Shown here piece after piece: positions 1 through 64,000 of a DNA stretch of 64,000 bases. The DNA is from Escherichia phage sutha, in sequence record PV245934.1; one strand, written 5' to 3'. The notes beneath the pieces were generated by a model. The model was given only the letters and a program-made list of their open reading frames with translations, was not told the origin of the DNA and made no database searches. A program made the translations under genes and the position numbers. Every line of letters begins with the position of its first letter. Positions within the stretch are counted from its first letter, which is position 1.

Positions 1-153
1 TTGACTTGATAAGAATCAACCCACACTTTCATATTAGGGTCTGCTTTTACAATAGGAGGATTAACTTCTTTAATTGAACTATCATGGTATTCTTTTTCAG
101 AAATTTTCACACAAAGATGACCATTCAAAGATTCAGTAAATCCTGCATTAATT

Positions 154-471
154 TTAAGACGCTTGAATTTTACGTGTGTAAGCATCAATCATATCCTCAA
201 TCTGTGATCTAGTAGTCTTCCAAAGAATACTAATGAGTTCATCGTTATATGGCTGTTTTAGAATATCCCGACTTTTCTTGATAGCATATTCGTATTGAGC
301 AAAATTATTGTTTTCAGCTGCAATCTGAGCGTGTTTATAAAGACGGTTCAGTTCGCGTTTGTTTTTAGACAATAACTTATTTGCTTTTCTTTCTGCTTCA
401 AGACGGTTCTTTTCTTCAATAGAAGAAATAAGCTTTTCCACTTCATCATTAATTTCGGGTTTATCAGTCAT
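154..471 (-). CDS. hypothetical early protein
   Basis: 105-aa ORF downstream of gene 55 on minus strand; coiled-coil-like, no recognised motif. Confidence 0.45.
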   Translation of the reverse strand: MTDKPEINDEVEKLISSIEEKNRLEAERKANKLLSKNKRELNRLYKHAQIAAENNNFAQYEYAIKKSRDILKQPYNDELISILWKTTRSQIEDMIDAYTRKIQAS

Positions 472-472
472 A

Positions 473-691
473 TTATTTCTCTAATATAAAATAAAAATCA
501 TCATCTGTTAAATGATACCGATAGTTTAATTCTACACCATTAGATTTAAAAGCGGTATCATACGGATTTTCTGGATCAATATCAATGTCAAGAGCTAAAA
601 CTTCCCTGAGATACATTTTAAGTAAATAGGGAATAGCTTCAACTTCAGGTATTTCTTCCAAGAATCCGGAGAGGTTAATCGTTAGCCTCAT
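473..691 (-). CDS. hypothetical protein
   Basis: 72-aa ORF, tightly packed after gene 55. Confidence 0.4.
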
Positions 692-1232
692 ATAAAAAAT
701 CCAAACTAGGAGAATCGTCTACAACACTTTTCTTTTCAGCCCCCGGTGTTCTATAGGTTGATTCTTCGTAATGCGTCATTTTATCGTAGATGTCTTGAAT
801 AAAAGTTTCATCTACTAACGCAACCATATCGTCGTCACGACTGTCATAGACATTGTGAACGAAGTAACTATATTTCTTTGCAACTTCCTTACGTTCTTTT
901 TTAATACGTTGGACGAATGCATTAAAACAAGCTTGAGTTATATATGCATGTGGGTTTTTATATTTCGTTTCATCAAAATTATGAAGTCCCTTAATAGAAG
1001 CTTCTATACCATCTGCAATCATTTCTTGTTTCCAAGACTGGGTGTATCCTGAAAAGTTGAAACGTTTAGATAAGCCTTCTGCAATAAGCATAATGGCTAA
1101 TCCGATAGTATCATTCTGACGAACTACTTTATTTGGGTCTTTATTATTTGCTAATTCTGTTTTCCAATCAATAATAGCTTGTAAAAGCTCTTTATTGTTT
1201 ACGTAATTATATTTAGGCTTAGTTTCTGACAT
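675..1232 (-). CDS. 55: late-transcription sigma factor gp55
   Basis: Protein [23 protein letters not shown]... matches my recollection of T4 gp55 (185 aa); track ORF extended by two codons. Confidence 0.9.
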
Positions 1233-1310
1233 TTTCACCTCTTAGCTCAATTCATAGATCTATTATATCATAATATTTGAAGATCTATCTTAAAGCATAG
1301 AGGATATCAG

Positions 1311-1580
1311 TTATCTAAGTAAACAGTATGCTTGGAATACTTTCTCCATCATCTTTTTAAATTCATGAATATCTATATAATGACTAGTTAAATCAGCATG
1401 ATATAAAAAGTCTAAAAACTTTTCATGTGTGCTAACATATTCGCTTTCATTTAATTCAGAAACATGACTTTCCCAATATCCAACACCAGTCTTATTTGGG
1501 AAAAATGAAATTTTCATATATTGGTCAACATAGAAAATTCCATAATTTTCAATAGTAATAGAAATATTAATAAATTTCAT
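1311..1580 (-). CDS. hypothetical protein
   Basis: 89-aa ORF in early-gene string. Confidence 0.4.
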   Translation of the reverse strand: MKFINISITIENYGIFYVDQYMKISFFPNKTGVGYWESHVSELNESEYVSTHEKFLDFLYHADLTSHYIDIHEFKKMMEKVFQAYCLLR

Positions 1581-1792
1581 ACATTCATCAACTTAGCCGC
1601 TTCAAGAGCTACATCTAACGAATCAAATTGATCGACATATTCAATCAGTTTGCCGTAATTAGCATATAACCACCATTGGCTAAATTCATACTCAAGGATA
1701 AATCCATTTCCTTCAATTTGAGTTAAACCAATGCCATTTGTATTTACTTCATATCCGGCAAGACGTAAATCGTTAATAAGAGCTTCGTTCAT
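1577..1792 (-). CDS. hypothetical protein
   Basis: 71-aa ORF, start/stop overlap with neighbours. Confidence 0.4.
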   Translation of the reverse strand: MNEALINDLRLAGYEVNTNGIGLTQIEGNGFILEYEFSQWWLYANYGKLIEYVDQFDSLDVALEAAKLMNV

Positions 1793-1794
1793 AA

Positions 1795-2121
1795 TTATGC
1801 CTTAGTAATTTTCAGGTCAGCAAATTTTTTCTTGCGTTGATTTTTCATACGACGAATAGTTTTATCGGAAATTTCATGCTTTTGATAAGCTTTAGATTCT
1901 ACGCCAAAAGCTTTAACATCAAATTCTGACAAGATATATTGAACCAACAATTCACGGACAGTGTTGCGTCCAATCTTCTGATCATTCTGTTTCATCATTT
2001 GATGAAGCTCTTTTTCCCATTTATCCAAAATTTGAGGAGTTACAATATCGCCTTTTTCTAGCAAAGAAACTACTTTATCATATGCGTAAGAATTAATGAC
2101 GTTTTTAATTTGAATAGTCAT
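1795..2121 (-). CDS. hypothetical protein
   Basis: 108-aa ORF, basic C-terminus. Confidence 0.4.
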   Translation of the reverse strand: MTIQIKNVINSYAYDKVVSLLEKGDIVTPQILDKWEKELHQMMKQNDQKIGRNTVRELLVQYILSEFDVKAFGVESKAYQKHEISDKTIRRMKNQRKKKFADLKITKA

Positions 2122-2152
2122 ACATTATCCTCAATTGCGTTAAAATTTTATT

Positions 2153-2174
2153 ATCCAAAAAGGGCCGAAGCCCT
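2153..2174 (-). terminator. rho-independent terminator (minus strand)
   Basis: Hairpin agggc-cgaa-gccct with U-run on the transcribed strand. Confidence 0.5.
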
Positions 2175-2374
2175 TAGCTAAACTGTTTGGCTCCCTTCCA
2201 GCCTTCGTACATCATTGCGGCTGATATTAATATTGCTCCTGCGCATTTTGAATATTTGTGATTCCAAAACCAGTTCAGAAAAACTTCGTCATCAATACCT
2301 TGGGCTATCATATTTTCAAAGAACTGACGACGAGCTTCGGCAATTCGTTGCGATAATTTAGATTCAGGATTCAT
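2174..2374 (-). CDS. hypothetical protein
   Basis: 66-aa ORF followed by hairpin terminator. Confidence 0.4.
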   Translation of the reverse strand: MNPESKLSQRIAEARRQFFENMIAQGIDDEVFLNWFWNHKYSKCAGAILISAAMMYEGWKGAKQFS

Positions 2375-2590
2375 TTAAATTTTCCAGTTACCGTTTTCAT
2401 CAATAAATTTAATCCAGTCATTTACTGACCACTTGGTCGTATCGCCTTTTGGAGCAACATTTAAAGTGTATAATCCTTGTTTAAAAAGCATGCGTTTGAT
2501 ATTCATATTTTCCTCAGCTATAACGATAACACTCGTTTGATTTGCGCTTAGCAACTCGTTGAGAAGTATTGTAATCAAAATCATCGTCAA
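2375..2590 (-). CDS. hypothetical protein
   Basis: 71-aa ORF. Confidence 0.4.
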   Translation of the reverse strand: MTMILITILLNELLSANQTSVIVIAEENMNIKRMLFKQGLYTLNVAPKGDTTKWSVNDWIKFIDENGNWKI

Positions 2591-2853
2591 TGTAAACTGA
2601 TTTTTTTCAACTTTCTTACTTCACTACGTAATTGACGATTTAGCTCATCTTTAACTTCTGAATCAATGCCTTTCATTCTACGCCATTTATCAGAGCGAAA
2701 AATGTTTTCAACCATATCTTTATGACTTACACCATCAGGAGCTTTACGCTTTCCGAAATAGTCATAATCACGTACTTTTAAATCTTTACGACGATACGTT
2801 TTACCCATGGAGTTTAATTTCCTTAGCAACTGAACTAAATACAGCACGATCAC
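2587..2853 (-). CDS. hypothetical protein
   Basis: 88-aa ORF, basic. Confidence 0.4.
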   Translation of the reverse strand: MIVLYLVQLLRKLNSMGKTYRRKDLKVRDYDYFGKRKAPDGVSHKDMVENIFRSDKWRRMKGIDSEVKDELNRQLRSEVRKLKKISLH

Positions 2854-2983
2854 AAATCATCTGTTTATGTAACTTGAGTATAAGATAATAAACTTCAAAA
2901 CCGTTTACATAAGTAACACGAACAACATTACCATTAATAAAATAATATTGTCCCTTTTTAATCTCTTTATCAACCACAACCAT
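2801..2983 (-). CDS. hypothetical protein
   Basis: 60-aa ORF immediately downstream of an early promoter. Confidence 0.35.
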   Translation of the reverse strand: MVVVDKEIKKGQYYFINGNVVRVTYVNGFEVYYLILKLHKQMICDRAVFSSVAKEIKLHG

Positions 2984-3013
2984 ATCAAATCCTCAAAGGC
3001 AATTCATATGTTA

Positions 3014-3043
3014 ATAATACCACAGTTTGAACTTGTTGTAAAC
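3014..3043 (-). promoter_or_regulatory. early (sigma70-type) promoter
   Basis: Minus strand GTTTAC, ~18-nt spacer, TATTAT. Confidence 0.5.
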
Positions 3044-3111
3044 AACTTTGTGAAATTATTTTAGGGAATGATAAGAAGGGAACGATAGCTTAGAATGGTA
3101 ATATACAGAAT

Positions 3112-3136
3112 GTGAGAAAGAAAGGCCCAGAGGGCC
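3112..3136 (-). terminator. rho-independent terminator (minus strand)
   Basis: Hairpin ggccc-aga-gggcc followed by U-rich tract. Confidence 0.5.
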
Positions 3137-3140
3137 CGTC

Positions 3141-3593
3141 TTAGTCTTCTATGATATCTCTATCATATCCAAGTGAAATGAGAGTTTCTTTGAAGTGTTT
3201 AATGTTCTTTTGTCTAGAATCATTGATGAAAATGACTGGATAACGAATGTTAAGAGATGTGAATCCAGCACGTTTAGCAAGAGATACAATCAGTGGACGA
3301 TCATACTCAATCTTACCATTATTTGTAAGAACTTTATAGAAAGTAAAAGGAGCATTGAGCTCCTTTAGAAGTTTTGTAACTGATTGACATCCAGGACAAC
3401 GACCTACTTCATCTGGAATTCCATAGACTTCAATCTTATTCTTTGAGTTCGAGTTTTGTTCCACGAGAAATAATTCCTTGATAAGCCCAGTATGGCGGGT
3501 TAACAGAATCATCGCCAGAATTTTCTTCAGGAAAATAAACCTGGATAACAAATCCAGATGCATCAAAGGTAAAATAAACCGTAGGTAATTCAC
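3141..3593 (-). CDS. thioredoxin-fold (glutaredoxin-like, CPGC) protein; NrdH-like position
   Basis: CPGC redox motif in ...KIEVYGIPDEVGRCPGCQSV...; true start probably internal/non-ATG because the upstream ORF 3436..3747 overlaps in another frame. Confidence 0.5.
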   Translation of the reverse strand: MNYLRFILPLMHLDLLSRFIFLKKILAMILLTRHTGLIKELFLVEQNSNSKNKIEVYGIPDEVGRCPGCQSVTKLLKELNAPFTFYKVLTNNGKIEYDRPLIVSLAKRAGFTSLNIRYPVIFINDSRQKNIKHFKETLISLGYDRDIIED

Positions 3594-3749
3594 CTAACAA
3601 TTCAGCACGGTTATTAATTTCTTCAAGTTCTCGTTCTCGTCCAGCCCAAAAACTAGGATTTAGACTACATTCATAGAAATAATAGTCATTACCGAACATA
3701 TCAAAACCCTTCCAACTCTCTACCACATATCGCTCAAAACTAATCATAA

Positions 3750-3965
3750 TTAGGCCTTTTTATCAAGAACAGCATTTAGTTTGTTAGTAATTTTATCCAG
3801 ACGCTCATTGAACTCGCTAGAAGATAAGCCTTTTTCTGGAGAAATTAAGCTAATCACGAAAAATATAGCAATAAAAGGAATAAGGAAAATAGCTCCAACT
3901 GCCATAAACAGAAAGAATGTTACAGTTGTAAGAAAATCAGCTAAACCTTTACGAAATTTATACAT
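3750..3965 (-). CDS. small membrane protein
   Basis: 71 aa with a long hydrophobic segment. Confidence 0.4.
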   Translation of the reverse strand: MYKFRKGLADFLTTVTFFLFMAVGAIFLIPFIAIFFVISLISPEKGLSSSEFNERLDKITNKLNAVLDKKA

Positions 3966-4080
3966 ATTTTACCCTTAATTGATTAACCAAGCATTGATAA
4001 GCACTAAACTATACTGTGAATAAAATTCTGGACCAAAATGAAAAATCATATCATTTATAGTATCCATAATGTAATTCAAT

Positions 4081-4551
4081 TTAATCATGTTTCCACACCC
4101 CATCGGTATTTGACCAAAGTCGCTGATTATCTGATCCTCGCCACAGCTTTTTGGTCGGAAGATTTTTCTCATACTTCCCATCAATAATAACATCAACATA
4201 TTTAAGCATTTCTAGTTGTTTAATATCTTCAAACTTATATCCTGTCCACAACCAAATGCTTTTATTGGGATAAAGATTTTTTACTGTTTGAACAATGCAA
4301 TGAATAACATCTCGGTTATCAGGATAGAGAGGGTCTCCTCCAGTTATAGTTAATCCTTCTATATAATCATTATTCAAACATTCAATTAATTGTTCTAGTG
4401 TTTCACCAGTGAATGGAACGCCATTTCTAGCATTCCATGTTGATTTATTATAACACCCTTCACATTTATGCAAACAACCTGTAACGAAAAGAACGACCCT
4501 GCATCCAGGACCATTAACAAAGCAGCAAGGGTATATTCTGTCATAATTCAT
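4081..4551 (-). CDS. nrdG: anaerobic ribonucleotide reductase activating protein (radical SAM)
   Basis: Radical-SAM Cys cluster CCFVNGPGCRVVLFVTGCLHKCEGC; immediately downstream of nrdD; start taken at MNYDRIYP. Confidence 0.9.
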   Translation of the reverse strand: MNYDRIYPCCFVNGPGCRVVLFVTGCLHKCEGCYNKSTWNARNGVPFTGETLEQLIECLNNDYIEGLTITGGDPLYPDNRDVIHCIVQTVKNLYPNKSIWLWTGYKFEDIKQLEMLKYVDVIIDGKYEKNLPTKKLWRGSDNQRLWSNTDGVWKHD

Positions 4552-5282
4552 AATAATATCCAATTTTTCCAAGCTTCATCAGTAGAATTACAGCGTTTTA
4601 GTATAAGATGTCTAGAAACTTTTATGGCATTTGAGCACTTTTTAATTGAATCATATTTAATACCGTCAACTGAAACGGTTTTGCTAGTTGGAGAAATTTT
4701 TCCATACATTGGATTTTTTGAACCAACTTGAAGTCCTTTTAAAGCTTTTGAAAGCTTTTGTCTAGATTCCAATGACATGGGAGAATTCTTTTTACCTTCA
4801 ATAATTCGCTTGCGATGAAGTTCGCGTTCTTCTTCACTCAAAGAATTGTAATATTTTTTAACACCGTTTGATATAGATAATTTATCTTTCTCAGACCGCT
4901 CTCCAGCTAATTTACTTCTAACATCTTTTCGCTTCATAGCTATGCTTACGGCTTTATTTAAATTTGCTTGATGCTCTGGCGTACGTTTATATTTCTTTAA
5001 AGCACGTGAAATAGCTATTTTAGTTTCTTCTGTTCTCTTTTTACCTTTATTTGCTAAACTATTTTTGCGGCGATGTTCAAGTGTCTGTTCATAGGCAGTT
5101 CCACCTTTTCCACCAGGTTTAATATTATATGTATTTTCTTTTAGACAATACTCTTCGGTTACAAGTTCAGCTTCTTTATCATACATTTGTTTTTCATTAT
5201 CAAAAACATGTAAAATTTCTTTATTAAAATTTTTTCTACCATGTTTTAATAAAGCGGCACGAATCAATGTTCCTGACCCCAT
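4548..5282 (-). CDS. GIY-YIG family homing endonuclease, C-terminal portion (NUMOD-like DNA-binding repeats)
   Basis: Repeated basic helix motifs (RKNSLANKGKK.., SRQKLSKALKG..) typical of Seg-type DNA-binding domains; N-terminus begins mid catalytic domain (GSGTLIRAALLKHGRKNF). Confidence 0.7.
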   Translation of the reverse strand: MGSGTLIRAALLKHGRKNFNKEILHVFDNEKQMYDKEAELVTEEYCLKENTYNIKPGGKGGTAYEQTLEHRRKNSLANKGKKRTEETKIAISRALKKYKRTPEHQANLNKAVSIAMKRKDVRSKLAGERSEKDKLSISNGVKKYYNSLSEEERELHRKRIIEGKKNSPMSLESRQKLSKALKGLQVGSKNPMYGKISPTSKTVSVDGIKYDSIKKCSNAIKVSRHLILKRCNSTDEAWKNWILL

Positions 5283-5292
5283 ATAACCGTCA

Positions 5293-5382
5293 TTTATTTA
5301 TGTTATCGGTGCTATGCGCACCGATATATTCCTTTGAATTAATTATATTTGTTATTTTATAAATTATATAATACCTATGCAT
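5293..5382 (-). pseudogene. N-terminal GIY-YIG motif fragment in a different frame (frameshifted or split homing endonuclease gene)
   Basis: Manual translation from ATG at 5382: MHRYYIIYKITNIINSKEYIGAHSTDNINK*, carrying the GIY...YIG signature; ends at TGA in an A-rich run; the 244-aa ORF continues one frame over. Confidence 0.55.
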
Positions 5383-7192
5383 GTTTTACTCGTTTTACCA
5401 TTTCTTTCATTTTACCTAAATTCCATGGAACAACGCTAGGAGTTCCAAGATATCCGCATGTTCTTCTTATTGTATTCATCTTTTTAGGATCAGTTTCTCC
5501 ACAAATAGAACAAACAAATCCGTTTTCAGTAGGAGTCATTTCATGGGTACTTCCACACGTAAAACATTTATCTACTGGCATATTAACACCAAAATAATCT
5601 AAATGTTGTGCAGCATAATCCCATACAGCCTCAAGACCTTTTAGGTTATTTTTCATATCAGGAAGTTCAACATAAGAAATGTGACCACCTGTCGCAATGA
5701 AATGATACGGTGCTTCGCGAGAAATCTTTTCAAACGGAGTAATATTTTCTTCTACTGAAACGTGGAAACTATTAGTGTACCAGCCTTTATCGGTAACATC
5801 TTTTACACTTCCATATTTTTCGGTATCAAGTTTACAGAAGCGATAACACAGGTTTTCAGCAGGAGTAGAATACAAGCTAAAAGCAAATCCGGTTCTTTCA
5901 GTCCACTGTTTAAGACGAGCATTCATTTTAGTCAAAATTTCTTGCCCAATATCACGACCGACAAGAATATTCAATTCGTGAATACCGATGTATCCCAGGG
6001 ATACTGAACTTCTACCGTTTTTAAATAACTCAATTATATCATCATCGGGTTTAAGACGAACCCCGAATGCACCTTCTTGGTAAAGAATAGGAGCAACAGT
6101 AGCTTTAACTCCTTTTAATGAACTAATTCTACACATCAATGCTTCAAAACATAAATCCATTCGCTCATTGAACAATTCGGCAAATTTCTGTTCATTGAAT
6201 TGTGTTCCAATATAAGAATCTAACGCAATGCGAGGAAGATTCAGTGTTACAACGCCAAGATTATTACGTCCATCAAGAATTTCATTACCAGTCGAATCTT
6301 TCCATACGCTCAAGAAACTACGGCAACCCATTGGAGAAACAGGAATAGATGAACCTGTGATAGCTTTATTGTTCTTAGCCGAAATGATGTCAGGATACAT
6401 TCTTTTGCTTGCGCATTCTAAAGCAAGCTGCTTAATATCATAGTTCGGATCGTCTTTATAAAGATTAACACCTTCTTCAACAAACATAACAAGTTTAGGG
6501 AAAATAGGAGTTATCCCATCACGACCAAGGCCTTTAATACGATTTTTCAGAATTGCTTTCTGAATCATTCGTTCAGTCCAGTCAGTTCCCGTACCAAATG
6601 TAATTGTTACAAAAGGCGTTTGTCCGTTTGAACTAAAGAGAGTATTTACTTCATATTCATAAGCTTGGAATGCATCGTATACATCTTTTTCTGTTTTAGA
6701 TTGGGCATAATTCAACGCATCAGCGATTTGCCATTTTTCTGCGTCCTCAATATGTTTTGCATAGGTGCGTTTAACATAAGGAGAAAGGACTTTATCTACA
6801 TTCGCAAAAGTCGTTCCACCGTATTGATGGGAAGCAACCTGTGCAGTAATTTGTGCCATAATTGCAGTAGCAACACCGATTGATTTAGGAGTTTCAATCT
6901 GTGCATTACCGAGCTTAAATCCGTTCTCAAGCATTCCTTTTAAATCTACTAAACAGCAATTAGTAAATGGAAGAGCAGGGGAATAATCAATATCATGGAA
7001 ATGAATAATTCCGCTTTCATGCGCTTTCATAATAAAAGACGGGACCATATTTTTGGCAATGTGTTTAGACACAATACCAGCCATAAGGTCCCGTTGAGTT
7101 GGAAAAACACGAGAATCTTTATTAGCATTCTCGTTTAAAAGGTCTTTATTAGTTTTATGAATCAATCCTTCAATTTCTTTTTCAATTGTCAT
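5375..7192 (-). CDS. nrdD: anaerobic ribonucleoside-triphosphate reductase
   Basis: 605 aa; C-terminal glycyl radical motif RRTCGYLG; N-terminus MTIEKEIEGLIHK as in T4 NrdD; continuous, no intron. Confidence 0.95.
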   Translation of the reverse strand: MTIEKEIEGLIHKTNKDLLNENANKDSRVFPTQRDLMAGIVSKHIAKNMVPSFIMKAHESGIIHFHDIDYSPALPFTNCCLVDLKGMLENGFKLGNAQIETPKSIGVATAIMAQITAQVASHQYGGTTFANVDKVLSPYVKRTYAKHIEDAEKWQIADALNYAQSKTEKDVYDAFQAYEYEVNTLFSSNGQTPFVTITFGTGTDWTERMIQKAILKNRIKGLGRDGITPIFPKLVMFVEEGVNLYKDDPNYDIKQLALECASKRMYPDIISAKNNKAITGSSIPVSPMGCRSFLSVWKDSTGNEILDGRNNLGVVTLNLPRIALDSYIGTQFNEQKFAELFNERMDLCFEALMCRISSLKGVKATVAPILYQEGAFGVRLKPDDDIIELFKNGRSSVSLGYIGIHELNILVGRDIGQEILTKMNARLKQWTERTGFAFSLYSTPAENLCYRFCKLDTEKYGSVKDVTDKGWYTNSFHVSVEENITPFEKISREAPYHFIATGGHISYVELPDMKNNLKGLEAVWDYAAQHLDYFGVNMPVDKCFTCGSTHEMTPTENGFVCSICGETDPKKMNTIRRTCGYLGTPSVVPWNLGKMKEMVKRVKHA

Positions 7193-7662
7193 TTTAAACT
7201 CTTTCTAAGCTGCTTCTTAAATGAAGTTATTAATTGTGTTTTGGTGTCAGATTCATTATATTCAAATCCTCTTTGAAGCATCTCAGCCATCATTTCCTCT
7301 TTTCCTAAACGAGAAAATTCCTTTGATTTATCTCCAACAAAGTTAGGGTGAATATTATTTTGGGTGTAATCGGATTTTAAATAAGTAAGTAAATTTTCTA
7401 ACCATTCAAGATAATCAACACCTTGCCCCTTTAAGCCAGAACGATTAAATTTATGTTTCATTTGACCTTCTGCAGCATTGCAGAGATTACATAGCAACCC
7501 ACGTACCTTTCCTGCTTTTGGTCCATTTAATTCATGGTCATGGTCAAGGTGATTAGCTTGAACATCAGGATTTAGTTCTCGTTGGCAAATTAAGCATTTA
7601 CCGCTTTGTGCATCATAAAATTTCTGTTTTTCTTCTTTGTATAATTTGCCAGTCAATAACAT
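7189..7662 (-). CDS. 49: endonuclease VII (Holliday junction resolvase)
   Basis: 157 aa MLLTGKLYKEEKQKFYDAQ...CLICQRELN... matches recalled T4 gp49. Confidence 0.9.
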   Translation of the reverse strand: MLLTGKLYKEEKQKFYDAQSGKCLICQRELNPDVQANHLDHDHELNGPKAGKVRGLLCNLCNAAEGQMKHKFNRSGLKGQGVDYLEWLENLLTYLKSDYTQNNIHPNFVGDKSKEFSRLGKEEMMAEMLQRGFEYNESDTKTQLITSFKKQLRKSLK

Positions 7663-7710
7663 AATAAACCCTTACCTTAAATAGATAAGGGTATTTATTA
7701 TTTTCAAGTA

Positions 7711-8175
7711 TTAAAATGCTCGTTCAGAAAAAGAAATTTGAGTTTCAAGCCATTCAATATATTCTGCTGCAGCTTGCATCAAATTTCCTTCATAGCCATC
7801 GTTATTTTCTTGTGCAGCTAATTTAGCTAATGCATATGAAATACGTTCACCCTGAAAAGCGGCTTTAGGTTTATGAATAGCTTGATCAACTCGTTCTACA
7901 ACTTCTTCAATTTCGCCATTTTCTACTGATTCAGTATTCCACAAGCACCAATACGTAATTGGCTTATCATAGATGTTAATAATCTTTCCATCAGAAAGTT
8001 CAATTTCAATAATTCCAGTATCAGGTTCTATATCATCTTCACATTCTTTTGCAAGTTCACGAACTTTAAAGACAGTACCTGCACTAAGTTCCGGCCAGTA
8101 ATTACACAGCCCTTTATCAGCACGATTAATTCTAAACCACTTATCTACTGTAATCATGTCCCATCTCCATATCAA
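7711..8175 (-). CDS. hypothetical protein (occupies the position pin has in T4; not verified)
   Basis: 154-aa acidic protein between gene 49 and the nrdC cluster. Confidence 0.45.
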   Translation of the reverse strand: MIWRWDMITVDKWFRINRADKGLCNYWPELSAGTVFKVRELAKECEDDIEPDTGIIEIELSDGKIINIYDKPITYWCLWNTESVENGEIEEVVERVDQAIHKPKAAFQGERISYALAKLAAQENNDGYEGNLMQAAAEYIEWLETQISFSERAF

Positions 8176-8280
8176 TTATGTCATTTATTGTAGGTTCATT
8201 ATATACTGTTTCTTCATCAGTGTAAACCGGTTCTTCCGGTTCTGGCTCTACTGTTTCCCATCTAGCCGCCCACCAAGGTT

Positions 8281-8601
8281 TTATAGCGTAATCCATTCTC
8301 GTATTGTCTGAGTTACTACACGTTCACGGGGCTCGACTAGTTCAACAGTCGGAACTGCATAATACCAGTCAGAATGGTAAGAACCTGAGCGAGATTCATT
8401 TACAGACACATGAACGTTATGTTTTGGACTAAAATAAACGCACTGCCGATACTGGCATTTGCCATCTTGTACCCAATCTTCTATTTCGACAGGTTTAAGA
8501 TAATCCGAAAAATCGAAATCATAATTTTCTGAAAATGCATCATGGTCTTCGATGATTTCACTCAGAACTGCATCAACATCTAATTTATTTTCAATATTCA
8601 T
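8281..8601 (-). CDS. hypothetical protein
   Basis: 106-aa ORF. Confidence 0.45.
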   Translation of the reverse strand: MNIENKLDVDAVLSEIIEDHDAFSENYDFDFSDYLKPVEIEDWVQDGKCQYRQCVYFSPKHNVHVSVNESRSGSYHSDWYYAVPTVELVEPRERVVTQTIREWITL

Positions 8602-8611
8602 TTTTCACCAA

Positions 8612-8821
8612 TTAATTTCGCAATTTATTAAGTTCTTCATAATCAATCCAGGATTCTAGTCCTGATGGCAAATCAGATTCAATTTCCCAAAGAAGTTCTT
8701 CAATTTTCTGAAGACGATCTAATTCTTCAGCAGGAATAGTAACCATTGACGGAGTTCTTGATACACTAATATCGTAAATCATATTTATCCCAGTTTGACC
8801 ATACAATCGCCGTATTTCCAT
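8612..8821 (-). CDS. hypothetical protein
   Basis: 69-aa ORF. Confidence 0.4.
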   Translation of the reverse strand: MEIRRLYGQTGINMIYDISVSRTPSMVTIPAEELDRLQKIEELLWEIESDLPSGLESWIDYEELNKLRN

Positions 8822-9000
8822 TTAGAAATAGACTTTTCACCATTAGAATAGTAAACTTCGAGTTTAGCACGATTATTTTTAATTTGAATAACCTTTGCTG
8901 TCATCAAAGTTCCATACCCGTAATAAACTGCAACCTCATCACCTACATATACCGCGCTTCCGCGGTAGTCATGGATATAATCAGTTCCTTCGAGCATCAT
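8785..9000 (-). CDS. hypothetical protein
   Basis: 71-aa ORF. Confidence 0.4.
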   Translation of the reverse strand: MMLEGTDYIHDYRGSAVYVGDEVAVYYGYGTLMTAKVIQIKNNRAKLEVYYSNGEKSISKWKYGDCMVKLG

Positions 9001-9260
9001 TTAAAGTATTCCCGCAATTGGTCAAATCCACCAATATGACTTCCATCAGGAGCAAATACTTGTGGCATTGTCAACCCAATTTGAGTATCACGACCTAGTT
9101 TCGCCAGAAGCTCAGCGATTTTCTCATCATCAAAAACACCTTTTTCCGGCATAATGTTGATAAATTCAAACGGCTGTTTCTTCACAGTCAAGAGACGTTT
9201 TGCATTATCGCAATATACGCATTTGTGGATGTTGCTATCATAACCATATACTTTAAACAT
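8997..9260 (-). CDS. nrdC: glutaredoxin/thioredoxin
   Basis: 87 aa with CVYC active site (MFKVYGYDSNIHKCVYCDNAKRL...), as in T4 NrdC. Confidence 0.85.
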   Translation of the reverse strand: MFKVYGYDSNIHKCVYCDNAKRLLTVKKQPFEFINIMPEKGVFDDEKIAELLAKLGRDTQIGLTMPQVFAPDGSHIGGFDQLREYFK

Positions 9261-9261
9261 A

Positions 9262-9504
9262 TTATTCCTTAATTCCTAGTACTTGTTTAAAAGTCTCGTC
9301 GTAATCAAGACTTTGACCTGTTTGTTCTTTATGTTTGTATATAATATCACTTACTTCTGATAGCATATTTTTATATGAACGAGTTAAAGCAGATTTAAGT
9401 ACGCTGTATCTATCAGGAAATTTACCGTGTTCATTATAATACGCTATTGCTAATTCACGGACTGCCTTTTCAGCAATCTCCATATATTCTTTACGCTTTG
9501 TCAT
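9262..9504 (-). CDS. hypothetical protein
   Basis: 80-aa ORF. Confidence 0.4.
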
Positions 9505-9809
9505 TTTTTTTCTCGGTTAAATCGGTGTTTGCAATGACGGCATTTATAACGAAGATTACTAGTCTGCCAATGAACTAATTGAACCTGTTCAGTACCGCAT
9601 TCAGGACAATTAGGAACGTTTTTAGAAGCCCTTTCGCGGCGTTCAACCATAGCCATAATGGCATCCCAAGCAGGAGGTTTAAAGTCTAGATCGTCACAAC
9701 CATGAATCTTTCCACGCATTTCTAAATCGTCTTCTTCACCAGCCATAATAATTTTAATTAGACTGGAATTACTTGAAGCTGCAATATCTTCTAATAGACG
9801 CTTTTTCAT
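9501..9809 (-). CDS. zinc-ribbon protein
   Basis: CPECG...CRHCKH paired CxxC motifs. Confidence 0.45.
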
Positions 9810-10717
9810 TTCAATACCTCAATAGCATTACGTAAACCATTTGCTTTTGCATTAAGAGCTTTTAACAATTTAGTGTGTTCGGCAATCTGAGCTTCAACTT
9901 CAACTAGTCGAGATTTGAGGTATTCACGTTCTTCACTCAGATTATCAACCTTTTCTGCTTTAGGTTCTTTTACAACTTGCTTATATGTATTAGGGTTCTT
10001 CAGTTTAATTAGAATGCGTGAACTGTATAACATTGAACCATTATCTTCGGTTTCATCATACATTTCCACCATCGTGCAGAGTTTATAAGACAACGAACGA
10101 ATAGTTTTGTTATGCTTATTAATTTCTCTAGCTGTCATGGTGCCGAGATTACGTGAGTAATAATAAGGAACCTGGATATTAATTAATACTGATGAACCAC
10201 CTGGCTTGTGTGTTACTTCATCAGCAATAACCCAATCCTTAACATGAACTGTATTTGTACGGTCATCGCCTGCGGTAAATAGTTTGCGAGCATGCTTAAA
10301 AAGCATATTCACTTGGTCATTGAATTGACAAGCAAATTTATCAGCAAATTTAGTTTCAGGAATGGTAGATAACCAATCAGCCAAATGGGTCTTTTTAACA
10401 TCGTTAACAATAGTAAATTCAACCAAATCAGTTATAGATGTCTCAGATTTAATAAAGCTCGGCTTCATAAAGTTTTTAATGTTATCACGAGCTATCACAG
10501 AAGATAGTAATCGGGAACGTTTGAACCACTCTAGCAAAGAACCAAGAGAATGTGAATACGCGTTTTGTGTATCTTTACAAATATGGTTTTCCCATCCAAT
10601 ATAGTCTAAAAAATCACGAAGAATATTATTGATTACTGCTCTGTGTCCTATCTGATAATTACGATGTTTAGTAATAAGACTATCAAAATAATCAATATAA
10701 TGTTTACGAGTTTTCAT
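9806..10717 (-). CDS. hypothetical protein, member 1 of tandem paralog family (C-terminal coiled coil)
   Basis: 303 aa; MKTRKHY N-terminus and C-terminal heptad-rich tail shared with the next three ORFs. Confidence 0.5.
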   Translation of the reverse strand: MKTRKHYIDYFDSLITKHRNYQIGHRAVINNILRDFLDYIGWENHICKDTQNAYSHSLGSLLEWFKRSRLLSSVIARDNIKNFMKPSFIKSETSITDLVEFTIVNDVKKTHLADWLSTIPETKFADKFACQFNDQVNMLFKHARKLFTAGDDRTNTVHVKDWVIADEVTHKPGGSSVLINIQVPYYYSRNLGTMTAREINKHNKTIRSLSYKLCTMVEMYDETEDNGSMLYSSRILIKLKNPNTYKQVVKEPKAEKVDNLSEEREYLKSRLVEVEAQIAEHTKLLKALNAKANGLRNAIEVLK

Positions 10718-10769
10718 GTTCTTCTCACTTGGTTAATGATTTATGCTCCGAACCATCCTTGGCTTTAAA

Positions 10770-11822
10770 TTACTTAATTAACTGTAAAGCTTGTTCCAAA
10801 CGATCAAGGCGATTAACAGATTCTTCCCAAATCCTTTTAGCCTTCTCATATTCTTTCTGCGCTTTATTAGAAATTTCTAGAACTTCTTTATAAGCTTTTT
10901 CTAGTGCAATAACTTCTGGACGAATTTCTATCGGTTCAGGCGAATCATCAAGATTATCCATTAGTTCCTCAAGTGTAGTTTCTTCTTTAGGAGTATTCAC
11001 AATTTCATCACATTTTTGTTGGTAAATTTCTTTATCAGTCGGTGAATAAGCACATTTCACTTCACGAAGACTAACTACAATTTTGTATCCTTCCCAACCA
11101 CACGTATTTTTAAAAGGATAAGTATGAATATTTTCTACCGTTTCCATACAAAGTAATGCAGTCTCTAATTGCCAAGTTATATCACTAGCAATTGAGAAAA
11201 ATTTATTAATGTTCTTTTGATTAGTTTCTGGTGTAAAAAATCTGTAATTAATAAAAATAGCTACTTTGTTTTTATCAAGCTCATATTCTTCTGCTATAAT
11301 CATATCATCAGCTAATGGATGAATTTGACGATAACCGCCATAGCATAATTTAGAAGCTGATTTTAGAATTTGCTTCGTAAAACTCCTAAATTCACTAACC
11401 CAACGACGAGTAAAAATATTCTCAGGGTCTTCTTTATTATTGAGATGATAAGAATTAACATCACCGAACCAATTATATCCTACTACATCTTTAGTTCGTT
11501 TAATTTCTTTCCCAAATTTACCAAGAATATCTCTGTTGACTAAGTATGAAAGAAGACGAGACCCTTTAAAGGTTTTCTTAATGTCATCTTTATCTGTACG
11601 ACTAGAAATTTCACGAACTTCATGAATAAATTTGCCAGAAGAAACAATGCTTACATCAATATTATTGAGCCATTGATTGATAATAGAAAGAACACTATTC
11701 TGACTAGACATAGGTTTAACTTTATCATCAATAACACTGTTGAATGATTTGATATATTCGTTACGAGTCATATTAATCTCCTCAGTAGAAAGTAAGAACA
11801 TTATACCACATCCTTGTGGCAA
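10770..11822 (-). CDS. hypothetical protein, paralog family member 2
   Basis: 350 aa; FxxQ(I)LKSASKL motif and C-terminal coiled coil shared with 11829..12857. Confidence 0.5.
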   Translation of the reverse strand: MPQGCGIMFLLSTEEINMTRNEYIKSFNSVIDDKVKPMSSQNSVLSIINQWLNNIDVSIVSSGKFIHEVREISSRTDKDDIKKTFKGSRLLSYLVNRDILGKFGKEIKRTKDVVGYNWFGDVNSYHLNNKEDPENIFTRRWVSEFRSFTKQILKSASKLCYGGYRQIHPLADDMIIAEEYELDKNKVAIFINYRFFTPETNQKNINKFFSIASDITWQLETALLCMETVENIHTYPFKNTCGWEGYKIVVSLREVKCAYSPTDKEIYQQKCDEIVNTPKEETTLEELMDNLDDSPEPIEIRPEVIALEKAYKEVLEISNKAQKEYEKAKRIWEESVNRLDRLEQALQLIK

Positions 11823-11829
11823 AGTAAAC
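11801..11829 (-). promoter_or_regulatory. early promoter
   Basis: GTTTAC -35 with GTATAA -10-like hexamer. Confidence 0.4.
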
Positions 11830-12857
11830 TAGTTCAGTGCATTTAGTGCATTGTTCAGTTTAGAACGTTGCTTCGTAAGATTTTTGACTTTTTCTTGAGC
11901 TTTTTCTAGTATCTTTTCAGCTTCTAGCACTTCATTAGTTGCTTTAACGAGTTCATCATCTACTGCCTTGATAGACTTCTCAATCGCATCCGCGTGCCAT
12001 TTTTCAACAGGTTTAAGACTCGGATTTTCAACAGGAAGAAAATTCACTTTATTGAATTTCCATGCATCATTATTACCTGAACTATACATCCAAAATTTAG
12101 GATCGTTTGATGAGTAATTGGATAAATTTAAATTTAAGTTATCTTGCACTTCTTGCTTTTTCTCTTGCGGGACTTCGTCCTTTCTCAAAAAATCGTATTT
12201 AAATGAAACGATCATATCAAGTTCATACGTTGTTGTGTCTAATTTAAATCGTTCAAAACGAGGTAAAATCTTAGATTGAACAGCAGCAACAACATCCATA
12301 TACTTAAATGCTTCTGTCAACTGCGATTTAAGGCATTCGCAAATTGAAAGAGAATTTTTTGTATTAGGTTTAAAGCTAATTCGTGCAGTTCTATTATTTT
12401 CTTTTAATGGTCTTACTTCCATCTGAAGAGTATAACCATCAAATTTCAGATTCTTTAAGTTAATATCAGAACCTTTTAACCGACTCGCAGTTGATAAAAT
12501 TTGCTTTAATTGTCTACGGAACAGAGCAATAAATCTCCATTCAATACGATAATGATTTGGATTGAAAAATCCAGATGATAAATCGACCTTACTTTGACCA
12601 ACGCCTTGAACAAATAGAGGATTTTTATAATCAATAGTTTTACAGAAATCGGTGAGCTGCTCACGGGCCGTCATTTGTGTAATATACCCTGCTTTACTAA
12701 AATTACGCACCCATTCACTGCTATTCGTATACTTAAAGTGATGAATAACACGATTAACTTTATCAGGGTCTAAATTATTTTCACACAAAAATGTCATAGC
12801 ATCACGAGTATAGCTGGCATTACGAACCATATCTTCAATTTGAGAACGAGTTTTCAT
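11829..12857 (-). CDS. hypothetical protein, paralog family member 3
   Basis: 342 aa; MKTRSQIEDMVRNAS..., RRQLKQILSTASRL, C-terminal coiled coil. Confidence 0.5.
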   Translation of the reverse strand: MKTRSQIEDMVRNASYTRDAMTFLCENNLDPDKVNRVIHHFKYTNSSEWVRNFSKAGYITQMTAREQLTDFCKTIDYKNPLFVQGVGQSKVDLSSGFFNPNHYRIEWRFIALFRRQLKQILSTASRLKGSDINLKNLKFDGYTLQMEVRPLKENNRTARISFKPNTKNSLSICECLKSQLTEAFKYMDVVAAVQSKILPRFERFKLDTTTYELDMIVSFKYDFLRKDEVPQEKKQEVQDNLNLNLSNYSSNDPKFWMYSSGNNDAWKFNKVNFLPVENPSLKPVEKWHADAIEKSIKAVDDELVKATNEVLEAEKILEKAQEKVKNLTKQRSKLNNALNALN

Positions 12858-12865
12858 GGTATTCC

Positions 12866-13774
12866 TTAAGATTTAAGTAAATCAACAATTTTAATTAACT
12901 TTTCACGCTCAGATTTAGCTTTACTACTCAGTCCAGATAGTCTGAAAATTTCATCATCATATTGTTGAATAGAAATATTCAGCTCTTCAATCTGCTTATT
13001 AAAATAATCAATTTGTTCAGAATGTTTTTCGTTACTACGAACTGGTACAGGTTTTGCAGGCAATGTAGTTGAACTGGATTCATCCGGGCGATAAATTAAA
13101 ATACAACTTGAACCAATAGGGCATTTTGCACCAGATGAATATTCTAATGTTCCAGCTTCTTTTAAAACTTCAAAAGCTAAACAGAGATGATGCCCCATAT
13201 TAACATAATCTGTAGAGTGAGCTCTGATGTAATAATCATCTCCACGAGTACTAAATTTAAAGCATTTAAGGTCTTCTGTATTATTGGTCTTAAAAATCAT
13301 TTGTTTATCTAGACCTTTAGCTAATCGAGCACCTAATGCTAATAATCGTCGTTGATTTTCCCACAAATCTGCGATCATTTGGTCAAATGATAATTTCGGC
13401 ATTAGTCGACCATAAAGGTCATATCCTTTATTATAATTGCGAAGGATTTCACTCGCATTAATACGAGACAACGCTCCAATTTTATTAAGGGCTTTCATAA
13501 TGCGATTAGATAAAAGCATTCCAGACCCGTTTGTTCGTTGTAAATGTTTTTCTAATCCAAATCCAATATCAACTTTAAACTTATCTAAAATTTCGGCGTG
13601 AACATCTTTATCAATAACATTTAAATTTAGTACTGGGTTAAATTTATGAAAAAATTTATCTGACTCGTCGTGTTGAAGTACAGTCCATTCATTTGATTTT
13701 TTATTAACTAAAGATTTAATTACTGCATTGACATTATTAATTGCTACTGACATATTTTCCTCACTCAATTTCAA
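12866..13774 (-). CDS. hypothetical protein, paralog family member 4
   Basis: 302 aa; NQRRLLALGARLAKG motif and C-terminal coiled coil. Confidence 0.45.
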   Translation of the reverse strand: MKLSEENMSVAINNVNAVIKSLVNKKSNEWTVLQHDESDKFFHKFNPVLNLNVIDKDVHAEILDKFKVDIGFGLEKHLQRTNGSGMLLSNRIMKALNKIGALSRINASEILRNYNKGYDLYGRLMPKLSFDQMIADLWENQRRLLALGARLAKGLDKQMIFKTNNTEDLKCFKFSTRGDDYYIRAHSTDYVNMGHHLCLAFEVLKEAGTLEYSSGAKCPIGSSCILIYRPDESSSTTLPAKPVPVRSNEKHSEQIDYFNKQIEELNISIQQYDDEIFRLSGLSSKAKSEREKLIKIVDLLKS

Positions 13775-14168
13775 TTTTACTAAATATACAGAATAAGATG
13801 GAACAGACTATATAAGCACCACACACAGATTGAACTAATACCATTCCAAAGAACCAAACAATATTATCAAACAGTGTCTGTTTTACGTCGAAAGGACGTA
13901 AACTTACAGTAATATTATCACCTTTTTCTATTGAAGAATACATCTCTGGGGAAATATATTCACTAAATCTATAACCGTCTTTGAGTTCATATACGGCAAT
14001 AAACGATAAACTAGACCCTTTTCCTTGTGTTCCTGTAATGGTATTAACTACAGTAACATCATAATCTTTATAATGCATATAATCATTAATAGCATAATAA
14101 CCGTATGCAACTACTACGCATAAACAACATATCAATAAATTCAATCTTTTAATTATCAACTGTTTCAT
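13761..14168 (-). CDS. membrane protein
   Basis: N- and C-terminal hydrophobic helices. Confidence 0.4.
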   Translation of the reverse strand: MKQLIIKRLNLLICCLCVVVAYGYYAINDYMHYKDYDVTVVNTITGTQGKGSSLSFIAVYELKDGYRFSEYISPEMYSSIEKGDNITVSLRPFDVKQTLFDNIVWFFGMVLVQSVCGAYIVCSILFCIFSKIEIE

Positions 14169-14223
14169 AATAATCTCAATTAAAAGGGCTTAGAACCATT
14201 ATACCATCCTTGGTATAAAGCGG

Positions 14224-14751
14224 TTATGCGAGTACCGTCTTTAACCGTTCTTCAAACTTCCGAAGAGTATTTTGGCGTTCAGCTCTTTGCTTTTTGTAAG
14301 TTTCAATACGCTCTGAAATGAGAGTGTATCGTTCATTTACTGATTCTTTCATAAAATCAGGAATTTCACGAGAAGCTTTAATCTCATCAAATTTATCAAT
14401 AACAGCTTGCTCTTCAGCAATTAAGTTATCATACATCAAAATATCTTTCTTGATGAACTCAATATCTTCTTGAGTTACACGAGATAATTTAGATGCTTTA
14501 TCCTTTTTGTACTGTTCGTTAGTATCACGAGACCAGTGTAATGTACGATTTTTATTCGTATTCTTGTAAATTTCTACAATACCAATCTCATCAATAATAA
14601 CGATCCAATTCCAACGGGATTTGTAAATTTGTCCTCCATCAACAGTGATTTCACCTCCGATTGAGATGTCATTAAAGAACTTGCTTTGTGCTTCAGATTT
14701 AAATTTACCATCGTTGTAATTTACCAAGTTGAAAATATCTTTAGCGTTCAT
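14224..14751 (-). CDS. hypothetical protein
   Basis: 175-aa ORF downstream of an early promoter. Confidence 0.45.
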   Translation of the reverse strand: MNAKDIFNLVNYNDGKFKSEAQSKFFNDISIGGEITVDGGQIYKSRWNWIVIIDEIGIVEIYKNTNKNRTLHWSRDTNEQYKKDKASKLSRVTQEDIEFIKKDILMYDNLIAEEQAVIDKFDEIKASREIPDFMKESVNERYTLISERIETYKKQRAERQNTLRKFEERLKTVLA

Positions 14752-14779
14752 TTTCTGTTCCTCCGTAGTTGATAGTTGT

Positions 14780-14809
14780 ATAGTACCACAGAGGAACAGT
14801 CTTGTAAAC
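14780..14809 (-). promoter_or_regulatory. early promoter
   Basis: GTTTAC, 18 nt, TACTAT inside conserved block gatagttgtatagtacca. Confidence 0.5.
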
Positions 14810-14811
14810 CA

Positions 14812-15126
14812 CTAAAAGAAACTTCTTTCACAATTTTTTCCACTGAACCAAGCGCTCACTGCTTTCTTAGTCTCAGGAGCAGTGTTATCCATAAACCATT
14901 CAAAGGCAGCCTTTTTATGATTCTGGAGGGCTTCTCGGGCTTTAATCTGCTCACGGTCTATTAACACTAACATATGAGCCTTTCTTGTCACCAGGGGCTT
15001 CTTATGATTTTTTGAATATTCCCAATCATTTGTCCATCGCATCGTTGTTGCGAACTGAAATACTGCTTCTTTAATTTTAGTTTCGTAAATTTCACGAGCC
15101 TTTGAGTATAACATCATTACCTCCAT
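14812..15126 (-). CDS. hypothetical protein
   Basis: 104-aa ORF. Confidence 0.4.
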   Translation of the reverse strand: MEVMMLYSKAREIYETKIKEAVFQFATTMRWTNDWEYSKNHKKPLVTRKAHMLVLIDREQIKAREALQNHKKAAFEWFMDNTAPETKKAVSAWFSGKNCERSFF

Positions 15127-15216
15127 TTACCAGTTTAATTCTAGTCATCTTTTTAACGGCAGTCCATATAATCTATTTCTGAACTGCCTTTTTGTCTTAG
15201 AAGGCCTCTTATGAAT

Positions 15217-16185
15217 TTATTTCAGAAGAGTAACCTCAGCGATTTCTTGCCAACCGTTTTTGTCGGTCATAATAAAGTCAGCAAGATACAGAGCAGTACG
15301 CAGTGAAACATTGCGTAAACGATTAACATTGACTTTCATCCATGATAATGCTTTATAAGTTTCTTCATCAGAAAGACCGCGCTTTTGCATCATGTCGGTT
15401 GAAAGAATAACATCTTCAACCCTGACCATAATTTCTTCATTAGTGTGAACACCCAAATCCAAATAAACTGAGCGGGACACTAATGCTTGTAAATGTGGAG
15501 CAAGTTTAGTACCACGGTCTAATTCGCGGTCAATGTCAACGTTTGTGATAAAAACAATCGTTCCTTTAAATTCAAACTCACGCTCAATGCCTTTTTCTTC
15601 TAAGTAAGAAGATGCGGTGCTCCAGCAGACTTTACGGGTCTCTCCAGTGTCCAGAGCAGCTTTCAGAAGATTAAGAATGTCCATATCAGAGAAAACATCC
15701 ACATCATCAATCAAAAGGACAGAATTCTCTTCACGATTATTCCAAAGCTGTTCATAAAGACCGATACCAGAGATTTTACCATTAATGCTTTTATATTCAA
15801 TGTATCCATTATCATTTGCTTTATTCAAAGCTTTATCTAAAGAATACGTTTTACCAATACCCGCCGCACCAGAGATAATCAATGAACGAATATTTCCGTT
15901 AATAATACCATTCGTCATCATTCCCATAACATTAAATCTTTTATTAATGCGGGTTTTCATATCTTCATATGATTCTTTAACTTCTTCAACTTTTACACCA
16001 TCATATGAAATATCTGATTTGTAAACCCAAACACCGCGACGTTTACCGTCAATTTCAACAAAAACTTTACCATCTCCTTGTGCATCTACCGGAGCATTAT
16101 CTGGGAACCATTCGCCTAAGAGCTCAAAAGTTCCAGAGATTTCTTTACCGAAGTAGATACCCTTATTGATAGTTACAGTTTTCAT
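15217..16185 (-). CDS. AAA+/P-loop ATPase
   Basis: Walker A GAAGIGKT and Walker B-like LLIDDVD; track start is TTG, ATG at MKTV preferred. Confidence 0.55.
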   Translation of the reverse strand: MKTVTINKGIYFGKEISGTFELLGEWFPDNAPVDAQGDGKVFVEIDGKRRGVWVYKSDISYDGVKVEEVKESYEDMKTRINKRFNVMGMMTNGIINGNIRSLIISGAAGIGKTYSLDKALNKANDNGYIEYKSINGKISGIGLYEQLWNNREENSVLLIDDVDVFSDMDILNLLKAALDTGETRKVCWSTASSYLEEKGIEREFEFKGTIVFITNVDIDRELDRGTKLAPHLQALVSRSVYLDLGVHTNEEIMVRVEDVILSTDMMQKRGLSDEETYKALSWMKVNVNRLRNVSLRTALYLADFIMTDKNGWQEIAEVTLLK

Positions 16186-16221
16186 TTTATTCTCCAATTT
16201 TACATTTGTTTTGATAGGGTA

Positions 16222-16251
16222 ATAGTATCACACTACTACCCTGCTGTAAAC
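16222..16251 (-). promoter_or_regulatory. early promoter
   Basis: GTTTAC, 18 nt, TACTAT; 6-bp inverted repeat agggta/taccct flanks the -10. Confidence 0.5.
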
Positions 16252-16254
16252 AAT

Positions 16255-16518
16255 TTATTTTAATGTTTGCCAAATTTTTACTGCTTCGCGACGAGATACT
16301 TCTACGGCGCCAAGTTCTATAGCTTTTTGGCGTCGCCGAGCGTGTAAGTCATAATGTTTAATGCGTTTATCTTGAAACCAAGAACGTTTCATTCCTATTG
16401 CTTCTGCCATTTCGTGAAGCTCTTCAATATCTCCATCAGTGAACATATGACAATTTTTAGTTGGATGACCGCGAAGTTTCCATCCATGATTCATTAAAAC
16501 ATCTACGTAAACTGTCAT
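16255..16518 (-). CDS. hypothetical protein
   Basis: 87-aa basic protein. Confidence 0.45.
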   Translation of the reverse strand: MTVYVDVLMNHGWKLRGHPTKNCHMFTDGDIEELHEMAEAIGMKRSWFQDKRIKHYDLHARRRQKAIELGAVEVSRREAVKIWQTLK

Positions 16519-16700
16519 TGATTCTTCTCCAAATAAGTTTCGATAATTTTCTGGGCGAGATAAACCGCGTTATCTTCAGTTGCGTCTTCTAAGAAACTTT
16601 CAAAACACTCTGAAATTTCTTCTGTATCAATCAACTTTTTTACTTCAATTGGTGTAATTTTCATTTTGTTTTCCGTTTAAGTGTTTGTTTTGATAGTTGT

Positions 16701-16730
16701 ATAGTACCATAAAGCTTTATGCTTGTAAAC
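16701..16730 (-). promoter_or_regulatory. early promoter
   Basis: Same conserved block gatagttgtatagtacca ... gtaaac. Confidence 0.5.
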
Positions 16731-16750
16731 CATTTTGTGAAAAAATTTTG

Positions 16751-16778
16751 AAATAAAAAAAAGGAGCCCGAAGGCTCC
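16751..16778 (-). terminator. rho-independent terminator (minus strand)
   Basis: Hairpin ggagcc-cgaa-ggctcc followed by 8+ U; just downstream of the nucleotidyltransferase gene. Confidence 0.65.
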
Positions 16779-16781
16779 CTA

Positions 16782-17795
16782 TCATTTATAATAACTTCGG
16801 TGGTTTTCAAGATAAACCCTCTCAAGGAAGTCATCCCAGAAACCCATGTCTACTTTTTGCTGCATACCGTTCTTAGAAGCTTCAATGGATGCTGCTTCTA
16901 CTTGATCGACCACATCTTCCAAAAACTCTTGAACAGTTTTAAATGGATGCTTACCCAGCTTCACGTCGAGAATAAATGGAGCATCTTGGAGTGGATAAAC
17001 CAAGTCACCAGTTTTGTAAATTTCCAATAGTTGAAGTCCACCACGGCAGGCATGGCTCAGAGCTTTCCAGTCAATGCCTTCGTTGGCTTCGGCCTTACGA
17101 GCACGTTCACCGTATTCAGCATCTAATTTGTTCAGTGACTGCTTAAGCTCAATAAGAGAAAGCGTTGTCTGATATTTACGACCCAACACAGTGTAGAACG
17201 TTTGCGGGCCTGTTTTCTCATGATTATGGAACACCCATTCACAGAATTCGTTTTCTGGAAGACGATGCTTAATATCTTCAACTTTAGTACGACGCTGCTT
17301 AATGGAACCGTCTTCTTGGTAATCAACCCATTGCTCAGGGATTTGATTAACTACTTTCAATACATCGCGTAATGCAGCCAAACGAGAACCCTTGACACCG
17401 TATTTAGAAGCTTGCTTGCGGACATATCCTAAATAGGATTTCATGTTAGTCGTATAAAAACGAGAACGGTTGTCTTGAATAAACTTCCACACATCAGGCA
17501 AATCAGATTTAACCACTAGCTCAGGTGGAGTGTGGAGCATATCCAATGCTACAGTTTCACCATCTGCTGCTAATTTAAAGAAATATTTAAGACTGTATAG
17601 TTCATGGTCAATATCATCTTTAGTGTTTTTAGATGATGTGTTGTTAGTGTTTTTACTCATATGCTCTTTAACATTTCCGATAAGAATATCGCGAGCAGGA
17701 GGAACAAAGATTTCTTTAAAATCTACATCAGATTCTGGAGTAGAAGTTCCATAAAGATGACTACCAAAATAGCTTTTCATTACTGTTTTCATCAT
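16782..17795 (-). CDS. predicted nucleotidyltransferase (pol-beta superfamily)
   Basis: GSHLYGTSTPESDVDF matches the GS...DxD nucleotidyltransferase signature; hairpin terminator follows. Confidence 0.55.
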   Translation of the reverse strand: MMKTVMKSYFGSHLYGTSTPESDVDFKEIFVPPARDILIGNVKEHMSKNTNNTSSKNTKDDIDHELYSLKYFFKLAADGETVALDMLHTPPELVVKSDLPDVWKFIQDNRSRFYTTNMKSYLGYVRKQASKYGVKGSRLAALRDVLKVVNQIPEQWVDYQEDGSIKQRRTKVEDIKHRLPENEFCEWVFHNHEKTGPQTFYTVLGRKYQTTLSLIELKQSLNKLDAEYGERARKAEANEGIDWKALSHACRGGLQLLEIYKTGDLVYPLQDAPFILDVKLGKHPFKTVQEFLEDVVDQVEAASIEASKNGMQQKVDMGFWDDFLERVYLENHRSYYK

Positions 17796-18262
17796 TCAGC
17801 CTTATATTCAATAACAGGACATACTTTAGCTTTACGCGCTTTTAAAAATTCGACGATAATAGACTTCTTGGGTTGAATAGGAGGTAAACCTTTATACGCC
17901 CTATCAATATTTTCTACATGTAAAGCATAATCCTTTTTCCATTTATAATCTTTATAATCTTTATATTTTTCATGCAGTTGTGCAGGAATAACAAATGAAC
18001 CAATAATAAGTAAAACAAGCAAAATAGCAAGTATAAATGCTGATGGAATAAGAGTCCATAAACTACCAAAAATAAGCCATTTCTGCATGATTTCTGCGCA
18101 GATGATAGTTAGACCTGCTAGTATAGTACATCCGAAAAAAGAAACGAAAAATGTAGGAATAACAATAGACCAAAAATACGCGCACAGTGTCTTAGGTCGT
18201 TTCCATTCATCATTAAACATTTTGAATAATTTATAGTGCCAAGAGCTTTCATTAATAATCAT
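17792..18262 (-). CDS. integral membrane protein
   Basis: Three to four hydrophobic helices. Confidence 0.45.
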   Translation of the reverse strand: MIINESSWHYKLFKMFNDEWKRPKTLCAYFWSIVIPTFFVSFFGCTILAGLTIICAEIMQKWLIFGSLWTLIPSAFILAILLVLLIIGSFVIPAQLHEKYKDYKDYKWKKDYALHVENIDRAYKGLPPIQPKKSIIVEFLKARKAKVCPVIEYKAE

Positions 18263-18264
18263 AA

Positions 18265-18786
18265 TTATCCTTTCATTGAAGGTGTAACAGTTGTTAAATA
18301 CTTAATCATAGCTTCAGCTTCTGATTTTGATAATGAAATTTCTCCATTGTTTTGACGAATAGAAATAAAATCCGGATGACGGTCACCACCAGCTTTTAAA
18401 ACACACATATAAGTATCAGTTTCATCTTCAATATCTGAAATGATTGAAGCAGTTCCACATGAATGTGGTTTTTGATAAATCAATGCAGCTTTTCTTCCAC
18501 CGTTTGACTGCTCATAGGCTTTTAATACATCAAGCAAATCAGTTCTTTTATCAATAGCTAAGATGTTGTTTTCATCTTCAATGTTAAATCCTTCGGATAC
18601 TTCATAAAGTGTCACCCATAAATCGCCAATATCAATGACAGCATTCACCTTTCCATGATTTTCAAGAGCATTACAAATTTTCTTGATTTCGTCATAACTC
18701 ATTTTAATAATATCATCTCCTTGAATAAGGAAGATGTCATTTTTAAATTTAACACGAATTAAACCACTTTCACTTGAAATAAACAT
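18265..18786 (-). CDS. hypothetical protein (paralog of 18793..19347)
   Basis: Shared GFNIE(D/S)E and C-terminal (K/T)YL(T/D)(T/S)V(T/I)P(S/T)M motifs. Confidence 0.45.
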   Translation of the reverse strand: MFISSESGLIRVKFKNDIFLIQGDDIIKMSYDEIKKICNALENHGKVNAVIDIGDLWVTLYEVSEGFNIEDENNILAIDKRTDLLDVLKAYEQSNGGRKAALIYQKPHSCGTASIISDIEDETDTYMCVLKAGGDRHPDFISIRQNNGEISLSKSEAEAMIKYLTTVTPSMKG

Positions 18787-18792
18787 ATTTCC

Positions 18793-19347
18793 TCACTTTG
18801 AAATCATAGTTGGAATGACAGAATCAAGATAAGTCTTTAGCGCAATAGCTTCGTCTTTGGTAAATGTGACAATATGCGATCGAAAATCATCAATTTGGCG
18901 AATAGTTAAGACATCTCCCTCTTCATAGCATTTTGATACATTTAAAAGAGTTTCATCATTCTGATTGCAAGCGTTAGTAATAATAGCATTGCAATTTTTA
19001 AGCCATTTTAAACTACGTTTTCTTTCATTAGAATAATAAAAATATTTAATCTTAGCTATAAAACTATCCCAATGGATAACTGATAAGCATATTGACTCGC
19101 TTTCAATATTAAATCCTGGGCATGAAGAATAAAAATGAATTTTATGCTCATCATTAATGCTTACAATTTTATCAGTATAAGGATTTTCAATTTGGGTTAA
19201 ATGAATGATTTCACTAGGCGTAAAATATAGCATATCGTCTTCTTGTGTCAAACGATACATATTATTTACTTTTTCTATAGCCAATTCACCAAAAAGTGAA
19301 CTAACTTCTAATACTAATCGTTTCATATTAATCCTTTTTATTGGCAC
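18793..19347 (-). CDS. hypothetical protein (paralog of 18265..18786)
   Basis: See paralog motifs. Confidence 0.45.
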   Translation of the reverse strand: MPIKRINMKRLVLEVSSLFGELAIEKVNNMYRLTQEDDMLYFTPSEIIHLTQIENPYTDKIVSINDEHKIHFYSSCPGFNIESESICLSVIHWDSFIAKIKYFYYSNERKRSLKWLKNCNAIITNACNQNDETLLNVSKCYEEGDVLTIRQIDDFRSHIVTFTKDEAIALKTYLDSVIPTMISK

Positions 19348-19606
19348 GAATTTGTTCTAAAATTTTAGAGTATTCCTTTGTATCAGATTTACGTACAATC
19401 GATACACAATAAGGCATACTGTCGGTGTCTTTTATAAAGCGTTCCAAATGACACTCTAATAAAATTTCTGGATTATAAATCGTGTACATCAAATTACCTG
19501 TTGCTCCACGATATTGACAGATTTCTACTGATTGAACACCATTCCATAATTTTGTTAAGACCAAATCACCTACTTCTAATTTAGGAAAGCCCATGTTATT
19601 CACCAA
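19328..19606 (-). CDS. hypothetical protein
   Basis: 92-aa ORF. Confidence 0.4.
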   Translation of the reverse strand: MVNNMGFPKLEVGDLVLTKLWNGVQSVEICQYRGATGNLMYTIYNPEILLECHLERFIKDTDSMPYCVSIVRKSDTKEYSKILEQIRANKKD

Positions 19607-19781
19607 TTAAAGTTTCAATATAAGAATCAAGATTTACTTTAGCTTCTTCCATAAGAGTTTTGTATTTAATCTTGTTAGCATGTCCGGAGAAAGCTGATTC
19701 ATCAATAATTGTTGATGTATGAACAGCTTTACTATACGTCTCAATTAATTCTCTTAATTTAAAAGCCTGCTCACTTGTCAT
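19596..19781 (-). CDS. hypothetical protein
   Basis: 61-aa ORF downstream of palindromic early promoter. Confidence 0.4.
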   Translation of the reverse strand: MTSEQAFKLRELIETYSKAVHTSTIIDESAFSGHANKIKYKTLMEEAKVNLDSYIETLIGE

Positions 19782-19901
19782 TACATACTCCTCTGAATCA
19801 TATCAATAATGTTGTTCACCAGATTATAAGTAAACAAAGGATAATTATATTGAATCATCACATACACAACAAACAAAATTTTCATTCTCTTCTCCTTGGC
19901 A

Positions 19902-19943
19902 GTTGACAAGATTACTATACCATAACCTTGTCAACTTGTAAAC
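19902..19943 (-). promoter_or_regulatory. early promoter embedded in 9-bp inverted repeat
   Basis: gttgacaag ... cttgtcaac arms around the -10; GTTTAC -35. Confidence 0.45.
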
Positions 19944-20108
19944 CGTTAAATGACGTTTTCAATAAAATTCTGGAGTTTTGTGTGAGCATCAACCATGATT
20001 TTCATTTCTTCTTTTGCGAAAGCTGTACCTCTTTCCCGAGCAGAATACTCATAGTCAGAAACTGCATTAGCATATTCTTCAATTAGCTTCATTAAAAACA
20101 TCTGCTTT

Positions 20109-20303
20109 TCAGTTTTCATTATTCCACCTAATCATTTCAAGATATTGAACTAACTTAGCTTTAGATTTATCCAAATCCTTTTTAGCTGCTGCTATACCTT
20201 CGTATGAATATCCTTCACAATGCTCAACTGCCAATTGGTATGAATCTATTTCAACATCACGTACTAATTTAATGATTTTTTCAAACTGTTCGCGTGTCAG
20301 CAT
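20109..20303 (-). CDS. hypothetical protein
   Basis: 64-aa ORF. Confidence 0.35.
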   Translation of the reverse strand: MLTREQFEKIIKLVRDVEIDSYQLAVEHCEGYSYEGIAAAKKDLDKSKAKLVQYLEMIRWNNEN

Positions 20304-20305
20304 AC

Positions 20306-20545
20306 TTAAACTCTCGTATTGTGATCGATAATTTCATCAAGAAACATATCTAACGCTTCTAAAGCATTATCAACTTTAGCTTCAAGTTCTTCAGCGCCTT
20401 TATTTGCAATGCCTGTCGAAAACCAAGCAAAGTCACTAAGTTCCTCGTCTGCTTTGCGAATTAAAGCTACCAATTCTTTAATTTTATCTGCTTGTTCGAT
20501 ACTAATCATTATTCCACCACATATGAAAGAGAGAATATTGCACAC
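20306..20545 (-). CDS. hypothetical protein
   Basis: 79-aa ORF. Confidence 0.35.
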
Positions 20546-20742
20546 GCCATATGAGTTGCAGCTTCATCACACATATCATAACGTTTCTTAAGAAGTTCTA
20601 CAAGTTCTTCACTGGTAACTTCATCCATGTCGACGAAAAAATCACCATTAATGATGACGTAGATATTTCCTTCTTGATTAAGTGCTTCAATTTTCATGAT
20701 GTTCTCCTCTTTATCTGATAGTTGTATAGTATCACAGCTCAA
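20509..20742 (-). CDS. hypothetical protein (track start is TTG inside promoter; ATG at MKIEAL near 20697 more likely)
   Basis: ORF N-terminus is translated from the early-promoter consensus. Confidence 0.35.
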
Positions 20743-20755
20743 ATGGAAAGTAAAC
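20726..20755 (-). promoter_or_regulatory. early promoter
   Basis: GTTTAC, 18 nt, TACTAT. Confidence 0.5.
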
Positions 20756-20765
20756 CGGTAAAATG

Positions 20766-20788
20766 AAAAAAGTCTCCCGAAGGAGACT
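20766..20788 (-). terminator. rho-independent terminator (minus strand)
   Basis: Hairpin agtctcc-cgaa-ggagact followed by U-run. Confidence 0.6.
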
Positions 20789-20792
20789 AATG

Positions 20793-21179
20793 TTATTCGA
20801 GGGAAAGAAGATATTTACTTTGATAAAACATTCCAGTAATATCATCTATCGTACTTTGAATGGCTGGAGGCATTTCTTTGTAAATGCTGTTAGATTGGTC
20901 TAGTATGCGATCAATCATTTTAATTGTGTCGGTAGGAAGTTTACTGGCATCTGGAATAGAAGGTGTGTATTTTCTACCAGAATACCCCAAATATTGCTCA
21001 CCAAATTTATCAATCAAATCTGGCAACTCAGAGAAAATAAAATCGTATGCTTTGTGTCTAGCATAACTTTTAGTTTCAAAATGCGCAGAATGAAAATAAG
21101 CTTGTGCAGCCATTAATAAACCTAAGTATTCATCTGCCTTTGAAGGTTTTCCACTTTGTGAAAAGTCGCTGAATTTCAT
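20793..21179 (-). CDS. hypothetical protein
   Basis: 128-aa ORF followed by hairpin terminator. Confidence 0.45.
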
Positions 21180-21469
21180 TCAGTCTCCAATTTAATGTTC
21201 ATAATTCTAGCGTATGATTGTGCCATCTCCGCGCCTCGCTCTATACATTCAAAATCGGAAGAGCACGGGTCATTTTTATAGGTCGTTCGCATAAAACTAT
21301 AGAACTGTTCAGATGATTCTACGCTTTTATTTTCAAAAAGCATATAAACGTGTCTAATACCAGATTCCATAAATTTATCAAAATGAGGATCGACATTCGC
21401 TTCAATCGGTGGAGATAAAGCAAACGCTAATCCTAGCATGGCAAATAGTGCCGTTGCTTTTAAGGCCAT
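21176..21469 (-). CDS. rI: lysis inhibition regulator RI
   Basis: 97 aa with signal-anchor MALKATALFAMLGLAFALSPPIEANVD...; matches recalled T4 RI and sits next to tk. Confidence 0.85.
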   Translation of the reverse strand: MALKATALFAMLGLAFALSPPIEANVDPHFDKFMESGIRHVYMLFENKSVESSEQFYSFMRTTYKNDPCSSDFECIERGAEMAQSYARIMNIKLETE

Positions 21470-21481
21470 AAAGGCCTCCTA

Positions 21482-21694
21482 TCATTTTTGTCCTGTATTT
21501 ACTTTGTGCCGGTGCACGGCCTTAACTTTATCAAGGTATTTTTCAAAATTTCGCAATCTAGTATAGTCTGCCGGAGATTGGTTGAGTGATACTTCTCGAC
21601 GCAAAGCTGAAATGATATTTCCAACTTCCCTACGAATTTCATCTAATTGAAGAACAGTAAGATTGCGAAGTTGCTTTTCAGTTAATTGTAGCAT
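21482..21694 (-). CDS. hypothetical protein
   Basis: 70-aa ORF between tk and rI. Confidence 0.4.
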
Positions 21695-21736
21695 ATATAC
21701 CCCTTTAGTTAGATAAACCTATTTATAACTTTTGCA

Positions 21737-22318
21737 TTAACCGAGCTTTTTAGTTAATTCATTCCAATGTTTTCTACACAAAGAAACATAAATTTCATCA
21801 CCAATACAGATTTGATCACCTTCTTTAACTGGTGTTCCATCTTCCATTAATCGAGCCGTCATAATCGTTTTTTTACCGCAATGACAAACTGCCTTTAGTT
21901 CAATAAGTTTATCTGCAATCGCCAAAAGTTCTTTAGAACCTTCAAATAATTTTCCGGCGAAATCAGTCCTTAGACCATAAGCCATAACAGGAACATTATA
22001 TGTATCAACAATTCGACTTAATTGATGCACCTGTTCAGTTTTTAAAAACTGGGCTTCATCTACAAATACACAATGAATATCTTTTTGTGCTTCAGCCCAT
22101 TTATAGAACTCAAAAATATCCATATCATCCGTAATAATATTCGCTTCCTGCTTAATTCCAATGCGAGAAACGACTTCACAGACAGAATCGCGAGTATCAA
22201 TAGCAGGTTTAAGAACTAATACACCCATTCCGCGTTCTTTATAATTATGCGCAGCAGTCAAAAGAGAAGCAGATTTTCCAGCATTCATTGCTGCATAAGT
22301 AAAAATTAAACTCGCCAT
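21737..22318 (-). CDS. tk: thymidine kinase
   Basis: 193 aa; P-loop AAMNAGKS; C-terminal zinc-binding CHCGKK...C..H of type II thymidine kinases. Confidence 0.9.
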   Translation of the reverse strand: MASLIFTYAAMNAGKSASLLTAAHNYKERGMGVLVLKPAIDTRDSVCEVVSRIGIKQEANIITDDMDIFEFYKWAEAQKDIHCVFVDEAQFLKTEQVHQLSRIVDTYNVPVMAYGLRTDFAGKLFEGSKELLAIADKLIELKAVCHCGKKTIMTARLMEDGTPVKEGDQICIGDEIYVSLCRKHWNELTKKLG

Positions 22319-22327
22319 ATCACCTTC

Positions 22328-22534
22328 TTAAAGCGTATTCACATAAGCTATTAATTCGTTTTCTTTCTTATCAAACCGGTCAGCAAATTCTTCTTGCTGT
22401 TCGGGAGATAGCGGGCCGTATTCATCATAAAAGGTGTTTGCTTCTGTATGCTCATCTAGAAGTTCATGGATAAGCTCAAACAATTTATCTTTTTGTTCTT
22501 TACTCAGACTCATAACCATGTAACCTTTAAGCAA
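22328..22534 (-). CDS. hypothetical protein
   Basis: 68-aa acidic ORF. Confidence 0.35.
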   Translation of the reverse strand: MLKGYMVMSLSKEQKDKLFELIHELLDEHTEANTFYDEYGPLSPEQQEEFADRFDKKENELIAYVNTL

Positions 22535-22722
22535 TATTCTTCTACATGTTGTTTACGACCTTTCCTATCAATAAAGGTATATTCAACGAATGTTCCAATA
22601 TAGTCTTTATCTACATCATGAGGACTATTAATTGGGCATTTAGTACGGCAAATGCGTTCCCATTGACGAATAATTTCTGCTTTGTTTTTAGGATCAAACG
22701 GATGCGGGTAATGTGCTTTCAT
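22510..22722 (-). CDS. hypothetical protein
   Basis: 70-aa ORF. Confidence 0.35.
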   Translation of the reverse strand: MKAHYPHPFDPKNKAEIIRQWERICRTKCPINSPHDVDKDYIGTFVEYTFIDRKGRKQHVEEYCLKVTWL

Positions 22723-23173
22723 AATCCACCACTATTAAATCAATATCAGGAGTAAACATGTCGATTAATTTAGAAACCTTATCCCAATCACCGCCAGCAA
22801 TACCGCAACCTATGCGTGGAATGTAAATTACTGGTTTAAACAAAAGGGTCTCTGCCTGTAGATTTAATTCTATCATGCAGTTTACTAAAGCACCATAATC
22901 AAGATTAGGACCCGGTTCGTATTGCGTATACAGGTTATAGCATATACCAAATCCCGTAGGACTATGTTTAAAAACAATAGACATATCGCCTAATTTATCG
23001 CGAGAACCGTACTCGGTAGTAGTTTTATCTATTTCTAAAATTTTAGGATAGGCCCTCGCTAATTGACCCGCTACACCTGAACCCATAGTATGAAAGCAGT
23101 TGCACCCGTGCGCAATAATATTACCTTGAAGAAATAGGGCGACAATATCGCCCTTGATATATTTTACAATCAT
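22694..23173 (-). CDS. macrodomain protein (ADP-ribose binding/processing)
   Basis: GDIVALFLQGNIIAHGCNCFHTMGSGVAGQL resembles the macrodomain core (GDIT...NAAN...GGGV). Confidence 0.6.
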   Translation of the reverse strand: MIVKYIKGDIVALFLQGNIIAHGCNCFHTMGSGVAGQLARAYPKILEIDKTTTEYGSRDKLGDMSIVFKHSPTGFGICYNLYTQYEPGPNLDYGALVNCMIELNLQAETLLFKPVIYIPRIGCGIAGGDWDKVSKLIDMFTPDIDLIVVDYESTLPASV

Positions 23174-23511
23174 CTAGTACTCAATCCTCGATTATAAGAA
23201 TCTACCAAACGGTCAACCATTGAATGACAAGCGGCTTTATCTTTCTCCTCCGCAACTGAACATTCTAAGGTATTCCACTTTTTAGCATATCGTTTTAATA
23301 AAGTATCGTTCTTGTATCTGCTTGATTTATCTCTTTCTCCGTCTTTATATGCATATATTAATTTCTGCGCAAATTCAGCTTGGCATGCTTTATTTTTCCC
23401 ACAATAATCCGCGGCAGTACGGTTTACATACTCTCTAATTTCAGTATATGATGTATTTGCTAACGCAGAAAATGAAATTAATCCTATACATAAAACCAAA
23501 ATTTTAGTCAT
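23170..23511 (-). CDS. secreted small protein
   Basis: Signal peptide MTKILVLCIGLISFSALA; several Cys. Confidence 0.45.
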   Translation of the reverse strand: MTKILVLCIGLISFSALANTSYTEIREYVNRTAADYCGKNKACQAEFAQKLIYAYKDGERDKSSRYKNDTLLKRYAKKWNTLECSVAEEKDKAACHSMVDRLVDSYNRGLSTR

Positions 23512-24049
23512 TTACTATTTCCAAAAGTTTATTATTTTTAAGGTAGTTAGCCTTTTCTAGGACTTCAGAAGCATATTTAGAACCTGCTTTAACATTCCAT
23601 CCCGAATTATAAGAGGATATCGCCTTTCTTATATCGCCCTTATGTATATTTAACCAATAAGAAAGTTCAATGTACGCCCAGGAAGCTGAATTGGACCGTT
23701 TATTCAACATTCTTTTTATTTCGGCATCGGTCATATTATAACCAAGTTCCTTAACTCTTGCTCGCATAGTTGGCAAATAATTTTGGAACATTCCATAGGC
23801 ATGATGTTTTGGTTTAGATTTTAAATTAACTCCGGCAGAGCTTTCTTGCCATAAAATAGCAGCCATTATATGACCTAATCCGCTCTTGTGGATATTTTTA
23901 TGTGTTTTATATTTTCCATCCTTAGAAAATTGTTCCCCGAATTGATACGCGTAACGCATGTTATCGAGTTGGACATTACTGAAAGTATGCTCGGAGCTAT
24001 GTGCCATCATTGAAATGGCCAATAGACCAGCGAGTAGTGCTTTTCTCAT
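23504..24049 (-). CDS. periplasmic lytic-transglycosylase-like protein
   Basis: Signal peptide, then ILWQESSAGVN and AYGMFQ motifs resembling the SLT/family-1 catalytic ES...GLMQ pattern. Confidence 0.5.
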   Translation of the reverse strand: MRKALLAGLLAISMMAHSSEHTFSNVQLDNMRYAYQFGEQFSKDGKYKTHKNIHKSGLGHIMAAILWQESSAGVNLKSKPKHHAYGMFQNYLPTMRARVKELGYNMTDAEIKRMLNKRSNSASWAYIELSYWLNIHKGDIRKAISSYNSGWNVKAGSKYASEVLEKANYLKNNKLLEIVND

Positions 24050-24056
24050 GCTTACC

Positions 24057-24518
24057 TCATTGAGTTTTAATTACTGCTTTAGAAGCCTTTCCCGGTAAAC
24101 GACGACTATTGATAATTGCCATCCTGCACTGAAGTGACGGGTCTTTGAACTTCGCATTAGGTTTACAAACTGTAAATCCAAGCCAAAGATTTCCATCTGT
24201 GATTTCTAAACGTCCAGGACGATATTCAACCCCATCAATAAAATCCTCGTCAATGTCAGGACGCGGAGGCATACTCAGGAATTCATTAACTTCTAAAACA
24301 TGGTCTTTTATTTTGTGGAATAATTCAAAAACATATGTCTCATCAATCTCCCGTTGAATTGCACGATCAAGAAGATGCTGAGAATATTTTAGATGAAACG
24401 ATGAGACCCCTGCTGCTTTTGATGCCTCACGAATCTCATTGTTAATTTGACGAAACTCCGACTCAAAGTGACGACGGAGCTTATTTCGACGGATAAAAAC
24501 TTCTGTGTTGATAGTCAT
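24057..24518 (-). CDS. regB: RegB-like endoribonuclease (by size, position and recollection)
   Basis: 153 aa, preceded by a perfect early promoter (GTTTAC N18 TATAAT); lies between tk and e as regB does in T4. Confidence 0.55.
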   Translation of the reverse strand: MTINTEVFIRRNKLRRHFESEFRQINNEIREASKAAGVSSFHLKYSQHLLDRAIQREIDETYVFELFHKIKDHVLEVNEFLSMPPRPDIDEDFIDGVEYRPGRLEITDGNLWLGFTVCKPNAKFKDPSLQCRMAIINSRRLPGKASKAVIKTQ

Positions 24519-24545
24519 GTTATTCTCCTCTTAACTGATAGAAAA

Positions 24546-24575
24546 ATTATACCACAGTCAAGAGGAAAAGTAAAC
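24546..24575 (-). promoter_or_regulatory. early promoter upstream of regB-like gene
   Basis: GTTTAC, 18 nt, TATAAT (consensus -10). Confidence 0.55.
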
Positions 24576-24577
24576 AG

Positions 24578-24898
24578 TTATTCTTTAAATCTAATCAATT
24601 TATTCATAGACTTTGTAACTTCTGCACGAACCTCATGTAGATTTTTGAGCTGTTCAAGACGTTGCTCATAGTAAGCAATTTCATCTTCTTCGAGACAGTC
24701 CTGCGAATCTTCTTTAAGATAACGTGCATAGTCCTGGAAAGCTTTACGGACTACTTCCTGGAAGTCATCAAGACTTTGAATTTTCTTAGGAGCAACAGAT
24801 ACACGACGAGGGGCAGTATAATACTCATAACCAAACCCTGCGCTTAATTGAGCCATTAATATTTTTCCTCTGGTTGGAACACAGCACGACAAGCCCAC
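24578..24898 (-). CDS. hypothetical protein
   Basis: 106-aa ORF. Confidence 0.4.
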
Positions 24899-25122
24899 AT
24901 ACTGGCTTCTTTGAGTTTCGTTTTAGCAATAGTTAACTGATCAAGACTTTCAGCATAATTCTTCGCGAATTCACAGTCTTCACAATTATCTAGTGCTTCC
25001 CAGAATTCATCATATAAAGCATCAAAGATAAGTCCTAAACGAACTTCAGCATCTTTGATAGCATTCACTTTACCGATTTTCTCTTCAGTATGTGGATTAT
25101 AACCCTTAATATCTTCAATCAT
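24856..25122 (-). CDS. hypothetical protein
   Basis: 88-aa acidic ORF. Confidence 0.4.
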
Positions 25123-25336
25123 ATTTTACTTCCTCACCAGTACCCAAATCATATTCAACTAAACGAATAGGTTCATGAATGCCATATCCCTGAACAGAAA
25201 TTTCTGTCGTAGGATAAATTCCACTAATATCACCCATGTTCCATGCTTCATTAAATTGCTGTTCGCCTGAATTACTAAACCACTCGGCGAAAGCATTTAG
25301 CACATCTTTAGAACCTTCAATAATTATCTTTGCCAT
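25115..25336 (-). CDS. hypothetical protein
   Basis: 73-aa ORF. Confidence 0.4.
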   Translation of the reverse strand: MAKIIIEGSKDVLNAFAEWFSNSGEQQFNEAWNMGDISGIYPTTEISVQGYGIHEPIRLVEYDLGTGEEVKYD

Positions 25337-25710
25337 TACAGACTCTCAGTAAAGGTACGAGCGATAACGTCGCGCTGCTGTTCCGGAGTCAGAGAGTTAA
25401 AGCGAACTGCATAACCGGATACACGGATGGTCAGCTGCGGATATTTTTCCGGATGCTTAACTGCATCTTCCAGAGTTTCACGACGCAGAACATTAACGTT
25501 CAAGTGTTGACCACCTTCAATTTTAACTGTAGGTTGTGTTTCAATTTCAATTTCACGGGCATGCAAACCGTAGAAAATTTCTGGGTCTACAAAAGAGTCC
25601 TCTTTAAAGGTTTTAGAGACAATAATTCGTGCTTGAATACCGTCTTCAAAATAAATAGTACCTTTATGCGTGCCTTCAAGAATTTGATATGCTTTCATAT
25701 AACCTCTCAA
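25336..25710 (-). CDS. autonomous glycyl radical cofactor (GrcA/YfiD-like)
   Basis: C-terminal ...[59 protein letters not shown] with glycyl-radical RVSGY motif; this half is GC-rich with E. coli-like codons. Confidence 0.85.
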
Positions 25711-26087
25711 TTAGAAAATAAATTTATCCAAGATTGCTCTTTAATTAAAAATGGCTCAGAATCATATGCCATTAAACTTTGGGTGATTAGTCCTTTAAAA
25801 GGTCCATCAATAAATTCCATGGTAAAATATGGAATTTTATTCATTAATCTTGCATTAGGAGCAGTGCACAAAACTCTGCATCCTTTGAATACGCCTTTTT
25901 GTAATTTGTATTGCTTAGGATAAAATTCGCTCAAGACGTTGTTATTTGCCAAAATTTCAAAATGATTCACCAATTTATTTTTAATAGTTTTTGGCGAAAA
26001 ATAAAGATATTCGAAAAGTTGCGTATCTGTCATCATTGCATTCCGATTACGAAAAACTGTGGACGAGTAATACCACCAGTACAGCAT
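25707..26087 (-). CDS. hypothetical protein
   Basis: 126-aa ORF. Confidence 0.4.
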
Positions 26088-26623
26088 TTACTATTGCAGC
26101 AGTGTTGCACAGTTTCAATATGAATATCGTAAATTTTATCCATATCAGGAGATTTAACAGGCTCATCGATTATATACAAAATTCGAGAAAGCGATAAACC
26201 TCTGAACTTGCTACCTCTATTACCAACAAAACTACGGACAGAATCAGTAAATAAGCGGAATCGAATATCATCATTAGAATAACGCGAAAATTCTTTTTTA
26301 ATGCGGCCCGCAGAAATTTTAGCGTAAGCTGAAGTATTAGAAAGAACAATAACTGTTCCACCGTCATATAACCAATTAGCGGCAAAATTAGTTACTGCAG
26401 TTGATTTACCGGATTGACGTCCACCATCTAAACGAAGTGTACAATATTCTTTAAATAAATGCGACGAATCAGGTACATAAAATCCACTATTACAAATTTC
26501 TTCTACTCTAGCATCAGAATGGTGTGTAAAAGCATTCATCAGGGATAGATAAGGACCAGTTAAAAATGTTCTCATTTTATTCTCTCTAAATTTGGGCCAT
26601 TCCATGGCGCATGAATTGTCCAT
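26033..26623 (-). CDS. P-loop NTPase-like protein
   Basis: Walker A-like GGRQSGKST. Confidence 0.5.
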   Translation of the reverse strand: MDNSCAMEWPKFRENKMRTFLTGPYLSLMNAFTHHSDARVEEICNSGFYVPDSSHLFKEYCTLRLDGGRQSGKSTAVTNFAANWLYDGGTVIVLSNTSAYAKISAGRIKKEFSRYSNDDIRFRLFTDSVRSFVGNRGSKFRGLSLSRILYIIDEPVKSPDMDKIYDIHIETVQHCCNSKCCTGGITRPQFFVIGMQ

Positions 26624-26716
26624 TTCTGTATTTACCCATTACCGCACTTGGGCTCGACCTTATTACAGGTTGGCGGGAATCCCTCACAGAATCATGAGGT
26701 CCAGGTTGTTCCCATA

Positions 26717-27190
26717 TTATTTGAATGATTTGACGTACTGAATAGAACCTTTACTATTCACGAAAGCGATTTTACCATTCTTATTATACATGGTAGCAGT
26801 ACGCTGATAGCCATAAGTTTGCTTACCAGATTGATAACCAACTAATGCGAAATTATCTTCGCCCATTTTATTCTGTTTAGCGCGAATACGTTCATGACCG
26901 TGTGCCATAAGAACCTTAGCATCGCCAGTTGCAATGGATCTACGAGTTTTTTCATCTTCAACTGTATTAACAAAGTCGTCAAATGAATCAAATTTAGCGT
27001 GAGATTTATTATACAGTTTTCCATCTACTGCATAATTGTATCCTTGTACATCCATCTCAACTTCTGTACCATCATCCAATACAGCAGTGATTTTCTGTCC
27101 TTTTTTAAATTTCAAAAGATCAGTAAAAGATTCAGCAATAATTTGAGAATTAATAGCTGCTTCAGTAATAAATTCTTGATATGTTTTCAT
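26717..27190 (-). CDS. head internal protein with capsid targeting sequence (ipIII-like position)
   Basis: N-terminal MKTYQEFITEAA, the T4 internal-protein capsid-targeting leader; second gene downstream of e. Confidence 0.6.
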   Translation of the reverse strand: MKTYQEFITEAAINSQIIAESFTDLLKFKKGQKITAVLDDGTEVEMDVQGYNYAVDGKLYNKSHAKFDSFDDFVNTVEDEKTRRSIATGDAKVLMAHGHERIRAKQNKMGEDNFALVGYQSGKQTYGYQRTATMYNKNGKIAFVNSKGSIQYVKSFK

Positions 27191-27205
27191 GTGTATCCTT
27201 TAATT

Positions 27206-27523
27206 TTATTCTTTAGGGAAGTTTTTAGAATATGCATCATAAAGCTTATTTCCAATACGGCGGAAAACTTTAGCCGCAAAACGATTTTCTGGGTTTTTAA
27301 TCATGATTTGCATCATATAAGTACCCGCGTCAGAAAGAGCTTCTTCATAGTACCCGTTAATTTCTTTAAGAGTCCTACGTTTACCACCAGGACCATCAAC
27401 AGTGATTTTCCATTTACCCGTAGAAGTGCGACTTGGCGGCTCAATTTGTTCAATCCAGATATAACCACCTTCTACACGTTGTCCTGCAGCAGATTCTGCA
27501 ATAAATTCTTTATAGGTTTTCAT
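27206..27523 (-). CDS. head internal protein with capsid targeting sequence (ipII-like position)
   Basis: N-terminal MKTYKEFIAESA leader; early promoter upstream. Confidence 0.6.
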   Translation of the reverse strand: MKTYKEFIAESAAGQRVEGGYIWIEQIEPPSRTSTGKWKITVDGPGGKRRTLKEINGYYEEALSDAGTYMMQIMIKNPENRFAAKVFRRIGNKLYDAYSKNFPKE

Positions 27524-27560
27524 GTGTTTCCTTTAAATATTTTAATTAGTAATTGTGAAT

Positions 27561-27590
27561 ATACTATCACAGTTTTAGGAGAAAGTAAAC
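27561..27590 (-). promoter_or_regulatory. early promoter upstream of ipII-like gene
   Basis: GTTTAC, 18 nt, TAGTAT. Confidence 0.5.
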
Positions 27591-27594
27591 AACT

Positions 27595-28125
<531 letters not shown>

Positions 28126-28581
28126 TTAAAAGAGGCTGTTCATTATTCGGTAAAGTGAAGGACCCATCACATATTGCCACTGGGTACGAGGAATAAGAGC
28201 AAAAGCGTCCATCTCTGGAATCATAACGCCATCTTTATTTTCAAAATAAGACTCACAATGGCAATTTCTAAACATCTCATGCTCTACTGGAATCGTATAA
28301 TAAAACAACTGTAAGTCTTTATTACTAGAATATTTAAATACACCTAGGTCTTCTAGAAGGTCTGGATTATAATTGCTAAAGCCAGTCTCTTCTAAGCATT
28401 CTCTTTTTGCAGCTTCCAGTGCATTCAAATCAAAACTTTCTACGCGGCCCTTTGGAATATCCCAGCGATGTGCTATCATTCCGGGCTTACGAGAACCAGT
28501 AACTCGTCCCATAAATAAATCTTTATCTTCTGTCATAAAGATAATACCAGCTGATAGTGTTTTCATTTTAATTTCCTGCAT
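28126..28581 (-). CDS. nudE: Nudix hydrolase
   Basis: Nudix box GRVESFDLNALEAAKRECLEETG; directly upstream of e as T4 nudE (e.1). Confidence 0.8.
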   Translation of the reverse strand: MQEIKMKTLSAGIIFMTEDKDLFMGRVTGSRKPGMIAHRWDIPKGRVESFDLNALEAAKRECLEETGFSNYNPDLLEDLGVFKYSSNKDLQLFYYTIPVEHEMFRNCHCESYFENKDGVMIPEMDAFALIPRTQWQYVMGPSLYRIMNSLF

Positions 28582-29051
28582 TCAGTGATAAAGTTATTTA
28601 AATTTTGAGTATATTTCTTTTCATCAAAAATCTTTTGCTGCCTACGTAACCGCCATGGCATTTCAATGAACACGCACCATATTCCTGATAGTACTGCTGC
28701 TGTAAAAATATTAACAAGTATAATTAAAAGAATCCAATCTTCCGTTCTGCCTACTGGACTTTCTCCAAAGAAGCAAAATACAAATGATGTCACAGGAAAA
28801 CTAATGATATACCACAGAATAACCTTCTTATCTGTGAACCAATCAGCGTTCGTTAATTTAGCGCGACCATTATAAATACACACGAATTTATCATCTGTTG
28901 CAGTAGATGGCTTAACTGGTTGATATCCCATTCTAAACTCCCTAATTAATCGTTTCTTTGTATCTTCAGAACAGCCGCTCCAGTCAACTCTATCGACTGA
29001 AATGCCATCGTCCCCATCATCTAAATCATACCAGCGAGTTTTTAAAATCAT
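28563..29051 (-). CDS. membrane protein
   Basis: Two to three TM helices. Confidence 0.45.
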   Translation of the reverse strand: MILKTRWYDLDDGDDGISVDRVDWSGCSEDTKKRLIREFRMGYQPVKPSTATDDKFVCIYNGRAKLTNADWFTDKKVILWYIISFPVTSFVFCFFGESPVGRTEDWILLIILVNIFTAAVLSGIWCVFIEMPWRLRRQQKIFDEKKYTQNLNNFITECRKLK

Positions 29052-29422
29052 TTGATTTTCCTACAATCATTCACGAATTCTTTCATTGATTCATTTTCAA
29101 TATAAGACATGTAGTTATTATATTCTTTTAATTGTATTTTGTAATCCTTTTTTCTTTGCCAATTTATTTTAAAATTATCATAATGAAAATATAAAATAAT
29201 ACTAAAGAATGAAAATAATGAAATCGCTATAGTATAATGAAGTTCACTCCAAACTTCTATTATATCTACTATACCGCTGACGTTACTGCGGATGTTTAAA
29301 ATAATACAGTCAATCGTTAATCCAATAAGACTACCAGCAAGAGCTGCAGCCAACGCCACAGCAAAAATTAAAAATGACTCAGAAAAAGAATATTTGACTT
29401 TATTTAGTTTTGGCTTTTGCAT
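29048..29422 (-). CDS. membrane protein
   Basis: Hydrophobic helices. Confidence 0.45.
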   Translation of the reverse strand: MQKPKLNKVKYSFSESFLIFAVALAAALAGSLIGLTIDCIILNIRSNVSGIVDIIEVWSELHYTIAISLFSFFSIILYFHYDNFKINWQRKKDYKIQLKEYNNYMSYIENESMKEFVNDCRKIK

Positions 29423-29817
29423 CGTGATTCCTTAACAAATTTCATAATTTCATTAAATTCATACATATTTAGTTTAAGCTGGTGTTCCTTTTTAATCTTT
29501 TTACACTGAGCTTTCCATTCACGTACACGTTTACGATAATGCCTTCCTTGATACCAATATCCTACCCAATTTACAGGTACCAATAAAAATGGAACTACTA
29601 ATGGAAGAATTAATACTAACAAAAATATTACGCCAGATTCAATATCAGTCATAAAGTCTATAACCATTCCAACAATCAATAGAATTACAAATGATATAGC
29701 TGTCACAGGACCTATTAATACATCAGTAGGAATTAGCTGACGCTTTAGTTCATACTTCACAGGTTTACTTGGAAGGTATAGTGATGGCTTTGACATATTC
29801 TCTACATTCCTTAACAA
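29404..29817 (-). CDS. membrane protein
   Basis: Hydrophobic helices. Confidence 0.45.
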   Translation of the reverse strand: MLRNVENMSKPSLYLPSKPVKYELKRQLIPTDVLIGPVTAISFVILLIVGMVIDFMTDIESGVIFLLVLILPLVVPFLLVPVNWVGYWYQGRHYRKRVREWKAQCKKIKKEHQLKLNMYEFNEIMKFVKESRCKSQN

Positions 29818-30373
29818 ATTTTTCTAATAATAAATCGCTTTCAAAATTAGGATTTTCCACGAATTTATCAAAAAGATCATCAACGATAGTTAAGATATTC
29901 TTTTTACTAAGAATACGCTTATTTTCATATTTTGTTTCAGAGTCAACTATAAGAGTAAAGAAATATTTCTTTCCCTGAAATTTTACCGTAGTATCAATAT
30001 AGAACAAATTTGACTTTTGTAAATTACGTTTAAACCATGCGTCACTTAAACTATAAACGCCAAGATAATCATAATCGTCATTTAAATAACAAACTGTCCA
30101 TTCAGGAGAAATGAAATCAGTAAATTCAACATCAAAATCACACGTCAATGAATGAATTGATTCAATACTTTTAATGAGTATTCCAGGACGTATTAAAGAC
30201 TTTTTACCTCTACAAAATCTTCCAGAAAGACTTTCATCAGTTTCATATGAAGACCCCCAATAGTAATTACGTCCTTCTGCCATACGTTTAAGAGCATTTA
30301 ATAATTGATCTGGAACATCAACCTGTCTTTGGAACTCTTCAAACATTGAATTGAAATCACTTTGCATTTTCAT
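29765..30373 (-). CDS. hypothetical protein
   Basis: 202-aa ORF. Confidence 0.45.
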   Translation of the reverse strand: MKMQSDFNSMFEEFQRQVDVPDQLLNALKRMAEGRNYYWGSSYETDESLSGRFCRGKKSLIRPGILIKSIESIHSLTCDFDVEFTDFISPEWTVCYLNDDYDYLGVYSLSDAWFKRNLQKSNLFYIDTTVKFQGKKYFFTLIVDSETKYENKRILSKKNILTIVDDLFDKFVENPNFESDLLLEKFVKECREYVKAITIPSK

Positions 30374-30414
30374 TCCTATTTACTCCAAGTAATAGGGGCC
30401 GAAGCCCCTTATCA

Positions 30415-31008
30415 TTATTTCAGAGAATTAATGTATTCCTGAACATCGGCAGAGGTAGTTTCAACCCCGGAAATATTACCATTAAAGGTTTCAACTCGAG
30501 CAAGGGTATCTTCAATATCAACCTTAGTCAGTGCTGCAATTTCAACTACATCATCGGCAGTACTAATTCCAAGGGCATTTGCCGCACGAGTTTCACGGAT
30601 ATATTCCAATTTAACTGCAAGTTCTTGACGAGCATCATCTAACTCAACTACTTTCTTGGCGATTTCAATTCGCATTTCAGCATAACCATCAGCTTTAGTA
30701 GTCAACTGCTCAGCTGTTCGACGATATAGTAAACCGAGCTTAGCATGCATTGTTACATCTTGACCTTCGGAAAGAAGTTTGCGAATTTCACGCTCTTTTG
30801 ATTCGGCTTGTCGATTCTTTTCGATAACAAGTTCACGAATACGTTTTTCTTCATTAATAGATTTAACAGAAGCAGTTTTTAGGTCTTTAATTTTATCAAG
30901 AAGTTTTGCTGCTGCAGCAGTATACTGTTCTTCAACAGATAGATTTTTAGCCATAGCAGAACCAAGTTTAGTGCGAATAAACTCAACAATTTTCTTCAGT
31001 GTGTTCAT
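30415..31008 (-). CDS. coiled-coil protein
   Basis: 197 aa, heptad-rich throughout. Confidence 0.45.
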
Positions 31009-31051
31009 AGTATTTCCTTAGGTTGATTAAAAATTAAAATCTGTGGAAGAA

Positions 31052-31582
31052 TTATATCATGCTATTTAAGAGATGTAAACTATTTTTAATTTTACAAATT
31101 CGTTCAGCTTCTTCAACAGCGGCGGCGATAATGCTTTTAGCTATAGGAGTACTAATACTAGTAGCTTTTACACTTAACACGATTTCTTTATCTTTACCAG
31201 GCCAACCCCACGATTTTTCACCGTGAGTGCCTTTAATTACAGCAGACACCTCAAGTGAGCATCCATTATCATATGTTTTTACATTGACAACCCAAGGTTC
31301 ACTTTTCTCAATCGGTTTCTCAATCGGTTTATCCCAGTAAATATTAAGAATACGTGGGACATCAAATTTGGCAGGACAAATCTTAACTGTAAGACCTTCG
31401 CTTTCTAGCCAATTAATAAGAGGGCGTTCATACAGGAGACGATGTGGGCTTGGGATTCGACAAGCCTTATGTCCGTTGCTTGCGGCTTCACTAAGCTGTT
31501 CTAATACCTGCTTTTGCATTATTGATAAGATACCATCAAAAGATTTTTCGGAAGTTTCATTCAGTTCGGTATAAAGAGACAT
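31052..31582 (-). CDS. hypothetical protein
   Basis: 176-aa ORF. Confidence 0.45.
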   Translation of the reverse strand: MSLYTELNETSEKSFDGILSIMQKQVLEQLSEAASNGHKACRIPSPHRLLYERPLINWLESEGLTVKICPAKFDVPRILNIYWDKPIEKPIEKSEPWVVNVKTYDNGCSLEVSAVIKGTHGEKSWGWPGKDKEIVLSVKATSISTPIAKSIIAAAVEEAERICKIKNSLHLLNSMI

Positions 31583-31637
31583 AACAGTTTCCTCAAATTA
31601 TAGGCTCATAATATCTCAATCATGAGCCTATGTAAAC

Positions 31638-31901
31638 TTATTTCATATTATTAAAATATTCTTCTGCGATTTCGTCGTTATCATGGTAAACTTTAGAAGA
31701 CAGTTTAACATAACCTTCAGCAGTGAACATGTTAATCACAACCTTTACAGTATACCACTGACCATCTTCATTACCCATTACTGCGTAAGTTTCAAACATC
31801 GGATGATCAGGACCGATAACTTTAATATCATTCACTGTACGACCGAAATCTTCTGAAACGCATTTCATAAAGAAGTTGAACAGTTCGCCGTAATTATCCA
31901 T
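31638..31901 (-). CDS. hypothetical protein (start trimmed to MDNYGELF; track N-terminus overlaps an early promoter)
   Basis: Internal ATG preceded by GGAG Shine-Dalgarno; longer track ORF reads through the promoter. Confidence 0.45.
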   Translation of the reverse strand: MDNYGELFNFFMKCVSEDFGRTVNDIKVIGPDHPMFETYAVMGNEDGQWYTVKVVINMFTAEGYVKLSSKVYHDNDEIAEEYFNNMK

Positions 31902-31945
31902 TTCATTCTCCAAGTTGTTTTTCTGTATCAGTAGTTGATAGTTGT

Positions 31946-31975
31946 ATAGTACCATGGAAGAACGGGGATGTAAAC
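31946..31975 (-). promoter_or_regulatory. early promoter
   Basis: GTTTAC, 18 nt, TACTAT in conserved block. Confidence 0.5.
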
Positions 31976-32108
31976 CGTTTTGTGAAAAAATTTTTTAAAA
32001 AGTTTTAGGGAATTCTAGGGCAGGGATGGGCAATTAAAGGATAGGATAATATATTATAAAGGGTATAAACTAAATGATGCCTAGAGAGGTCCAGAAAGGC
32101 CTAGATAT

Positions 32109-32139
32109 CAAAAAGCCCCAACCTTTCGGTCGGGGCTAA
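32109..32139 (-). terminator. rho-independent terminator, copy A of 30-bp direct repeat
   Basis: GC hairpin (ccccaacc/ggtcgggg region) followed by U-run on minus strand; identical copy at 32666..32696. Confidence 0.55.
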
Positions 32140-32143
32140 AATG

Positions 32144-32617
32144 TTATTTGATTTGTTTAGCAGACCAAATGCGGTCTTTAATAATTTTTTGGATGTCTTC
32201 AACATACTCTAGGTCATGAGCATGTGGGTTGTCTTTGAAACTATAAGCACGGGCTAACTTTTGGCCTTCGGTTTTGATTACTAAAAGCTCTTTAAGGATA
32301 GCTTCATATTTAGCGATAATTCCTTTAACAATATTTTTTTCTTGTGCAGCTTTAGGATCTGCTTTAGGAGCAGGTTTACCGGAAGGTTTTTCGAAAGCCG
32401 CACCAGTAGCAACCAGGCTTTTCCAGGCGGTGGTAACATAGTTACCCACAAAGCCTTCAGCTCTCATATCGTCGTAGAACTTGTACCGGGATTCATCAGA
32501 AGCATCTTTATAAGAATATTTACCAGCTTTAATAGCAGCAGTTGCTACAGCGCGAACATCTGAAGCGGATGCTTCATTTAACGCCACTTCATTTAAAAAT
32601 TGAGCATATGATTTCAT
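32144..32617 (-). CDS. head internal protein-like, with capsid targeting sequence
   Basis: N-terminal MKSYAQFLNEVA leader; TATAAATA late promoter about 40 nt upstream; flanked by identical terminator repeats. Confidence 0.6.
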   Translation of the reverse strand: MKSYAQFLNEVALNEASASDVRAVATAAIKAGKYSYKDASDESRYKFYDDMRAEGFVGNYVTTAWKSLVATGAAFEKPSGKPAPKADPKAAQEKNIVKGIIAKYEAILKELLVIKTEGQKLARAYSFKDNPHAHDLEYVEDIQKIIKDRIWSAKQIK

Positions 32618-32656
32618 CTTATTTCCTGTTTTAATTCGTGATTTAATATACTACTA

Positions 32657-32664
32657 TATTTATA
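32657..32664 (-). promoter_or_regulatory. late promoter (TATAAATA) upstream of CTS internal-protein gene
   Basis: tatttata on plus about 40 nt upstream of start at 32617. Confidence 0.5.
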
Positions 32665-32665
32665 C

Positions 32666-32696
32666 CAAAAAGCCCCAACCTTTCGGTCGGGGCTAA
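32666..32696 (-). terminator. rho-independent terminator, copy B of 30-bp direct repeat
   Basis: Identical to copy A. Confidence 0.55.
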
Positions 32697-32745
32697 GCCT
32701 TGCGGCAACCTTGTCGGGGTTCCACCTGCTAAGGCAAGTGTTTGT

Positions 32746-32837
32746 ACGAAACGCCGGGATTCGAACCCGGTTATTAAGCAGTTGACGCTACTCAATATTT
32801 TTAAAAGGCCATATCTCGACCATATCCGAACGTTCCG
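32746..32837 (-). ncRNA. tRNA-like structured RNA (possible stable small RNA or degenerate tRNA)
   Basis: T-arm-like CCGGG-TTCGAAT-CCCGG with pairable acceptor ends; no clean anticodon arm. Confidence 0.3.
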
Positions 32838-32978
32838 TCAAAAACGCTACTCGGCTTACGGCAAAGATATTTCCTCGAATCGATAATTCGGTGCGCCGTT
32901 TCAGCTGTGATAGTAAAGAACCAGAACACAGTAAAACTGTGGGAGGAACTATACTCCAGGGAACATCAGTCCGACGAC

Positions 32979-33533
32979 TTACCGGTAGCGACCCGGTTTC
33001 TCATTTGGTATTTCAAATTGTGTAGATTTAGTATCTAATTTTTTAACTATGGAACTTATGTCATGAAAGAAAAACCATTCACTATTTATATGGTCCTGAT
33101 TATAAATGCTGTGCATATATTTTTCAAGTTCTACTGCATCCTGGGAATATCTAAATGATACTATTTTAAAACTTTTAAACGGTGAAAATGTATTTGCTGT
33201 TATAACTCTAACATCAGGTTCTATACTTCTTCCTATTTTATAATAATTAGGATTTGTAGTATCTACCATTATGTATACGAAAGCCTGTCGATAGCTTTTT
33301 TCTATATCAAATTCATCTTTAAATTTCAAAAGATTTAGGGCGGCAGTCCTACAAAATACTTTCCATTTTGACAAGCGTTTGGCTTTAGTCATAGAAAAGA
33401 ATTTTTTCTTATCTGTTATTTTAAGAAAAGCAACATTTTCAATTAGTTCTTGTGTTATTTCAAAATTACCATGGTATATTAATCCAGCTTTTATAGCCAA
33501 ATTAATTTGGTCCCAGTCTACATCACTTCTCAT
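32979..33533 (-). CDS. hypothetical protein inside the tRNA region (weak GIY-YIG/T5orf172-like motif)
   Basis: 184 aa; NYYKIGRS motif mid-protein; between tRNA-like RNA and tRNA-Arg. Confidence 0.45.
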   Translation of the reverse strand: MRSDVDWDQINLAIKAGLIYHGNFEITQELIENVAFLKITDKKKFFSMTKAKRLSKWKVFCRTAALNLLKFKDEFDIEKSYRQAFVYIMVDTTNPNYYKIGRSIEPDVRVITANTFSPFKSFKIVSFRYSQDAVELEKYMHSIYNQDHINSEWFFFHDISSIVKKLDTKSTQFEIPNEKPGRYR

Positions 33534-33554
33534 AATATTATTCTCTCAATAATT

Positions 33555-33631
33555 TGGCCAGGGTGAAAGGATTCTAACCTTTAACCTGCGGTTTAGAGGA
33601 CCGCTACTCTATACAATTGAGTTACACCCCG
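33555..33631 (-). tRNA. tRNA-Arg (anticodon UCU)
   Basis: Manual cloverleaf: acceptor CGGGGTG/CACCCTG, T-arm AAAGG-TTAGAAT-CCTTT, anticodon loop CCUCUAA, encoded CCA. Confidence 0.75.
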
Positions 33632-33757
33632 TAATTAGTTCACAGCAATACCTACTCCAACAATCAAGATGTCTTCACACGAAATTAAGAGAAGAGTGAT
33701 CAGTTCAACCCCTATAACCGCGTCAAGTAGATATTAATGTGACAATTGTCACAAATT

Positions 33758-33832
33758 TGGCGGACGTGATAGGATTCGAACCTATAACCAATCGCTTAAC
33801 AGGCGATCGCTCTGCCATTGAGCTACACATCC
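33758..33832 (-). tRNA. tRNA-Asn (anticodon GUU)
   Basis: Clean cloverleaf: D-arm GCTC-AATGGCA-GAGC, anticodon arm ATCGC-CUGUUAA-GCGAT, T-arm ATAGG-TTCGAAT-CCTAT, encoded CCA. Confidence 0.75.
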
Positions 33833-33836
33833 AAAT

Positions 33837-33923
33837 TGGTGGGGAGTGGTGGAGTCGAACCACCCGAGTCGCAATGACAATGGATTTACAGTCCACACCG
33901 CTACCTCTACGGGATAACTCCCC
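33837..33923 (-). tRNA. tRNA-Tyr (anticodon GUA), long variable arm
   Basis: 87 nt; anticodon loop CUGUAAA; T-arm GTGG-TTCGACT-CCAC; acceptor GGGGAGT/ACTCCCC; encoded CCA. Confidence 0.7.
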
Positions 33924-33932
33924 TAATTAATT

Positions 33933-34009
33933 TGGTGACCCAGACCAGATTTGAACTGATAACCTTTCCCTTATGAGGGGACTGCTGCTAACCATTGAGC
34001 TACAGGGCC
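33933..34009 (-). tRNA. tRNA with CAU anticodon (Met or Ile2)
   Basis: Anticodon loop CUCAUAA; T-arm ATCAG-TTCAAAT-CTGGT; imperfect acceptor and D stems; encoded CCA. Confidence 0.6.
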
Positions 34010-34010
34010 T

Positions 34011-34086
34011 TGGTGCTGATTGACGGAATCGAACCGCCGACGTCCTCATTACAAGTGAGGTGCTCTACCTACTGAGCTAAATCAGC
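34011..34086 (-). tRNA. tRNA-Thr (anticodon UGU)
   Basis: Acceptor GCTGATT/AATCAGC, D-arm GCTC-AGTAGGTA-GAGC, anticodon loop CUUGUAA, T-arm GGCGG-TTCGATT-CCGTC, CCA. Confidence 0.8.
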
Positions 34087-34091
34087 AAAAC

Positions 34092-34181
34092 TGGCGGAGG
34101 CGATAGGATTTGAACCTATGAGTCGCCGGAGCGACTGCCGGTTTTCAAGACCGGTGCATTAAACCACTCTGCCACGCCTCC
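34092..34181 (-). tRNA. tRNA-Ser (anticodon UGA), long variable arm
   Basis: 90 nt; anticodon arm CCGGT-CUUGAAA-ACCGG; T-arm ATAGG-TTCAAAT-CCTAT; CCA. Confidence 0.8.
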
Positions 34182-34183
34182 AG

Positions 34184-34257
34184 TCTCCGCGGCAGGATTT
34201 GAACCTGCGACATTCTGCTCCCAAAGCAGACGCTCTACCAAACTGAGCTACACGGAG
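34184..34257 (-). tRNA. tRNA-Pro (anticodon UGG)
   Basis: Anticodon arm TCTGC-UUUGGGA-GCAGA; T-arm GCAGG-TTCAAAT-CCTGC; CCA not encoded. Confidence 0.8.
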
Positions 34258-34267
34258 TAAATTAAAT

Positions 34268-34341
<74 letters not shown>

Positions 34342-34346
34342 AAATT

Positions 34347-34433
34347 TGGTGCGAGAAGTGGGACTCGAACCCACAAGGAAATCATTCCGCAGCATTTTAA
34401 GTGCTGTGCCTTTACCAATTTGACCATTCTCGC
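34347..34433 (-). tRNA. tRNA-Leu (anticodon UAA), long variable arm
   Basis: 87 nt; anticodon arm CAGCA-CUUAAAA-TGCTG; T-arm GTGGG-TTCGAGT-CCCAC; CCA. Confidence 0.8.
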
Positions 34434-34434
34434 G

Positions 34435-34507
34435 CTGGGAATAAAGGACTCGAACCTTTGCATCTAGCAGTCAAAGTGCTATGCCTTACCAACTTGGCTA
34501 ATTCCCA
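34435..34507 (-). tRNA. tRNA-Gln (anticodon UUG)
   Basis: Acceptor TGGGAAT/ATTCCCA, anticodon arm TAGCA-CUUUGAC-TGCTA, T-arm AAAGG-TTCGAGT-CCTTT; CCA not encoded. Confidence 0.8.
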
Positions 34508-34604
34508 ATTATTAACAAAGGCTCTCAAGCAAGAACCCTTGATGATAGAGGGTATTAATCAGTGCGATATGAGTTAATAATAACAAATAATTCTTAAAGC
34601 ATAT

Positions 34605-34898
34605 TTACCATTTATGATAATACATGTTTACGATGCATTCAAGACCCAAAGGATTCTTGAAAATATCATATTCAAGAGGACCTTTTTCTGTTTCAATAAA
34701 GAAATCAAAGTTAACTGTGTTAAATTTACGGTCTTCCTTAACTAATTTAACCTGAGAAGATGAACGGTCAATATAAACCTTTTCAACTTCAAAGTATGTT
34801 AAAATGCCATAATCATCAATCAAGGCTTTAGCCGCGTCTTGATCATATTTATATCCATTTTCAATGGATGATACTTTCGCGTAAAGAATCATTATCAA
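34605..34898 (-). CDS. hypothetical protein
   Basis: 97-aa ORF. Confidence 0.4.
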   Translation of the reverse strand: MIMILYAKVSSIENGYKYDQDAAKALIDDYGILTYFEVEKVYIDRSSSQVKLVKEDRKFNTVNFDFFIETEKGPLEYDIFKNPLGLECIVNMYYHKW

Positions 34899-35314
34899 CC
34901 TTCATCAACAATAGTATGCGTATTGGCATTTACAATTTGCCACCAATCAAAGCGATTAGAACCATACATCAGTTTGTTTTCATTTTCTTTGATAATATCA
35001 CGGAGTTCATCTTCAGTGGCGGCTTTCGCGATTAAATCAGCATATCCACCACGAGGATAATAATTATCACCTGCAAAAAGTAAAAAGTTTGGTTTAATGT
35101 TATTGAACTCTTCAAGAGTAATAACTTTTCCTGACGGTTGAACAATCTCTACATATTTATATCCCAATTTTTGAGCAGCATCTACTGCTTCAAGCAAAGT
35201 ATCATGAGCCCATCCAATTTGACAACCTGGCTTTTCAGATGGATTAGCCTGATAATCCGCATACACTTTGTACATTCTATTCACCTTTAGAAATTTTATC
35301 CATAACGATAGCAA
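34895..35314 (-). CDS. hypothetical protein
   Basis: 139-aa ORF. Confidence 0.45.
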   Translation of the reverse strand: MLSLWIKFLKVNRMYKVYADYQANPSEKPGCQIGWAHDTLLEAVDAAQKLGYKYVEIVQPSGKVITLEEFNNIKPNFLLFAGDNYYPRGGYADLIAKAATEDELRDIIKENENKLMYGSNRFDWWQIVNANTHTIVDEG

Positions 35315-35462
35315 TTAAACCAATTAAAAATGCTACTACAAGTGAAAACACATTTTCTGCTGTAGTTAATAATCCGCATATAAATCCAACAAACATTGAA
35401 AAACTAAAAGCGGAAGCAGAAATTGCAATAGCAACATTTCGAATTAATTCACAACGTTTCAT
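35277..35462 (-). CDS. small membrane protein
   Basis: 61 aa, mostly hydrophobic; palindromic early promoter upstream. Confidence 0.4.
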   Translation of the reverse strand: MKRCELIRNVAIAISASAFSFSMFVGFICGLLTTAENVFSLVVAFLIGLIAIVMDKISKGE

Positions 35463-35481
35463 TTTATTCTCCTCAGTAGTT

Positions 35482-35520
35482 GATAGGGTAATAATATCAC
35501 TACCCTATCTAAAAGTAAAC
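35482..35520 (-). promoter_or_regulatory. early promoter embedded in 9-bp perfect inverted repeat
   Basis: gatagggta ataatatcac taccctatc, then GTTTAC -35. Confidence 0.5.
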
Positions 35521-35793
35521 TCATTTTAAATAAATTGCGTATTTTTTATAGCCACCAGGCTCGTGTCGAAGACCCTTATCATTAGCAAAACGCTCAATGT
35601 TGTTAATTTGATTCTGGTCAAGTTCAGAGATGTCAAACACGAAATAGTTACGTTTGTTACCAACTGTTACATAGTCAGTTAAATCAATACCATATAGGTA
35701 ATTGATGTTATCAATCATAGTCTTGACAGCTTTGCTAATTTTTACTTCTTCATTAAGAGCAGATTCAACGATAAACTCTTTAAATGTTTTCAT
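35521..35793 (-). CDS. head internal protein with capsid targeting sequence (ipI-locus position)
   Basis: N-terminal MKTFKEFIVESA leader; immediately downstream of 57B; palindromic early promoter upstream. Confidence 0.6.
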   Translation of the reverse strand: MKTFKEFIVESALNEEVKISKAVKTMIDNINYLYGIDLTDYVTVGNKRNYFVFDISELDQNQINNIERFANDKGLRHEPGGYKKYAIYLK

Positions 35794-35813
35794 TTTATTT
35801 TCCTAATTAATTT

Positions 35814-35853
35814 TGATGAGGTAATAGTATCACTACCTCATCAGTATGTAAAC
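35814..35853 (-). promoter_or_regulatory. early promoter embedded in 10-bp perfect inverted repeat
   Basis: tgatgaggta atagtatcac tacctcatca, then GTTTAC -35; upstream of ipI-locus gene. Confidence 0.5.
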
Positions 35854-35865
35854 AACTTTGTGAAA

Positions 35866-36562
<697 letters not shown>

Positions 36563-36563
<1 letters not shown>

Positions 36564-37276
36564 TATAGTACCTTTAGTGTATTTTTAATTTTAGAAAAAA
36601 GTTCTTCAAGAGAACCATCGTTTGTAATTACTAAATCGCCATCACGAATTGGCAATCCAGCTTCTGTAATATGTGTATCATTGGATTTTTGACCAGGACG
36701 AACTACATGAATTACTGTAGCACCCATCGCCCTAGCCGCATCCATTTCATGATCTTGACGAGTATCAGGAACGATATAGTAATCATAGCCTGAGTTAAAT
36801 TTATCAAGATAATCTAAAGCAAATAATTTTACCCAATACATGCGGTCGAAGTTATTAACAATCAAATCCGTACCTAGGGCTTGCATCAGACGACGGACTG
36901 ACCATTGATCTTCAATATTATTTATAACGTCAGCAATCTTGTTAAATGCTACGAAATTAACTGCGTCATCAAAAACAAACACACCTTTAATTGGGCTTTT
37001 ACTATTAAGATAGCAAAATGCTTGTTCCATAATCGTAATTACTTCTAATTTAGTCAGATTTAAATTAGTTTCACGATCATAGTCAATTCCTTCAAACTCT
37101 TTACGAGTTAAGCAAGGATAGTCAGTGTTTGCTGCAAATACACCCCATGCATAAGCCAATGCATCCTTAATAGGACCAGCAAGTTGATATTTAACTGCAG
37201 AATAATTATTCATAATAAAATCTGCAGTAGTATCTTTTCCACTACGCTTTACACCACTTAAAAAGATTAATTTCAT
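36563..37276 (-). CDS. 1: deoxynucleoside monophosphate kinase
   Basis: P-loop GVKRSGKDT; 237 aa between 57A and gene 3. Confidence 0.9.
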
Positions 37277-37325
37277 ATGTTTCTCCTCAAATTTAGTTAA
37301 GATTATAACACATGAAACTGAAGCA

Positions 37326-37856
37326 TTAAACTTTTGCTATAATTTTTCCATCTTTTTCTACTTGAAAATACGTATAAGGAATCGTTGCTGTGCATACTAA
37401 GGCTGGGTCTGAATCTTCTGTGTAGCTAAATTCTACTTCAGACAGGTCAGAAACCCAGGGCTTATAAAAATTTATTGACATCACGATTTCAGTTTTACTA
37501 TTATCTAAAATGTAAAGCGTAATGTATTCAGGACCTGTTTTTTGGGCAGTATTTTCGCCTGTAAGATAGTTACTAGTTCCTAGCATCCATTCATACATTC
37601 CTATCCATGACTTAAGCTCTTCATCAACTATAAATCTCACGATGAGTGGGTCGTACTCAAATGTAACACCTGGACGTTGTGCTCGGCCTAGTCCAAACGG
37701 CCCAGTCACGGTATCAGTAACAGGTATCCTAATTCCTGGAATAGGAACTGACTGAGCATTTAAAGTAAAAGCAGATGTAGTATTACTATGCGGTATTGAT
37801 ACTACAAAGTTAGTTGTATTTGCTTGGTTAAAAATTTGTTGCAATGCTTGCGACAT
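37326..37856 (-). CDS. 3: tail completion / sheath stabilizer gp3
   Basis: 176 aa from MSQALQQIF; track ORF over-extended upstream. Confidence 0.85.
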   Translation of the reverse strand: MSQALQQIFNQANTTNFVVSIPHSNTTSAFTLNAQSVPIPGIRIPVTDTVTGPFGLGRAQRPGVTFEYDPLIVRFIVDEELKSWIGMYEWMLGTSNYLTGENTAQKTGPEYITLYILDNSKTEIVMSINFYKPWVSDLSEVEFSYTEDSDPALVCTATIPYTYFQVEKDGKIIAKV

Positions 37857-37962
37857 ATATTCCTCATAATGCTTCATAAATGTTGGTGGTATAATGGGTC
37901 TAAGTCCCTTCCATTCAATTCCAATTAGAACAAACAATAGAAAAGAATGGAAGATAATAGAA

Positions 37963-38787
37963 TTAGATATTTGACCAGACTTTGTTTGCAGAGAAACGTT
38001 TTCCTTTTGAAACGAACTGCTGAAGTGGCATTAACACAACGTTCGCCCAGTCTTTCGGGGCGATTTCAACAAGGCTACCCATAATATTACCAGGTATATA
38101 TGCCTTAATCATTTGGTCTGCACCCCTAAATCCTTTCACTTGACTCCAATCAATTTTTAATTTCGTTTTATTAGTAATAGTAGGTGTATTCGAATATTGC
38201 TTTAAAAGCTCTTCTAGAAATTGCTGACGAGCTTTAGGTGGAATATAGTGCAAGTTCAATCCGTACATTAAATTATGTTTACCTAAACCGAGGTAAATTA
38301 TCAAAGGAAATTTATCCCAGTAAGGAAGAGTTTCTTTGTGTTTAGCATCGTAAGCAAAAGCATATATTCGTCCCGGCTGCGGGCGAACAACTTTATGTCC
38401 TTTTACCTGCTTAATAGTTTCAGCAAACCACTTTCTGGTTTTATTATTAATTGCTGCACCTTCATTACGAATTTTATCGCGCAATGTTTGTCTGAATGAA
38501 TTTATCATAAGCAGTTGTCTTTCTTGCTTATTGAGTTTATTCATTGGTTTTGATTCAAGCTTTTGAATCTTTTCAGCCGTTTTAATTCCTGAAGCATATT
38601 TTGACATTGCCGAAGTAAACGTAGAGTATTTGATTCCTCTTTCTTCAGCAAATTGCTTTCCTGTCATTCCTTTTGCTTTGGCCTTTCTGTATTCAAGACC
38701 TATTTGAATCCATTTCTTTTCGTTTAATGATTGCTTAACCTTTGGAACTTGGGGAGTGCTTTCATTAATTATTTGAAAAATAGCCAT
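37963..38787 (-). CDS. 2: DNA end protector gp2
   Basis: 274 aa, basic; between genes 3 and 4. Confidence 0.9.
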
Positions 38788-39239
38788 TATGCCCCCTTAA
38801 AGCCAAGAGCTCTTAATCCATCTTCTGTTAGAATTCTAAATTTTATTCCACGCTTTTCAGCTAAAGCTTGAGCTGCTTTCCATTTGTCAGTATTAACGGA
38901 ATATGTATAAATTTCATTCATAAATCTTTTCTTCGCTGCAGTTGTTAGATGTGCTGGTTTAACTGGTGGTTGTGTTTCTTTTTTAGGTTTTATTTCAATA
39001 AAAAATTCTTGCCCAGAAGAATCTTTCATCCAAATATCCATGAAGTATCTACGTTTTTTCCCTTCTGCATTACAAAAATAAGGAATTACTGCTGTTTCAC
39101 TACCCCATGCAATAATTTCTGGATTTTTATCTAACCATTCAAAAAAGAATTTTTCCCAATTTGATCTATACGTAATTTTTTTAGGGTCACCTCTATATTT
39201 TGATATATTTTTAGGAACCCATTTTCCAGAATATGCCAT
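38787..39239 (-). CDS. 4: head completion protein gp4
   Basis: 150 aa; divergent from gene 53 across a late-promoter region. Confidence 0.9.
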
Positions 39240-39250
39240 TGGATTCTCCT

Positions 39251-39258
39251 TATAAATA
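39251..39258 (+). promoter_or_regulatory. late promoter (TATAAATA) for gene 53 operon
   Basis: Exact TATAAATA 29 nt upstream of gp53 ATG. Confidence 0.65.
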
Positions 39259-39265
39259 GATAATA

Positions 39266-39273
39266 TATTTATA
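39266..39273 (-). promoter_or_regulatory. late promoter (TATAAATA) for genes 4/2, divergent from the gene 53 promoter
   Basis: tatttata on plus, about 27 nt upstream of gp4 start. Confidence 0.55.
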
Positions 39274-39286
39274 AACAGGAGGGCCC

Positions 39287-39877
39287 ATGCTCTTTACATT
39301 TTTTGATCCGATTGAATATGCGGCCAAAACAGTGAATAAAAACGCGCCGACTATTCCTATGACAGATATTTTTAGAAACTATAAAGACTATTTTAAACGC
39401 GCTCTTGCGGGATACCGCTTACGTACTTATTATATCAAAGGTTCACCACGCCCGGAAGAATTAGCAAATGCTATATATGGAAATCCGCAGTTGTATTGGG
39501 TTTTATTGATGTGTAATGATAATTATGATCCGTATTATGGATGGATTACTTCGCAAGAAGCTGCTTATCAAGCATCTATACAAAAATACAAAAACGTAGG
39601 TGGAGACCAAATAGTATATCATGTGAATGAGAACGGTGAAAAATTCTATAATTTAATATCATACGATGATAATCCATATGTTTGGTATGACAAAGGCGAT
39701 AAAGCTAGAAAATATCCTCAATATGAAGGAGCACTTGCTGCGGTCGATACGTATGAAGCTGCTGTTCTTGAAAATGAAAAACTTCGTCAAATAAAAATAA
39801 TAGCAAAATCAGACATCAATTCATTTATGAACGACCTTATACGTATAATGGAGAAATCTTATGGAAATGATAAGTAA
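39287..39877 (+). CDS. 53: baseplate wedge protein gp53
   Basis: 196 aa; TATAAATA late promoter upstream. Confidence 0.9.
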   Translation: MLFTFFDPIEYAAKTVNKNAPTIPMTDIFRNYKDYFKRALAGYRLRTYYIKGSPRPEELANAIYGNPQLYWVLLMCNDNYDPYYGWITSQEAAYQASIQKYKNVGGDQIVYHVNENGEKFYNLISYDDNPYVWYDKGDKARKYPQYEGALAAVDTYEAAVLENEKLRQIKIIAKSDINSFMNDLIRIMEKSYGNDK

Positions 39878-41633
39878 TAACCTCAATTGGTTTGTTGGTG
39901 TTGTTGAAGATAGAATGGACCCATTAAAATTAGGTCGTGTTCGTGTTCGTGTAGTTGGTCTGCATCCACCTCAAAGAGCGCAAGGCGACGTAATGGGTAT
40001 TCCAACCGATAAATTACCATGGATGTCAGTTATTCAACCTATAACTTCTGCAGCAATGTCTGGAATTGGAGGCTCCGTTACTGGTCCGGTAGAAGGAACT
40101 AGAGTTTATGGTCATTTTTTAGACAAATGGAAAACTAACGGAATTGTCCTTGGCACATATGGCGGAATAGTTCGCGAAAAGCCTAATAGGCTTGAAGGAT
40201 TTTCTGACCCAACTGGACAGTATCCTAGACGTCTAGGAAATGATACTAACGTATTAAACCAAGGCGGAGAAGTAGGATATGATTCGTCTTCTAATATTAT
40301 CCAAGATAGCAATCTAGACACTGCGATAAATCCCGATGATAGACCACTATCAGAAATTCCAACTGATGATAATCCAAATATGTCAATGGCTGAAATGCTT
40401 CGCCGTGATGAAGGATTAAGACTAAAAGTTTATTGGGATACTGAAGGATATCCGACAATTGGTATTGGTCATCTTATCATGAAGCAGCCAGTTCGTGATA
40501 TGACTCAAATTAATAAAGTTTTATCAAAACAAGTTGGTCGTGAAATTACCGGAAATCCAGGTTCTATTACAATGGAAGAGGCGACAGCTTTATTTGAACG
40601 CGATTTGGCTGATATGCAACGTGACATTAAATCACATTCTAAAGTTGGCCCAGTTTGGCAGGCAGTTAATCGTTCTCGTCAAATGGCATTAGAAAACATG
40701 GCATTTCAGATGGGTGTTGGTGGTGTAGCTAAATTTAACACATTGTTAACTGCTATGTTAGCAGGAGATTGGGAAAAAGCATATAAAGCTGGTCGTGATT
40801 CATTGTGGTATCAACAAACAAAAGGACGTGCATCCCGTGTTACTATGATTATTCTTACGGGAAATTTGGAATCATATGGTGTTGAAGTGAAAACCCCAGC
40901 TAGGTCTCTATCAGCAATGGCGGCTACTGTAGCTAAATCTTCTGACCCTGCTGACCCTCCTATTCCAAATGACTCGAGAATTTTATTCAAAGAACCAGTT
41001 TCTTCATATAAAGGCGAATATCCTTATGTGCATACAATGGAAACTGAAAGCGGACATATTCAGGAATTTGATGATACCCCTGGGCAAGAACGATACAGAT
41101 TAGTTCATCCGACAGGAACTTATGAAGAAGTATCACCATCAGGAAGAAGAACAAGAAAAACTGTCGATAATTTGTATGATATAACAAATGCTGATGGTAA
41201 TTTTTTGGTAGCCGGCGATAAAAAGACTAACGTCGGTGGATCAGAAATTTATTACAACATGGATAATCGTCTCCACCAAATAGATGGAAGCAATACAATA
41301 TTTGTGCGTGGCGATGAAACGAAAACTGTTGAAGGTAATGGAACTATCCTAGTTAAAGGTAATGTTAAAGTAGTTATTCAAGGAACAGCAGATATAACTG
41401 TTGAACAGGAAGCATACATAACTGTTGAAAAAGACACGACTGTTAATGTTAACCAAAACGCAGACATAAGTGTTAAAAATAAAGCAACTGTTAATGCTGA
41501 AAATATGGATGTCAACGTTGAGCAAGATTTAAATTTTTCAGCGACAAATATTAATTTAAGTGCATCTAATACTGTTCATATGGATGGCGGGGTTCTTTCT
41601 AAAGTATCAGGTGGAAACGTACAGGTTGGTTAA
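39861..41633 (+). CDS. 5: baseplate hub / tail lysozyme gp5 (variant C-terminal beta-helix region)
   Basis: N-terminal MEMISNNLNWFVGVVED..., internal lysozyme domain MAEMLRRDEGLRLKVYWDTEGYPTIGIGHL; 590 aa versus 575 recalled for T4, with a different last ~100 aa. Confidence 0.9.
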   Translation: MEMISNNLNWFVGVVEDRMDPLKLGRVRVRVVGLHPPQRAQGDVMGIPTDKLPWMSVIQPITSAAMSGIGGSVTGPVEGTRVYGHFLDKWKTNGIVLGTYGGIVREKPNRLEGFSDPTGQYPRRLGNDTNVLNQGGEVGYDSSSNIIQDSNLDTAINPDDRPLSEIPTDDNPNMSMAEMLRRDEGLRLKVYWDTEGYPTIGIGHLIMKQPVRDMTQINKVLSKQVGREITGNPGSITMEEATALFERDLADMQRDIKSHSKVGPVWQAVNRSRQMALENMAFQMGVGGVAKFNTLLTAMLAGDWEKAYKAGRDSLWYQQTKGRASRVTMIILTGNLESYGVEVKTPARSLSAMAATVAKSSDPADPPIPNDSRILFKEPVSSYKGEYPYVHTMETESGHIQEFDDTPGQERYRLVHPTGTYEEVSPSGRRTRKTVDNLYDITNADGNFLVAGDKKTNVGGSEIYYNMDNRLHQIDGSNTIFVRGDETKTVEGNGTILVKGNVKVVIQGTADITVEQEAYITVEKDTTVNVNQNADISVKNKATVNAENMDVNVEQDLNFSATNINLSASNTVHMDGGVLSKVSGGNVQVG

Positions 41634-41634
41634 T

Positions 41635-43671
41635 ATGAATTATAACGAAATTGTTGATGAATTAGTTGATACCATACAATCAGCTTGTTCAATTATTCCC
41701 GAAGGTTATTATAGACGAGTTAAATGGGAATTATACAATCCCAATAAAGAAATGATTCAACCCGATAATGGGGTTGAATGGGACACTGAAATTATTAAAT
41801 TAGATACCCATCTTTACACCGAAAATCCATTTGGTCATTCTTCTGATACATTTACTGAATCATCTGATGGAGAAACCCAAACTGGTGTTTTTTGTCATAA
41901 AATCGGCGTGTATTTTCCAACTCAAACTGCGTTAGAAGATTACGTTGAACAAATTGGTGCAACTTTACTTCCAGGTAATACTTGGTATGGTGCTGATTTA
42001 TCGAAACGTGAATTTTTTAAAACTGAAATTGAATATGATATGTATCGCATTGAAAATCGCGGAGGTACATGGCATCATACGGGTCCTAGAATAGATGCTA
42101 GGACAATGATCGGTGTTAACAATGACTATACAATGTATGTTAACTTTAACGGTTTAGGAGATTATCGAAGAGCATATTTAAAATATTATGAAGATAAACC
42201 ATGCACATATGTCGGTTTAACACTAAATTTAAATATAGATACATCAATTCCCGGTATTCCTTATTCACCTCCATCAATTATTGGAGAGCTTCCACTTAAT
42301 GCAATTTCATGCGTTAATTTTACTGCCCAATTTCCATACAATGGCTTAACAACTGCAATTATTGAGGCTTGGAACACCTCAAGAGATTCATTTAAACTAT
42401 ATTGGGATATGTTGCCTGGTATGCCGGCAATTAGCGGAAGTGATTTTGAAAAATATTTTAATTCGGCATATACACATTTATCTGTAGCAATGGAAGAGCT
42501 TGGAAATTCGGCAATTGCCATGTGTCAATATGTTCAGCAACAAGCCTTTATGGTTTTTAAAAATTCTGTTTCACAAGTTCTAAATATTGTCGGTGGCGGA
42601 TGGGATTTATTAAAAAGTTTTTTACCTAAAATAACAATAATGGGCATATCTATTGATATTGAAGATTTATGTACATCAACAGATGGTGTTCAAAAATTGA
42701 AGGAAACCTTTGAAAATTTTAATCTGGAAGATACTATTAGTTCAATTTATTCTGCAATGGGTTCTGCATATGACTATTCTATAGAACGCGTTAAAATGTA
42801 TTCGCGGGATTTAGTTGATGCAATAACAGATTTATATGATTGGGCCTGGTCAAAATTAATGATGGCCGGTGTCGCTTTATCAAAATTATGTGTTGATTTA
42901 GCACAAATCTGGAGCATGCCACCAATTATTCCAAATCCAGTGTGGTCTGTTATCACTTTAGTGAAGGAAATGATGAAACAAATTCCTCCATTAGATATGA
43001 TTATGTCAGGTAATTTTCCTGGATTTACTGCTTCTGATGTATATCAGATGGTTATGTCTATCGTATCTGAAAAAATTAAACAAGTTTATAATGAAATAGA
43101 ATCATTAAAAACCCAAGCATTGGATGTATGGAATGAAATTAAACTAAAAACACAGGAATATAAAAAGCAAACGATTGAATTTAAACAATATTTATCAGGA
43201 ATGGCTGAAAAGGTTGAAGATGAAATAACTATAGCAAAAAAGAAAGCGTTACAAGAAGCTGAATCCGCTTTAAATGTTTTAAAGGATAAATATAACAGTA
43301 TTAAAGACTTGATAAAAAATAAACAGATTTCTGTGTCTGATGTATTAGATTTAGCTTTGACTGAATTTCGAAAAATTCCATTAATTTCACAAATGGAATC
43401 ATTATTATCTTTAGCTGGAGCATCTATCGATGATATAATGAAAGTATATGAAAATAGCGTTACTAAAGCAAAATCATTATATCACGAATTCACCGATGGC
43501 GCTCGGTCAATGAAAGATCTATGCAAATCATTATACAATCAAATTTCGACTTTATGTTTGAGTAAGGTTGTGCAATGGATTAATAAAATGCTTGGAATAT
43601 TTGGATTAAGTATTACATTTCCAACAGTATCAATATGCATTCCATGCTTAAAAACTCCTATGAGGAATTAA
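41635..43671 (+). CDS. large protein of unknown function between gp5 and gp6
   Basis: 678 aa from ATG one nt after the gp5 stop (MNYNEIVDELVD...), ends 1 nt before gp6; central coiled coil, hydrophobic C-terminal segments; no motif I recognise. Confidence 0.7.
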   Translation: MNYNEIVDELVDTIQSACSIIPEGYYRRVKWELYNPNKEMIQPDNGVEWDTEIIKLDTHLYTENPFGHSSDTFTESSDGETQTGVFCHKIGVYFPTQTALEDYVEQIGATLLPGNTWYGADLSKREFFKTEIEYDMYRIENRGGTWHHTGPRIDARTMIGVNNDYTMYVNFNGLGDYRRAYLKYYEDKPCTYVGLTLNLNIDTSIPGIPYSPPSIIGELPLNAISCVNFTAQFPYNGLTTAIIEAWNTSRDSFKLYWDMLPGMPAISGSDFEKYFNSAYTHLSVAMEELGNSAIAMCQYVQQQAFMVFKNSVSQVLNIVGGGWDLLKSFLPKITIMGISIDIEDLCTSTDGVQKLKETFENFNLEDTISSIYSAMGSAYDYSIERVKMYSRDLVDAITDLYDWAWSKLMMAGVALSKLCVDLAQIWSMPPIIPNPVWSVITLVKEMMKQIPPLDMIMSGNFPGFTASDVYQMVMSIVSEKIKQVYNEIESLKTQALDVWNEIKLKTQEYKKQTIEFKQYLSGMAEKVEDEITIAKKKALQEAESALNVLKDKYNSIKDLIKNKQISVSDVLDLALTEFRKIPLISQMESLLSLAGASIDDIMKVYENSVTKAKSLYHEFTDGARSMKDLCKSLYNQISTLCLSKVVQWINKMLGIFGLSITFPTVSICIPCLKTPMRN

Positions 43672-43672
43672 A

Positions 43673-45652
43673 ATGACAACTCCTGTAAATTATCAATTAA
43701 CAAGAACAGCAAATGCTATTCCCGAGATATTCGTCGGGGGTACATTTGCTGAAATAAAACAAAACCTCATTGAATGGCTTAATGGTCAAAATGAATTTTT
43801 GGATTATGATTTTGAAGGCTCAAGATTAAACGTTCTGTGCGACCTTTTGGCTTATAATACATTATACATTCAGCAGTTTGGTAATGCTGCCGTATATGAA
43901 AGCTTTATGCGTACTGCTAACTTACGTAGTTCAGTAGTTCAAGCGGCACAAGATAATGGATATTTACCTACTTCAAAATCAGCTGCTCAAACTGAAATTA
44001 TGCTAACTTGTACAGATGCATTGAATAGAAATTACATTACTATTCCTCGCGGTACTCGCTTTTTAGCATATGCAAAAGATACTTCTGTTAATCCATATAA
44101 CTTCGTTTCTACTGAAGACGTTATTGCTATTCGTGATAAAAATAACCAATATTTTCCGCGTTTAAAATTAGCCCAGGGGCGTATAGTAAGAACTGAAATC
44201 ATTTATGATAAATTAACACCTATTATCATTTATGACAAAAATATAGATAGAAACCAAGTTAAACTATATGTTGATGGAGCAGAATGGATTAACTGGACAA
44301 GAAAGTCAATGGTTCATGCTGGTTCTACATCAACAATTTACTACATGCGTGAAACTATTGATGGAAATACTGAGTTTTATTTTGGTGAAGGCGAGATTTC
44401 TGTTAATGCGGCAGAAGGAGCATTGACTGCTAATTATATTGGAGGTCTTAAACCTACCCAGAACTCTACGATTGTTATTGAGTACATCAGTACTAACGGT
44501 GCAGATGCGAATGGTGCAGTCGGATTTTCATACGCAGATACATTAACAAATATAACTGTCATCAACATTAATGAAAATCCAAACGATGACCCAGATTTTG
44601 TTGGGGCAGATGGCGGCGGCGATCCAGAAGATATTGAGCGTATTCGCGAATTGGGTACTATTAAACGCGAAACCCAGCAACGCTGCGTAACTGCGACTGA
44701 CTATGATACATTCGTTTCAGAGAGATTTGGTTCTATTATTCAAGCAGTTCAGACTTTCACTGATTCTACTAAACCTGGTTATGCATTTATTGCTGCTAAA
44801 CCTAAATCAGGGTTGTATTTAACTACTGTACAACGCGAAGATATTAAAAATTATCTCAAAGACTATAATTTAGCTCCTATTACGCCATCAATTATTTCTC
44901 CTAATTATCTTTTTATTAAGACTAATTTAAAAGTCACATATGCTTTAAATAAGCTACAAGAATCCGAACAGTGGCTCGAAGGTCAAATAATTGATAAAAT
45001 TGATCGTTATTATACCGAAGACGTAGAAATTTTTAACTCATCTTTCGCTAAATCTAAGATGTTGACATATGTAGATGATGCAGATCATTCTATCATTGGT
45101 TCATCAGCGACAATTCAAATTGTTCGTGAAGTACAAAACTTCTATAAAACGCCTGAAGCAGGTATTAAATACAATAATCAAATAAAAGATCGTTCTATGG
45201 AATCTAATACGTTTTCATTTAATTCTGGACGAAAGGTTGTAAATCCTGATACTGGTTTAGAAGAAGATGTATTATATGACGTTCGCATAGTATCAACAGA
45301 CCGAGATTCTAAAGGAATTGGTAAAGTTATTATTGGTCCATTTGCTTCTGGCGATGTTACAGAAAATGAAAACATTCAGCCGTATACAGGCAACGATTTT
45401 AACAAATTAGCAAATTCTGATGGACGCGACAAATACTATGTTATCGGTGAAATAAATTATCCAGCTGATGTGATTTATTGGAATATCGCTAAAATTAATT
45501 TAACATCTGAAAAATTTGAAGTTCAGACTATTGAATTATATTCTGACCCAACCGATGATGTTATCTTTACTCGCGATGGTTCACTGATTGTATTTGAAAA
45601 TGACTTACGTCCACAATACTTAACTATCGATTTGGAGCCTATATCACAATGA
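43673..45652 (+). CDS. 6: baseplate wedge protein gp6
   Basis: 659 aa; size and order. Confidence 0.9.
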   Translation: MTTPVNYQLTRTANAIPEIFVGGTFAEIKQNLIEWLNGQNEFLDYDFEGSRLNVLCDLLAYNTLYIQQFGNAAVYESFMRTANLRSSVVQAAQDNGYLPTSKSAAQTEIMLTCTDALNRNYITIPRGTRFLAYAKDTSVNPYNFVSTEDVIAIRDKNNQYFPRLKLAQGRIVRTEIIYDKLTPIIIYDKNIDRNQVKLYVDGAEWINWTRKSMVHAGSTSTIYYMRETIDGNTEFYFGEGEISVNAAEGALTANYIGGLKPTQNSTIVIEYISTNGADANGAVGFSYADTLTNITVININENPNDDPDFVGADGGGDPEDIERIRELGTIKRETQQRCVTATDYDTFVSERFGSIIQAVQTFTDSTKPGYAFIAAKPKSGLYLTTVQREDIKNYLKDYNLAPITPSIISPNYLFIKTNLKVTYALNKLQESEQWLEGQIIDKIDRYYTEDVEIFNSSFAKSKMLTYVDDADHSIIGSSATIQIVREVQNFYKTPEAGIKYNNQIKDRSMESNTFSFNSGRKVVNPDTGLEEDVLYDVRIVSTDRDSKGIGKVIIGPFASGDVTENENIQPYTGNDFNKLANSDGRDKYYVIGEINYPADVIYWNIAKINLTSEKFEVQTIELYSDPTDDVIFTRDGSLIVFENDLRPQYLTIDLEPISQ

Positions 45653-48600
45653 CAGTAAAAGCACCTTCAGTCACTAGTCTCAGAATTTCCAAGTTATCCG
45701 CAAATCAGGTGCAAGTACGCTGGGATGACGTTGGTGCTAATTTCTACTATTTTGTAGAAATCGCTGAGACAAAAACAAACTCGGGGGAAAATCTCCCGAG
45801 TAATCAATACAGATGGATTAACTTAGGATATACTGCAAATAACAGCTTCTTTTTTGATGATGCTGACCCATTGACATCATACGTTATTAGAGTAGCTACA
45901 GCTGCACAAGATTTTGAACAGTCTGATTGGATTTATACCGAAGAGTTTGAAACTTTTGCTACAAATGCTTATACATTTCAAAACATGATTGAAATGCAAT
46001 TAGCTAATAAATTCATTCAGGAAAAATTTACTCTTAATAATTCTGATTATGTCAATTTTAATAATGACACTATAATGGCTGCATTAATGAATGAATCATT
46101 TCAGTTCAGCCCATCATATGTTGACGTTTCATCAATAAGCAATTTTATTATTGGTGAAAATGAGTATCATGAAATACAAGGTTCTATTCAGCAAGTATGT
46201 AAGGATATTAACCGAGTTTATTTGATGGAATCGGAAGGGATTTTATACCTTTTTGAGCGTTATCAACCTGTAGTTAAAGTATCCAATGATAAAGGACAAA
46301 CTTGGAAAGCTGTAAAGCTCTTCAATGACCGCGTAGGATATCCTTTATCTAAGACAGTATATTACCAATCTGCGAACACAACATACGTTCTAGGATACGA
46401 CAAGATTTTCTATGGCCGCAAATCGACTGATGTTAGATGGTCAGCTGATGATGTCAGATTTAGTTCTCAGGATATAACATTCGCTAAACTTGGCGACCAA
46501 TTACATTTAGGATTTGATGTAGAAATTTTTGCTACTTACGCGACTTTACCGGCGAATGTATACCGTATTGCAGAAGCTATTACTTGCACCGATGATTACA
46601 TTTACGTTGTCGCCAGAGACAAAGTTAGATACATAAAAACTAGTAATGCACCTATAGATTCTGATCCATTATCTCCGACATATTCGGAAAGACTTTTTGA
46701 ACCTGATACAATGACTATAACCGGAAATCCTAAAGCAGTATGCTATAAAATGGATTCTGTCGGTGATAAAGTTTTTGCTCTTATTATTGGTGAAGTTGAA
46801 ACACTAAATGCTAATCCTAGAACATCAAAAATAATTGATTCTGCTGATAAAGGAATATATGTTTTAAATCATGACACAAAAACATGGAAAAGAGTTTTTG
46901 GCAACACTGAAGAAGAAAGAAGACGTATTCAACCAGGGTATGCGAATATGTCAACTGATGGTAAATTAGTTTCTCTATCATCGAGTAATTTTAAATTTTT
47001 AAGTGATAATGTTGTTAATGACCCTGAAACTGCAGCAAAATATCAGTTAATCGGTGCCGTTAAATATGAATTTCCTCGTGAATGGCTAGCTGATAAGCAT
47101 TATCATATGATGGCATTTATAGCAGATGAAAAGTCTGATTGGGAAACTTTTACTCCTCAGCCGATGAAATACTACGCTGAACCATTCTTTAACTGGTCTA
47201 AAAAATCTAACACACGTTGTTGGATAAACAACTCTGATAGGGTTGTAGTAGTTTATGCTGATTTAAAATATACTAAAGTTATAGAAAACATTCCTGAAAC
47301 ATCACCAGATAGATTAGTTCATGAATACTGGGACGATGGCGATTGTACTATAGTAATGCCAAATGTTAAATTCACTGGATTTAAAAAATATGCATCTGGG
47401 ATGCTTTTCTATAAAGCCTCTGGTGAAATAATTTCTTACTATGATTTTAACTATCGTGTTAGAGACACTGTCGAAATTATTTGGAAGCCAACTGAAGTAT
47501 TTTTAAAAGCATTTTTACAAAACCAAGAGCATGAAACTCCTTGGTCGCCTGAAGAAGAGCGTGGATTAGCTGACCCTGATTTAAGACCGTTGATTGGCAC
47601 AATGATGCCTGATTCTTATTTGTTACAGGATTCGAATTTTGAGGCATTTTGCGAAGCATATATTCAATATCTTTCTGATGGATATGGAACTCAGTATAAC
47701 AATTTACGAAATTTAATTCGTAACAAATATCCACGAGAAGAGCATGCATGGGAATATTTGTGGTCAGAGATATATAAAAGAAACATTTATTTAAATGCTG
47801 ATAAACGTGATGCTGTTGCGAGATTCTTTGAATCACGTAGCTATGATTTTTATTCTACTAAAGGAATTGAAGCATCATACAAGTTTCTTTTTAAAGTTCT
47901 TTATAATGAAGAAGTTGAAATTGAAATCGAATCTGGGGCTGGTACTGAATATGACATAATCGTTCAATCTGATTCTTTGACTGAAGATTTAGTAGGACAA
48001 ACGATTTATACAGCTACAGGAAGATGTAATGTTACTTATATAGAAAGAAGCTATTCTAATGGTAAATTGCAATGGACCGTAACTATTCATAATCTTTTAG
48101 GAAGATTAATTGCTGGTCAAGAAGTTAAAGCAGAAAGACTCCCTAGTTTTGAAGGCGAAATTATTCGCGGGGTTAAAGGGAAGGATTTGCTTCAAAACAA
48201 TATAGACTATATTAATAGAAGTAGATCATACTATGTAATGAAAATTAAATCCAATTTGCCTTCTTCCCGCTGGAAATCTGACGTTATTCGTTTTGTTCAT
48301 CCAGTAGGATTTGGATTTATAGCAATTACTCTTTTAACAATGTTTATTAATGTTGGTTTAACTCTTAAACATACAGAGACTATAATTAATAAATACAAAA
48401 ACTATAAATGGGATTCTGGATTGCCTACTGAATATGCTGATAGAGTAGCTAAATTAACTCCAGCTGGTGAAATTGAACATGATCCAGTAACAGGCGAAGC
48501 AATTTATGAGCCTGGCCCAATGGCTGGCGTAGAATATCCTCTTCCTGATGACTATAATGCTGAAAATAACAATTCAATATTTCAAGGTCAATTGCCATCT

Positions 48601-48747
48601 GAACGACGTAAATTAATGAGTCCTCTATTTGATGCATCTGGAACAACATTTGCACAATTTAGAGATTTAGTTAATAAACGTCTAAAAGATAATATAGGAA
48701 ATCCAAGAGACCCTGAAAATCCAACACAGGTTAAAATAGATGAATGA
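45649..48747 (+). CDS. 7: baseplate wedge protein gp7
   Basis: 1032 aa, as T4 gp7. Confidence 0.9.
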   Translation: MTVKAPSVTSLRISKLSANQVQVRWDDVGANFYYFVEIAETKTNSGENLPSNQYRWINLGYTANNSFFFDDADPLTSYVIRVATAAQDFEQSDWIYTEEFETFATNAYTFQNMIEMQLANKFIQEKFTLNNSDYVNFNNDTIMAALMNESFQFSPSYVDVSSISNFIIGENEYHEIQGSIQQVCKDINRVYLMESEGILYLFERYQPVVKVSNDKGQTWKAVKLFNDRVGYPLSKTVYYQSANTTYVLGYDKIFYGRKSTDVRWSADDVRFSSQDITFAKLGDQLHLGFDVEIFATYATLPANVYRIAEAITCTDDYIYVVARDKVRYIKTSNAPIDSDPLSPTYSERLFEPDTMTITGNPKAVCYKMDSVGDKVFALIIGEVETLNANPRTSKIIDSADKGIYVLNHDTKTWKRVFGNTEEERRRIQPGYANMSTDGKLVSLSSSNFKFLSDNVVNDPETAAKYQLIGAVKYEFPREWLADKHYHMMAFIADEKSDWETFTPQPMKYYAEPFFNWSKKSNTRCWINNSDRVVVVYADLKYTKVIENIPETSPDRLVHEYWDDGDCTIVMPNVKFTGFKKYASGMLFYKASGEIISYYDFNYRVRDTVEIIWKPTEVFLKAFLQNQEHETPWSPEEERGLADPDLRPLIGTMMPDSYLLQDSNFEAFCEAYIQYLSDGYGTQYNNLRNLIRNKYPREEHAWEYLWSEIYKRNIYLNADKRDAVARFFESRSYDFYSTKGIEASYKFLFKVLYNEEVEIEIESGAGTEYDIIVQSDSLTEDLVGQTIYTATGRCNVTYIERSYSNGKLQWTVTIHNLLGRLIAGQEVKAERLPSFEGEIIRGVKGKDLLQNNIDYINRSRSYYVMKIKSNLPSSRWKSDVIRFVHPVGFGFIAITLLTMFINVGLTLKHTETIINKYKNYKWDSGLPTEYADRVAKLTPAGEIEHDPVTGEAIYEPGPMAGVEYPLPDDYNAENNNSIFQGQLPSERRKLMSPLFDASGTTFAQFRDLVNKRLKDNIGNPRDPENPTQVKIDE

Positions 48748-49744
48748 TTCAAGTGTTATCTATCGTGCGATAGTTACTTCAAAATTTAGAACAGAAAAAA
48801 TGTTGAATTTTTATAATTCAATTGGAAGTGGTCCGGATAAAAACACTATCTTTATCACATTTGGAAGATCAGAACCATGGTCATCAAATGAAAATGAGGT
48901 GGGATTTGCCCCACCTTATCCCACCGATTCTGTATTAGGTGTAACTGACATGTGGACTCATATGATGGGAACTGTAAAGGTTCTTCCATCTATGCTCGAT
49001 GCAGTTATTCCTCGTAGAGATTGGGGAGATACTAGATATCCGGATCCATACACATTTAGAATTAACGATATTGTAGTATGTAACTCAGCTCCTTACAATG
49101 CTACCGAATCAGGCGCAGGCTGGTTAGTATATCGCTGTTTAGATGTTCCTGACACAGGAATGTGTTCAATTGAGTCTTTAACTAATAAGGATGAATGCCT
49201 TAAGTTAGGTGGAAAATGGACTCCTTCTGCTAGGTCAATGACTCCTCCTGAAGGTCGAGGAGACGCGGAAGGAACAATCGAACCTGGAGACGGGTATGTA
49301 TGGGAATATCTTTTTGAGATTCCGCCTGATGTATCTATAAATAGATGTACGAATGAATATATCGTGGTTCCTTGGCCGGAAGAATTAAAAGAAGACCCGA
49401 CTAGATGGGGGTATGAAGATAACCTCACTTGGCAACAAGATGATTTTGGATTAATTTACCGTGTTAAGGCAAATACTATCCGTTTTAAAGCATATTTAGA
49501 TTCAGTTTATTTTCCTGAAGCTGCACTGCCGGGAAATAAAGGATTTAGGCAAATATCAATAATCACGAATCCTCTTGAAGCTAAAGCTCATCCAAATGAC
49601 CCAAACGTTAAAGCTGAAAAGGATTATTATGATCCGGAAGATTTAATGAGGCATTCGGGCGAAATGATTTATATGGAAAATAGGCCACCTATTATCATGG
49701 CAATGGATCAAACAGAAGAAATCAATATTCTGTTTACATTTTAA
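48740..49744 (+). CDS. 8: baseplate wedge protein gp8
   Basis: 334 aa; terminator follows. Confidence 0.9.
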   Translation: MNDSSVIYRAIVTSKFRTEKMLNFYNSIGSGPDKNTIFITFGRSEPWSSNENEVGFAPPYPTDSVLGVTDMWTHMMGTVKVLPSMLDAVIPRRDWGDTRYPDPYTFRINDIVVCNSAPYNATESGAGWLVYRCLDVPDTGMCSIESLTNKDECLKLGGKWTPSARSMTPPEGRGDAEGTIEPGDGYVWEYLFEIPPDVSINRCTNEYIVVPWPEELKEDPTRWGYEDNLTWQQDDFGLIYRVKANTIRFKAYLDSVYFPEAALPGNKGFRQISIITNPLEAKAHPNDPNVKAEKDYYDPEDLMRHSGEMIYMENRPPIIMAMDQTEEINILFTF

Positions 49745-49749
49745 CTTAA

Positions 49750-49772
49750 GGGAGCCCATGGGCTCCCTTTTT
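49750..49772 (+). terminator. rho-independent terminator after gene 8
   Basis: Hairpin gggagccc-at-gggctccc followed by TTTTT. Confidence 0.7.
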
Positions 49773-49775
49773 CTT

Positions 49776-49783
49776 TATAAATA
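49776..49783 (+). promoter_or_regulatory. late promoter (TATAAATA) for gene 9
   Basis: Exact TATAAATA 25 nt upstream of gp9 ATG, just after the gp8 terminator. Confidence 0.65.
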
Positions 49784-49807
49784 CTATAAACTCATAAGGA
49801 AACCGCT

Positions 49808-50674
49808 ATGTTCATTCAAGAACCAAAGAAATTGATTGATACCGGCGAAATTGGTAACGCTTCTACTGGTGATATCTTATTCGACGGTGGTAATAAAATT
49901 AATAGTGATTTTAACGCAATTTATAATGCGTTTGGCGATCAACGTAAAATGGCAGTAGCAAATGGAACTGGAGCAGATGGCCAAATTATCCATGCTACTG
50001 GATATTATCAAAAACACTCTATTGCAGAGTACGCAACTCCAGTAAAAGTTGGCACTAGGCACGATATTGATACTTCTACTGTAGGTGTTAAAGTTATCAT
50101 TGAAAGAGGCGAACTTGGCGACTGTGTTGAATTTATTAACTCAAATGGATCAATATCAGTTACTAATCCTTTAACAATTCAAGCCATTGATTCAATTAAA
50201 GGTGTTTCAGGTAATTTAGTAGTAACTAGGCCATATAGTAAAGTAACTTTACGTTGTATTTCATCTGATAATTCTACATCGGTTTGGAATTATTCTATTG
50301 AAAGCATGTTTGGACAAAAGGAATCACCAGCTGAAGGTACATGGAATATTTCTACATCTGGATCAGTTGATATTCCACTATTTCATCGTACTGAATACAA
50401 TATGGCTAAATTGTTAGTTACGTGCCAATCAGTAGATGGAAGAAAAATTAAAACAGCAGAAATAAATATTCTTGTGGATACTGTTAATTCAGAGGTCATT
50501 TCTTCTGAATATGCTGTCATGCGAGTTGGGAATGAAACCGAAGAAGACGAAATCGCTAATATTGCATTTAGTATTAAAGAAAATTATGTAACGGCGACTA
50601 TAAGTTCTTCAACTGTCGGTATGAGAGCAGCAGTTAAAGTTATCGCTACGCAGAAAATCGGGGTGGCTCAATAA
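49808..50674 (+). CDS. 9: baseplate protein gp9 (long tail fiber socket)
   Basis: 288 aa; late promoter upstream. Confidence 0.9.
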   Translation: MFIQEPKKLIDTGEIGNASTGDILFDGGNKINSDFNAIYNAFGDQRKMAVANGTGADGQIIHATGYYQKHSIAEYATPVKVGTRHDIDTSTVGVKVIIERGELGDCVEFINSNGSISVTNPLTIQAIDSIKGVSGNLVVTRPYSKVTLRCISSDNSTSVWNYSIESMFGQKESPAEGTWNISTSGSVDIPLFHRTEYNMAKLLVTCQSVDGRKIKTAEINILVDTVNSEVISSEYAVMRVGNETEEDEIANIAFSIKENYVTATISSSTVGMRAAVKVIATQKIGVAQ

Positions 50675-52482
50675 TGAAACAAAATATTAATATCGGTAAT
50701 GTTGTAGATGATGGTACCGGTGACTACCTGCGTAAAGGTGGTATAAAAATAAATGAAAACTTTGATGAGCTTTATTATGAACTCGGTGATGGTGATGTTC
50801 CATATTCAGCCGGTGCCTGGAAAACTTATAATGCTTCATCAGGACAAACATTAACAGCAGAATGGGGAAAATCATACGCTATTAATACCTCTTCTGGAAG
50901 AGTGACTATAAATCTTCCAAAAGGAACTGTCAATGATTACAACAAGGTAATTAGAGCTAGAGACGTATTTGCTACATGGAACGTTAACCCAGTTACATTA
51001 GTAGCTGCTTCTGGTGATACGATTAAAGGGTCTGCAGTACCAGTTGAAATTAATGTTCAATTCAGTGATTTGGAATTAGTGTATTGCGCTCCAGGACGTT
51101 GGGAATATGTCAAAAATAAGCAAATTGACAAAATTACCAGTTCAGACATTAGTAATGTAGCTCGTAAAGAATTTTTAGTCGAAGTCCAAGGACAAACAGA
51201 CTTTTTAGATGTTTTCCGTGGAACTAGCTATAATGTAAATAACATCAGAGTAAAACATCGCGGTAACGAATTGTATTACGGTGATGTGTTTAGCGAAAAC
51301 AGCGATTTTGGCTCTCCGGGTGAAAATGAAGGAGAGCTAGTTCCTCTTGATGGATTTAATATTCGATTAAGACAGCCTTGTAATATTGGTGACACTGTTC
51401 AAATTGAAACATTTATGGATGGTGTATCGCAGTGGAGAAGTTCATATACAAGACGTCAAATTAGATTGTTAGATTCAAAATTAACGTCAAAAACTTCTTT
51501 AGAAGGAAGCATTTACGTTACTGATTTATCAACAATGAAATCAATTCCATTTTCTGCTTTTGGATTAATTCCAGGAGAACCTATTAATCCTAACTCTCTT
51601 GAGGTTCGTTTTAACGGGATTTTACAGGAATTGGCTGGCACAGTTGGAATGCCATTATTTCATTGCGTTGGTGCCGATTCAGACGATGAAGTAGAATGCT
51701 CTGTTTTAGGTGGAACTTGGGAACAATCTCATACCGATTATTCAGTTGAAACTGATGAAAATGGCATACCAGAAATTTTACATTTCGATAGAGTATTTGA
51801 GCATGGCGACATTATCAATATCACCTGGTTTAATAATGATTTAGGCACATTATTAACAAAAGATGAGATTATTGATGAAACTGATAATCTCTATGTATCG
51901 CAAGGACCAGGAGTAGATATTTCCGGTGATGTAAATTTAACAGACTTCGATAAAATTGGTTGGCCAAATGTAGAAGCAGTTCAATCTTATCAACGCGAAT
52001 TTAACGCTGTTTCAAATATCTTTGATACGATTTATCCTATTGGAACTATATATGAAAACGCTGTTAATCCAAATAACCCTGTTACATATATGGGATTCGG
52101 CTCATGGAAATTATTTGGGCAAGGAAAAGTTTTAGTTGGATGGAATGAAGATATTTCGGACCCTAACTTTGCTCTAAATAACAACGATTTAGATTCGGGT
52201 GGAAATCCTTCACATACTGCGGGCGGAACAGGTGGTTCTACTTCTGTTACATTGGAAAATGCTAATCTTCCTGCAACTGAAACAGATGAAGAAGTTCTAA
52301 TAGTTGATGAAAATGGATCAGTCATTGTTGGTGGGTGTCAATACGATCCAGATGAATCCGGTCCAATTTACACTAAATACCGTGAAGCTAAAGCATCTAC
52401 TAACTCTACTCACACTCCGCCAACATCAATAACTAACATTCAACCATATATTACAGTTTATCGTTGGATAAGGATTGCATAA
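50674..52482 (+). CDS. 10: baseplate wedge protein gp10
   Basis: 602 aa. Confidence 0.9.
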
Positions 52483-53141
52483 TGAGTTTACTTAATAATA
52501 AAGCGGGAGTTATTTCCCGCTTAGCCGATTTTCTTGGTTTTAGACCTAAAACTGGCGACATCGATGTAATGAATCGTCAATCAGTTGGGTCAGTGACAAT
52601 TTCTCAATTAGCGAAAGGATTTTATGAACCAAACGTAGAATCAGCTATTAATGATGTTCATAATTTTTCTATAAAAGACGTTGGTACAATTATTACTAAT
52701 AAAACTGGTGTTTCTCCTGAGGGTGTTTCTCAAACTGATTATTGGGCATTTTCAGGAACTGTGACAGATGATTCGCTTCCTCCTGGTTCTCCTGTTACTG
52801 TATTAGTATTCGGTCTTCCAGTTTCAGCAACAACCGGAATGACAGCTATTGAGTTTGTCGCCAAAGTTCGTGTTGCCTTGCAAGAAGCTATTGCGTCATT
52901 TACTGCTATCAATTCATATAAAGACCATCCAACCGATGGTAGTAAATTAGAAGTTACTTATTTAGATAATCAAAAACATGTATTAAGCACATATTCTACA
53001 TATGGAATAACTATTTCCCAAGAAATTATTTCCGAATCTAAGCCTGGATATGGCACATGGAATTTGCTTGGTGCACAAACTGTAACTTTAGATAATCAGC
53101 AAACTCCAATAGTACTTTATCATTTTGAGAGAACAGCATGA
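52482..53141 (+). CDS. 11: baseplate protein gp11 (short tail fiber attachment)
   Basis: 219 aa from ATG overlapping the gp10 stop (TAATG). Confidence 0.85.
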
Positions 53142-54721
53142 GTAATAATACATATCAACACGTTTCTAATGAATCTCGCTATGTAAAATTTGATCCAACT
53201 GGCACAAATTTTCCGGCAGAGATTACTGATGTTCAGGCTGCTATAGCAGCCATTTCTCCTGCTGGTGTAAATGGAGTTCCTGATGCATCATCAACAACAA
53301 AAGGAATTTTATTTCTTGCCACTGAACAGGAAGTTATCGACGGAACTGATAATACCAAAGCAGTTACACCAGCAACGTTGGCAACAAGATTATCTTATCC
53401 AAACGCAACTGAAACTGTTTACGGATTAACAAGATATTCAACCAATGATGAAGCGATTGCCGGAGTTAATAATGAATCTTCTATAACTCCTGCTAAATTT
53501 ACTGTTGCCCTTAATAATGCCTTTGAAACTCGTGTTTCAACTGAATCAAAGAATGGAGTTATTAAAATTTCATCTCTACCGCAAGCATTAGCTGGCGCAG
53601 ATGATACTACTGCAATGACTCCATTAAAAACGCAGCAGTTAGCTATTAAACTAATTGCGCAAATCGCTCCTTCTGAATCCACAGCTACCGAATCGGCCCA
53701 AGGTGTTGTTCAATTAGCGACAGTAGCTCAAGTTCGTCAAGGAACTTTAAGAGAAGGCTATGCAATTTCTCCTTATACGTTCATGAATTCTACTGCTACT
53801 GAAGAATATAAAGGCGTAATTAAATTAGGAACACAATCAGAAGTTAACTCGAATAATGCTTCTGTTGCGGTTACTGGTGCAACTCTTAATGGTCGTGGTT
53901 CTACAACGTCAATGAGAGGCGTAGTTAAATTAACTACAACTGCCGGCTCACAGAGTGGAGGCGATGCTTCATCAGCATTAGCTTGGAATGCTGATGTTAT
54001 CCACCAAAGAGGTGGTCAAACGATTAATGGAACACTTCGCATTAATAATACGCTTACAATAGCTTCAGGTGGAGCAAATATTACCGGAACAGTTAACATG
54101 ACCGGTGGTTATATTCAAGGTAAGCGTGTTGTAACACAGAATGAAATAGATAGAACTATTCCTGTTGGAGCTATTATGATGTGGGCGGCAGATAGTCTTC
54201 CTAGTGATGCTTGGCGCTTCTGTCATGGCGGAACTGTTTCAGCATCAGATTGTCCGTTATATGCTTCTAGAATTGGAACAAGATACGGCGGAAGCTCATC
54301 AAATCCTGGATTACCTGATATGCGTGGCCTTTTTGTTCGCGGCTCTGGTCGCGGCTCTCACTTAACAAATCCAAATGTTAATGGTAATGACCAATTTGGT
54401 AAGCCTAGATTAGGTGTAGGTTGTACTGGTGGATATGTTGGCGAAGTGCAAAAACAGCAGATGTCTTATCATAAACACGCTGGCGGATTTGGTGAATGGG
54501 ATGATTCTGGAGCATTCGGTAATACCCGTAGATCAAATTTTGTTGGTACACGTAAAGGACTTGACTGGGATAACCGTTCATACTTCACCAATGATGGATA
54601 TGAAATTGACCCAGCATCACAACGAAATTCTAGATACACACTAAATCGTCCTGAATTAATTGGAAATGAAACACGTCCATGGAACATTTCTTTAAACTAC
54701 ATAATTAAGGTAAAAGAATGA
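53138..54721 (+). CDS. 12: short tail fiber gp12
   Basis: 527 aa. Confidence 0.9.
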
Positions 54722-56181
54722 CAGATATTGTACTGAATGACTTACCATTCGTTGACGGCCCTCCTGCAGAGGGCCAGAGCCGCATTTCCTGGATTAAAAA
54801 CGGCGAAGAAATATTAGGAGCTGACACACAATATGGAAGTGAAGGCTCAATGAATAGACCTACAGTTTCTGTACTAAGAAATGTTGAAGTTCTTGATAAA
54901 AACATTGGAATACTTAAAACATCTTTAGAAACCGCAAATAGTGATATTAAAACAATTCAGGGCATCTTAGATGTATCTGGTGATATTGAAGCTTTGGCCC
55001 AAATAAGTATCAATAAAAAGGATATTTCTGACCTTAAAACGCTAACCAGTGAACATACAGAAATATTAAATGGAACTAATAGTACAGTTGACAGCATTCT
55101 TGCTGATATTGGTCCATTTAACTCCGAGGCTAACTCTGTATACAGAACGATCAGAAATGATTTACTGTGGATAAAGCGTGAACTTGGACAATACACAGGC
55201 CAAGATATTAATGGTCTTCCTGTTGTAGGAAATCCTAGCACAGGAATGAAGCATCGCATTATTAATAATACTGATGTCATCACTTCACAGGGAATACGTT
55301 TAAGCGAATTAGAAACAAAATTTATTGAATCTGATGTAGGTTCTTTAACTATTGAAGTTGGTAATCTTCGCGAAGAGCTTGGACCTAAACCACCGTCATT
55401 TTCACAAAATATCTACAGTCGTTTAAATGAAATTGACACTAAACAGACAACAGTTGAGTCTGACATTAGTGCTATTAAGACCTCAATAGGATATCCAGGA
55501 AATAATTCGATTATCACGAGTGTTAATACAAACACTGATAATATTGCATCTATTAATTTAGAGCTAAATCAAAGTGGAGGTATTAAACAGCGTTTAACCG
55601 TTATTGAAACTTCTATTGGTTCAGATGATATTCCTTCGAGTATTAAAGGCCAAATCAAAGATAATACAACTTCAATCGAAGCTCTAAATGGAATCGTCGG
55701 TGAAAACACTTCATCTGGTTTAAGAGCGAATGTTTCGTGGTTAAACCAAATTGTTGGAACTGATTCTAGCGGTGGACAACCTTCTCCTCCTGGGTCTCTT
55801 TTAAACCGAGTTTCTACAATTGAAACTTCTGTTTCAAGCTTGAACAACGATGTTCAGAACCTACAAGTAGAGATTGGTAATAACAGCACAGGAATTAAAG
55901 GGCAAGTTGTAGCGTTAAATACTTTAGTAAATGGAACTAATCCAAACGGTTCAACTGTCGAAGAACGTGGATTAACCAATTCAATAAAAGCTAACGAAAC
56001 CAACATTGCATCAGTTACACAAGAAGTGAATACAGCCAAAGGTAGTATATCTTCTCTGCAAGGTGATGTTCAAGCTCTACAAGAAGCAGGTTATATTCCT
56101 GAAGCTCCAAAAGATGGTCAAGCTTACGTTCGTAAAGACGGCGAATGGGTATTACTTTCTACCTTTTTATCACCAGCATAA
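54718..56181 (+). CDS. wac: fibritin (whiskers)
   Basis: 487 aa; C-terminal foldon [27 protein letters not shown]. Confidence 0.95.
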
Positions 56182-56184
56182 CAT

Positions 56185-56211
56185 GGGGCCGCAAGGCCCC
56201 AAAGGATTTTT
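56185..56211 (+). terminator. terminator-like hairpin after wac
   Basis: Hairpin ggggcc-gcaa-ggcccc, T-run a few nt downstream. Confidence 0.5.
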
Positions 56212-56213
56212 AA

Positions 56214-58724
<2,511 letters not shown>

Positions 58725-58765
58725 TAAATATTATAAACTAATTAAAGCCCAGATTAGGAGAAATC

Positions 58766-61903
<3,138 letters not shown>

Positions 61904-61934
61904 ATATATTAAAGCATATTAAAGAGGATTAAAA

Positions 61935-63914
61935 ATGACTTTATTATCTCCGGGCATTGAGCTCAAAGAAACTACGGTTCAAAGCACCGTGGTTAATAAC
62001 TCTACTGGTACAGCAGCTCTGGCCGGTAAATTCCAGTGGGGTCCTGCTTTTCAAATTAAACAGGTTACAAATGAAGTAGATTTAGTTAATACTTTTGGTC
62101 AACCTACAGCTGAAACTGCTGACTATTTTATGTCTGCAATGAATTTCTTACAATACGGAAATGATTTACGAGTTGTGCGTGCTGTCGATAGAGATACCGC
62201 TAAAAACTCATCTCCGATTGCCGGTAATATTGAATACACTATTTCTACCCCAGGTAGTAACTACGCGGTTGGAGATAAAATCACGGTTAAGTATGTTTCA
62301 GAAGACATTGAAACAGAATGTAAAGTTACCGAAGTAGATGCTGATGGAAAAATTAAGAAAATTAATATTCCTACCGCAAAAATTATCGCTAAAGCGAAAG
62401 AAGTAGGCGAATATCCAGCATTAGGTTCTAACTGGACCGCGGAAATTTCTTCGTCTTCCTCTGGTTTAGCTGCAGTAATAACTCTTGGAAAAATTATTAC
62501 TGATTCTGGTATTTTATTAGCTGAAATTGAAAATGCCGAAGCTGCTATGACAGCTGTTGACTTTCAAGCAAATCTCGAAAAATATGGAATTCCAGGAGTA
62601 GTAGCTCTTTATCCAGGCGAGTTGGGCGATAAAATCGAAATTGAAATCGTATCTAAAGCTGACTACGCAAAAGGTGCTTCTGCATTACTTCCAATTTATC
62701 CAGGCGGCGGCACACGCGCATCTACTGCCAAAGCAGTGTTTGGATACGGACCACAAACTGATTCACAATACGCTATTATAGTTCGTCGCAATGATGCTAT
62801 TGTTCAAAGCGTTGTTCTTTCAACGAAGCGTGGTGAAAAAGATATTTACGATAGTAACATCTATATTGATGACTTTTTCGCAAAAGGTGGTTCAGAATAT
62901 ATTTTTGCAACTGCACAAAACTGGCCAGAAGGCTTCTCTGGAATTTTAACTCTGTCTGGTGGATTATCGTCAAATGCTGAAGTAACAGCAGGAGATTTGA
63001 TGGAAGCTTGGGACTTCTTTGCTGACCGTGAATCTGTTGATGTTCAGTTGTTTATTGCGGGTTCTTGCGCCGGCGAATCTTTAGAAACAGCATCTACTGT
63101 CCAAAAACACGTCGTCTCAATTGGGGATGCTCGCCAGGATTGCTTAGTACTGTGCTCTCCACCGCGTGAAACTGTAGTTGGAATTCCTGTAACTCGTGCT
63201 GTTGATAACTTAGTCAACTGGAGAACTGCAGCAGGTTCATACACTGATAATAACTTTAATATCAGTTCAACCTACGCAGCAATTGATGGTAACTACAAGT
63301 ATCAGTATGACAAATATAATGATGTGAATCGTTGGGTTCCATTAGCAGCTGATATTGCTGGTTTGTGTGCAAGAACTGATAACGTTTCTCAGACTTGGAT
63401 GTCTCCAGCTGGTTATAATCGTGGCCAGATTCTTAACGTTATTAAACTTGCTATTGAAACTCGCCAGGCGCAGCGCGACCGTTTATACCAAGAAGCTATC
63501 AACCCAGTAACTGGTACAGGTGGTGATGGTTACGTATTGTATGGTGATAAAACAGCTACTTCTGTTCCTTCTCCATTTGATCGTATTAACGTTCGTCGTC
63601 TGTTTAATATGTTAAAAACGAATATCGGACGTAGTTCAAAATATCGTTTGTTCGAATTAAACAACGCGTTTACTCGTTCATCGTTCCGCACAGAAACTTC
63701 CCAGTACTTGCAGGGAATTAAAGCTCTCGGTGGAATTTATGAATATCGTGTAGTTTGCGATACAACAAATAACACTCCATCAGTAATTGATAGAAATGAG
63801 TTTGTTGCAACATTCTACATTCAACCGGCTAGAAGCATTAACTACATTACCTTAAACTTCGTAGCAACTGCTACTGGTGCAGATTTCGATGAGTTAACTG
63901 GTCTTGCAGGTTAA
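61935..63914 (+). CDS. 18: tail sheath protein gp18
   Basis: 659 aa MTLLSPGIELKETTVQSTVVNN..., near-identical to recalled T4 gp18. Confidence 0.97.
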   Translation: MTLLSPGIELKETTVQSTVVNNSTGTAALAGKFQWGPAFQIKQVTNEVDLVNTFGQPTAETADYFMSAMNFLQYGNDLRVVRAVDRDTAKNSSPIAGNIEYTISTPGSNYAVGDKITVKYVSEDIETECKVTEVDADGKIKKINIPTAKIIAKAKEVGEYPALGSNWTAEISSSSSGLAAVITLGKIITDSGILLAEIENAEAAMTAVDFQANLEKYGIPGVVALYPGELGDKIEIEIVSKADYAKGASALLPIYPGGGTRASTAKAVFGYGPQTDSQYAIIVRRNDAIVQSVVLSTKRGEKDIYDSNIYIDDFFAKGGSEYIFATAQNWPEGFSGILTLSGGLSSNAEVTAGDLMEAWDFFADRESVDVQLFIAGSCAGESLETASTVQKHVVSIGDARQDCLVLCSPPRETVVGIPVTRAVDNLVNWRTAAGSYTDNNFNISSTYAAIDGNYKYQYDKYNDVNRWVPLAADIAGLCARTDNVSQTWMSPAGYNRGQILNVIKLAIETRQAQRDRLYQEAINPVTGTGGDGYVLYGDKTATSVPSPFDRINVRRLFNMLKTNIGRSSKYRLFELNNAFTRSSFRTETSQYLQGIKALGGIYEYRVVCDTTNNTPSVIDRNEFVATFYIQPARSINYITLNFVATATGADFDELTGLAG

Positions 63915-63930
63915 TACGGTGCATTCTAAA

Positions 63931-63948
63931 GGCCTGTTTCGGCAGGCC
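63931..63948 (+). terminator. hairpin after gene 18
   Basis: ggcctg-tttcgg-caggcc stem-loop after the gp18 stop; no strong T-run. Confidence 0.4.
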
Positions 63949-63949
63949 A

Positions 63950-63957
63950 TATAAATA
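63950..63957 (+). promoter_or_regulatory. late promoter (TATAAATA) downstream of gene 18
   Basis: Exact TATAAATA right after the post-gp18 hairpin; presumably drives the next late gene beyond the window. Confidence 0.55.
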
Positions 63958-64000
63958 CACTATATCCTTAATTCTTTAATTCTATATGCCCTAGGTTAAA

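What the first reader, a model, noticed from the sequence alone, without database searches (positions are those of the whole stretch)
32109..32696. Late-expressed capsid-targeted protein gene flanked by identical 30-bp terminator repeats
The ORF 32144..32617 begins with a capsid-targeting leader (MKSYAQFLNEVA) like T4 internal proteins and has its own TATAAATA late promoter. It is bracketed by two identical direct repeats (aaaaagccccaacctttcggtcggggctaa at ~32110 and ~32667), each a hairpin terminator. Internal proteins are injected with the DNA and some counter host restriction, so this may be a modular injected anti-defense cargo. The repeats would allow gain or loss of the gene by recombination.
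Basis: seen in the sequence. Interest (0 to 1): 0.55.

Follow-up and report, generated by a model that had tools for sequence, protein, structure and literature searches.

The report
Capsid-targeted protein cassette between terminators
A T4-like phage carries, between two identical copies of one transcription terminator, a late-expressed gene whose product starts with the short leader that sends proteins into the phage head; T2, T4 and T6 lack the gene and keep a single terminator copy, so this is an unannotated but ordinary-looking member of the known class of swappable "internal protein" genes, sitting at a third site.

Summary
Two identical 30-nt repeats lie at 32110-32139 and 32667-32696. 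Each is a strong minus-strand intrinsic terminator. They bracket a TATAAATA late promoter, a ribosome-binding site and a 157-aa minus-strand ORF.

The window is a Tequatrovirus. The cassette sits between rnaC (the end of the tRNA operon) and the early promoter of e.8. Other phages carry a second gene (B), both genes (A-R-B), or a third gene (C) there. The homology breakpoints fall inside the repeat.

A, B and C all belong to phrog_2280, annotated "unknown function". All start with an MK(S/T)Y..FL.E leader that keeps the residues known to matter for T4 capsid targeting and gp21 cleavage. A relaxed leader pattern hits only four ORFs in 64 kb: this one and three in the two classical IP loci.

The gene is under purifying selection, encodes a basic helical protein, has no fold match and is an intragenic mosaic. 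Packaging, injection and anti-defence activity remain untested.

Verdict: a new member of a known kind, at a third internal-protein locus. Interest is moderate.

The parts
32667..32696 (-). Repeat copy R(right). It is an intrinsic terminator that ends the tRNA/rnaD/rnaC transcription unit and lies immediately upstream of the cassette. It corresponds to the single copy present in T4, T2 and T6.
32657..32664 (-). T4-type late promoter motif TATAAATA, directly abutting the terminator's U-tract.
   Evidence: The motif is conserved in homologous cassettes of G29, WG01, a JS98-like phage and a Klebsiella Jiaodavirus.
32622..32627 (-). Ribosome-binding site AGGAAA, 4 nt upstream of the ATG.
   Evidence: read from the sequence
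32144..32617 (-). ORF157, called cargo A here, a member of phrog_2280. The pro-protein is 157 aa. Its parts are a leader (aa 1-10 or 1-15), an N-terminal three-helix domain (aa 18-75), a basic Pro/Ala/Lys linker (aa 76-88) and a C-terminal helical hairpin (aa 88-154).
32573..32617 (-). Codons 1-15, MKSYAQFLNE|VALNE|A. This is the capsid-targeting-like leader, with two (L)xE sites that fit the gp21 prohead-protease motif.
   Evidence: determinants from PMC9026906
32110..32139 (-). Repeat copy R(left), the cassette's own terminator. It insulates the e.8 early promoter downstream.
32745..32883 (-). rnaC homologue, 98.6% identical to T4 rnaC. It is the upstream neighbour and the conserved right flank of the insertion site.
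31946..31974 (-). Sigma-70-type early promoter of e.8 (TTTACA-17-TACTAT with TG). It lies in the conserved left flank of the insertion site.
31638..31901 (-). e.8 homologue, the downstream neighbour.
35521..35793 (-). Comparator: a leader-bearing 90-aa ORF in the classical ipI locus (phrog_7673, internal head protein).
26717..27523 (-). Comparators: two leader-bearing ORFs in the classical ipII/ipIII locus. ORF 26717-27190 is phrog_3155 (internal virion protein) and is 70% identical to Klebsiella phage ValerieMcCarty03 gp127, which was found in purified virions by mass spectrometry.

Best explanation
The region is an insulated, single-gene late transcription unit for a candidate phage internal protein. 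It is inserted between the terminator of the tRNA/rnaD/rnaC operon and the early promoter of e.8 in a T4-like (Tequatrovirus) genome.

Proposed working:
- Transcription of the tRNA operon stops at the right repeat.
- Late in infection, gp55-directed RNA polymerase starts at TATAAATA and makes a roughly 540-nt mRNA that ends at the left repeat.
- The 157-aa product is carried into the assembling prohead core by its MKSYAQFLNE leader.
- The gp21 protease removes the leader after E10 or E15, leaving a basic helical protein of about 15.7-16.3 kDa (pI about 9.2-9.3).
- That protein is packaged with the DNA and ejected into the next host. By analogy with Ip1-3, it most likely blocks a host defence such as a type IV restriction enzyme.

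The duplicated terminator, and in other lineages the whole roughly 125-bp block of terminator, late promoter, RBS and leader, is the portable homology at which cassettes are deleted (the T2/T4/T6 state), stacked (A-R-B) or swapped (A versus C).

Shown here: the anatomy, the leader motif, purifying selection, the presence/absence polymorphism and the breakpoints inside the repeat. Inferred: late transcription, packaging, cleavage, injection and anti-defence function.
For: Anatomy:
- Repeat, terminators, promoter and ORF.
- Genomic context taken from the T4 annotation.

Leader:
- The leader pattern hits only 4 ORFs in the window.
- Critical CTS positions 4, 7, 8 and 10 are conserved (PMC9026906).
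- A near-identical leader, MKTYQEFLNE, is on ValerieMcCarty03 gp127, which was detected in virions.

The gene is real:
- omega is 0.1-0.2 against several alleles.
- 511 phage records have a match, 467 of them covering at least 80% of the protein.
- The predicted mature protein has pI 9.2-9.3.

Modularity:
- T4, T2 and T6 are empty with a single R.
- In the junction alignment, the T4 copy equals the left flank of the window's left copy plus the right flank of its right copy.
- B-only (Shfl2), A-R-B (G29, ECML-134 and others) and ORF138-R-C (JS98-like) states exist.
- The middle R of A-R-B has B-type sequence on one side and A-type on the other, so the join lies inside R.
- The same TC>CT variant of R occurs at either position in different genomes.
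- An identical roughly 125-bp 5' block precedes different cargos.

Family and literature:
- A, B and C are all phrog_2280.
- Ip1, Ip2 and Ip3 each inhibit a distinct GmrSD type IV restriction enzyme (PMC12373910).
Against: - No proteomic, transcript or genetic data for any phrog_2280 member were found. All database names are 'hypothetical'.
- The one T4-like virion proteome checked (ValerieMcCarty03) lacks the gene.
- No fold or sequence similarity to Ip1-3 or to any solved or predicted structure.
- The family is conserved across several genera and evolves under purifying selection, unlike a classic arms-race effector. A Pro/Ala/Lys-rich basic linker plus coiled-coil could equally suit a DNA-binding or core-scaffold role.
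- In most relatives the two R copies differ by 1-2 nt.
- 30 bp is short for T4 homologous recombination. Allele exchange could instead run through the longer conserved e.8 and rnaC flanks.
- Some alleles have the leader FLMTE, which fits the (L/I)xE motif poorly.
Confidence: 0.6

Rival explanations
1. ORF157 is a late structural or accessory protein of the prohead core, or a DNA-condensing internal protein, rather than an anti-defence effector. It would be packaged through the leader, but its role would be in head assembly, DNA packing or ejection.
For: - The model is all-helical, with a long C-terminal helical hairpin and a basic Pro/Ala/Lys linker, and the mature pI is about 9.3.
- The family is conserved at the same site in Tequatrovirus, Dhakavirus/Mosigvirus-like, Jiaodavirus and Tegunavirus genomes, with omega 0.1-0.2.
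Against: - T2, T4, T6, RB6 and RB9 lack the gene and assemble normal heads.
- All three characterised T4 internal proteins turned out to be defence inhibitors (PMC12373910).
- The N-domain shows deep allelic divergence and mosaicism.
Confidence: 0.2
2. The protein is not packaged at all. The N-terminal resemblance would exist because the terminator, late promoter, RBS and first codons travel together as a recombination block, so the 'leader' is hitch-hiking sequence on a late cytoplasmic protein.
For: - The 5' block, including the first 16 codons, is shared between unrelated-looking cargos.
- The same terminator and late promoter block also drives ORF138, a membrane protein with no leader.
Against: - The leader is retained, with its critical residues, in every phrog_2280 member across genera, even where the surrounding DNA has diverged (MLEYSEFLKE, MKFKEFLAE, MLKFNEFLAE).
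- The pattern is otherwise confined to known IP loci.
- In T4 a 10-residue CTS suffices to package foreign proteins (PMC9026906).
Confidence: 0.12
3. The two repeats are simply two copies of a good terminator kept by selection for termination. Gain and loss of the gene would then occur by double crossover in the long conserved e.8 and rnaC flanks during mixed infection, not by recombination between the repeats.
For: - The flanks are 93-97% identical across hundreds of genomes.
- A compensatory base-pair change in teqdroes (GTCCC...GGGAC) shows selection on the hairpin itself.
- The copies usually differ by 1-2 nt, so there is no strong concerted evolution.
Against: - Flank exchange moves existing alleles but cannot create the empty, A-R-B or C states. 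In all of these, homology ends inside R or the 5' block.
- The same R variant is found at either position.
- Recombination between stem-loop cassettes was demonstrated experimentally in RB49/phi1 (PMC2839356).
- Both processes probably operate.
Confidence: 0.25

Closest known systems
T4 internal proteins IPI, IPII and IPIII (Ip1-3) and the Ip4-Ip13 set of T-even relatives (Repoila et al. 1994, EMBO J 13:4181, cited in PMC12373910 and PMC9026906)
   Same: - Small, basic, non-essential proteins.
- An N-terminal MK(T/S)Y.EF(I/L).E leader ending in a gp21 (L/I)xE site.
- Presence or absence varies between close relatives.
- Mature parts are unrelated to one another apart from the leader.
- Genes sit in polymorphic loci with conserved intercistronic blocks.
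   Different: - A different protein family: phrog_2280, against phrog_4363, 7857 and 5341 for T4 Ip1-3.
- A different locus: between e.8 and rnaC, not next to 57B or gene e. The 2025 literature speaks of 'two Ip loci'.
- Absent from T2, T4 and T6.
- No virion or functional data.
- Wider conservation across genera.
PeSL cassettes (promoter-early stem-loop) of T4-type phages (Arbiol et al. 2010, PMC2839356; Comeau et al. 2014, PMC4122927)
   Same: - Short repeated regulatory modules containing an effective terminator hairpin flank accessory ORFs in hyperplastic regions.
- They act as portable homology for insertion, deletion and replacement.
   Different: - The promoter here is a late TATAAATA, not a sigma-70 early promoter.
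- The shared block extends into the coding leader.
- Mini-circles were not tested here.
Terminator downstream of rnaC in the T4 tRNA operon
   Same: The right copy is the same sequence at the same place as in T4: 30/30 identical, with the same right flank.
   Different: In this window it is duplicated, and the second copy terminates the inserted gene.

Membership tests
T4-type internal (capsid-targeted, injected) proteins | N-terminal roughly 10-residue capsid targeting sequence, with an aromatic residue at position 4 and Phe at position 7 | tested here: met
   MKSYAQFLNE has Y4 and F7. The pattern hits 4 ORFs in the window against 0.02 in shuffles. Determinants are from PMC9026906.
T4-type internal (capsid-targeted, injected) proteins | A gp21 prohead-protease site, (L/I)-x-E, at the end of the leader | tested here: met
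   L8-N9-E10, and a second L13-N14-E15 followed by Ala. This is motif evidence only; cleavage was not observed.
T4-type internal (capsid-targeted, injected) proteins | Expression late in infection, together with head assembly | tested here: inconclusive
   TATAAATA lies 39 nt upstream of the ATG, between two terminators, and no sigma-70-like promoter was called there. No transcript data are available.
T4-type internal (capsid-targeted, injected) proteins | Small, basic and dispensable (variable presence among close relatives) | tested here: met
   The mature form is 142-147 aa with pI 9.2-9.3. The gene is absent from T4, T2, T6, RB6 and RB9.
T4-type internal (capsid-targeted, injected) proteins | Physically present, in processed form, in purified virions | not testable with these tools
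   No proteome covering a phrog_2280 member was found. ValerieMcCarty03 lacks the gene.
T4-type internal (capsid-targeted, injected) proteins | Ejected into the host with the DNA | not testable with these tools
   This needs an experiment.
T4-type internal (capsid-targeted, injected) proteins | Sequence or fold homology to a characterised IP family | tested here: not met
   There is no similarity beyond the leader to T4 IPI, IPII or IPIII or to other window IPs, and no fold match. Known IPs are also unrelated to each other, so this is weak evidence against membership.
GmrSD / type IV restriction inhibitors (the function of Ip1-3) | Relieves restriction by a specific GmrSD variant | not testable with these tools
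   This rests only on analogy with PMC12373910.
PeSL mobile regulatory cassettes | Strong sigma-70-like early promoter within the repeated unit | tested here: not met
   The repeat itself holds no promoter, and the adjacent promoter is a late TATAAATA.
PeSL mobile regulatory cassettes | Stable stem-loop that acts as a terminator | tested here: met
   -20.6 and -21.5 kcal/mol with a U-tract. A compensatory pair change in teqdroes preserves the stem.
PeSL mobile regulatory cassettes | Copies flank accessory ORFs, and indels between relatives have their breakpoints in the copies | tested here: met
   Empty, A, B, A-R-B and C states, with homology ending inside R or the 5' block.
PeSL mobile regulatory cassettes | Formation of excised mini-circles | not testable with these tools
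   This needs inverse PCR on infected cells.

The most novel reading that the evidence does not exclude
The e.8-rnaC intergenic site is a third internal-protein hotspot of T-even-type phages that has not been recognised. It would have been missed because T2, T4 and T6 are all empty there. Its diversified phrog_2280 cargos (A, B, C) would be injected proteins that disable host defences not covered by Ip1-3. The terminator, late promoter and leader block would act as a dedicated shuffling module that lets phages stack or swap such effectors.
Probability: 0.35. Interest if true: 0.55.

Novelty: new member of a known kind. Interest (0 to 1): 0.42.

Why it matters
Ip1, Ip2 and Ip3 of T4 were each recently shown to block a different GmrSD type IV restriction enzyme, and that work speaks of two Ip loci (PMC12373910). 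The present locus adds a third site and one unannotated protein family, phrog_2280.

- The A form matches 511 database phage records, 467 of them over at least 80% of its length. The site's flanks are found in about 730-770 records.
- The B form is present in 165 records.
- Relatives occur in Klebsiella, Yersinia, Serratia, Erwinia and Enterobacter phages.
- All members carry the packaging leader.

T2, T4 and T6 naturally lack the gene, so they are ready-made test strains. Supplying the protein in trans, or knocking the cassette in, and then plating on wild hosts would show whether it is a new injected counter-defence. This bears on host-range prediction for therapeutic T4-like phages.

The locus also gives a clean natural example of terminator-mediated cassette gain, loss and stacking.

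Tried and rejected
- Pfam gave no hit for ORF157.
- A PDB profile search gave nothing below E = 0.5.
- Foldseek against PDB gave no significant match. Against BFVD it found only the protein's own uncharacterised homologues. The AlphaFold model is of moderate quality (pLDDT 72).
- The 1.84-billion-protein profile search found only 12 representatives, all T4-like or spurious repeats. The family is therefore narrow and gives no functional hint.
- Rfam found no RNA family in the cassette.
- The exact-pattern scan of IMG/VR returned only 4 loci, and the e.8-anchored scan returned 10, too few for statistics.
- Counting site states with short junction queries failed, because BLAST pieces on either side of the insertion were joined. 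I used the evenly sampled table and fetched loci instead.
- I looked for concerted evolution of the two repeat copies. It is not general.
- With leaders removed, A, B and C are not significantly similar by BLASTP. All nevertheless match phrog_2280 end to end, so I treat them as remote paralogues.
- Repoila et al. 1994 could not be read. Whether their Ip4-13 set includes this family is inferred only indirectly: the WG01 record labels its ipI-locus genes Ip7 and Ip9 but leaves the A homologue unnamed.
- The virion proteome paper on Klebsiella Jiaodaviruses does not cover this family, because that phage lacks the gene.

Full report
**1. Observation**

The 30-mer AAAAAGCCCCAACCTTTCGGTCGGGGCTAA occurs exactly twice in the window, at 32110-32139 and 32667-32696. 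No third copy appears even at 3 mismatches, and none appeared in 100 shuffles. The repeat extends to 35 nt with one mismatch, and the copies are 557 bp apart.

All genes in this part of the window are on the minus strand. On that strand each copy reads AGCCCCGACC-GAAA-GGUUGGGGCU-UUUU, a 10-bp stem with 7 G-C pairs followed by a U-tract. The folding energies are -20.6 and -21.5 kcal/mol (z = -5.6 and -4.4).

Between the copies, on the minus strand, lie:
- TATAAATA at 32664-32657;
- an AGGAAA ribosome-binding site;
- a 157-codon ORF at 32617-32144 that starts MKSYAQFLNEVALNEA.

The only additions are that the gene and the terminators are on the minus strand.

**2. Where this is**

The window is a Tequatrovirus. 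The 1.5-kb region matches 772 phage records, and the best match (vB_EcoM-RPN226) is 97.5% identical.

Using the T4 annotation, the gene order in the direction of transcription is: 57B, an ipI-locus gene, trna.4/.3/.2, ten tRNAs, a T5orf172/GIY-YIG-like ORF, rnaD, rnaC (98.6% identical to T4), right repeat, ORF157, left repeat, early promoter of e.8, e.8, and onward.

The cassette therefore sits between the terminator of the tRNA/stable-RNA operon and the next early promoter.

**3.

T4 has e.8 and rnaC but no ORF157. It carries exactly one copy of the 30-mer. In the junction alignment, the left flank of the T4 copy matches the left flank of the window's left copy, and its right flank matches the right flank of the window's right copy.

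T2 (contiguous 130-nt junction) and T6 are also empty, as are RB6, RB9 and ACG-C40.

I took an evenly spaced sample of the 729 records that hold the site. Among the 36 records that cover both flanks, the spans indicate:
- about 6 empty;
- about 21 with ORF157 alone;
- 4 with another insert of about 690 bp;
- 5 with both.

Some records that matched only the right flank also carry both genes, for example ECML-134. ORF157 matches 511 records, 467 of them over at least 80% of its length.

**4. Other occupants of the site**

*Shfl2.* The arrangement is rnaC, R, a late-promoter-like AATAAATA, a 188-aa ORF starting MKTYAEFLTE (cargo B), a different terminator, then e.8. B is present in 165 records.

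*G29, ZN18-like, ECML-134 and others.* The arrangement is rnaC, R, A, R, B, terminator B, e.8. The middle R has B-promoter sequence on one side and the 3' end of A on the other. Homology with the A-only and B-only arrangements therefore ends inside R, which is what an unequal crossover in R would produce.

*WG01-like genomes.* A diverged version of the terminator (GGCCCTTCC-GAAA-GGTTGGGCC) again occurs as a direct repeat. Here it brackets A plus a membrane-protein gene, ORF138.

*JS98-like genomes.* The same terminator and TATAAATA block precedes ORF138. A second copy precedes a 205-aa ORF starting MKTYNEFLNESVLNE (cargo C).

*Shared 5' block.* The block comprising terminator, TATAAATA, RBS and the first 16 codons (about 125 bp) is essentially identical in front of cargo C in one genome and cargo A in another. 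The sequences diverge after it.

*Other genera.* A Klebsiella Jiaodavirus and a Yersinia Tegunavirus have relatives downstream of their tRNA genes. The Klebsiella gene also follows a terminator plus TATAAATA.

*Family assignment.* A, B, C and the Klebsiella and Yersinia proteins all match phrog_2280 ("unknown function") end to end, with E-values of 1e-53 to 1e-60. T4 Ip1, Ip2 and Ip3 belong to other PHROGs that are annotated as internal virion proteins.

**5. Is the leader a capsid targeting sequence?**

In T4 the first 10 residues of IPIII (MKTYQEFIAE) suffice for packaging. Positions 4 and 7 matter for targeting, and positions 8 and 10 for processing (PMC9026906).

ORF157 has Y4, F7, L8 and E10, plus a second LNE|A site at residues 13-15.

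A deliberately loose pattern, M[KR][STA][YFW]..[FYL][LIVM].[ED], hits four ORFs in all six frames of the 64-kb window. They are ORF157, two ORFs in the ipII/ipIII locus (26717-27190 and 27206-27523) and one in the ipI locus (35521-35793). Two hundred shuffles gave a mean of 0.02 hits.

The ORF at 26717-27190 is 70% identical to ValerieMcCarty03 gp127, whose leader is MKTYQEFLNE. That protein gave 66 peptide-spectrum matches in purified virions (PMC13119998). A leader of the ...FLNE type is therefore compatible with packaging.

Every phrog_2280 member seen keeps the leader, even where the DNA has diverged: MLEYSEFLKE, MLQYNEFLKE, MKFKEFLAE and MLKFNEFLAE. This argues against mere hitch-hiking of the first codons.

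**6. The protein**

- Pfam gives no hit.
- All database names are "hypothetical".
- The family has only 12 representatives among 1.84 billion clustered proteins.
- The AlphaFold model (pLDDT 72) shows a three-helix N-domain (aa 18-75, pLDDT 80-92), a disordered basic Pro/Ala/Lys linker, and a long C-terminal helical hairpin.
- There is no significant fold match in PDB or BFVD beyond its own homologues, and no PDB sequence match.
- The predicted mature form is 15.7-16.3 kDa with pI 9.2-9.3.

The gene is under purifying selection, with omega about 0.1-0.2, so it is a real gene.

It is also an intragenic mosaic. The N-domain is nearly identical at synonymous sites to a Dhakavirus/Mosigvirus-like allele (dS 0.08) and very far from the common Tequatrovirus allele (dS 1.3-1.6). 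The C-terminal part shows the opposite pattern (dS 0.2 against 1.07).

**7. The repeats in other genomes**

Of about 15 gene-bearing genomes inspected, 4 have identical 22-nt cores, this window among them. The others differ by 1-2 substitutions, mostly in the e.8-proximal copy.

Phage teqdroes has a compensatory pair (GTCCC...GGGAC). This shows selection on the hairpin itself.

The TC>CT variant is found in the right copy in some genomes (RPN226, B1.1) and in the left or middle copy in others (CE1, ECML-134). That suggests occasional exchange between the positions.

Perfect identity is therefore not a general property, and there is no strong concerted evolution.

**8. Interpretation**

The best reading is an insulated, late, single-gene cassette for a capsid-targeted internal protein. 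It lies at a third IP locus that is empty in T2, T4 and T6.

The terminator duplication, and more broadly the terminator, late promoter and leader block, serves as the homology at which cassettes are lost, stacked or exchanged.

Family members occupy the equivalent site in several genera. The empty state of T2, T4 and T6 is therefore most simply a deletion between the two repeat copies. This is an inference.

By analogy with Ip1-3, each of which inhibits a distinct GmrSD type IV restriction enzyme (PMC12373910), an injected anti-defence role is the most likely function. It is untested. A DNA-binding or core-associated role fits the sequence features about as well.

**9. Relation to what is known**

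- Variable, leader-bearing IP genes in polymorphic loci were described for T-even phages in 1994 (Repoila et al.; cited). From my own recollection of that paper, which I could not read here, these genes have conserved flanking blocks.
- Recombination between repeated promoter/terminator cassettes (PeSLs) was shown experimentally in RB49/phi1 (PMC2839356).
- The present element differs from a PeSL in using a late promoter and in extending into the coding leader.
- It differs from the classical IP genes in family and locus.
- The 2025 literature still refers to two Ip loci.
- Annotators who transferred the names Ip7 and Ip9 in WG01 left the ORF157 homologue unnamed.

I therefore rate it a new member of a known kind, with moderate interest.

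Noticed in passing
window 32979-33533 (minus): A 184-aa ORF with T5orf172/MUG113 (GIY-YIG-like, homing-endonuclease-type) domains lies between the rnaD-like RNA and tRNA-Arg. T4 has nothing there; its segB is on the other side of tRNA-Arg. G29 and RB18 have a different 116-aa ORF at this spot. It looks like a second variable insertion point, probably a homing element.
   Followed up: partly
window 31597-31637, 35480-35520, 35813-35853 (minus): A three-copy family of about 41 nt, in which a sigma-70-type early promoter (GTTTAC...17 nt...TATTAT/TACTAT) is embedded in an inverted repeat. The copies precede the gene after e.8, trna.4 and the ipI-locus gene. This resembles the PeSL promoter/stem-loop cassettes described for RB49/phi1.
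   Followed up: no
window 31052-31582 (minus): At the position of T4 e.7 (111 aa) the window has an unrelated-size 176-aa ORF (phrog_6869). Shfl2 and B1.1 have a 58-aa ORF there. This is another polymorphic slot, right next to the cassette.
   Followed up: no
window 26717-27523 (minus): The ipII/ipIII locus holds two leader-bearing ORFs that are not T4 ipII or ipIII. One is 105 aa (phrog_3966, 'unknown function'). The other is 157 aa (phrog_3155, internal virion protein) and is 70% identical to a Klebsiella phage protein found in virions. phrog_3966 is thus another unannotated candidate internal protein.
   Followed up: partly
window 32144-32617: ORF157 is an intragenic recombinant. Codons 17-75 are close to a Dhakavirus/Mosigvirus-like allele (L018; dS 0.08). 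Codons 76-157 are close to the common Tequatrovirus allele (dS 0.2). The other combinations give dS of 1.0-1.6.
   Followed up: yes
L001 (phage G29) 3532-4094: In G29 cargo B is split into 54-aa and 133-aa ORFs by a frameshift, relative to the intact 188-aa gene of Shfl2 and others. This is either decay of one of two stacked paralogues or a sequencing error.
   Followed up: no
L001 4819-4912; window 32745-32883: The rnaC stable RNA is annotated as 'tRNA-Lys(ttt)' in several deposited genomes (G29, G2133, G4507). ARAGORN and Rfam do not call it in the window. There is no Rfam family for T4 rnaC or rnaD.
   Followed up: no
L009 3010-3564, L017 2636-3190: In Dhakavirus/JS98-like phages a 184-aa predicted membrane protein (phrog_2143, no leader) shares the site. 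It is driven by the same terminator plus TATAAATA block, so the block is not exclusive to leader-bearing genes.
   Followed up: partly

Follow-up and report, generated by a model that had tools for sequence, protein, structure and literature searches.

Predicted tRNA-Tyr and tRNA-Asn genes of the T2-type accessory block in the tRNA array of Escherichia phage sutha

The tRNA array and its surroundings

The stretch analysed here, called the window below, is 64,000 nucleotides of Escherichia phage sutha DNA (sequence record PV245934.1; one strand, 5' to 3'). ARAGORN finds exactly ten tRNAs in a minus-strand array at 33555-34507, which in transcript order are Gln, Leu, Gly, Pro, Ser, Thr, a tRNA with a CAU anticodon, Tyr(GUA), Asn(GUU) and Arg(UCU) (Table 1). 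This list is identical to the ten cloverleaves, with their anticodons, that had been proposed in the original prediction, whose span of interest, 33758-34009, is made up of the Asn, Tyr and CAU tRNAs. All ten of the array tRNAs reach the gathering score of 29 bits of the Rfam tRNA model (RF00005), with Asn at the top of the array (74.1 bits) and Tyr at the bottom (30.3 bits). Gaps between most of the genes are 1-10 nt, and the Asn-Arg gap is 126 nt (33632-33757). The array is probably part of a single operon with the stable RNA genes rnaD and rnaC, because all of these share one strand, are closely spaced, are homologous to the T4 operon and are followed by a single terminator after rnaC; the terminator-like hairpin at 32671-32694 thus appears to close a tRNA/stable-RNA operon.

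Table 1. Features of the tRNA region (window coordinates)
Feature	Position	Strand	Basis	Remarks
tRNA-Gln(UUG)	34434-34507	-	ARAGORN	core T4-type
tRNA-Leu(UAA)	34347-34433	-	ARAGORN	core T4-type
tRNA-Gly(UCC)	34268-34341	-	ARAGORN	core T4-type
tRNA-Pro(UGG)	34183-34257	-	ARAGORN	core T4-type
tRNA-Ser(UGA)	34092-34181	-	ARAGORN	core T4-type
tRNA-Thr(UGU)	34011-34086	-	ARAGORN	core T4-type
tRNA, CAU anticodon	33933-34009	-	ARAGORN	homologue of T4 tRNA-Ile by T4 annotation
tRNA-Tyr(GUA)	33837-33923	-	ARAGORN, Rfam	87 nt; long variable arm, A73, encoded CCA
tRNA-Asn(GUU)	33758-33832	-	ARAGORN, Rfam	75 nt; G73, encoded CCA
Inferred preferred SegB recognition site	33756-33782	-	reconstructed from the text of PMC2330249	27 bp, GGTTCGAATCCTATCACGTCCGCCAAA
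Conserved structured element	33643-33739	-		97 nt, within the 126-nt Asn-Arg spacer
tRNA-Arg(UCU)	33555-33631	-	ARAGORN, Rfam	divergent allele
184-aa ORF (ORF184)	32979-33533	-	ORF list, Pfam, PHROG 5032	T5orf172/MUG113 (GIY-YIG-superfamily) domain
rnaD homologue (species 2 stable RNA)	32890-33004	-		98/124 identical to T4 rnaD; ends conserved, middle diverged
rnaC homologue (species 1 stable RNA)	32745-32883	-		137/139 identical to annotated T4 rnaC
Intrinsic-terminator-like hairpin and T run	32671-32694	-	terminator scan	10-bp stem with 7 GC pairs, then TTTTT

The 2-kb tRNA region, which matches 979 phage records, and the 24-kb stretch around it are both about 95-97% identical to Tequatrovirus phages of E. 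coli, Shigella and relatives, and no record closer to the window than this was present in the collection searched; by sequence, sutha is a T4-like phage of the genus Tequatrovirus.

The tRNA-Tyr and tRNA-Asn genes

Two well-formed tRNAs with an encoded CCA had been noted between the CAU tRNA and tRNA-Arg, and ARAGORN indeed folds both Tyr and Asn into full cloverleaves that score above the Rfam threshold. Tyr clears that threshold narrowly (30.3 vs 29 bits); its D stem contains one C.C mismatch and its variable arm has 3 bp and a 5-nt loop, and the best model for it in an E-value scan is tRNA-Sec, another long-armed tRNA, at 35.4 bits, which is under that model's threshold of 47. The anticodon loops, CUGUAAA in Tyr and CUGUUAA in Asn, are the same as those of E. 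coli tyrT and asnT. The identity elements of E. coli TyrRS are A73, the GUA anticodon and a long variable arm, and those of AsnRS are G73 and the GUU anticodon; read against tyrT/tyrV and asnT, the elements for the cognate E. coli synthetase are present in both phage tRNAs, and charging of both is predicted.

The Asn cloverleaf was compared among three alleles, those of the window, of UFV-AREG1 (a second natural phage allele, UFV-AREG1/Kha5h) and of E. coli asnT. Standard pairs are found in 63 of 63 cells, and 11 of the 21 pairs are changed on both sides; none of 500 shuffles matches this covariation, and when the structure is slid by 1-3 columns only 29-43% of the cells remain paired, so the pairing pattern is far beyond chance. 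For Tyr, the alleles of Shinkou and Ent31 have an anticodon stem altered on both sides, as read from the sequences rather than formally counted; the six-sequence Tyr alignment (A4), in which the E. coli D arm is misaligned and one locus is off by one base, was left out of the pair counts. The Rfam scores, cloverleaves, identity elements and covariation rule out a pseudogene reading of the two, and Tyr(GUA) and Asn(GUU) are real bacterial-type elongator tRNA genes.

Relationship to the T4 tRNAs and stable RNAs

The T4 annotation holds eight tRNAs (Gln, Leu, Gly, Pro, Ser, Thr, Ile and Arg), the very set given in the original prediction, and neither Tyr nor Asn is among them, so the suggestion of a repertoire larger than that of T4 stands. 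Its picture of the T4 map was mistaken. The T4 transcript order is Gln, Leu, Gly, Pro, Ser, Thr, Ile, segB, Arg, rnaD (species 2), rnaC (species 1); the Ile-Arg interval is thus taken up by segB, a GIY-YIG homing-endonuclease gene, and the stable RNAs lie downstream of tRNA-Arg, not between Ile and Arg. That misplaced position was the sole support for the alternative it offered, in which the Tyr and Asn cloverleaves correspond to the stable RNAs of species 1 and 2. In the window the two tRNA genes precede Arg, whereas T4 rnaD and rnaC are annotated past it; separate homologues of both stable RNAs are present at 32745-33004; and in a BLAST comparison of the window tRNA region with the T4 region, Tyr and Asn fall within a stretch, 33012-33935, for which no T4 match was found, between 33936-34618 (Gln to the CAU tRNA), which is 96.9% identical to T4, and 32662-33011 (rnaD, rnaC and the terminator), which is 90% identical. 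We consider it practically certain that the two are not stable-RNA counterparts. Because the window keeps its own rnaC and rnaD homologues, Tyr and Asn are additional genes and not replacements.

The CAU tRNA is identical to T4 tRNA-Ile at 73 of 74 positions over the 74 nt annotated in T4, the window call being 3 nt longer; it is the T4 tRNA-Ile homologue, which would decode AUA after modification, and is called Met in some annotations. The tRNA-Pro gene is another allele than that of T4 (62/75 identical).

Occurrence in related phages

The window tRNA-Asn is identical to that of T2 at all 75 positions, and its tRNA-Tyr matches that of T6 at 86 of 87 positions and that of T2 at 85; the single difference from T6 turns an anticodon-stem G-U pair (T6) into G-C (window). 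The Tyr+Asn segment (166 nt) is covered to 80% or more in at least 446 phage records, mostly at more than 95% identity, and 260 match the Tyr+Asn query at 99% identity or above. The order CAU-Tyr-Asn-Arg is common to the window, T2 (record AP018813), Kha5h, U115 and UFV-AREG1, and the curated Kha5h record annotates exactly these ten tRNAs together with rnaC. T6 has the CAU tRNA and Tyr, then segB, with Asn absent; in teqskov both Tyr and Asn are missing and a Thr/Asn hybrid gene is present, which marks recombination between tRNA genes. In both position and near-identical sequence, the window Tyr and Asn genes are members of the T2-type accessory tRNA block. The novelty implied when they were first pointed out therefore does not hold up: T2 and T6 carry them too, as do hundreds of Tequatrovirus genomes, and they have been on record since a 2008 paper (PMC2330249). 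The two tRNAs are already known as sequences and, in the case of Tyr, as function, and finding them in sutha matters little in itself, since it rediscovers a T2/T6-type repertoire that has been annotated and examined in two experimental papers. Only the spacer element and the T5orf172 cassette described in the next two sections might repay further work.

A structured element in the Asn-Arg spacer

The core of the spacer between Asn and Arg is found in 355 phage records, at 95-99% identity in Tequatrovirus and 80-87% in Karamvirus and Jiaodavirus, with a partial match in one Vequintavirinae phage, W70. All its occurrences are within tRNA arrays, nearly all of them immediately 5' of a tRNA-His(GUG) gene; in W70 it is between Gly and Gln. 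In the fold predicted by RNAalifold a stem of 12 bp closes the element, a hairpin of 4 bp lies on the 3' side, and some 50 nt in the centre are almost invariant. Among eight distinct variants 98% of the cells are paired and seven pairs change on both sides, a count reached in 1 of 500 shuffles, and sliding the structure by 1-3 columns leaves 0-2 such pairs. The closing stem and the 3' hairpin are thus supported by covariation; in neither of the two central helices does a pair change on both sides. The single-sequence fold has a z of -2.25.

A covariance model of the element has one match in the window, at 33643-33739 (113.7 bits), and it found no other copy elsewhere in the window or in the tRNA-region loci of T4, T6, T2, Kha5h, ESCO13 and VR7. 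No Rfam family matches the spacer at E<=1 or at gathering score. A bacterial origin was rejected, since neither 5,426 E. coli genomes nor 185,579 species-representative genomes contain a match. A metagenome scan gave 15 loci, eight of which (L029, L030, L032, L034 and L036-L039) fit the model with scores near those of known variants, and the other seven have no model match at E<=0.01; the IMG/VR matches to a looser pattern (L022-L025) are chance ones that neither align nor have tRNAs nearby. Together the metagenome and IMG/VR loci added little or no new diversity.

A promoter in the spacer was also rejected: in a sigma-70 scan the minus strand of 33632-33757 has no hit, and over the region the scan gives 15 promoter-like sites against 13.9 in shuffled sequence, i.e. 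no excess. A MotA-box-like TGCTGT in the spacer is, by eye, not accompanied by a properly spaced -10 element. The phage tRNA-His gene of the relatives encodes T, not G, at position -1. Our best guess is that the element may be a small RNA that is set free when the flanking tRNAs are processed, like rnaC and rnaD, or else a leader linked to tRNA-His.

tRNA-Arg and ORF184

The window is without tRNA-His; in place of the His gene, the Arg allele found with it in relatives (Arg-A) and a 116-aa ORF, it has the divergent tRNA-Arg(UCU) (Arg-B) and ORF184. This Arg scores 59.3 bits with the Rfam model, has the T-loop UUAGAAU and the D-loop AAUUGUAU, and has only 49 positions identical to T4 tRNA-Arg. 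The C-terminal half of the ORF184 product matches Pfam MUG113 (E=1e-8) and T5orf172 (E=2.9e-6), which makes it a candidate free-standing homing endonuclease, and the last 26 nt of the ORF overlap the rnaD homologue. Only 18 records cover at least 80% of the Arg+ORF184 cassette. Gaprivervirus VR7 and phage VR26 are among them, with 94-95% identity, which suggests horizontal movement of a homing-endonuclease-like unit with its flanking tRNA. ORF184 may be the mobile element by which tRNA-His and the Arg allele were displaced; at least 186 records cover at least 80% of a His+Arg-A query.

SegB and turnover of the locus

The tRNA regions of T2L, RB1 and RB3 were sequenced by Brok-Volchanskaya et al. 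2008 (PMC2330249), who showed that T4 SegB prefers to cut at a sequence of 27 bp within the tRNA-Asn gene of T2L. When the T4 derivative B20 was crossed with T2L, segB was present in 99.6% of the progeny and a T2L region of about 1250 bp (tRNA-Met, Tyr, Asn and Arg) was excluded (PMC2330249). The same paper reports the tRNA region to be dispensable for laboratory growth and phage development. Its text describes the site as 27 bp with 5' GGTTCRANTCC, 3' CCAR and the positions G6, A16, G18, A26 and A27. Minus-strand 33756-33782 of the window, GGTTCGAATCCTATCACGTCCGCCAAA, fits every one of the features given there; this candidate site covers the T arm of the Asn gene, the 3' end of the gene and 2 further nt, its exact boundaries being a reconstruction from that description. 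A phage carrying such a predicted preferred target should lose its Tyr-Asn-Arg block on co-infection with T4.

The locus exists in many states: segB in T4, Tyr and segB in T6, an extra ORF in T2, His, Arg and ORF116 in U115, Arg-B and ORF184 in the window, and the Thr/Asn hybrid deletion in teqskov. Taken by itself this mosaic, along with the 99.6% inheritance that SegB secures for its own allele in B20 x T2L and the non-essential nature of the region for phage development, might mean that Tyr and Asn are nearly neutral passengers, whose presence is set by the last homing-endonuclease cassette to arrive and whose sequences are under weak selection. We think this improbable. The two phage Asn alleles differ at many stem positions with all pairs kept, which requires the cloverleaf to be under purifying selection; both genes retain their identity elements; and the 260 records at 99% identity or more likewise argue against it. 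Since the block is dispensable in the laboratory and parts of it have been lost in T4, T6 and teqskov, its benefit is probably conditional, and a dispensable, patchy block fits such a conditional benefit combined with turnover driven by homing endonucleases.

Codon usage and supply

Codon usage was tabulated from 68 non-overlapping, heuristically chosen window ORFs (17,502 codons) and compared with a reference of only 41 ORFs (14,727 codons) taken by the same selection rule from one 50-kb piece of E. coli K-12. Per thousand codons, AAT occurs 46.6 times in the window and 13.4 in the E. coli sample (3.5x) and TAT 34.8 and 14.0 times (2.5x); the values for all Asn codons are 62.4 and 37.3 (1.7x) and for all Tyr codons 45.9 and 25.5 (1.8x). 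The twelve most enriched window codons are AGA, ATA, TCA, GGA, ACA, AAT, ACT, TTA, TCT, CCT, AGG and TAT, and all twelve are readable by the ten phage tRNAs if standard wobble and host-like U34 and lysidine modification are assumed, the reading of NNU codons by U34 tRNAs resting on that host-like wobble modification. His codons are not enriched (CAT 0.97x, CAC 0.30x). This usage fits the classical codon-supply role for Tyr and Asn, which come next in line after the eight T4 specificities.

We are therefore largely confident in the following explanation: Tyr and Asn are functional elongator tRNAs of a T2-type operon variant that raise tRNA supply, and T4 lost out on them where segB took their position. 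Both would share a minus-strand transcript with the other eight tRNAs, rnaD and rnaC, and the precursor would be cut by host RNase P and 3' processing enzymes, as in established T4 tRNA biology, so that more Tyr- and Asn-decoding tRNA should be available during infection. One reason for the added supply would be constant: by the counts above, the AT-rich phage uses UAU and AAU much more than its host. The other would be conditional, namely depletion of tRNAs by host nucleases, which has been shown for T6 tRNA-Tyr against Septu (see below) and which may extend to Asn. For Asn, the one published test examined was negative: tRNA-Asn of phage SP15 did not rescue phages from PrrC170. Points that weigh against the explanation are the narrow Rfam margin and the D-stem C.C mismatch of Tyr, and the relative instability described for T6 tRNA-Tyr, which Septu cleaves as well (PMC13096335). 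Tyr and Asn would be missing from T4 because segB occupies their position; published work has SegB cutting preferentially inside the tRNA-Asn gene of segB-less relatives, with ensuing replacement of the Met/Ile-Tyr-Asn-Arg block by gene conversion (PMC2330249), and the window has this Asn gene in unaltered form.

A counter-defence role

The accessory tRNAs of this clade, Tyr, Asn and His, all have G34-U-N anticodons, and tRNAs with such anticodons are the class cleaved by colicin E5. This common feature, and the lack of His codon enrichment, which makes the tRNA-His of relatives hard to explain by codon demand, raise the question of whether Tyr and Asn, with the tRNA-His of most relatives, serve mainly as spares that replace host tRNAs destroyed by defence nucleases, codon usage being of minor importance. 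Septu cleaves tRNA-Tyr in its variable arm, and T6, in which the tRNA is expressed according to northern blots and tRNA-fragment sequencing, escapes it when SegB drives the amplification of the tRNA-Tyr gene in tandem (Chihara et al. 2026, PMC13096335). Overexpression of T6 tRNA-Tyr, which is one nucleotide off that of the window, rescues infection under Septu, deletion of the tRNA-rich region sensitises T6, and T4, a phage without a tRNA-Tyr gene, does not escape (PMC13096335). In addition, T5 tRNA-Tyr neutralises retron-Eco7 (Azam et al. 2024, PMC11555353).

Other results weigh against spares as the main function. T6 tRNA-Tyr is itself cut by Septu, and single-copy wild-type T6 is still restricted (PMC13096335). 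The Tyr and Asn anticodon loops are identical to those of the host and so do not belong to nuclease-resistant variants; AAT and TAT are among the most over-used window codons, which codon demand explains directly; and no tRNA-Asn-directed nuclease is documented in the literature examined. We judge it rather unlikely that replacement of cleaved tRNAs is the main function of the pair. Because the anticodon loops are host-like and Septu cuts T6 tRNA-Tyr too, any defence benefit would come from quantity and not from resistance to cleavage. As part of the supply role preferred above, the 86/87 identity to T6 suggests a counter-defence role for the window tRNA-Tyr, which may help against defences that cleave tRNA-Tyr.

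A broader version, in which Tyr, Asn, the 97-nt spacer RNA and, in most relatives, His make up a counter-defence cassette and not simply a codon-compensation one, is a speculation on which we would not wager at even odds. Were it true, the spacer element would be a stable small RNA of phage tRNA operons that has not been described before, either excised between tRNAs like T4 rnaC and rnaD or acting as a 5' leader in the maturation of phage tRNA-His.

Comparison with known tRNA operons

The T4 operon is on the same strand, has the same flanking genes (trna.2-4 and e.8) and is closely similar over both matching parts, Gln to Ile (96.9%) and rnaD/rnaC/terminator (90%); between these parts T4 has segB and another tRNA-Arg, whereas the window has Tyr, Asn, the spacer, Arg-B and ORF184. 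The T2/T2L block (PMC2330249) is like that of the window in its CAU-Tyr-Asn-...-Arg order followed by the stable RNAs, in the absence of segB and in its intact inferred SegB site. T2 differs in that its Asn-Arg gap is 4 nt, Thr is absent and an ORF lies between Ser and the CAU tRNA; the window, for its part, keeps Thr and has the 126-nt spacer with its structured element, the other Arg allele and the 184-aa GIY-YIG-like ORF.

T6 tRNA-Tyr (PMC13096335) lies in the same place after the CAU tRNA as its near-identical window counterpart, but there it is followed by segB and Asn is absent. Because the window has no segB, the SegB-driven amplification route of T6 would be unavailable to it in cis. 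Finally, the common 11-tRNA Tequatrovirus haplotype (for example U115, G29 and AR1) agrees fully or almost fully with the window in Tyr, Asn and the structured spacer, and the difference lies past the spacer, where that haplotype has tRNA-His(GUG), the Arg-A allele and the 116-aa ORF and the window is without His.

Structured spacer element and tRNA-His

The spacer between tRNA-Asn and tRNA-Arg contains a 97-nt conserved element that is found in 355 phage records, which cover at least three Straboviridae genera and one Vequintavirinae phage. Its setting is a tRNA array in every case, and it mostly lies immediately 5' of tRNA-His. Compensatory changes support its 12-bp closing stem and 3' hairpin, and its 50-nt core is near-invariant. 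It matched no Rfam family and nothing in bacterial genomes (5,426 from E. coli and 185,579 species representatives), and could be either a tRNA leader or a new stable small RNA.

In most relatives tRNA-His(GUG) is directly 3' of this structured spacer (for example at 1151–1227 of L003, the tRNA region of phage U115); it is absent from the window, in which His codons are not enriched (CAT 0.97x, CAC 0.30x). E. coli HisRS normally requires the G-1 of tRNA-His; in the relatives' gene a T precedes G1 (…TTAAT, then GTGGCCG…), so the usual encoding of G-1 is lacking.

Features of the tRNA region and of related phage loci
Feature	Position	Strand	Remarks
rnaD (species 2) homologue	32890–33004	-	
184-aa ORF	32979–33533	-	T5orf172/MUG113 domain (GIY-YIG superfamily)
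tRNA-Arg(UCU)	33555–33631	-	divergent allele
97-nt conserved element	33643–33739	-	inside spacer 33632–33757
tRNA-Pro(UGG)	34183–34257	-	
tRNAs with long variable arm, GUU anticodon	L012 905–989, L013 1032–1116, L014 1133–1218		Karamvirus, Jiaodavirus, Phapecoctavirus phages

GIY-YIG-like cassette and stable RNAs

The 184-aa ORF is flanked by tRNA-Arg and rnaD, and overlaps the 5' end of the latter by 26 nt. Only 18 phage records contain this ORF and the adjoining Arg allele at a coverage of ≥80%; among them is Gaprivervirus VR7 (94% identity). The pair appears to be a mobile homing-endonuclease cassette that has taken the place of tRNA-His and of the Arg-A allele and 116-aa ORF (ORF116) that follow it in the common Tequatrovirus haplotype. 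The rnaD homologue keeps the 5' and 3' ends of its T4 counterpart around a diverged centre (98/124 identical), and the rnaC (species 1) homologue is identical to that of T4 at 137/139 positions; neither RNA has an Rfam family. In one relative's annotation a 94-nt stretch of this stable-RNA region, 3' of tRNA-Arg, is wrongly called tRNA-Lys.

Divergent tRNA alleles

Window tRNA-Arg(UCU) is identical to that of T4 at only 49 positions. Because its T-loop, UUAGAAU, has A in place of the usual C56 and its D-loop, AAUUGUAU, is without GG, the sequence suggests that a U-A tertiary pair would replace G19-C56; Kha5h tRNA-Arg has the same two loops. Window tRNA-Pro is a swapped allele (62/75 identical to T4) within an otherwise conserved block; the neighbouring Ser, Gly, Leu and Gln tRNAs are 97–100% identical to T4. 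Encoded CCA is missing from tRNA-Pro and tRNA-Gln.

Phage teqskov has a hybrid gene (L005, about 1440–1540) that joins the 5' half of tRNA-Thr to the 3' half of tRNA-Asn. The intervening Thr 3' half, CAU tRNA, Tyr and Asn 5' half were deleted by recombination between similar D-arm sequences of the two tRNA genes. The Asn tRNAs of the Karamvirus, Jiaodavirus and Phapecoctavirus phages are 85–86 nt long with a long variable arm and G73, and have a class-II-like body, unlike the 75-nt tRNA-Asn of the window.
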